A stretch of DNA of 64,000 bases, from NCBI RefSeq assembly GCF_009914755.1, contig NC_060928.1, one strand, 5' to 3'. A program made the position numbers and the translations under genes. The DNA comes from the human T2T-CHM13v2.0 reference genome, Homo sapiens. A model generated the notes under the pieces. That model had not been told where the DNA came from. It did no database searches and saw only the letters and a list, made by a program, of their open reading frames with translations. This document shows positions 1-64,000 of this stretch, one piece after another; position 1 is the first letter of the stretch; every line of letters begins with the position of its first letter.

Positions 1-414
1 TTGAACCCCTTCTAGTCATTACCCTCTTGCAGCAAGTTCACACTTGCCGGCTGCTCCTAGTCCTCACTCTTACTGTTCTTTGTTAGTTATATCACCTAAG
101 CATCTACCCACAAATACTGTAGTACAGTTTTCCTGGTGTTTTGAATTTTACAGAAATGTAATCGTACTGTGTGTTATTTTATGTCTTACTTATTTTGCTC
201 AGCATTATGTTTGAGAGTCATAAATCTTGTTTCTCTATTTTCATTGCTAGATGCCATCCTCCTTTGTGAACATGTTGCATTTTAGTTGTTTCCAAATCTT
301 GCTGATTGTGGAGCACACATGACATTCTGTTGTCTATAAATAGAAGGAATTGCTGAGCCATAGGTGGTTTATATACTTGACTGATTCCATGTTAAGATCA
401 GTAGCATGTTTTTA

Positions 415-1124
<710 letters not shown>

Positions 1125-2765
1125 TAACAAACCTCTTTAATATCTGAATGATAGAACAAAGCTGGTTTCTTATATCTGCCTCTGTGTGGAACCTGTTGTG
1201 ATAGGTTGTTCTGATTGAAGTATTTGAAGAAATATTTTATTGGCTTTTTTAGAGAATTGTGGATATTTTTCTTTGATGCTGTACCAAACCATGACAAGTT
1301 AGTTTCTCAAGGGTTAGGTGTAGTGTAGAAGCTAAAACCAATCAGTGGCTTTTCCCTACACTGTTACGTGAAAGTCCATTGGTCTGTCTTGTCCTCTGAA
1401 TGGATATCTTGCCCATGCGTGGCTTGTAACATCACATGTTGGTTATTTGTAAAGTATTGGTTTACTAAGGTAGACAGATTTTCCTGATATTAATACTTTT
1501 CATCATTATTTTTAAAAAATCATATTTGTTACAAAAAAATCATATTTGTTAATACCACCACTGATCTCATCAGAAAGTTCTTTAAATGTTGAGTTTTCAA
1601 GCCCACAGTGGCAGGTGAAAGTTTTCCAGAGTTCTAATTTTTGCTCAGAAAAATTATGATTATGAGAAAAGCTCAGATTTTATTGGTCACAAATAGTGCC
1701 AAATTGCCTTGAAGTGACGGACTCATTTTGTTCATTTTGGAAAATATCTGACAAATATCCAAGTCCAAATAACCATAGTTTGGCCCATCAGTCACTTTTT
1801 GAAGTAAAATTGACATTTCACAGGTGAAGGGCCATTCATCTCACAATGCACAGTGAGATTCCTCGAGGCGGACTCTTCCTGGGGCGTGCCGGAGAAATAA
1901 ATGCTCTGTGTATACTTCCCACTTCGTCACGCAGAATATTCAGAAGACTTGTGCTCAGGGGTTGAGATTTATGCAAAATAATTATTTTTATTGCATCAAG
2001 GACATTCTTAAGTGGAACTGGCTTTTTTCCCGCCTCACAGCTCTGAAGTGTGTGGCAGTGAAGAATGCAGCAGCCACTAGCATGCTTTGCTCCTGCTGTC
2101 TTCGTCCTTGCATTGGTGTTTCACTCTTTTCCCCACCATTGTTTTTTTCCCTGTCAGTGTGAATGTCAGCACAGTGAAAAAGGCAGAGGACATTTTGGTA
2201 CAAATTTGAAAATAGTTTTGACTCGTGGGCCTGCTGAAGGGTGTTAGGGTGAAAATCCTATTTTGCTAGCCATTAGTAGTTAACCACAGATTTCTTGAAA
2301 CTTGCTCAACTTTTTAATATCTGTCTGCTGATACATATTTAACATAGGTGTCAACCAGATTTGTTTTTAGTATTTGGAAAATAATGCTTTCCCTTCTAAT
2401 TCTTCATTATAGCTTTAACACTGAAATTTGTCAGAGAACTTAGTTAATTATCAATGATATGTTCAGGTTGGCAACTAGGCTTATAGCATGGCCTTACCCT
2501 CGCTGCGGCTCTAGGCTATGCTGGACCATCTGAATGGGGTCCTCGGACCACACTTTGAGAACCACAGCTCTGTTGGGTTGTCTTTTTCTTATTGACTTGT
2601 GGGATTTCTTTATATACACTCAGTAGCAGCTCTTTATTGGTTGTATGTGTTGCAGATATTGCCTGTTTCTTTTTTGTCTGTTTTTCACTATGTGATGGTG
2701 TCGCTTTATGAACACAGATTCTTTTCTTTTTTTAACCTTGAGATGCTACCAGGGCAGCCACTCAC

Positions 2766-2915
2766 CACAGCCCCTGCTGGGGTGTGAATGTGCACCACGC
2801 ACTTCACGTCCGGGTGTGCAGCATAAATTGCAGAGTGTAAGGTGAAGCCGGCCTGATTCACTCCCAGATTAGTGCTTCCACGATCTACTATATCTCCTTG
2901 TAGATTGATCTTAAC
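2766..2915 (-). pseudogene. Isolated unprocessed copy of one alpha-adducin (ADD1) head-domain exon
   Basis: Minus strand reads tttttttattttcag|GTT AAG ATC AAT...GGG GCT GTG|gtgagt. The 150 nt encode VKINLQGDIVDRGSTNLGVNQAGFTLHSAIYAAHPDVKCVVHIHTPAGAV, matching ADD1 as I recall it at 48/50 aa. I found no other adducin exon in the window. Confidence 0.9.
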
Positions 2916-2959
2916 CTGAAAATAAAAAAATAAAAATTTAAAATACCAAGAGGACTTCA

Positions 2960-3287
2960 TTTTTCTTTTCTGTTTTCGAGACGGTCGGTCTCGCCCAGTA
3001 TGGAGTGCAGTGGTGCAATCCTGATTCTCTGCAGCCTTCACCTCCTGTGTTCAAGCAACCCTTCTGCCTCAGTCTCCTGAGTAGCTGGGACTACAGGTGC
3101 GCACCACCATGCCTGGCTAATTTTTTTATTTTTAATATAGACGGGGTTTTGCCATGTTGCTCAGGCTGGTCTCAAACTCCTGGGCTCAATCAGTCTCCCT
3201 CTGTCGCCCTGGCTGGACCTCAGATGATCTGCCTGCCACGGCCTCCCAAAGTGCTGGGATTACAGGAGTGAGCCACTGCACCCAGCC
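2960..3287 (-). mobile_element. Old or chimeric Alu adjoining the ADD1-like insert
   Basis: Alu reverse complement with a misplaced Alu-end fragment (agtctccctctgtcgccctggctgga) at ~3192-3217. Confidence 0.85.
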
Positions 3288-3654
3288 AAATATGATAATG
3301 AGCCAGGGGTAGTGGGAAGCATATTTAGATCATGGGCGGGTCAGCAATATGCCCATGGGCTTTGCCACCAGAGTCCTGTGTCCTGGTGTGCCTCGGCACA
3401 CTGTTTGCCATAGGCTTTGAGGAGAGTGTTGGTTGGTCTTAATAACATTCTATCTCGGGCCCAGAGGTAGCCCACTGAAGGAGAAATTCAGAGAAGAGAG
3501 GTGGGATGGCTGAGACATTTTTGCATAGACCTGCAAGGGGACAGGCCTGACTAAACAAATCTTGCTCCTTAATAGTCAGGACCAAGCCTGTGTTGAACTT
3601 AGCAATTTGGTTTCAGCTAATCATCGATCTCTCTCTTTAAAATAATGTTGTTAA

Positions 3655-3903
<249 letters not shown>

Positions 3904-4593
3904 TGATCCACCCGCCTCGGCCTTCCAAAGTGCTGGGATTACAGATCTGAGCCACCGTGCCTGGCTGAATTTCACCATTTTAAAAATATTTCACTTTAAA
4001 CCACCTTGAGTTTTTACATTATATGAAGGCTAAAAGACATATTATGTTGCATTTTAACATTTGCATATGTTTAACAAAAATAGTTTTAGTCTGGTGGGAG
4101 ATACGGTGAGGGGATGGCACTTTGGGGTAATTGTTTTTTCTTTAAAGGGCCCTGAACTCAAGCATCCTGTCATAAAGAAGACTACTCGGCAAGTAGTCTT
4201 AAGTTTCTATCTATTTTTCTGTTTTCAAGGCTGTTTTAGACTCCATTTTGATTATGGGCATTAGCAGTTGTCTTTATTCTCATATATCATATTATTAAAA
4301 TGTAAGTTGCATTTTACACTAAGGAACTGGGTTCTCCAATAGTTATTATGCCCATAGATTAATCAAGGCATATAGTCCCAACTTAAGCCATTTAAGAGTT
4401 TGCTGGCGTAGGCCACCGTGCACGGCGGCCTAGGCCGATCACGCCTGTAATCCCGGCACTTTGGGAGGCCGAGGCGGGTGGATCATGAGGTCAGGAGATC
4501 GAGACCATCCTGGCTAACACGGTGAAACCCCGTCTCTACTAAAAATATAAAAAATCAGCTGGGTGTGGTGTTGTGCATCTGTAGTCCCAGCTA

Positions 4594-4740
<147 letters not shown>

Positions 4741-4900
4741 TCACTCCTGTAATCCCAGCATTTTGGGAGGCCGAGGCAGATGGGTCACCTGAGGTCAGGA
4801 GATTGAGACCAGCCTGGCCAACATGATGAAACCCCATCTCTACTAAAAATACAAAAATTAGTTGGGCTTGGTTGCGGGTGCCTGTAATCCCAGCTACTCA

Positions 4901-5059
<159 letters not shown>

Positions 5060-5309
5060 TTACCCAATGGTTACTACGCCCATAGATCAATCAAGGCATA
5101 TAGTCCCAACTTAAACCAGCCATTTAAGAGTTTGCTAGTATTGGTCCTTACCTTGAATGCTTGCCCTGTTGGGTTTTAGGTCATATTAGAAACGTACAGA
5201 TTTCTTTGCAGTGAACTTCATGAAAGTAGTTGCTAATGTAATTTGTTGGAACTACTCAAAATTGCCAGATTGACTTGAGTTAGCCTTACAGAAAGATAAG
5301 CTGAGTGGT

Positions 5310-11516
<6,207 letters not shown>

Positions 11517-11613
11517 TAGTAGAGACGGGGTTTCACCATGTTATTAGCCAGGATGGTCTTGATCTCCTGACCTCATGATCTGCCCGCCCTGGCCTCCCAA
11601 AGTGCTGGGGTTA

Positions 11614-12277
<664 letters not shown>

Positions 12278-12344
12278 TGATCCACCTGCCTCGCCTTCCC
12301 AAAGTGCTGGGATTACAGGCATGAGCCACCGCGTCTGGCCTATG

Positions 12345-14920
<2,576 letters not shown>

Positions 14921-15519
14921 GAAACATGACTGAGGTTAAATCTGTATATGATGAGTGCTATAATGGGACACATTTAAGGATTTAATATGTAGTCATCATG
15001 TACCCTATTTTAAGAGTTACTTTCATGTCTTGTCTCCAGGAAATGTTGCTTTCCCAAGTTCTTGATTGCTTTTCTGAGTGTACTGCGTTCCAGCCATGAT
15101 GATAGGCACTGATGTACCATAGTGAGCAAGTAGATAGGTTCTGGCTCTCATGAACCATGAATTCCAGTGTTGAAGACACATAAAAAAACAAGAACACAGT
15201 AGAACACCAGGATTTCAGATAGCAGTTTAATAGAGGAGATTAACTGGGGTGTTTAGGTTGATGGGTAAGCTAGAGCTCAGGAGATGGGCACCGCGCTCAT
15301 AATCAGAACAAACACATTTTTAACATAAAGAATAATTAGCAAGTGGCAGGGTGTGTGGCTCATGCCTGTAATCCAGCACTCTGGGAGGCTGAGGCAGGCG
15401 GGATCGCCTGAGGTCAGGAGTTGGGAGACCAGCCTTGTCAACGTGGTGTAACCCCGTCTCTACTAAAAATACAAAAATTAGCCAGGGGTGGTGGTGGTGG
15501 GCTCCCGTAATCCCAGCTA

Positions 15520-15615
<96 letters not shown>

Positions 15616-16239
15616 TCAAAAAAAAAAAAAAAAAAAAAGTAATTAACAAGTAGCGACAGGTCAGCCACCCAGATCCGTGAAGTGAATGCTAAAGAATATG
15701 GCCGGGGCAGATTTAGGGAGCAGCCACTAACGGGAGCTTAGGGAGGGGACTCAAGAAAGGAACAAACTTGGAAGAGGCCCTGACATGGAGGGGGTGTCAT
15801 TATGCCCCACTGGGTAGCAGAGAGGCTCCCTGAGGTCCTGCAGGCTGGGACTGAGTGCTGGAGAGTGCGTGCCTCTCAGTCCCCCACACACCACTGATGA
15901 GGAGCTGCCTCAGGGTAAGAGCAAGATGAGAAAAGCACAGGAACCTGGAGGGAGACCCCTTCTTCTTCACCGTCCCTGTAGTACCCTCCACCCATAGGAC
16001 CACACATTGTACCTACCTGCTGGCAGAGGAGAAATGTTTACAGGGTGCAGCTCCTTCATTGTAAGTGTGGCGAAGAAGGGTGGATTTGGAGTTGAGAGGC
16101 AAAAAAATTAATTGACTCAACCAGCCTCCCTCAGTAGGTGATCTTTTTGCTGAGGCCTGATGGGACAGTATTCTACAGTCTACCAGAAGCCAATCAGAGG
16201 CTCACTGACTAAGGGTACGAGGCAAAGGGAGCAAGGGCA

Positions 16240-16580
16240 GTGACTTAAAAGCAGAACTTTGACCTGAGCAACCTTGAAAGCTGTGGTAAGAAATACGGTG
16301 TTTGCTCCTAAGTGAAGTGGAGGAGAACAGAGGTTTTATGTAGGGAGCTCTGTGATCTCACTCTGCTGCTGCTTGGAGAATGGATGATTAGTACATACGG
16401 AAATAGGTGTGCCACTAGAGAGAGCCAGTGCAGCTGTGCAGGCAAGAGGTAGGTGATGATGGCTTAGACTGGGTTGGAAGCAGCGGAGGAAGAATGGGTG
16501 GATTGTGGAGGTGCTTAGGATTGAGGTGGAGTGGACAACTTTGCTGTTAGATGGGCGTGGGATGGAGGAGAGCGTGAACC
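16240..16580. mobile_element. L2-like fragment
   Basis: gtgcaggcaagag...gatgatggcttagactggg...ggaagcagcggagg motif typical of L2; similar pieces at ~15070-15320 and ~26395-26560. Confidence 0.5.
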
Positions 16581-16724
16581 TCGCTTGTTGAAGGGAACGG
16601 ACTCGCTTAGGGAACAGCCTCTTCTACCACTGCCCTCTCCTTGCCCTACCATGCCTCTTCAGTCAGAACTCCATGGCCTTCCAGCCACTTTTGGTATTGG
16701 AATAACCACATTTTCAGGTACTCA

Positions 16725-16886
<162 letters not shown>

Positions 16887-16889
16887 TTA

Positions 16890-17078
<189 letters not shown>

Positions 17079-17334
17079 CTAATTAATTCAAAGCCTCTTC
17101 CCCTCATGTTAAGTGATGGCAGGAGTCCCCAAGGGCAGAGGGCGGTGGTGTATGTCCTGCTTCCTTATGCCTGTCCTGTTCCTCCAGGATGGAGAAGGGG
17201 CACTGGAGCGGAGACTTGGGGGTCTTTGTTCTCTGCTGGGTTGTCTAGGTTCTTTTTGGCCCACTAGCGCTAGGCCTGTGGTCCTAATGGGTGGCCCAGT
17301 GGTTGCTGGCTCTTTCTTGTTGGTGGCGGGGGTG

Positions 17335-17705
17335 CTGCTTTAGCATGCTCAGGCTGCTGCAACAAAATGCCATGGGCTAAGCTGCTTGTAAACAGCGGAC
17401 ATTTATATCTTATAGTCTGGAGGGCTGGAAGGTCTAAGATCAAGGTGCTGGCAGATTGGTGCCTGGGAAGGGCCAAGCTTTGGTTCATAGCTGGTGCCCT
17501 CTCTCTGTCCTCGTGCGGTGGAAGGATGTGGCAGCTCTCTGGGGCCTTCTTTATAAAAGGACACTAATTCCATTCACGAAGACTCCGACCTCATGACCTA
17601 ATCACCACCTAAAGGCCCTACTTCCTGATACATTACCTTAGGGGTTAAAATTTCAACTTATGAACGGGGGCGGGCGGGGGCACAAACATTCAGAACAGAG
17701 CAAAA
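17335..17705 (-). mobile_element. MLT1/MST-type MaLR LTR
   Basis: ggctgctgcaacaaaatgccat...tctaagatcaaggtgctggcagatt...ctcatgacctaatcacc...cacaaacattcag motifs typical of MaLR LTRs. Confidence 0.75.
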
Positions 17706-19060
17706 CATTCAGACCTTTGGGCACTTCTGAGACCTTGGTAGGGACTTCGTGCTGGACTGTCTAGTGGAAACTGTGTGACACAACCAGCCTGCCCCCAACC
17801 CCCTACCACTGCTGTCCCGCACTCTGCCCCCCTTCCCTCATGGTGTAATTCTGGGGTCTGCTTCCCCAGCAGGACCTATTTGGGGTGGGATTCTTTCAGG
17901 ATGACACAAGCTCTTACCCTCCTGTGTGCTGGCGGCAGCTGAGCTGGGTCCCCTGCTGTCTTTTTTTTTTGAGACGGAGTCTTGCTTTGTCACCAGGCTG
18001 GAGTGCGGTGGCGCGATCTCGGCTCACTGCAAGCTCTGCCTTCGGGTTCAAGCAATTCTCCTGCCTCAGCCTCCCGAGTAGCTGGGACTACAGGCGAGCG
18101 CCACCACACCCAGCTAATTTTTGTGCTTTTTTAGTAGAGACAGGGTTTCACCATGTTGGCCAGAAGGGTCTCGATCTCTTGACCTCGTGATCTGCCCGCC
18201 TTGGCCTCCCAAAGTGCTGGGATTACAGGCGTGAGCCACCGCGCCTGGCCGGTCCCCTGCTGTCTTAATCCTCTGCCCACTTAGCAACGCTCAGGCTTTT
18301 CTGCTGCAGGGTCTTACCTGCAAGGCCTGCACCAGTGTCTGTGTGACCCAACTCCACAGCACCTGCCACAGGCCCTTGGGAGTTTCCTTGTGCTTGGCTC
18401 AGCAGCATACTGGGGTAGTGCAAGCATCTGAACAGACCTTGCCAAGTCCAGCCCAGGGTGAGCCCCAGGCTCCTTGCCACAGGCCACCACCCGTCTCTCT
18501 GGGGGCTTGTCTCAGTGGCTTCATGCTTGACTGGGGGAGGGGTTGGTGAGGAGAGCACACTTTTCCTTGTGGGGACCAGAGTGGGAATAGTGCAATACTC
18601 AAGACTTAGGTGAATTCCTTTCTGGAAGTCTCTCTTGTGACTGTATTTCTTTTCCTCATGCTGTGGGGGTCAGGGGGACGCAATGATTATGGAGCTGGCA
18701 GCCCCTGTCATGAGCCTGGGGAAGGCTCTCTAGCACCCTGCATCACCCTGTGGGCACCCTCAGCTCTGAGACCTGAGCCCTGAGCCCCTGTTCCCAAGGA
18801 GCAGAGTCCTTCTCAGGGCCTCTTCTAGAAGGAGCCTTGGTGCCGATGGAAGGGTAACTGAGCGGGAGGAGGAACCTAGGGTTGTGTTGTGTTCTCTAGT
18901 TGTTGTTGGTGAAATCCTTTTGGCGTGGGACATAGGAAGGTCTTTGCCCAATGTTCTCTCTCTCTTTTTTTTTTTGAGACAAAGTCTCGGTCTGTTTCTC
19001 AGGCTGGAGTGCGGTGGCGCGATCTCGGCTCACTGCAACCTCAGCCTCCCGAGTAGTTGA

Positions 19061-19474
<414 letters not shown>

Positions 19475-20042
19475 TAATTTTTAAACTTTTTAAAAAAATT
19501 TATATAGAGATGAGGTCTTGCTGTGTTACCCAGGCTGGTCTCAAACGTCTGGGCTCAAGTGGTCCTCCCATCTCGGCTTCCCAAAATGGTGGGATTACAG
19601 GCGTGAACCGCCATGCCCAGCCGAATTGTTTCCTTTTTGTATGTATGTGTGTGTCTGTGTGACAATGTCTCTGTCACCCAGACAGGAGTGCAGTGGGGCA
19701 TGATCACGGCTGACTATAGCCTCAACTTCCCAGGCTCAAGTGATCCTGTCACCTCAGCCTCCTGGGTAGCTGGGACTACAGGCGGGCACCAACACGCCCG
19801 GCCTATTTTTTGTATTTCTTGTAGCAGTGGTGTTTCACCATGTTGCCCAGCGATCCACCCACCTCAGACTCCCAAAGTGCTGAGATTACAAGTGTGAGCC
19901 ACTGTATCTGGCCAAGATAGTTTCTTTTCAATGTTTAGGTTTTACAGTTTTTTAAAAGGCATTTTTCCTGAACAGTTAATAAAAAATTGATGCCGTGAAC
20001 ATTTTAACATAACTGGTCTATTCTGTTCTCTTTTTAAAACAG

Positions 20043-20176
20043 AGCCAAGATTTTCTTCTTCACTCCTCGCTTGGTGGCTCCCAGCCAGAGGCCGGCAGTG
20101 GTGGGAGGCTCGCTCTGGGTGCACAGACGCTGCCTTCAGACACCGCATGCTCGTGCGAGGCCTGCAGTGAGCGCAG
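20043..20176 (+). CDS. FAM193A: FAM193A coding exon (long N-terminal isoform), SQDFLLHSSLGG...DTACSCEACSER(R)
   Basis: ttctgttctctttttaaaacag| acceptor and CAG|gtatgt donor; 134 nt, open, CpG-retaining. Its phase-2 end (AG) joins the first A of the next exon to give Arg. Not in the supplied ORF track in this frame. Confidence 0.85.
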
Positions 20177-21190
20177 GTATGTGACGTGTGTGCCACGTTG
20201 CTCACACCTGTCCACAATGACATGCAGACCTGCATATTGGAGCTGGACGGAGAAACTGGGCTAATGTGACAGACAGCAACAAGAGTAAGGCAGTTGCTTC
20301 GCTATTGAGAGAAAGAACCATATGAGTAAGACAAAAACTGTTGCTCTTGAGGAACTGGCACTAGGAAGCATCCTCAGAACAAGAGAAGGAGTCCTTAAAT
20401 AATCAGAATCTAAGAGCAGCCTCAGTGAATGAGAGGAGCGATGGGGGAGAGCCTGACTGGCTGCTTCTCAGTGGCTGAGGGGAGAGCCCTGGAGCTCATC
20501 TTTTTTTTTTTTTTTTTTTTTTTTTGAGACAGGGTCTGGCTCTGTCCCCCAGGCCGGAGGGCAGTGGCGTGATCTCCGCTCACCACAACCTCCGCCTTCC
20601 AGGCTCAAGTGATCCTCCCACCTCAGTCCCGGTATCTGGGACTACAGGCGCGCACCACCATGTCGGGCTAATTTTTGTATATTTTATAGAGATGGGGCTT
20701 CGCCATGTTGCCCAGGCTGGTCTCAAACTCCTGGACTCAAACGATTAGCCCGTCTTCACCTCCCAGAGTGCTGGGATTACAGGCATGAGCCACCATGCCC
20801 AGCCCAGGAGCACATCTAAAAATGCTCTGTGCTCTGGCTCAGGAAGGAATGCATGTAGCCAAGTGGGGGCCAAAGGGTGGGGGCAAAGCTGCCCATTAAG
20901 TACCTTGGAGGTGAAGGCCAGGTCAGCAGTGGGGATGTGGGTACCCTAATTGTGGACATTAGCCACAGATGCTCCTGTCATCTGTGCAGTGGCTAAGATC
21001 TTACGCAGAGTGCACCCTAGGAGCTGTGCTGGGGATGCCATCACCCCCCTGCACTGACAGCAGCCTGATTGCCGGCTCCTGGGAGCTGGGCAAGGTGCAA
21101 GAGCCTGGGAGGTCCTCTGAGGACAGTGTGCTAGGTGAGGAAGGGCAGCAGATTGTGGTGACTTTCTAACCTTCCTGTGTTGTCTCACAG

Positions 21191-21358
21191 AGAAATTTCG
21201 GCAGAGGCGGACCGGGAACCTCAGCAGCTGCAGAACTACTGGTCAGAAGTGCGCTACACGGTGCGCTGCATCTACCGCCAGGCAGGAACCCCGCTGGCAG
21301 ATGACCAGGACCAGTCTCTGGTGCCTGACAAGGAGGGAGTGAAGGAGCTCGTGGATAG
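21191..21358 (+). CDS. FAM193A: FAM193A coding exon, EISAEADREPQQLQNYWSEVRYTVRCIY...KELVD(R)
   Basis: ttgtctcacag| acceptor with ctaac branch-like motif upstream; AG|gtacat donor; 168 nt, phase 2-2. Confidence 0.9.
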
Positions 21359-21929
21359 GTACATACTGCCCTTTCCTGTTGTGGCCCCATGCAAACCCCT
21401 GCCCTCCCTGCTGCACTTGGAGCCACTCCTTTCAGGATGGGCTTTCCTTACAGTGCTCAGCTGGGTTTGCTTAGCCTTTGGTGCCTGTCAAGACTGCAGC
21501 AGATGAACTGGCAAAAGTGAGCCCCCTAGGTCAAACGTCTTGAATTTTTCTGATTTTGATGAAACGCTATTGCCTGTATAATTACACAAGAAATGTTTCT
21601 GTCACTTGTTTGTGTGAAGACTGATAATAATACCTTCCTTTTTGAGTCCCCCTGTGCCAGGGATGATGCAGAGTACTTTTACAAGCACTCTTGCCTTTAT
21701 CAACCCAAGGAGAAAGGCCGAGTTAGCCCATTTATGAAGTGAAAAAATGGGGGCTCTGTGAGGTTGGGTAGCTTGTGTATGTGCCTGTGGTTCATGAGGC
21801 CAAGACAGCTGAGGCGTGCCTGGCCGTGTGGCTGTTTCTCATGATGCCGCAGCCGTTCTTCAGCAGATACCTTATGCTCAGTAACCACACAGAATTTGAG
21901 GTGGCCATAATTTTTATTCTTCCTTATAG

Positions 21930-22166
<237 letters not shown>

Positions 22167-22485
22167 TAATCCACCTGCCTTGACCTCCCAAAGTGCTGGG
22201 ATTACAGGCGTGAGCCACTGCGTCCGGCAACATAACATATTTTTATGTTTTTTGAAATGTTTCAAATGAAAGCAACTTATTTGAGATGGCCATTTCATGG
22301 GTTGATTCTCATTTGGGTTTCTTTCTCACATTTTGAATGCAGCACATTTGGGAGGCTTTTTTTTTTTTTTTTTTTTCAGATGGAGTCTCACTCTGTCGCC
22401 CAGGCTGATGTGCAGTGGTGTAATCTCAGCTCACTGCAACCTCTGCTGCCTGAGTTCAAGTGATTCTCCTGCCTCAGCCTCCTGA

Positions 22486-22728
<243 letters not shown>

Positions 22729-23591
22729 TAGCCAGGATGGTCTTGATCTCCTGACGTTGTGATCTGCCCGCCTCGGCCTCCCAAAGTGCTGAGATTACAG
22801 GTGTGAGCCACCACACCCGGCTGCGCCCAGCTAATTTTTGTATTTTTAGTAGAGACAGGGTTCATCATCTTGGCCAGGCTGGCCTTGAACTCCTGACCTT
22901 GTGATCCACCTGCCTCAGCCTCCCAAAGTGTTGGGATTACAGGCGTGAGCCACCGCGCCCCGCCGGGAGTTTTATAAACTGATGTTTGCTGTGCAGTAGA
23001 TTCTTTCCTGGAGGCAGGGATAGTGATTAGCCATAGATTAGGTTAACTCATTGAATTCAGCCAAGTATTTTCAGGGTTTGACCTGTGAGCCACTGGTATT
23101 GCATGAGGTCCCTCTCTGTGGTATGTGCTTTTATTAGAAGTTAGGTTTCCAGCCAAGCGTGGTGGCTCACACCTGTAATCCCAGCACTTCGGGAGGATTG
23201 CTTGGGCCCAAGAGTTCAAGACTAGCCTGGGCAACATAGTGACTTGTCTCTACACAAAATAAAAAAAATTAGCCAGGTGTGATGAAGCACACTTGTGGTC
23301 CCGGTTGCTTGGGAGGCTGAGGCAGGAGGAGCTCTTAAGCCCAGGAGTTCGGTGCTGCACTGAGCTAGGATCGCTCCACTGCACACCAGCCTGGGCAACA
23401 GAGTAAAATCCAAAGAAAAACACAAAAAAACAACAAAGTTAGGTTTCCTAGTGAGTATTAGGAAAAAATGTATAACCTTCACGTCAAACCCATGACTTCA
23501 CAGCTTATTAACATTGCAACTTCAGTACTTTAGAGTAGCAGCCAGTGTGTAGTTGATGTGCCCGCATCTGTTGAATGTGTGTGTGAGTTAG

Positions 23592-23813
<222 letters not shown>

Positions 23814-24725
23814 TAGTAGAGACAGGGTTTCACCGTGTTAGCCAGGATGGTCTCAATCTCGCCTCCCAAAGTGCTGGGATTATAGGCGTGAGCCACTGCA
23901 CCCTGCCCCGCTGCCTTCTTTTTATATAACTTAAAAAAAAATCTGTTTGCAAAAGTATCACATGGTTATTTCCTTAAATTTATAAAATACAGAAATAGAC
24001 AAAAAAAAAAAAGAGATCTAAGTCCGACATGCTAAGAGAACAGTGACGTGGGTGTCCAGTCTACTTCTAAGTTTGGTTGTCTCTGTCAAAATTTGACCTT
24101 CTGTGGCTTTATTTTAATAGATGAAATGCATTCTGTTTCAGAGGACAGTTTTTTATACTAGTAGTTGAAATGACAGTTGTCATGCTCAAAAAATTAATGT
24201 CTGTCTGAAATATACTAACCATAATAGGAATCCCATCCATCTACACTATTTTTTTAATCCACATTTTCCATAAGGCTTCACATGTTCCATTGCAAGATTT
24301 TACTTGGCACTTGTCTTTTATAGCCTAGGTAATATGGCAATTTAAAAATAGAACAGGTGACAACTTTCTTTTCTTTTGACATAATATGGTATGTAGGTGA
24401 AAGGATTTACTATGTAAAATCCAGGAGCTGTAGTTTAATACATTTTACAACTCATTTCTGTTAGAGTGATGAACTCAAACTGGTTTCTCCTGGTGATGGG
24501 TTATGGACGAATTTTTATTATTACATCAGTGGTTTTAGGTTTCCATCTAGAGGCTCCTGGATTAAAATACAATTAAATTTAACCATAGCAATGCCAGTAC
24601 TGTAGAATACGTTTTAAAATGTGCATTATCGGCCGGGTGCGGTGGCTCACGCCTGTAAGTCCCAGTACTTTGAGAGGCCAAGGCGGGCGGATCACAAGGT
24701 CAGGAGATCGGGACCATCCTGGCTA

Positions 24726-25022
<297 letters not shown>

Positions 25023-25339
25023 TCATGTTGCATGTATTTTTTTTTTCCTACTCTTCAGCCTACAAATTTTATTTTACACACCTTTATTGCTTTTTTGGTG
25101 GGATAATTGTTAAAAAAAAAAGATAAACTGTGTCTAAAGTTTCCTCTTTTGATAAGCCTAATACAAACCCATTTGGATTGTACACTGAACTTCTAGAAAG
25201 AAGGAAAGAGCAGGCTGCCGCAGATCTGCAGCCAGGTGGCACCTCTCCTGGGATCAGTGCTTTTTACTTGTTAACATATAAGCCTTTAAAAGAGTTGTCC
25301 CCAGCCTCGTGTCTGAGCATGTTGTCTGGGGCCAGCTGC

Positions 25340-25600
25340 TGAGAAGTGGTAGCGTGCTCTTCCAGCTGTGTGAGTTTACGCAAGTCACCCAACCTGTGTG
25401 GGCCAAAATGTCCCCTCTGTAAAGCAGGCACTGAACCCACACACAGCGAACTGAATTAGTGCACGTGCACGGACAGTGCTGTACAGAGAAAGCTCAATAA
25501 ATGTCACTTGCTGTTCCCTAGTGACACTCTGTGCCCCGGATTCCCCATCCATTAGGTGGGGTGATTGTGCTTCTCACAGGTGGTTATGAGGAAGGTGACT
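25340..25600. mobile_element. MIR fragments
   Basis: agctgtgtgagtttacgcaagtcacccaacct, agctcaataaatgtcac; other MIR-like pieces at ~21620-21800 and ~56210-56280. Confidence 0.55.
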
Positions 25601-25715
25601 GTGTGGTCATCTAGAGGTGGCCACCTGTGGAAGGGCTTCAGAAAAGATGCTCACTGACATCAGAGCACCCATGGGCCCTGGTGGGCAGGCCCTGGTGACC
25701 CTCTTCTCTGTGCAG

Positions 25716-25950
25716 GCTCTGCGAGAGGGACCCCTACCAGCTGTACCAGCGTCTGGAACAGCAAGCTCGAGAGTATGTGCTGGAGATGAAGGTCCGCCTG
25801 CTCCGGCAGCTGTCGGCTGCGGCCAAGGTGAAGGCACCATCTGGCCTGCAGGGCCCGCCGCAAGCGCACCAGTTCATCTCCCTCCTGCTTGAGGAGTACG
25901 GCGCCCTCTGCCAGGCCGCACGCTCCATCAGCACCTTCCTTGGCACTCTG
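25716..25950 (+). CDS. FAM193A: FAM193A coding exon, LCERDPYQLYQRLEQQAREYVLEMKVRLL...STFLGTL; contains the ATG (25786) of the shorter MKVRLL form
   Basis: ctcttctctgtgcag| acceptor, CTG|gtaaga donor; 235 nt, phase 2-0. Confidence 0.95.
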
Positions 25951-26749
25951 GTAAGAGAGAAAACGTGTTTTTCTTTCTGTTTGGATGAGCTGAAGAGAAG
26001 CATGTGGCAAGAGGAAGCTTCTCACGCATGTGTGCCGACCTCGCTGTCACACCCCCACACACTGTGATAGGCCCCTCTTCTCTACGGGAGAGGACCTGTT
26101 TCCTCTCCTCTTTGTCTTTCCTCTGGACTTTGCCACTGGATAAAAGCATTGGGTGGATTGATACGCAGGTGACACCTCATGGTAGTACTGTTTGGAGGAC
26201 CTTGAGGCCCAGGGAACGAGGCATGGGGGCAGTGTGAGGGGAGCACTGATGTGTGCCTTTATAAGGAGACAGAGAAATCTCCGGTGTCTTACTTAGGTTG
26301 TTCATTCTTTCGTTGCTGTAGACAGAGCTGGTATTAGGTGAAATGCCCATGAAGAGCATGAAGGCTGTAGAGAACAGCTTGTTTACCGCCCAGTGGCGTT
26401 CATTCATTCATGCAGGCATGCATGCACTCAGCAAGCCAGCACTGAGTTAAGGATCTGCTTGCAGTCTCAAGACAGGCCCTATCACCATCCTTGCCAATGG
26501 GGATCTGACAGTCCTAACAAAAGAGACACACAGATGGGTCCGGTTGCCTCAAAAGAGGAATCACTACATTGGGTGGAAGGAGCATGGTATAGAAATATGG
26601 TTACAAGTAGGCTGCGGTCAATCCTCAACAGCCTCAGTGCCCCCACGCTTTGGAAGGAGACCAGAGACAAGCCCTCAAAGCTTCCTTGACTGTTACTAAT
26701 AGTCTATGGAGTTTTTCATCACTTAAACTTTATTATTAAATAATACTTA

Positions 26750-26960
26750 ACTGTATTTGGGTGCTAGTTTTGGGTGCTTTCTTTCTTTTAATAAAGAAAA
26801 GGAATTTATTTCTCATGGTTAGGAAGGCTGAGAAGTCTAAGTTTGAGGGGCCACATCTGGTGAGAGCTTTCTTGCAGGTGGGGACTTGGACTCTGAACAG
26901 AGTCCAAAGGTGGTACAGGGCATCACATGGCGAGAGGGCTGAGCATCAGTTTTGGGTGCT
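26750..26960 (-). mobile_element. MaLR LTR fragment
   Basis: ggaatttatttctcatggtt...ggctgagaagtctaag...gggccacatctggtgagagc motifs. Confidence 0.6.
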
Positions 26961-27977
26961 TTCTTAGTGGTAAACCTACATTTTGAAACAAATACAGTAA
27001 GCATTGGCCTTGGTCTTTATCTGATTCTCAAGTTGATGGACCCTCTTAGAAAAATTTACATACAGCCCGGGTGTGGTGGCTCATACCTGTAATCCTCGCA
27101 CTTTGGGAAGCCAAAGTGGGAGGATCACTTGAGCCCAGGAGCTTGAGACTAGCCTAGGCAACATGGGGAGACCCCACCTATACCAAAAAAATTTAAAATT
27201 AAATTAACCAGGCGTGATGACGCATGCTACTCAAGAGGCTGTGAGGCAAGAGGATCATTTGAGCTCAGGGTTGAGGCTGTGGTGAGCCAGTGTACTCCAG
27301 CTTGGGAATAGAGTGAGATCCTATCTCAAAAAGAAAAGAAAAAATTACATACATGTAATTGTAAGTCATTTCAGGGGGTTCACAGACTTCCTCAAGCTTC
27401 ACTGCGCCAAGCCATGGGGAGGTATCTATTCTGAGAAGAGGTAGCGAGGTGAATGGGTAGGGTGAGGGGTGGGGGTGGGGCAGGGGGGCAGTTATCCTGT
27501 TTCAAGGTCTGAGTCCACTGGGTAGTGCCACCAGGCTTCCTTCTGGTACCTCGTCCTTCCTCTGGCATCTCTCGCAGCACAGCCTCCCCGTCTCTACCTG
27601 AGAGTCTGCCTGCCCTTCAGAGGTTCAAATCCAGAGCCCCTCCTCTGTCTTCTACAAGAACACTGGCTCAGGTTAAGAAGGATGCTCTCCAGCCCACCTA
27701 AACCTGGTGCCCAGAGAGACTCTGGTAGTGAAGACAGCAGCTGTTGCTGCTCTCCAGAAAATGCTGGCGAGGTCTGCACCTCCTCAGATAGTTACTGTAG
27801 GATACTGTTTTATGAAGCTGACAAAAATTAATTTGAACCATATTTATTAGAGCAAATTCCTAGCAGTTGACATAGAAATAATTTCTTGTGGCTTGAGGCC
27901 GGGTGCGGTGGCTCACGCCTGTAATTCCAGCACTTTGGGAGGCCGAGGCAGGCAGATCACCTGAGGTCAGGAGTTCA

Positions 27978-28271
<294 letters not shown>

Positions 28272-28453
28272 TCACTTCCTTTACACATAGAAATACCCAC
28301 ATTGATTTCTAGGGGTCCAGCAGACTAGATACCCTTAACTATTCCTTCCTCCAAGGGAAACAACTGAATTTACTAGATAATAAAAAAATAAGCCAGGCGT
28401 GGTGGCTTACGGCTATAATCCCAGCACTTTGGGAGGCCGAGGTGGTTGGATCA

Positions 28454-28790
<337 letters not shown>

Positions 28791-30061
28791 TCAGCATTTG
28801 CTGTGGGTATTTCTTCTGATCCTGGGAGACAAGAGACAACCTAGCCCAGGATGGGGTCTGCACATAATGCTGGGACTGTAAGTGACGACACTAGTAAGGT
28901 TGAAGTGGAAACTCCGAGCACCGAAAGGGACAGCAGGGATCTGCAGCTCTCGTGGCCTTGGGGTGGAGATGCAGGGAGTACAGCTTCCCAGAGACTTGGT
29001 AGCTGTCAGCCAGCTGCCACATGAGCTGGAGTGTGAATAAATGTTGGTGTGGTATGAACAGCCCAAGCCTGGAAGTTACTTTACAGTGGTCCAGGATTGC
29101 TGGTAAAGTCAGGCAGCATGCAGATCACCTCTGGAAACCTTCAATCTGACCTCAGAGAATTCGAATAGATAAAATCCCCCCAAATGAGCAGCTCACAGTA
29201 AAAAAAGTCATAAAACACAAGGTTCATGACAGCACAGTTAAAAGCCAGCAGAAGCAGTAGACAGAATCACATAACAAAGATATTTAAATTTTCAAAAAAG
29301 AATATAGAGTAACTTTGTTAACTGTGCTTAAAGAAGCTTTGTAAAAGTTTGAAATTGGGAGTTAAGGATTAATACTCTAAAGAATGATAATTCAGATTTG
29401 AAAAAATATCAAAACTAGAAACAAAAACTTTTTTTAGAGATGATAGCTGAGAAATTCTCAGAATTACTGAAAAATACTAGTGTTCAGCAAGGAAACGTAT
29501 CAGATTTCCCAAGTAAGATGTTGAAAAATCCTTCTCTGGTTATAGTATAATGACAGCTACAGAACATCAAAGAAAAAGTGATCTCAAACACAAAACACAG
29601 GACTTTGTTGAAAATGGTCTGTGAGATGTTATAATGTGTAATTCTGGATTCTGGGTAGAGACTACAATGAATCTATGTACTCCTTACCCAGATGCGCAGT
29701 TAATCAGCATTTTGCCACTCTGACTTCATTATGCCTTCTTTTTCTTCCACTTTCTCTTCCCTCTTTTTGATGCAGTATTTTAGTATGGGTCCCAGACAAT
29801 GTGCTTTTTGTCTTAGAATATTCCAATAAGTGTCTCTAAAAATAGTCATCCATTATCTTCTGTAGCCACAGTTCCATTGTCACATCCATGAAGACTGACG
29901 GTAATAGTAATTTCTTACCGACTAATGCCAGCCAATCTCTTTTTATGGTTGGGTTATTCCAATCAGGACCCAAAAATCTTCACAAATTCATAGCCACATT
30001 ATTACACTGCCATCCAGTGATCTATGCAGCACCAGCTTAAGATAAACTCGGTGTCTCAGGG

Positions 30062-31600
<1,539 letters not shown>

Positions 31601-31767
31601 CTGTGCAAACTCTGCCAGCTAGTTAGCTCTTCTGAACAGCACCCCCATTCTACTTGTTTTTGCTGAACTCACTGGATACTCTTGGACATAGAAAGGTATT
31701 CTCAGAAATGCAACTTTACTGGAGAATGCCCTCACGTGAGGTTTATTCCACACTGCCTGGGGGATCA

Positions 31768-32125
<358 letters not shown>

Positions 32126-34515
32126 TCAATATTTTTTTAAAAGAAATCTAAAAAATAAAATAAAATTGTCACTAGGCTTAAGTTATGCTTCTAGTCATCT
32201 AGGAAACACCTCACCAGGCTATAATAGTGAAGTCTAAATTTTCATCGACAAAGACAGAAAGATCTCAAATGTCCCGTTATTTCAGTCTATTGTAGGAACT
32301 ACATTCTAAACATCTTCTCTTCCTTCTTTCAAACCCCCAAACCTTTTTTGTAGTGGGAAGTGAGAACAGTTTGCAGAGCCTGCCCTTAGGTCACTGACAA
32401 GCCTTTCTGCCTCTAGCTCAGCAGTTCTTCCATAGGCCTCACCTCTCGTAGGAGCTGTGAGGACACATCCTGCAGAGCCCACCCCTGCATGCCGCGGTCC
32501 AGTTATTTGAGCCCCTCTATGCTGGTTCCACGCCTGTCGATGGGGCATGGGCAGGGCACTACCAGGTTCACAGGGAACTTACTGGAGGCATTGAATTCAG
32601 CGCTAAGGACAGTGCCTGGCCATGCTAGGCACTCAGGTGTTAACATGTGTTCCTTAAGTAAACTCCAAGTTGATTTCCGGTTGTGAAGTGAGTCTGATAT
32701 CTGTTTGTCTTGCATGCCTCACCTAGAGGTGTAATTTTAGGTTTTATTAAAAATGCCAAATATCTTCATAAATTAGCCTTCACCCAGTGACCATTAGCAA
32801 CTGGCCCAGAAAGCCAGACTTGTGATTCCACTCATAGACAGGCAGGTGGAAATGGCTATCCCAGAGGTTTCCAAGGGAGGCCAGGCAAAGCCTCAGCTCT
32901 TCCAGGAGGCCCCTCCCTCAGCTAGTTGCCAACCTGGTCTGATCCAGGTGCTGCATTCACTCTCATGTACTCTTTGTCTTGTAGCTGAATCGTAAGTCAG
33001 GTCACTGCCTACTCTTCTGTTCCCCGGGAACTCCTGGAGAGCAGCGGACTATTGTAGCAGGAGGTAGTCTTCGTGTCCTCGTACCTGGCACAGGGCCTGG
33101 GCAGCATGGGCTTGGCATTTCACCTGCTTATTATTACAAGCACATTTGTGGGTTCCAGCCTGGGGCTGGGTATCAGTTACCTGGCCCTGGTCTCCTGCCA
33201 CGTGCATTTTTCCTGTACCGAGTGTGCTTGCTCTGAGATAATGCTTGGTGTGAAACAGGAGTGATGATGTTTCAATCTGGGAGGCACTGGTGAAAACACG
33301 ATGAGGAAAAGTACTGGAAATGTTAACAAAACGGAAGGTTTTAGATTTTCTGCAGATGGCATAGATTCATTGCTGAATCTCTCAATTCTTGTGTTTCCAG
33401 GTATGAAAACAGAGCTGTATCCAGCAAGGCTGGCACACAGTGGTCTAGCAGTATCACTGGTGTGCTCTCTCCAAATGTGTTTATAGGTGTTTACTTTCAA
33501 TCATTATAATCATTATAATTTGTTCTCTCAGCCCCCATACCAACTAGGGTTATCAGGTGACATAACAGTGAAATCTTTGTGTCGTTCATTTGCTAAGGTC
33601 TCCATCAACTCAGCTTGGCTATATTGTAAACAGGAGCAGACCTCTAAACCCAGTCCCTGTGAGTGACCCGACTCAGGAGACGTGGAGTAGCCAAGCATGA
33701 TGAAGTGCAGCTTCCAGAGCTGGCGGTTGTTGAAGTCAGGAACATTCACCCAAAGATGTAACGTGATCTGAACACAAGTAGTGTCCGTGTAGTTGACAGA
33801 GGGAAGCATGGATTCACACACGCATGGTTGTAGCAAGACTTATTAAATGTGAACATTACATTTAGGAAAGGTAATAATGGCATCAACCTCAGTGATCTTG
33901 TGTTGGGGGCTTGCTGTACATCTCTGCTGACATCACTCTCTATGATGACTGGGACACTTCTAGGTTTTCGTGGTATTATCTAAAGTAATTGACAAGTTTG
34001 CCTACATTTATTAGGAAGACAAAAAACCTTAACTCTGATAGGGTCTTGCAAGTGGAGAAATTGTGTGTATTAATTAGAATGGAAGGTTTCTCCAAATAGG
34101 TAAGAAAATTGTTATCCTTTAGCATCGAGGGACTTGATGTATCTAAACTGTTTGAACTGTAAGGGCTTTCATTACATTTTAAAAGTATAATTGTGAGAAA
34201 TGACTCTCAAACGTGCAGTTACTGCTTTGTCTCTGTGCACACCTGTCACCCTGTCTTTGCAGCCCTTCTAAACTTGCCATTTTAGAGGGGAGATGTGCTG
34301 AAATCCATGTCCGTGTAGTCAGAGTTCTGATGCACTGTGTGCCTTGAGACATACAGGGAGCAGCACTTCTCATAAGCTGAACACTCTGGGCCTGTGAAGA
34401 GGGATGTGTGCGTGGTGGGGGGAAATGGGGAGGGGGGAGGGAATCCCTCTGGGAATTTTCTAGTCTTTAGCAATTCACTACATCTTCTGTTTATCTTTTA
34501 CTTTTTCTTAACCAG

Positions 34516-34640
34516 GAAAATGAACACTTGAAAAAGTTCCAAGTGACGTGGGAACTGCATAATAAACACCTGTTTGAAAATCTGGTCTTTTCGGAGCCAC
34601 TTCTTCAGAGCAACTTGCCCGCACTGGTGTCACAGATCAG
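34516..34640 (+). CDS. FAM193A: FAM193A coding exon, ENEHLKKFQVTWELHNKHLFENLVFSEPLLQSNLPALVSQI(R)
   Basis: Long pyrimidine tract ending accag|; CAG|gtattt donor; 125 nt, phase 0-2. Confidence 0.95.
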
Positions 34641-35526
34641 GTATTTTGCCTTAACCCGTATGTGTCTTTGTGGTGTGACAGCACAGTCTTTTCTCCTGAC
34701 TGGTGTGCGTGTACCCGAGTACCACTGAGTATGAAAGTTCTTGCAGGAAAAATAACAGGGCTTAAAGAAAAAGATAGTTTGGGCCAAAAGCTCAAAACCT
34801 GAGAAGCAATACAATTAAACTTTTAAATGATAAGTCAATATAAATGCTACTAAGATTTAACACCACAAATTCCTCATACAGAAAAGCTACAGTAAATATA
34901 GCACTTTTCCTTGACAAGACCTATCCTTGGCCGGGCAGCTGTGGTGTGGTTCATGCTATGGCTCTTGGACATGTAGGGGAAATGGAGGAGGGAAGAGGCC
35001 CAGGTCTGAGGGTGCCCAAGGCCCTCCGGATACAGCTTGGTGTTTCCCACACATTCCGTTGCTACCCGAGGCTCTGTTGCTCTGTCTCCTGGTGTAGCGC
35101 ATCCATGTGGCTTCTTCACGCTTGGGAAGCTGGCTGGGTTCTATGCTTTCACTGAGAAAAAGGGGTGCAGAGTGCAGCAGTCACTCACTGAGTATTTGCT
35201 CGGGGTCAGAGTGAGAAGATTTAGGCTGGGCATGTGTTTGCCCTGTGGTACCATGTTCAGTTAGAAGGCATGTTCCTCCTGATGTGACGTTACTCAGCAG
35301 AACGCTGTTCCCTGCACTGAGTCATGCATGAGCTACCACAGGTCTGCAGTTTGGTGATTTTGTTCTTTGGTGTTTTATTCTATTTACCACATGTGAGCAC
35401 ATTCCCATAATACAGACCCATCGTGACAGCAGCCATCTACATTTGACCACGTTAACCTATACTTAGGGGTGTGGTGGCTCACGCCTGTAATTCCAACACT
35501 TTGGGAGGCCTTAAGCAGGCGGATCA

Positions 35527-36155
<629 letters not shown>

Positions 36156-36248
36156 TAGGACTGGTACGGTGGCTCACACCTGTAATCCCAGCACTTTGGG
36201 AGGCCGAGGCGGGCAGATCACGAGGTCAGATCAAGACCATCCTGGCTA

Positions 36249-36548
<300 letters not shown>

Positions 36549-37481
36549 TTACCTCTAGAGAAAGCAATTAGGTAAAAGAGAATTGAGGACAAAAAGATCA
36601 GAAGCTACACGTGCTGGCTCATGCCTCTAGCCCCGGCTACTTGGGAGGCTGAGGCAGGAGGATTGCTTAAGCCTAGGAGCTGGAGACCAGACTGGGTAAC
36701 AGCGAGACCCCATCTCTTAAAAAAGAAAAAAAAAGGGCCAGGTGCGGTGGCTCATGCCTGTAATGCCAGCACTTTGGGAGGTCGAGGCGGGCCAGGTGCA
36801 GTGGCTCATGCCTGTAATGCCAGCACTTTGGGAGGTCGAGGCGGGCAGATCATGAGGTCAGGAGATCGAAACCATCCTGGCTAACATGGTGAAACCCCGT
36901 CTCTACTAAAAATACAAAAAAAAAAAAAAAAAATTAGCTGGGCATGGTGGCGGGCACCTGAAGTCCCAGCTACCCGGGAGGCTGAGGCAGGAGAATGGCG
37001 TGAACCTGGGAGCGGAGGTTGCAGTGAGCCGAGATCACGCCACTACACTCCAGCCTGGGGGACAGAGCGAGACTCCATCTCAAAAAAACACACAAAAAAA
37101 TCAGAACAAGGTGTTACGGGGCGTGTGGCCAGCTGGCAGGTGGGCTGCAGACCCTTCCAGTGTTCCCTGTGCCCTGGCCTGCTCCTTAGCCATTCCTTCC
37201 CTTCTGTGGCCACTGTGTATCAAGATTGGAAAGTCCTTACTCTGACCCTTGCAGAAGAAAAGGCATCGGAAGAGAATTCACAGTGGTGAATCTGGAATGT
37301 GGAGTAGGCTTTGTCCCTGGTTATGACGTTCAGATTCATCAAAAGCACTTTTCATGAGAAGATATGCATCTTGGGAGAGGGGCTCTGAAAACAAGATTCC
37401 AGGGAATCTACCTTAAAAAAAATATTTTACTGGTAAGCCAGTGAGTTCCGTCAGCCTGTCAGACTGTGGGTGGGTGACTGA

Positions 37482-37715
<234 letters not shown>

Positions 37716-39788
37716 TGAAAACTCCCATCTTTTTCTGTGCCCTAGTTCTGGATTTTCCGTTTGCTCGTTGGGTATGATGGTCAGACTCCAACCATGAGCC
37801 ACGTCTCTAGTGTGGATGCTGGATCTCAAGCTGCAGTCTCACTTCTCACTTTTGGGACCCACAGGCAGTTGAGGGAGAAGGATAAACACAGACAGGGACA
37901 GAATGAGGCCAACCAGCACGTTCCCTGAGCAGCACTGACGACGCCAGGACACGCCATGCCTTTGTGCTCTGCAGCTGACTCCCTTGTCAGCCTGAGACTA
38001 ATTCAAGATAATTCAGATTTGCATTGCTAATGTACAGATACGCATTTAACAATTCATAAAAATTTTGCTACTGATTACATACAAACACCCCTTAAAGCTT
38101 CTGCATCCTATGAAATACATATGGTACAATTCACCCACTTAAAATGTACAATTCAATGACTTTTGATATATTACATTTTTTAAAAATTATGGTAAAGTAT
38201 ATATAACATAAAGCTTACCATTTTAACTAGTGTATATTTCAATAACATTAATTATATTCATAGTGTTTATAACCATTACCACCATGTACTTTAAAATTTT
38301 TTCCTCACCCGAAACAGTAACTCTACCCATTAAACAGTAACTCTCCATTGTCCCCTTCTTTTTTCCCCATAGCCTTTGAAAGTCTGTAATGGGCAGTTTC
38401 CTTCCCTTGACTCCCCACCATTTTTTGTCTTAAAATGTATCTATGAAAGAACTAGGCCATCTGTCCTGGGGGTGCTTTGGTCTGGATCCTGCGTGGGCGT
38501 GTTCACAGAGCAGTTTGGCCACCTCCATCCTCTGTCCTGCCTGAGAATTGGTGGTAGGATCTGAAGGTTCTGGACGGCTCTGCTCAGATCCCCTGGCAGG
38601 CCAAGGCGTAGGCGGGGGGTGTTTCTATCAGGGGGTGCATCCCTCAGGCCTGCTTCTCTTTGTTGTGGGTATCAGTAGCCCAATGTGGGCTTCACTTTAA
38701 ATATGTATTAATTAGGCTAATAAAACTTACCCAAACCAATGTTATTTCATTCTCTTTATCAATAATAATGTTTCACATACACATTGGTAACATTACAGTA
38801 AGCATATTTTCATGCTGCTGTCTTGTATTTGCAAGCTCAATATTTAGATGGAAACCTGTTTGCTGAGCCATTGATTTAATTCAACCCTGTGGATAGTCCC
38901 TGTGACTCTTTTGATCCTAGCACAGCTTTGCTTGCAGGGAAGCCCTGTGCCTGCAGATTGCTTTTCAATTATACCAACAAAGATATCCACAAACCCCCTC
39001 CCCCACCCACTTTGCTCTCCCTTGGCTCAAAATAATCTGAATTCTATAACTTGGAAGAGATAAATTCTTACTTCCAGGAGGAGCGGGACAAGGAACACAT
39101 GACAGGGTATAATGCCGCATCCCAACGTTCCAGGTGGAGCAAGTAGGGGCAGGATGGAATTGGGTAGAAGCTGGATTCTGTGTGAAGAATGGAAACCAGT
39201 CACGGAAGAGCAAGGCTGGCAGAGAAGAAGTGGGAGAAAAACTACTTCACGGGCTGCAGTGTGGCAGATCCCTGGCGCCACTGGAGTCCATGTCTTAAGG
39301 AGTTTTGTCTCCTGAGGGGCAGAAACAGCCTTAGGAGAACAGCTTTGATGTTTTGAAGTAGCCTCAATCCATGTGCGTCAGTATTGTTTCTTTCCTTTGG
39401 GCTTCCCTAAATGACTGCCCAGTTACACCTAACCTCTGCTGCCTTCCCTGGAGAGACTGCAATAGGTGAGTGCACAGATGGCTTCAGTAGCTGCAAGGTT
39501 CCCAGGTGCGATTTACCTGAGGGTGGAGATAGGTCAGAGGAGAAGAGGGAGTCATTCCTGCCCATTTCACCCATGAAAAGATCCTAATTTCCACATAGCT
39601 TGTTTATTATAAAATCATTAGATTGTCATTACAAATAAAATTATGAAAATATAGAAAATCGTAAACAAAGTTAGGTTTTATAAATAATTTAGTATTTCTT
39701 ATACATTTTTTCCCTATGTCCACTATACGTATTTTTAAACATGCTGTAGTCATATCTTTAGTTACCATGAGCATATTTCCATTTCAAA

Positions 39789-39836
39789 ATATATATGTGT
39801 ATATATACATGAATGTGTGTGTGTGTGTGTGTGTGT
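39789..39836. repeat. (TA)n/(TG)n microsatellite
   Basis: Directly visible. Confidence 0.95.
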
Positions 39837-40328
39837 GAATGGGTAGACATAATTATAAAATTGGTAACAAGTATCTGGTTACCAAGTACTGATTCTCCTA
39901 GATGTGCCATGATGCATTTGGTAGCTTCTAGTGTTTTTATGTAAATAGTGCTGATCCTTAACCTTGCGCAGAATCTTTGTGCTCTTGATATATTATAAAC
40001 ATGGTATTTGATTCTAAGCCATCCTTGTCAAGATGTCTTTATTCCACTTATTTTGGCTCACACTGATAGACTTAGGTATTAGGAACATGAATTTTTTCTG
40101 GTAATAATCTACATGTGTCTCCACACCACTCCCCGTCCTCCTCCTGACCCCAGCCCCCAGCCTTCTGTCTCCCAATCGCCATCTTGCTCAGTCTTTTCAG
40201 AAATCGAGGTGTTTTTTCTCACTGTCCACCTGCATGTGTGTCTTTTGTTTCCCATTTATTTTCTCATTTTCCATCTTGCCATCTTTCTTTTTTTTTCTTT
40301 CTTTTTTTCTTTTTTTATTGAGGCATAG

Positions 40329-40520
<192 letters not shown>

Positions 40521-40861
40521 TGAACTCCCGACCTCAGGTGATCCCCTCGCCTAGGCCTCCCAAAGTGCTGGGATTACAGGCGTGAGCCACTGCACCTGAC
40601 CGCCGTCTTTCTTAATACAATATAATATAGTAGACAGAAAACTGTAACTATATTTCTTCAAGTAAATCAGATTTTGTTTTGCTTTATTTGAAAACCAGAT
40701 CTAAATTTTATGTCTCATTAAGTGTTTTGTTTTCTCTGAGCCAGTTGTATTTTCAAGAGTAAAATAACTTTGTATTCCCATATTTATTTTTTTATCATTT
40801 TTATTTTTATCTATTTTAATTTTTTCTTTGCAATTCCATATTTGGTAAACTGAATTGTTAA

Positions 40862-41686
<825 letters not shown>

Positions 41687-41752
41687 TGAGCTGCAAGCCA
41701 GGAATTCCCGACTGAGGCCCAGAGGCGCATGTGGGTAGCCCCTGTGTGTTAG

Positions 41753-42219
<467 letters not shown>

Positions 42220-43782
42220 TAGGAGGTTTTTTAAGTCCAGGAGCTGTTTACTGAGCACTCTGCTGTTGAGAGCTCATTGTCCATCTGTCCTAGTCTAGAA
42301 GGGAGTGCAGACACATGCACAGGTGGCAGGTGGCTCACCAGGTGGAAGACAGAAGAGGGAGGGCACCTGCTGGAGGTGGATCTGAAGGGAGGGCACTCAG
42401 GCAGCCCAAGCCTGTCAGACAGAGCAGGGCTTTGAGACGGCGCCCCCTCCCCCCGCTTCCCACCCCTGGCCTGCCTGCTCTCCTAAAGCAGGGTTGGGCC
42501 AGGAAGGAATTGAGAGCGGCCCTGGTTTAAAGATGACACTAGTGTGAGCAAGGGTAAAGAAGGAATGACTGAGTTTCTCTTTTGCACTTCGGAGACTCTC
42601 TGTAGGAAAATGGAACCTGGGCTCTAGCCTAAGACATGTGCTGGTTCCATGTCTGCCCTGGCATGGTGAGTGCCATGTGGATGCCACCTGTGGCTCCTTG
42701 TCAGTGTTCCTTGTCAGTGCTGTGAGGGACTGGGAAGAAGGAAGGGACTAGCATGTGCTTGCTCCCTCCGAGAATTGTGTCATTGATTTCACAGCTACAG
42801 GCCGTGTTTTCTGTTGCTGTTCTCTACTGCAGCCACAGGGACTAGAGCTACAAATGGTCTGTTGTTTGGATTTTCGCGGGTTTTCTCTTACTCCATTCTT
42901 CTGCATTCTCAGCCTCCCAAAGTACTGGGATTACATTTGTGAGCCACTGCGCCTGGCCTGCTGGCTTTTTTTGAACCTGCATCAGCTTCAGTGGAGTAAG
43001 TTCCAACTTCGTCACATGCGGAATTCTGTGCTGTTGAGCTTGTCTTAGGGCAGGTGGCCCTGAGACTCTCCCATGACTCTGCGCCTCTTCCTTGGCTGCT
43101 GTACGCACAGCACGTCAGGGTGAGGAGGGGCCTCAGAGATCACTTTGGTCCTGGGAGACTCCCTCTGTGTCCTGTGCCTCATGGTGGGGCCTGAGAGAGC
43201 AGTTGCTGTTTTGTGTTTTCTTCAAAGTGGGTGTATTCCTAATTCATGTTTTTGTCTGTTTTTGCAACCAGAGACTTTCCTGCTGTGGCTTGTCACTGAC
43301 CAGCGACTTCTTAGCCTGGACTACTGTGAGAGCAGGGTCTGGATGCCAGGTGGGGAGGGCAGAGTCTCCTGCTGCAGCAGCACCTCAGCAGCCTTCATCT
43401 CGTGAGGCCTGGAGCATCCCAGGGGCTGCAGCTGTGCCATGTGGGGGCAGCACAGCAGAGAGGGCGCTGAAAGCTGCATTCCCCTCTGCCATCTGTGGGT
43501 GCACCAGCCCATTTTCACAAGTTTGCTGTTCTGGTAGAGGGAGCAGGAGTTGGGGGAAGCTAGGACAGTGGGCATTAACCTTCTCCAGGAAGTGGGCATC
43601 TTCGGCAGAGGCTCTTCAGGGCTGTGGCCGTGCAGGAGGGCCAGTAGTGTGTCCAGGTCACCACTCCCTGGGATGTTCTTGACTTGGGTCCCAGGGAGAA
43701 CCCTGCACGGCAGTCAACACCAGAATGTCCCGGATCTGCCCCATGAGTCTTTTCCCTCCCTACCTGCAAAATGAGATAATTA

Positions 43783-43986
<204 letters not shown>

Positions 43987-44533
43987 TTAAAAAATTAGCC
44001 AGGCTGGGTGCCGTGTGTTTGTGGTTCCGGCCACTCCAGAGAGTGAGTGGGGGAGGATCACTTAAGACCAAGAGTTAGAGGCTGCAGTGATCTATGATGG
44101 TGCCACTGCACTGCAGCCTGGGTGACAGAGTGAGACCCTGTCTGAAAAAAAAAAAAAAAAAGCCAGGCTTAGTGGCTCACACCTGTATTCCTAGCACTTT
44201 GGGAGGCTGAGGCAGGTGGATTACTTGAGCCCAGAAGTTTGAGATCAGCCTGGGTGACATAGATAGACCTTGTCTCTACAAAAATACAAAAATTAGCCTG
44301 CCATGGTAGTGTGCACTTGTGGTTTCAGCTACTCGGGAGGCTGAGATGGGAGGATCACTTGAGCCTAGGAGGTTGAGGCTGTGGTGAGCTATGATCATGC
44401 CACCACACTCCATCCTGGGCAACAGTGAGACCCTATCTCAAAAAATGAAAAAAATATATAGGCATAGGGACAGTAAATAGTCCCTGTGTTGGTATTGCAC
44501 TGTGGGCTGCTGGTTACTGGGTGCCCCACAGAG

Positions 44534-45060
44534 CAGGGGTCCCTAACCCTTGGGTCACAGACCAGTACTAGTCCATGGCCTGTTAGGAACCAGGCTGCAC
44601 AGCAGGAGGTGAGTGGCCGGTGAGCCAGTGAAGCCTGTCAGTGTTTATAGCCACTCCCTATTGCTTGCATTACCGCCTGAACTTCTCATGTCCGATCAGC
44701 AGAGACATTAGATCCTCACAGAAGCATGAACCCTATTGTGAACTGCGTGTGCAAGGGATCTAGATTGTACGCTCCTCATGAGAATCTAATGCCTGATGAT
44801 CTGTCACTGTCTCCCATCACCCCTAGATGGGACCATCTAGTTGAAGGAAAACAAGCTCAGGGCTCCCACTAATTGTGCATTGTGGTGAGTTGTATAATTA
44901 TTTCATTCTATATGACAGTGTAATAATAATAGAAACAAAGTGCACAATAAATGTGATGAGCTTGAATCATCCCAGAACCATCCCCTTGCCTCACCTGGTC
45001 TGTGGAAAAGTTGTCTTCCATGAAATCGGTCCCTGGTCCTAAAAAGGTTGGGGACCACTG
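44534..45060. mobile_element. MER1A-like hAT-Charlie element, apparently full length (527 bp)
   Basis: TIR-like ends caggggtccctaacc...ggttggggaccactg; degenerate 8-bp flanks ccacagag/ctctagag. Confidence 0.85.
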
Positions 45061-45778
45061 CTCTAGAGCACATCCCATGGCACCCACGCAGGGTGGTTTA
45101 TTGAGAGCACAGAAGGAGGGAGGAGCATGAGATCTCAGGCCATCAGTAGACACTGTGAAGGAAAGACCTTGAGAAGGAAAACAGAAGGCGAGGGGCCGGC
45201 TTTCCTGCCCGGCTCACTCTCGTCACCGGGGCTCAAGGGAACGAAGCGCACCTGCTCTGGCCTCACGGGTGCGGTAGGGGAAGCCAAGACCACCCTGGCT
45301 GGGGGCAGAGATGGGAGCTCAGGGCTCTGAAGCCCAGGGAGAGGCTGCTGTGCAGGGCGGGGTTTCAAGACTCCCAGAGAGGCTGCTTGTGGGAAGCACG
45401 TGAAAGGCTCCTTAATCCAAGAGTGTCTCTGTTGACGACATAGTGCCACCTGCTAAGTCTCTGTCTTGCCAACATGAGCTGCAGTCAAGTTGTATTGCAT
45501 TAGGTCATTGAAACCTCCCAAGTGCATAGGACCCCGCCTACCTTTACCAAGGACCGCATAAAAAAAGAGGAGCCCCAAGCACCTTCTGGGTAGGCATGGA
45601 TAGCCGCCCACGGTACACTCTAATGGCAGCAACGGTATTTGCCTTTGGCCCAGAGAACGCTGTCTCAGGGCCCTCCTCCACAGTCTTGTTAGTGTTTGTA
45701 GCAGTAACAGACGTGCAGATGGAGAAGCTGAGTGTTGGTGAATCCACTGGAGGGTGGCATCAGACCTGGAGGGGTGTG

Positions 45779-46452
<674 letters not shown>

Positions 46453-47143
46453 ATGTGACAGGTTGACATGACGTCACGGCAGACGTGGAAGGTCCTGTAA
46501 TCAGGGTGTGGTAGCAGCCTCGCTGCCTGTCCTCAGGACAGCTCTGACCAGACTGGATCCCCCTGGCAGGGAAGCATAAGAGGTTGCTGGCCTGAGTCGT
46601 CAAGAAGTGACCATTGTGAAGCAGACATTCAGCTCGTCCCAGACAGCCCCCAGGAGGAGAGTCCAGACCCCGTGTAGATGTGTGTGATCAGAAAGAGTCC
46701 CTTGCAAGGGTCGTTCGAAGGCAGAGTGGGCTGTAGTGTGGAGATGAGTTCCCCATGATAGGGAATGTGGAGAATAGTTGGAGAGGTATTTGGACTAGGT
46801 GACCATGAGGTCTCATCTCAGATTTCATTTCAGGGACACATCTGTCCCTGACTGGGGCTGGTGGCCTCTGTGCCTGGTATTCATTGTTTCCCAGGGATTT
46901 GCAGAGTACCCTTCATGGGAGGCACTTGTCTGCAAGTCTAAGTGCAAATCAGCCTTGCCTGTCAACAAAGATGACTTGGGTGTGTCGGTGCTTCCTGTCC
47001 TGGTGTTGAACAGGAGACGCTGGCCTATTGCAGAGAAGCTTTGAGTCTGGAAGCTTTTCTGAATGGAACTCCCACCTCCCTTTCTCCTGCATTTGGTGTT
47101 TTTCTTCTGTAGGATTGATGCTGTTCACTTGATTTATCCCTGG

Positions 47144-47521
47144 TGTATTAGTCCATTCTTGCATTGCTATAAAGAAATACCTGAGACTGGATAATTTATA
47201 AAGAAAAGCAGTTTAATTGGCTCACGGTTCTGTGGCTGTGTAGGAAGCATGGCTGGGAGGCCTCGGGAAACTTACAATCATGGTGGAAGGTGAAGGGGAA
47301 GCCAGCACATCTTACGTGGCTGGAGTAGGAGGAAGGGGGGTGGGGAGGTGCTACACACTTTTAAACAACCAGATCTTCTGAGCACTCGCTATCACGAGAA
47401 CAGCACCTTCGGGGAAATCTGCCCCCATGATCTGATCACCTCCCACCAGGCCCCATCTCCAACAATGGGGATTACAGTTTGACATGAGATTTGGGCGGGG
47501 ACACAAATCTAAGCCATATCA
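47144..47521 (-). mobile_element. MST-family (MaLR) solo LTR
   Basis: tgtattagtccattcttgcattgctataaag...gccatatca with a perfect 5-bp TSD cctgg (47139-47143 and 47522-47526). Confidence 0.88.
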
Positions 47522-48192
47522 CCTGGCTTTCCCTTCATGTATCGATATAAGTTTCTGAGGTTGTGAATAACTTGTAACCTTCAGGTGACTTCAGAAAAAT
47601 AGTATAGTTAGTGATAACATAGGGAAAAAGATGAAAGAGAAGGAAGATGAACCGTTACCGAGTGCTGTGCCAAACCCCGTGTGGCTAGAGCCTCACTACT
47701 GCTTCCTGGTGTTACCACATCTGCAGATGACAGGAGGCTCCCGAGGGTCTCAGCCAGGCAGGCCTGTTGGGGTTTAGGTCAGCGGTGTCCTACGTAGCAT
47801 AACATCCTGCCCCTAAGAGCCTGGGGTGCTGTCCTTAGTTCCACATGTGATGGAAATGGCAGATAAAGTTCTAGTTTCAGAGATTCATTTCTCCAATTGA
47901 ACTGTAACTAAACACAAAAATGCCCTTAGGGAAATTCTTTTACTAAGACTGAAAAATCCTTTGGGAATAGTAATTTCTTCAGGTATCTGTTTCTTGAAGG
48001 TAAACATTTATTTTGAAATATTATATATGGTATTATTGCTGTTGTTCTAGGGAAAATGGTATATATGTAAAAATAACACATACATGTTCTCTCTAGGGAG
48101 AAAATAACAGTGTCACTTAAAAAGTAAAGTGTATTTCTTTAAAATTGCATGTTACATTGCTTTTACAAAGAGAAAACCAGTCTCTTCACTAA

Positions 48193-48541
<349 letters not shown>

Positions 48542-49439
48542 TGAAGAAACCATGAGAAACAATCTGCCACTAATACAATTGAGGGAAATTGAGCCACTTT
48601 AGTAACATCCAGAGAATAATAGTCATTCTGGAACCATGTATGCATGGGTGGGAGGTTGTGGGGAGCTGAAAACAACAGAAATTTATGCTCACAGTTCTTG
48701 AGGCCAGAAGTTCAGAATCAGTATGTCAGCAGGGCTATGTTCCCCTGAAGGCTTTGGGGGCAACTGCAGTGACCCCTGGAGTTCTTGGTTTGTGGCCACT
48801 CCACTCTCCACTGGAGCTGTTTTAATGCACTATTTAATTTAAAACCTTTGAATGAACATTGGTTGCTTCTAATCAATAACATTTTAGAAATTTTATACTG
48901 ATTCAAAGGCTTTAAAATGTTGAATACGTGTAAAATAATTGAGTCTCTGTTCACAAATAAGTATGTATGTATGTGGCAAGAGAGTTGGTAGGTTTTGTTT
49001 GTTTGTTTGAGATGGAGTCTTACTCTCTCAACTAGGCGGTGGTGTCATCTCAGCTCACTGCAACCTCTGCCTGCTGGGCTCAAGCAGCCCTCCCACCTCA
49101 GCCTCCAGAGTAGCTGGGATCACAGCGCACACCACCATGCCTGGCTAATTTTTTTTTTTTTTTTTTTTTTTTTTGTATTTTTGGTAGAGACGGGGTTTCA
49201 CCGTGTTGCCCAGGCTGGAAGTTTGAAATCAATTATTTTTATGTTTGCTGTCTGAAATTCATTCTTTCTCTGTTGTTTGACACATACATAAGCCTGCAGG
49301 TACCCAAATTTGTTCCAAAAAAAAAAAAATTTCCCTGAGGCTGTGAGGAGAGAGTCAAGGAAGAGGTTTTTATTGATGTTATTTATCAAACAACTCTTAC
49401 ACTGTACACTAAGATTTTATAATAACTGCAGACATATAC

Positions 49440-51200
49440 AATGAAAAGGGAGAATTGGCACCAATATTGAATCTTCCCATCCAAGAATATGGTATGTCAC
49501 TCTTTTTTAAGGTTTTTAAAAATATATTGTATTATGGTTTTATAGTTTGTAAATCTTGACCCATTTTGTGCCTCCATAGTCTGTAGTTTGAGGGGCTGCT
49601 ATGACCGGCATCTTGAGTGGGGAATGTGTGTTTAAAGCATTCATGCTGGAAACTGGGAAAATGGAGATGCCCTGTGACCAGTCATCTCGCCAGATGCCGG
49701 CATTAACTCTTGTAGTTTTTGAGTTGAGTCTTGAATCTGGGAGTCTAGGAAATCACGGTATCTTCTACAAATAATGATAGGTTTATCTCATCTTTTCCAG
49801 CATTTGTCCCCTTTTTTTGGCTTCCACTAGGACCTTCAGACCAGTGTGAATAAGAGCATTGATACTGGCACCCTTGTCCAGTCCTGGCTTCGAGGGGCTG
49901 CTGTGAGTGTTTCACCATGAAGTTTGATGCTTGCCATACAGACTTTTGATACTTTCTAGCAAATTAAAGAAGTTTACCTTTATTTCTAGTTGATTTAGGC
50001 TATCATTTAAAAAATAAAACAGGAAGATGTCAAAATTGATGGTATGATTTTTCTTATATCAATTTCTGTATGAGTTAAGAGTTTAGGTTACCTAATTTTG
50101 AGACATTCTTGCGTTCCTGGGATGAAACCCTAGTAGATCATGATATGTCATTCTTTATTCCATTATTAAATTTATTAGCTGATATTTGATTTAGGACGTG
50201 TGTGTGTGTGCGTGTGCGCCTGTGTGTGTGTGTGTGTGTATTCGGACAGCTATATAAAATTATTTTTAGAGACAGGGTTTCACACTGCTGGCCAGGCTGG
50301 AGTGCAATGACAAGATATTAGTTCTCTGCAGCCTCGAACTCCTGGGCTCAAGCTCTCCTCCCACTTCAGCCTCCTGAGTAGCTAGGACCATAGGCACATG
50401 CCAGTGTGCCAGCTAAGTTTTGGCTTGGTGCAGTGGCTCACAGCTGTAATCCCAGCACTTTGGGAGGCCAAAGCAGAAGGATCGCTTGAGCCCAGGAGTT
50501 TGAGGCCAACCTGGGCAACATAGGGAGAACCCCATCTCTACAAGGAAAAAAAAATTAGCCAGGTGTGGTGGTGTGTGCCTGTGGTCCTAGCTACTTGGGA
50601 GGCTGAGGTGGGAGGATCATAGGCCCAGGAGGTTGAGGCTACAGTAAGTTGTGATCATACCACTGTAGTCCAGCCTTGGTGACAGAGCAAGAGACCTTGT
50701 CTCAAAGATAATTTTATTTACAAACAAATGAAATTTTTTGTAGCGGTGGGGGTCTTGCCTTGTTACCTAGACTGTTCTCAAATTCCTGGCCTCAAGTGAT
50801 CCTCCTGCTTTGGCCTACCAAAGTGCTGGGATTACAGGTGTGAGCCACTGCATCCAGCCAGGACTTTTATATCTATATTCTGAGGTATAATTGAGTTGTC
50901 TTGGTCTTTGAGGTCTTACTTGTTTTGTATAAAGGTTGTGCTAGCTTCATAGAATGAATTGAGAAACTCTGTGTTTTTGCAATTTTCAGGAATAGTTTAA
51001 ATTTTCTGTCCCATGAAGGGTTTGATAGAACCTACCGTAAAACTTTGGGGCCTAATTCATTTTTACAGGGAAGAAGAACAAGAACTATAGATCTTGTCTG
51101 CCTTTTTCATTTATATGACATTTATTAGTGTATTTCAGGTTTCCTTCTCCCTCGAGTCAGTTTTACAAATAGAATTTGGCTCAAGAAGTTATCCATATCG
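49440..51200 (-). mobile_element. Degenerate L1M fragment
   Basis: gggagaattggcaccaatattgaatcttcccatcca and cattcttgcgttcctgggatgaaaccc motifs, parallel to 7780-9250. Confidence 0.65.
50198..50239. repeat. Interrupted (TG)n microsatellite
   Basis: Directly visible. Confidence 0.95.
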
Positions 51201-51593
51201 TTTAGTAAAGGGTTGTAAACTCACACCTGCAGGGCTAGGGAAAGTCACGGAAATGGATGATACAGGGTAGAGCGGCCCCAGCGTTCCTGTGGTGCTCATG
51301 GCCGTCACCACCCTCACCTTGAAAGTGCCCTCAGTTGGGATAGGCCCTAGTGGAGCCTGGGGCATGGGTAGCGAAGGCCACACCTGTGTGTGCGTGCGTG
51401 TGTCCTCCTGTTCTCTGTTAGGGGCAGTCCCCACTTGGGTCCAACAGTCTTCACAGGGCCACCAGAGCTGCCAGGTTGTCAAGAGAAGCCAGAAATCTGG
51501 ATTATTAGGTGAAATCTCGAACACTTTTAAAAAGAGGTGAAGTGCAAGTCGGACAAAATAGCCCATGAGCCCCTTGTTTGTAACTCTTCTTTA

Positions 51594-51932
<339 letters not shown>

Positions 51933-52575
51933 TCAGTCTCAAAAACAAAACAAAACAATCTTCATATGTACCCATATCCTTTCTCAATCCTGATTTTTTT
52001 TTAATGTTACCTTTTTCCCCCTTTTTCAGCCTTGACAGAAGCTTACAGAACCGACTTTCGGTTTTATTAATCACATATGCTTCTCTGTTTCCTCAGTAAT
52101 TTCTCTTTTTGCCTTTAACTCCTAACTTCTTTGTTAGTTTTGTTTTGCTTTGCTTTTTAAGTCTCATATGCCTGTTAATAGCTCTTCCTTTCCTGTAGTC
52201 TGAGCTCTTCGTGTGGCAGGACCGAGTTGCCATCATCTTGCTTATTTCTAACACATTCAGGGCACATAATGGGCATTCAGTAAATAGTGAATGTTCATCC
52301 ACTGTATTGACAGATTTAGTCAGAATATCTTGATTTCTCTTTTTACTGTTTATTCATCTCTGTCTTTCATGTGAGAAAAGTACTTGTGATGAGTTTGAGT
52401 AAAATAAAGAAATACCTGTTAACATATTTGTAGTATTGTATCTTTATTCTGTTTGCAGATGATGTTTCTCTCATATATATCATTTTAAGAAAGTCTCCTC
52501 TTGAAAATGTCTTGTATAATTGTCGCAGGTATTAAAGTTTTTCTTTTTTTTCTGTTTTTTACATCCCCTTACTAG

Positions 52576-52653
52576 ATGACAATGAAAACCAAGCAGCGCA
52601 TGTTAACAGAAGACTGGGAGCTTTTTAAACAAAGAAGATTCATTGAAGAACAG
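52576..52653 (+). CDS. FAM193A: FAM193A coding exon, MTMKTKQRMLTEDWELFKQRRFIEEQ
   Basis: Pyrimidine tract ending ccccttactag|; CAG|gtaagc donor; 78 nt, phase 0-0. Confidence 0.95.
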
Positions 52654-54330
52654 GTAAGCTTGTCAATAAGAGAGGCAATTAAAGGAAGTAGAAATCTGTC
52701 CTGACAGCAAATGACTTCTCTGCATGTTGATGTGCTTTGTTAGAACAGCATTGGAGGACCACATTGGCATGTTTTGCCAGCGTTAAAAACTGTTCAAGAT
52801 GGTGTTTTTAATCTCAAGATAAACTAATTTTCACCTATTTCCTTATCTTCCATATACGCCTCAAGAAAAACCCATGTGTATTGAGTGGCCTCTCTATCCC
52901 ACAGCAGCTCTGGGTATTTTGCAAAGGATATTACCTGAGTCCCCACAGTCCCCTATGAGGCAGATGGTGCCATCTGCAGTTTACATATGAAGGAGGGTGT
53001 TAGGGTGAGGTTAAGGATGTTGCCTGATGTCCCAGAGCTGGAATGGGGGCCCAGCATCCCCAGACAGAGCGCTCAGATCTCCAGACATTGCCAGGTGCCA
53101 TGCCTTCAACATGGCAGCTGGCAGATCTGGACTCTCCCTTCCTCATCTTCCTGGCGGTGCCTCCTCCAGGCAGGCTTGTGCTCCACCTTTGCTGGAGCTG
53201 TTGGGCAGAGCTTGCTAGTGATGTCCTGTATCTGGTCTGGGGGCCCTTGGCTTCATCTGGAAACTTGGCTTCCCCTGATCTCCCATCCACGTGCCACATC
53301 GACTCTCTTCCTGTTCTCTGACACTTCTCTCCATCTCCTTTACGAACTCCAACTTCATTGGTCTTTCTGCAAATATTGGTGGTTCCCTGGCCTTGACCCC
53401 ATGCCTGTCTCCACATTTGCATGCCCGTGGTCTCCTCTGGGCACCACAGGTATACAGATGGCACCAGTGTTGTGGCATGCTTACCTCTTCCCTTTCCCCA
53501 TTCTGCATGTGTCCCTGTGCTTTTGTTGTTGTTGTTGTTTTGAGACAAAGTCTCACTCTGTCGTCCAGGCTGAAGTGCAGTGGCGTGAACTCGGCTCACT
53601 GCAACCTCTGCCTCCCGGGTTCAAGCGGTACTCGTGTCTCAGCCTCCTGAGTAGCTGGGATTACAGGTGCCAGCCACCACGCCTGGCTAATTTTTGTATT
53701 TTTAGTAGAGATGGGGTTTCACCATGTTGGCCAGGCTGGTCTCAAACTCCTGACCTCAGGTGATCCGCCTGCCTCTGCCTCCCAAGGTGCTGGGATTACA
53801 GGCGTGAGCCACCTTTCCCGGCCATCCCGTCCTTTTGAGTGGCCCTTCCAGCTGCCACCTGTCCCATTGCCAGAGTGGGTCCAGAGTTCCTTCTCCTTTG
53901 AAATGCAGATGCTCACCTTGTCTGTTAGAAGTTGAGGTGCCATTTCCTCAATAGCTCCGAGGCCGACCCCTTGCCCTCCACGTGCCACTTTTCATTCCTA
54001 CAGCTCTGTTCTCAGTACCTTGCAAGTACCAAGCACATGGCAGACAGGGTAAAGGCCGGGTTTCTGCATCAGGTGTGTGCTGTGAGGGCGCACTGCAGCA
54101 TGTTTGCTGAAGACAAAAGCGATTAGGGTCTCCTGGTACCCGAGCCCTTTGCAGCTCAGCCCCCAGCTTGCTGCCGACTCCAGGTCTGCTGCCCCTGTAT
54201 TCCTGGTCCTGTCCCGCTGAGGAAGCAGTGCCCGTGAACATGATACATGTCAGCAGAATTACTGAAAAATAATGAGCCATGTCTCGGGGAAGGGTCTTGC
54301 AAGATTAAAGCATTTTAAAATTTCCTCTAG

Positions 54331-54443
54331 TTAACCAATAAGAAAGCAGTTACTGGCGAGAACAACTTCACAGACACCATGAGGCACATGTTATCGTCCC
54401 GGCTGAGCATGCCCGACTGCCCCAACTGCAACTACAGGAGAAG
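54331..54443 (+). CDS. FAM193A: FAM193A coding exon, LTNKKAVTGENNFTDTMRHMLSSRLSMPDCPNCNYRR(R)
   Basis: tttcctctag| acceptor, AAG|gtaagg donor; 113 nt, phase 0-2. Confidence 0.95.
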
Positions 54444-54584
54444 GTAAGGCTGGGTTGTGGTGTCAGCACGACTGGCCCATTGGACCTTCACTGGGCTGAG
54501 TGGAGGCCTAGAACCGACCCTTAGAGAGCATGGTCTAGTCTTGTGCATTGGTTGGCTTGGTAACTGTCCTTAATTCCTGATCAG

Positions 54585-54827
54585 ATGTGCTTGCGATGAC
54601 TGCAGTCTCTCACACATCCTCACGTGTGGTATCATGGACCCCCCCGTCACTGATGACATCCACATTCACCAGCTCCCACTTCAAGTGGATCCTGCTCCTG
54701 ACTATCTTGCTGAGAGGAGCCCGCCCAGTGTGTCATCTGCAAGCTCGGGGTCCGGCTCCAGCTCTCCCATCACAATTCAGCAGCACCCCAGGCTCATCCT
54801 CACAGACAGTGGCTCGGCACCAACTTT
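54585..54827 (+). CDS. FAM193A: FAM193A coding exon, CACDDCSLSHILTCGIMDPPVTDD...DSGSAPT(F)
   Basis: ttcctgatcag| acceptor, TT|gtaagt donor; 243 nt, phase 2-2. Confidence 0.95.
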
Positions 54828-56767
54828 GTAAGTTGTGACTTTGTAATAAAGTTTCCGAAATTTAAGTCGCCCCAGTAATGAGAAATACATACAGTAATGT
54901 CCACAGAAGTATGAACATCATTATTGTGCTTTTCATGACAAGGGACCCTGAGGTTTTTAATGCAGCTTTTAAAACATGAAATCAGTAAACCCAAACTTTT
55001 AACACTGTTTATCTGGGAAAAAAAAAACATGGTAAATTAATAAAGGCCAGTAAAGAAAAAACATGTTGGTATGCAGAGAAGAAGTGTCTCTAATTCCGGC
55101 CTCACATCTCCTCATTCTCCTAAAGGGTGACCAGTCCGCCGTCTGTCCTGTCTCCCTGTCAGCCCAGCACTCATGCTTGTTTCATGTCTTGCTAAGAACT
55201 CAGGTGATCGCTTTAGCAAGCAGTTGAAGGTTTCTGTTTTTCATGTTCCCGCATGATTAGAAGTACATTGTTGTGCAGCTGTCACCAATTCACATTGTAG
55301 TTGGCTGTTCCCAGATTTCTTCAGAGTTGTGACCCTGTCATTTGGGGAGGCTTCACATGCTAATTTCCAAAAGGGTTGCACTTGATCATATGTAGTTGCC
55401 AAAGTCAGCTTAGGTTTAGTTTACGTGTATCGTAGAGCACACAGGCATCATGTTCCATGTGGAAGTGTGCAGTGGGAGAGATTGTTGTTCCTGACCTTGG
55501 CTATGCAGCGTTTCTGGGATTTCTCTGACCAACTGACTTGTGTTCATTCCTTCTGTCTGGATTTCTCATGGTGACTGACGTTTTCCTTCAGTCTTTCCAT
55601 TTTCAATTTGGGCTTGTTCTCAGACAAAATAATTCTGAAAGGACTGGTTTAAACTCACTGACTCTCTTCATACAAAGATTGCAGGCTGCTGTTTATTGCC
55701 TTAGAGACACTGTGTACTCTCCAGGGCACAAGAAAGAGTGTTGACATTTTTGCAGCTGGCTGTTATCCAACTTCTTACTGAAACATAAAAATTAAACATA
55801 TATAGCCTAATGAAAATTTAAGATGGAAAATTTCATCCCTTTCATTTGTCACAGCTGCTGATGTCAGTTATGGTCTCTTGTGTCACGTGTGGTAGTGGAA
55901 GAAATTGGCTGTGGGAGCCTTTCTCCTTGGGCCGGAACTGCCCATCACCAGTTACGGGGAGCCTAGGTTCTCGGGACATCTGGGCCTTCAGCAGCTTGTG
56001 ATCAATGTCTTCCAAATGTAAACTATGATTTGAAAATCTCCAGTGTTATCTTTTCATTTGTATTGTCTCTTTCTTGGTGCCTTTTCTAAGTTGGTTAAAA
56101 AGAACAATGTGATTGTAGTCAGTGTACCACACAGTACTTCCTGGATCTTATGGGTTGGATCTTTACGGAGCTAGGGCTGGTGAAGCCTCCTGCTGTCACA
56201 TGGAGCAAATGGCTGAGTTACTTCACTAGAACCTCAGTTTTCTCATCTGTAAATTGTGCCTATGGTCATCCTCAGGAGTGTGTATGAGCATTGGCCCAGG
56301 CAGCGTCCCAGGTGCAGTGGGCCTGCAGGAAGCCCTAGGACTCTGCACCTTGTGGGTGCTGTTTGTACTTACCTCTGGTGAGCTCCAGACTCTAGCACGT
56401 TACTTGTAATGTGTTGAAAAGACACCGGAATTTGGTAGTCCTGGACACTCTTCACTCATTCTAGGAAGTGAGATCACGACGAGTTCCTAGGGTTTTGCCT
56501 TCTGGAGGTTGCTGTGTGCCCAGGCTGAAGATGGACTCAGTGCATGTTTTTGTGGACCTTGGAGCATCTTATTGCACTGAGCTTAAATGTGCCAGCTCTT
56601 TTAATGCACCAGAGCTGCATCTTAAGTGGTCTCTGTAGGCTAAAGCCTTGAAATCTGTTTAAAATTAATTTCAGGCCGGGTGCAGTGGCTGATGCCTGTA
56701 ATCCCAGCACTTTGGGAGGCCGAGGCGGGCGGATCACGAGGTCAGGGGATTGAGACTATCCTGGCTA

Positions 56768-57037
<270 letters not shown>

Positions 57038-57609
57038 TTAATTACGATCATGAGTGACCAGGCCATGACTGGCCTTAAAGCAAAAAAAATTAGTCTTCTG
57101 TTACATAAGTGCCTTTAAAGTTTTGTTCAACTGACTATTTCTGAAAATTTCAGCCCTAAGTTGAAAAAGCAAACACTAAACAGCTAAGGTTTAAAAAGCA
57201 AACACTAAACACCTAAGGTTGCCATCGGTACCCCTTTAATTTTAATCACAAATTGTGTTGTCTTGGGAGTAGCAGAGAGACTAGTTTTATACCAGCGCTC
57301 TTCAGGTCAAATGGAAACGTTAATCAGTCTGGTTAAATTTTTGTAGTTTCCTTAATATTTCTACTTTTGGAGGTTTTTCTGTTTGTTTTTTGTTTTTTAC
57401 TCTTCCAAATGGCACAAATGTTAATCTTCCAAGCATTTTTCTCATGTTGAGGTTACTAAGAAATGTTAGTGGTAGGAATGATACTTAACTAATACTCTTT
57501 GTAAATGAAAGCCGTGATCTGTCCAGGAAATATCTGTGCTTAGTGGCTGGTTTACTCATTGTCTTTCACAATTGAATGACCTCACAGTGACCATCTCTGC
57601 TTGTGTCAG

Positions 57610-57763
57610 TTGTAGTGATGATGAAGATGTTGCACCATTGTCAGCCAAATTTGCTGATATTTATCCATTGAGTAATTATGATGATACCGAGGTGGTGGCC
57701 AACATGAATGGAATCCACAGCGAATTGAATGGTGGCGGGGAAAACATGGCCCTGAAGGATGAG
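57610..57763 (+). CDS. FAM193A: FAM193A coding exon, CSDDEDVAPLSAKFADIYPL...ENMALKDE
   Basis: ctctgcttgtgtcag| acceptor, GAG|gtatgg donor; 154 nt, phase 2-0. Confidence 0.93.
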
Positions 57764-57880
57764 GTATGGACATGGCTTCTTCGTAGCAACAATAAATGAC
57801 ATAAAATGATGGTCTGACATTTTAATATTTTATATTACTCTGTTTTGAAAAGTGCAAATTACAAAAGATTGTCTTTAAAG

Positions 57881-58060
57881 TCTCCTCAGATAAGCAGTAC
57901 CAGCAGTAGTTCCTCAGAAGCTGATGATGAAGAAGCGGACGGCGAGAGTAGTGGGGAGCCCCCAGGGGCCCCGAAGGAAGATGGAGTGCTGGGAAGCAGG
58001 AGCCCCAGGACAGAGGAGAGCAAAGCAGACAGTCCACCCCCATCCTACCCAACACAGCAG
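57881..58060 (+). CDS. FAM193A: FAM193A coding exon, SPQISSTSSSSSEADDEEADGE...SPPPSYPTQQ (Ser/acidic, low complexity)
   Basis: gtctttaaag| acceptor (weak; an alternative lies at 57890), CAG|gtagga donor; 180 nt, phase 0-0. Confidence 0.92.
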
Positions 58061-58431
58061 GTAGGACTTTGCTTGCTGTTTTGCCAAGGATCTCTTTTTC
58101 TGTGTGTATTTTCTCTAAACATGAGCATTACTGAATACAAAATTATTTTGTTTCCCATAATTTCTGAAGGTTAGAACTGAAGAGAGTCAAGGCATACTTA
58201 CAATCTCCATTTGAATCTTGTTTTTCTTGCTCGAATATCAATCTTGATTTCGCAACACCCCATAGCAGCTCTGTGGAGGCCTTTTTTGTCTGTATAGAAG
58301 CAAAGAGAGGAGTTAAAAAAAAATAGTGGAATATTAAAATTTCAGGAAAGGTTTGTTTTTCCTGTTCATTATCTGTTCTTCTGTTAGCCAAAGGTGAGGG
58401 TACCTTATTAGCTTTTTTTCTCAGAATTTCA

Positions 58432-58797
<366 letters not shown>

Positions 58798-58919
58798 TCA
58801 AAGTGCTTGGCTGATTTATTTTATTAGGTAATATAAATGTAACACTCAGATGGTAAAGGTGATGTTGAAAGGTCTATCTGGGAAGTCTGACCACATCTCC
58901 TTACCAGTTTTTTCTTCTA

Positions 58920-63500
<4,581 letters not shown>

Positions 63501-63520
63501 AGAAAAATGTATTTATACAG

Positions 63521-63634
63521 TGCCTGCCTGCCTGCCTTCTTTTCTTTCTTTTCCTTTTCCTCTCTCTCTCTTTCTCTCTCTCTCTCTTTCTCTTTTCCTT
63601 TTCCTTTTCTTTTCCTTTTTCTTTTCCTTTTTTT
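63521..63634. repeat. Polypyrimidine low-complexity tract (ctttt/ct repeats) expanded from an Alu tail
   Basis: About 100 nt almost entirely C/T. Confidence 0.9.
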
Positions 63635-64000
63635 GAGACAGAGTCACACTCTGTTGTCCAGGCTAGAGTGCAGTGGCACAATTTTGGCTCACTTCAACCT
63701 CCACCTCCCAGGTTCAAGCAGTTCTCCTGCCTCAGCCACCTGAGTAGCTGGGATCACAGGCAAGCACCATGGCACCCGGCTAATTTTTGTATTTTTGGTG
63801 GAGATGACATTTCGCCATGTTGGCCAGGCTGGTCTCAAACTCCTGACTTCAGGTGACCTACCCGCCTTGGCCTCCCAAAGTGCTGGGATTACAGGCATGA
63901 GCTACCACGCCTGGCCTGTATTTATACAGTGTTTTCTATTTGCTAGCTGGCTAGTCATTTCTGGCATTCTTCATTTTAAATTCTGCCGAATTTAAGTTAC

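What the first reader, a model, noticed from the sequence alone, without database searches (positions are those of the whole stretch)
2730..2960. Inverted, splice-competent orphan copy of an ADD1 exon inside a FAM193A intron
Seen: a 150-nt, stop-free, phase 0-0 exon on the minus strand with a strong acceptor (ttttcag) and donor (gtgagt), with no sibling adducin exons found in 64 kb. Retained intron flanks argue against an ordinary spliced retrocopy, and I see no TSD. Known: ADD1 lies in the same 4p16.3 band. Inference: a local templated duplication or capture from ADD1 DNA or pre-mRNA. FAM193A pre-mRNA would then carry a near-perfect antisense to an ADD1 exon and its splice sites, and the symmetric exon could be spliced into an antisense transcript. 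It is also a likely source of mis-mapped reads and false ADD1 variants. It may already be annotated as a pseudogene fragment.
Basis: partly seen in the sequence, partly recalled or inferred. Interest (0 to 1): 0.8.

Follow-up and report, generated by a model that had tools for sequence, protein, structure and literature searches.

The report
Orphan inverted ADD1 exon copy
A roughly 245-base piece of the ADD1 gene, holding one complete exon with its splice sites, was copied long ago and pasted backwards into an intron of the nearby FAM193A gene, where it now looks like an inert relic.

Summary
Window 2915..2766 (minus strand) is a 150-nt exon, open in one frame only, with ttttcag/gtgagt splice sites. 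It encodes adducin-1 residues 198-247 (Pfam Aldolase_II, E 3e-11).

The CHM13 genome holds one other copy, at chr4:2892991-2893238 (+), 286 kb downstream in the adducin gene there (ADD1). The 225-nt unique core (44 nt of intron, the exon, 31 nt of intron) differs at 4 bases with no gaps (98.2%). BLAST's 87% comes from unrelated Alus lying upstream at both loci.

No other ADD1 piece was found when 95 kb of the ADD1 region was compared with the whole window. The retained intron flanks rule out a processed retrocopy.

Both junctions lie in A-rich sequence. The insert sits between an old Alu (14% diverged) and an old repeat fragment. A 9-nt direct repeat flanks it but is not beyond chance (5% of shuffles). 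There is no poly(A) signal and no real poly(A) tail.

My best reading is a proximity-dependent templated insertion, in which a broken Alu-tail end was extended on the ADD1 Alu tail. An RNA-templated patch is the main rival. I estimate the age at roughly 10 My, very loosely.

No transcript or other function is annotated there. This is a new member of a known kind, of modest interest.

The parts
2731..2978 (-). Maximal extent of the ADD1-derived segment. The unambiguous part is 2735-2959. The ends at 2960-2978 and 2731-2734 lie in A-rich sequence where the breakpoint cannot be placed exactly.
   Evidence: Megablast window 2976..2731 vs chr4:2892991-2893238, 97.2% over 248; global alignment; only 2 genome places.
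2766..2915 (-). Complete 150-nt coding exon, phase 0-0, corresponding to adducin-1 residues 198-247. It differs from the donor at 3 bases: 2815 (CAC vs CGC, Arg>His), 2796 (GTG vs GTC, silent) and 2767 (GTG vs GCG, Ala>Val).
   Evidence: The paralogue exons on chr2 and chr10 keep Arg at the Arg/His site, so His is derived in the copy.
2916..2959 (-). 44 nt of ADD1 upstream intron with the polypyrimidine tract and AG acceptor. There is one difference from the donor, at 2938 (A vs C, position -23).
2735..2765 (-). 31 nt of ADD1 downstream intron starting with the gtgagt donor, identical to the source. After a 1-nt deletion (C), TAAA at 2734-2731 still matches.
2960..2978 (-). 5' junction zone, CGAAAACAGAAAAGAAAAA. 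This is A-rich sequence that may be the tail of the resident Alu, a copy of the tail of the ADD1 intronic Alu (A17-GAAAAGAAAAAA), or both.
2716..2730 (-). 3' flank, AAAAGAAAAGAATCT. This is local A-rich sequence that aligns with an old interspersed repeat. At most 3-4 A beyond the donor homology could count as an untemplated tail.
2963..2971 (-). Upstream copy of the 9-nt direct repeat AGAAAAGAA. The downstream copy is at 2719-2727.
   Evidence: 1073 of 20000 shuffles reach a 9-nt shared word, so it is not significant.
2979..3287 (-). [quoted passage not shown] It carries an odd ~27-nt internal Alu-3'-end-like insertion.
   Evidence: 14.3% diverged from a majority consensus of 24 window Alus, with 7 CpG kept against 18 in that consensus. 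About 80% identical to the ADD1 intronic Alu.
2567..2731 (-). Old interspersed repeat fragment directly 3' of the insert. It looks like LINE-1 ORF2 by recall; I did not test the name.
   Evidence: 29 other genome matches at 69-92%. Alignments to 11 loci reach up to window 2731.

Best explanation
A ~245-bp stretch of ADD1 genomic sequence was copied without loss of the donor and patched, in inverted orientation, into an intron of FAM193A 286 kb away. It holds the tail of an intronic Alu, 44 nt of intron, one whole exon and ~35 nt of the next intron.

The most likely route (inferred, not shown) is as follows. A DNA break or stalled fork arose in the A-rich tail of the resident old Alu. The 3' end, helped by Alu and A-tail homology, invaded the equivalently oriented Alu tail in the ADD1 intron. 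It was extended for ~240 nt through the exon, then released. It was rejoined to the other end through a 3-4 nt 'AAA' microhomology. This is a single templated insertion of the SDSA/FoSTeS-MMBIR type.

The copy is not a processed retrocopy. It has since evolved neutrally, with two missense changes in the exon, and is most likely inert.

My odds:
- It is an unspliced ADD1-derived copy: about 0.97.
- The template was DNA rather than nascent RNA: about 0.5-0.55.
- It has no function: about 0.9.
For: Shown:
- The only genomic relative is the adducin-1 locus, at 97% over 245-248 nt. The core is 221 of 225 identical with no gaps.
- The donor is intact and multi-exonic.
- Intron flanks are present on both sides.
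- Only one piece is shared between 95 kb of the ADD1 region and the whole window.
- The resident Alu is 14.3% diverged against 1.8% for the insert, so the Alu was there first.
- Both loci have an Alu in the same relative orientation whose A-rich tail sits exactly at the 5' end of the shared segment.
- The 3' junction shares only T-AAA.
- The sense strand has no AATAAA or ATTAAA, and at most 3-4 untemplated A.

Inferred:
- A donor only 286 kb away in cis is very improbable for trans retroposition of a cytoplasmic RNA, by my estimate about 2 in 10,000 for a random genomic source. It is expected for a proximity-dependent template switch.
- The A-rich tract lies at the 5' end of the copied segment. 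That is where homology-primed DNA synthesis would start. It is the wrong end for poly(A)-primed reverse transcription.

From the literature: templated insertions of 7 bp to 13 kb (including 376 and 815 bp) with microhomology are described as FoSTeS/MMBIR signatures (PMC5120786, passages).
Against: - No empty site or outgroup was available, so the pre-insertion sequence and exact breakpoints are unknown.
- The insert is flanked by a 9-nt direct repeat and followed by an A-run in the sense orientation. The target is A-rich. All three also fit an L1 ORF2p-type insertion.
- The donor is a transcribed gene, and the TSIP authors report that experimental templated patches derive mostly from RNA (PMC5110952).
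- No accompanying copy-number change or second template switch, the more specific MMBIR marks, is visible.
- The Alu-to-Alu homology is only ~80%.
- The claim that it is inert rests on absence of annotation, not on expression data.
Confidence: 0.5

Rival explanations
1. RNA-templated patch. A fragment of unspliced, nascent ADD1 pre-mRNA, which stays near its gene, served as template for a reverse transcriptase at a double-strand break in the FAM193A Alu tail. This would be a class 2 templated sequence insertion (endonuclease-independent, NHEJ-like joining).
For: - The donor is a transcribed gene, and the copy contains exon plus intron, as pre-mRNA does.
- There is no poly(A) signal and no demonstrable TSD, but there is junction microhomology and a 1-nt microdeletion at the 3' junction. 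These are the class 2 features listed in PMC5110952.
- That paper gives the size of experimental insertions as 73-414 bp, median 191.
- Nascent RNA would also account for the proximity.
Against: - Reported TSI donors map all over the genome without regional preference (PMC5110952).
- Nothing in the sequence marks an RNA intermediate.
- The matched Alu tails at the 5' end are explained more simply by DNA strand invasion.
Confidence: 0.25
2. L1 ORF2p target-primed reverse transcription of an ADD1 pre-mRNA fragment (class 1 TSIP-like event). It would have nicked the T-rich complement of the Alu tail, produced a 9-nt TSD (AGAAAAGAA), and fixed the 5' end by microhomology with the target overhang.
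For: - The 9-nt direct repeat flanks the insert.
- An A-run follows the sense 3' end.
- The target is A-rich, like a typical L1 endonuclease context.
Against: - The repeat is not beyond chance in this composition: 1073 of 20000 shuffles. It also exists in the donor tail.
- There is no cryptic AATAAA or ATTAAA anywhere in the insert, and at most 3-4 untemplated A against the 10-40 stated for class 1.
- With the 9-nt repeat as TSD, the implied nick site reads TTCT/G, not TTTT/A (read).
- The donor is 286 kb away in cis.
- An unspliced nuclear fragment is an unlikely ORF2p template.
Confidence: 0.15
3. Eroded remnant of a larger segmental duplication between the ADD1 and FAM193A regions.
For: Both loci lie in the same 4p16.3 interval (gene order in PMC4804413). 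Both are Alu-rich.
Against: - Homology stops abruptly at both ends.
- Sequence just outside is an old Alu (80% to the ADD1 Alu), a unique stretch (3291-3667 has only a self match) and an old repeat.
- No other collinear match of >=92% exists between 95 kb of the ADD1 region and the 64-kb window.
Confidence: 0.03
4. The copy is functional. Either it is an exon of an unannotated minus-strand transcript, or, as part of FAM193A pre-mRNA, it acts as a trans antisense that masks the ADD1 exon and its splice sites or feeds dsRNA pathways.
For: - Both splice sites and the open frame are intact.
- The plus strand is complementary to ADD1 pre-mRNA at 221 of 225 core positions.
Against: - No minus-strand gene, exon or regulatory element is annotated at 2731-2978 (hub table).
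- Two of the three exon changes are missense at residues kept in the donor. For the Arg/His site the paralogues keep Arg too. This is as expected without constraint.
- An open 50-codon frame after ~2% divergence is expected by chance.
Confidence: 0.05

Closest known systems
Templated sequence insertions / TSIPs (Onozawa and Aplan; PMC5110952, whole text parts 1-2 read)
   Same: A short segment is copied from elsewhere in the genome with the donor left intact. Its ~245 bp fall within the 73-414 bp reported for experimental events. It can include intronic sequence, and it is joined with microhomology and a microdeletion.
   Different: It is probably fixed and old (about 2% diverged) rather than a known polymorphism. 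The donor is only 286 kb away in cis, whereas reported donors are scattered. It fails the class 1 marks for poly(A) signal and tail, and the TSD is unproven.
FoSTeS/MMBIR or SDSA templated insertions at breakpoint junctions, and Alu/Alu-mediated rearrangements (PMC5120786, passages)
   Same: A nearby template is used in inverted orientation, with microhomology at the junctions. Alu elements of matching orientation sit at the point where copying starts.
   Different: It is a simple insertion. There is no accompanying deletion, duplication or triplication and no visible iterative switching. The junction lies in the Alu tails rather than forming a chimeric Alu body.
Processed pseudogenes (retrocopies)
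   Same: It is a copy of coding sequence of a parent gene at an ectopic site, evolving without constraint.
   Different: It holds one exon only, intron sequence is retained on both sides, there is no poly(A) signal or tail, and the donor is local.
Exon shuffling / exon duplication raw material
   Same: It is a symmetric (0-0) exon with intact splice sites delivered into the intron of another gene.
   Different: It lies antisense to the host gene, so FAM193A cannot splice it in. There is no evidence of use.

Membership tests
Class 1 TSIP (L1 ORF2p-mediated) | Target-site duplication of at least 5 bp | tested here: inconclusive
   The 9-nt AGAAAAGAA repeat flanks the insert. However, 1073 of 20000 shuffles of the A-rich flanks reach 9 nt, and the same motif is in the donor's Alu tail.
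Class 1 TSIP (L1 ORF2p-mediated) | Untemplated poly(A) of 10-40 A, placed 10-30 nt after a cryptic AATAAA | tested here: not met
   There is no AATAAA, ATTAAA, AGTAAA or TATAAA in the sense strand 2978..2731, and at most 3-4 A beyond the donor homology. Tails can shrink with age.
Class 1 TSIP (L1 ORF2p-mediated) | Insertion at 5'-TTTT/A-3' | tested here: inconclusive
   The target is T-rich on the opposite strand. With the 9-nt repeat as TSD, the nick would read TTCT/G (read). Other registers are possible.
Class 2 TSIP (templated patch at a DSB) | No TSD, poly(A) signal or tail; microhomology, microdeletion or untemplated bases at the junctions; donor intact | tested here: met
   The donor is intact. 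A 1-nt deletion and T-AAA microhomology are at the 3' junction, and 12-18 nt of A-rich homology at the 5' junction. The TSD caveat above applies.
Class 2 TSIP (templated patch at a DSB) | RNA intermediate | not testable with these tools
   Sequence alone cannot tell an RNA template from a DNA template here.
FoSTeS/MMBIR templated insertion | Template nearby, either orientation, microhomology at the junctions | tested here: met
   286 kb away in cis, inverted. Junction homologies as above.
FoSTeS/MMBIR templated insertion | Iterative template switches and/or associated copy-number change | tested here: not met
   There is a single collinear piece. The flanks are an old Alu, unique sequence and an old repeat. 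A second short switch into the A-rich tail cannot be excluded.
Processed pseudogene | Introns removed, several exons joined | tested here: not met
   There is one exon, with 44 nt and 31-35 nt of its own introns on either side.
Segmental duplication (at least 1 kb, at least 90%; definition recalled) | Length of at least 1 kb | tested here: not met
   The match is 245-248 bp.
Adducin / class II aldolase coding exon | Significant match to the PF00596 profile and to adducin-1 | tested here: met
   44 bits against a cut-off of 22.2. PDB 8iah 'Adducin 1' at E 5e-27. It is a fragment of 50 codons, not a gene.

The most novel reading that the evidence does not exclude
The segment records DNA-level exon capture without retrotransposition. 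An Alu tail in one gene primed copying from the like-oriented Alu tail in a neighbouring gene, and this delivered a complete symmetric exon with working splice sites into a foreign intron. That would make paired Alus a general vehicle for local exon shuffling. In addition, the FAM193A pre-mRNA, which carries a 98% complementary antisense of an ADD1 exon and both its splice sites, could pair with nascent ADD1 pre-mRNA and modulate its splicing or editing.
Probability: 0.05. Interest if true: 0.6.

Novelty: new member of a known kind. Interest (0 to 1): 0.3.

Why it matters
It is a clean, datable example of a small templated insertion that moved an intact exon, with splice sites, between neighbouring human genes. 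It shows how exon-shuffling raw material can arise locally without a processed RNA.

In practice it is a 245-bp paralogous sequence of an ADD1 coding exon that RefSeq does not annotate. Exome baits for that exon will capture it. Very short reads or amplicons lying inside the 122-nt identical run could be mis-assigned. The three exon differences, two of them missense, are the paralogous variants to watch.

Otherwise it is most likely a neutral relic.

Tried and rejected
- I tried to recover the pre-insertion sequence from paralogous copies of the flanking old repeat. The copies are only 68-81% alike. They show that the repeat reaches the 3' junction, but they cannot resolve the A-rich target. 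The upstream flank 3291-3660 gave no match to those 11 loci, and 3291-3667 is unique in the genome.
- I looked by eye for the resident Alu's own TSD beyond the insert and found none convincing.
- The chimeric Alu-plus-ADD1 co-retroposition idea is rejected, because the Alu is 14.3% diverged and the insert 1.8%.
- The chr9 Aldolase_II hit is not an adducin retrocopy. tblastn with the exon peptide gave no match at 1e-3.
- Literature: 'ADD1'+'FAM193A' returned 9 papers, by their titles gene-list and unrelated studies (one opened). 'adducin'+'pseudogene'+'4p16.3' returned 1 unrelated paper. A search for unspliced or intron-containing retrocopies returned nothing relevant among the 10 listed. One search failed on a term limit and was not repeated.

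Full report
**Observation**

Reading the minus strand gives ...tttttatttttttattttcag | GTTAAG...GCTGTG | gtgagt.... The first exon base is at window 2915 and the last at 2766, which is 150 nt. Only one of the three frames is open.

Its 50 residues match Pfam PF00596 (class II aldolase and adducin N-terminal domain) at E 3.1e-11, 44 bits against a cut-off of 22.2. They also match the PDB chain named 'Adducin 1' (8iah, residues 198-246) at E 5e-27, ahead of beta-adducin at 5.5e-15.

**Source**

A DNA search of the window's own genome (CHM13, 3.1 Gb) with 2600-3100 found one non-Alu place other than the query, G000:C4:2892901-2893238 on the plus strand. The other 42 listed matches cover only the Alu part of the query. 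The 245-nt piece 2731-2975 has exactly two places in the genome: itself, and chr4:2892992-2893238 at 97% identity, E 2e-111.

That place is 286 kb downstream of the window position. A Pfam scan of the genome finds a second adducin-domain exon block 3.5 kb further on, at 2896654-2897007. It also finds the paralogous exons on chr2 and chr10, but only one match inside the window (12 candidates, 12 scored, 8 reported).

The 4p16.3 gene order RNF4, FAM193A, TNIP2, SH3BP2, ADD1 is printed in PMC4804413 (passages). That the locus is ADD1 rests on this order, on the PDB name and on my recall of its coordinates. These tools hold no gene table for that position.

**Extent and identity**

The 87% reported by BLAST is misleading. 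Both loci happen to have an Alu directly upstream, in the same relative orientation, and the HSP runs on into an Alu-against-Alu stretch of about 80%.

The unique core runs from TGAAGTCC to CAAGGT. It is 44 nt of intron, 150 nt of exon and 31 nt of intron. It is 225 nt in both loci, with 4 mismatches and no gap, or 98.2%. The mismatches are:

| Window position | Copy vs ADD1 | Effect |
|---|---|---|
| 2938 | A vs C | intron, position -23 |
| 2815 | CAC vs CGC | Arg>His |
| 2796 | GTG vs GTC | silent |
| 2767 | GTG vs GCG | Ala>Val |

The chr2 and chr10 paralogue exons keep Arg at the Arg/His site, so that change at least is derived in the copy.

Beyond the core, the copy's AGAAAAGAAAAA (2971-2960) matches the tail of the ADD1 intronic Alu (A17-GAAAAGAAAAAA), apart from one missing A. 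At the other end, TAAA (2734-2731) still matches after a 1-nt deletion. So the segment is 229 to about 248 nt, depending on where in the A-rich runs the joints lie.

I compared 95 kb of chr4:2.840-2.935 Mb with the whole 64-kb window. Only this piece showed 97.2% over 248 nt. The other three hits of >=92% and >=60 nt are a 77-nt stretch and two stretches with 64-65 matches inside the window, which are Alus. The copy is therefore a true orphan. It is unspliced, so it is not a processed retrocopy.

**Setting**

By the hub's table, the site lies in an intron of FAM193A (plus strand), with no annotated exon, minus-strand gene or regulatory element at 2731-2978.

- Immediately 5' of the insert, in insert orientation, is an Alu (about 3287-2979). 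It is 14.3% diverged from a majority consensus of 24 Alus of the window, the second most diverged of the 24. It keeps 7 CpG against 18 in that consensus. It is therefore far older than the 1.8%-diverged insert.
- Immediately 3' is an old interspersed repeat (2731-2567). It has 29 other genome matches at 69-92%, and alignments reach the junction itself. By recall it is LINE-1 ORF2-like; I did not test that name.
- The stretch 3291-3667 is unique.

**Junctions and mechanism**

Both junctions are in A-rich sequence. A 9-nt direct repeat, AGAAAAGAA, lies at 2971-2963 and 2727-2719. However, 1073 of 20000 composition-preserving shuffles of the two 19-nt flanks share a word that long. The motif also occurs in the donor's Alu tail, so it cannot be called a TSD.

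The sense strand has no AATAAA, ATTAAA, AGTAAA or TATAAA, and at most 3-4 A beyond the donor homology.

Measured against the published criteria for L1 ORF2p-mediated class 1 templated insertions (PMC5110952), one of the three features is not met and two are inconclusive. Those features are a TSD of at least 5 bp, 10-40 untemplated A after a cryptic signal, and a TTTT/A target. The class 2 (break-patch) description fits. So does the FoSTeS/MMBIR description of microhomology plus a templated insertion from a nearby locus in either orientation (PMC5120786, passages).

Two inferences tip me toward a DNA-templated, homology-primed event:

- The donor lies 286 kb away in cis. For a randomly sourced RNA this has a chance of order 2 in 10,000 (my estimate).
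- The Alu and its A-tract sit at the 5' end of the copied segment. A strand invading through Alu and tail homology would start copying there. Poly(A)-primed reverse transcription would start at the other end.

A patch templated by nascent ADD1 pre-mRNA remains a serious rival, because it would also be proximity-dependent. Without an empty site this cannot be settled.

**Age**

The core shows 4 differences in 225 nt. Two are CpG transitions. Of the 8 donor CpGs, 5 are kept. Using recalled primate substitution rates, both classes point to roughly 10 million years, with an interval of perhaps 1-50 My. This is a rough estimate, not a measurement. It predicts presence in great apes.

**Function**

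Both splice sites are identical to the donor's, apart from the -23 change, which lies next to a possible branch-point A (my reading, untested). So 'splice-competent' is fair at the sequence level, but nothing annotated transcribes the minus strand here.

The FAM193A pre-mRNA does contain a 98% antisense of the ADD1 exon and its splice sites. Whether the two RNAs ever pair is unknown. Two of the three exon changes are missense, and an open 50-codon frame at 2% divergence is expected by chance. There is no sign of constraint.

On mapping, the longest identical run is 122 nt (2937-2816). Only short reads or amplicons inside it are ambiguous.

**Novelty and verdict**

I found no paper describing this copy. 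The searches were 'ADD1'+'FAM193A' (9 papers, by title gene lists or unrelated; one opened) and 'adducin'+'pseudogene'+'4p16.3' (1 unrelated paper). Supplements were not consulted.

It is an ordinary though tidy member of a known kind: a fixed templated sequence insertion or small interspersed duplication. Its functional suggestions remain untested and are unlikely.

Noticed in passing
window 3190-3225 (minus strand), inside the Alu at 3287-2979: The resident Alu's left arm carries an extra ~27 nt (ccagccagggcgacagagggagactgat) that looks like the 3' end of an Alu, followed by a restart of the left-arm sequence. It may be an old small templated insertion or rearrangement within the Alu.
   Followed up: no
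window 2921-2934 (plus strand): The reverse complement of the copied polypyrimidine tract places two AATAAA hexamers (starting at 2921 and 2929) in the FAM193A sense strand. No annotated transcript ends there.
   Followed up: partly
G000:C9:119293200-119293781 (outside the window; L024): A contiguous match to nearly the whole Aldolase_II profile (positions 3-182, E 9e-38) with two in-frame stops. It looks like a processed pseudogene of a class II aldolase-domain gene. It is not adducin-like, since it gave no tblastn match to the exon peptide.
   Followed up: partly
L009 about 6775-7045 (chr4:2892775-2893045, ADD1 intron): The Alu just upstream of the donor exon is truncated and internally deleted: 177 aligned positions, 14.1% diverged. 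Its long A17-GAAAAGAAAAAA tail ends only 44 nt before the exon's acceptor.
   Followed up: partly
window 4439-5020 and L009 8363-8964: Tandem Alu pairs at both loci give a 605-nt, 79% match. It is not collinear with the exon copy and is Alu-to-Alu similarity only.
   Followed up: partly
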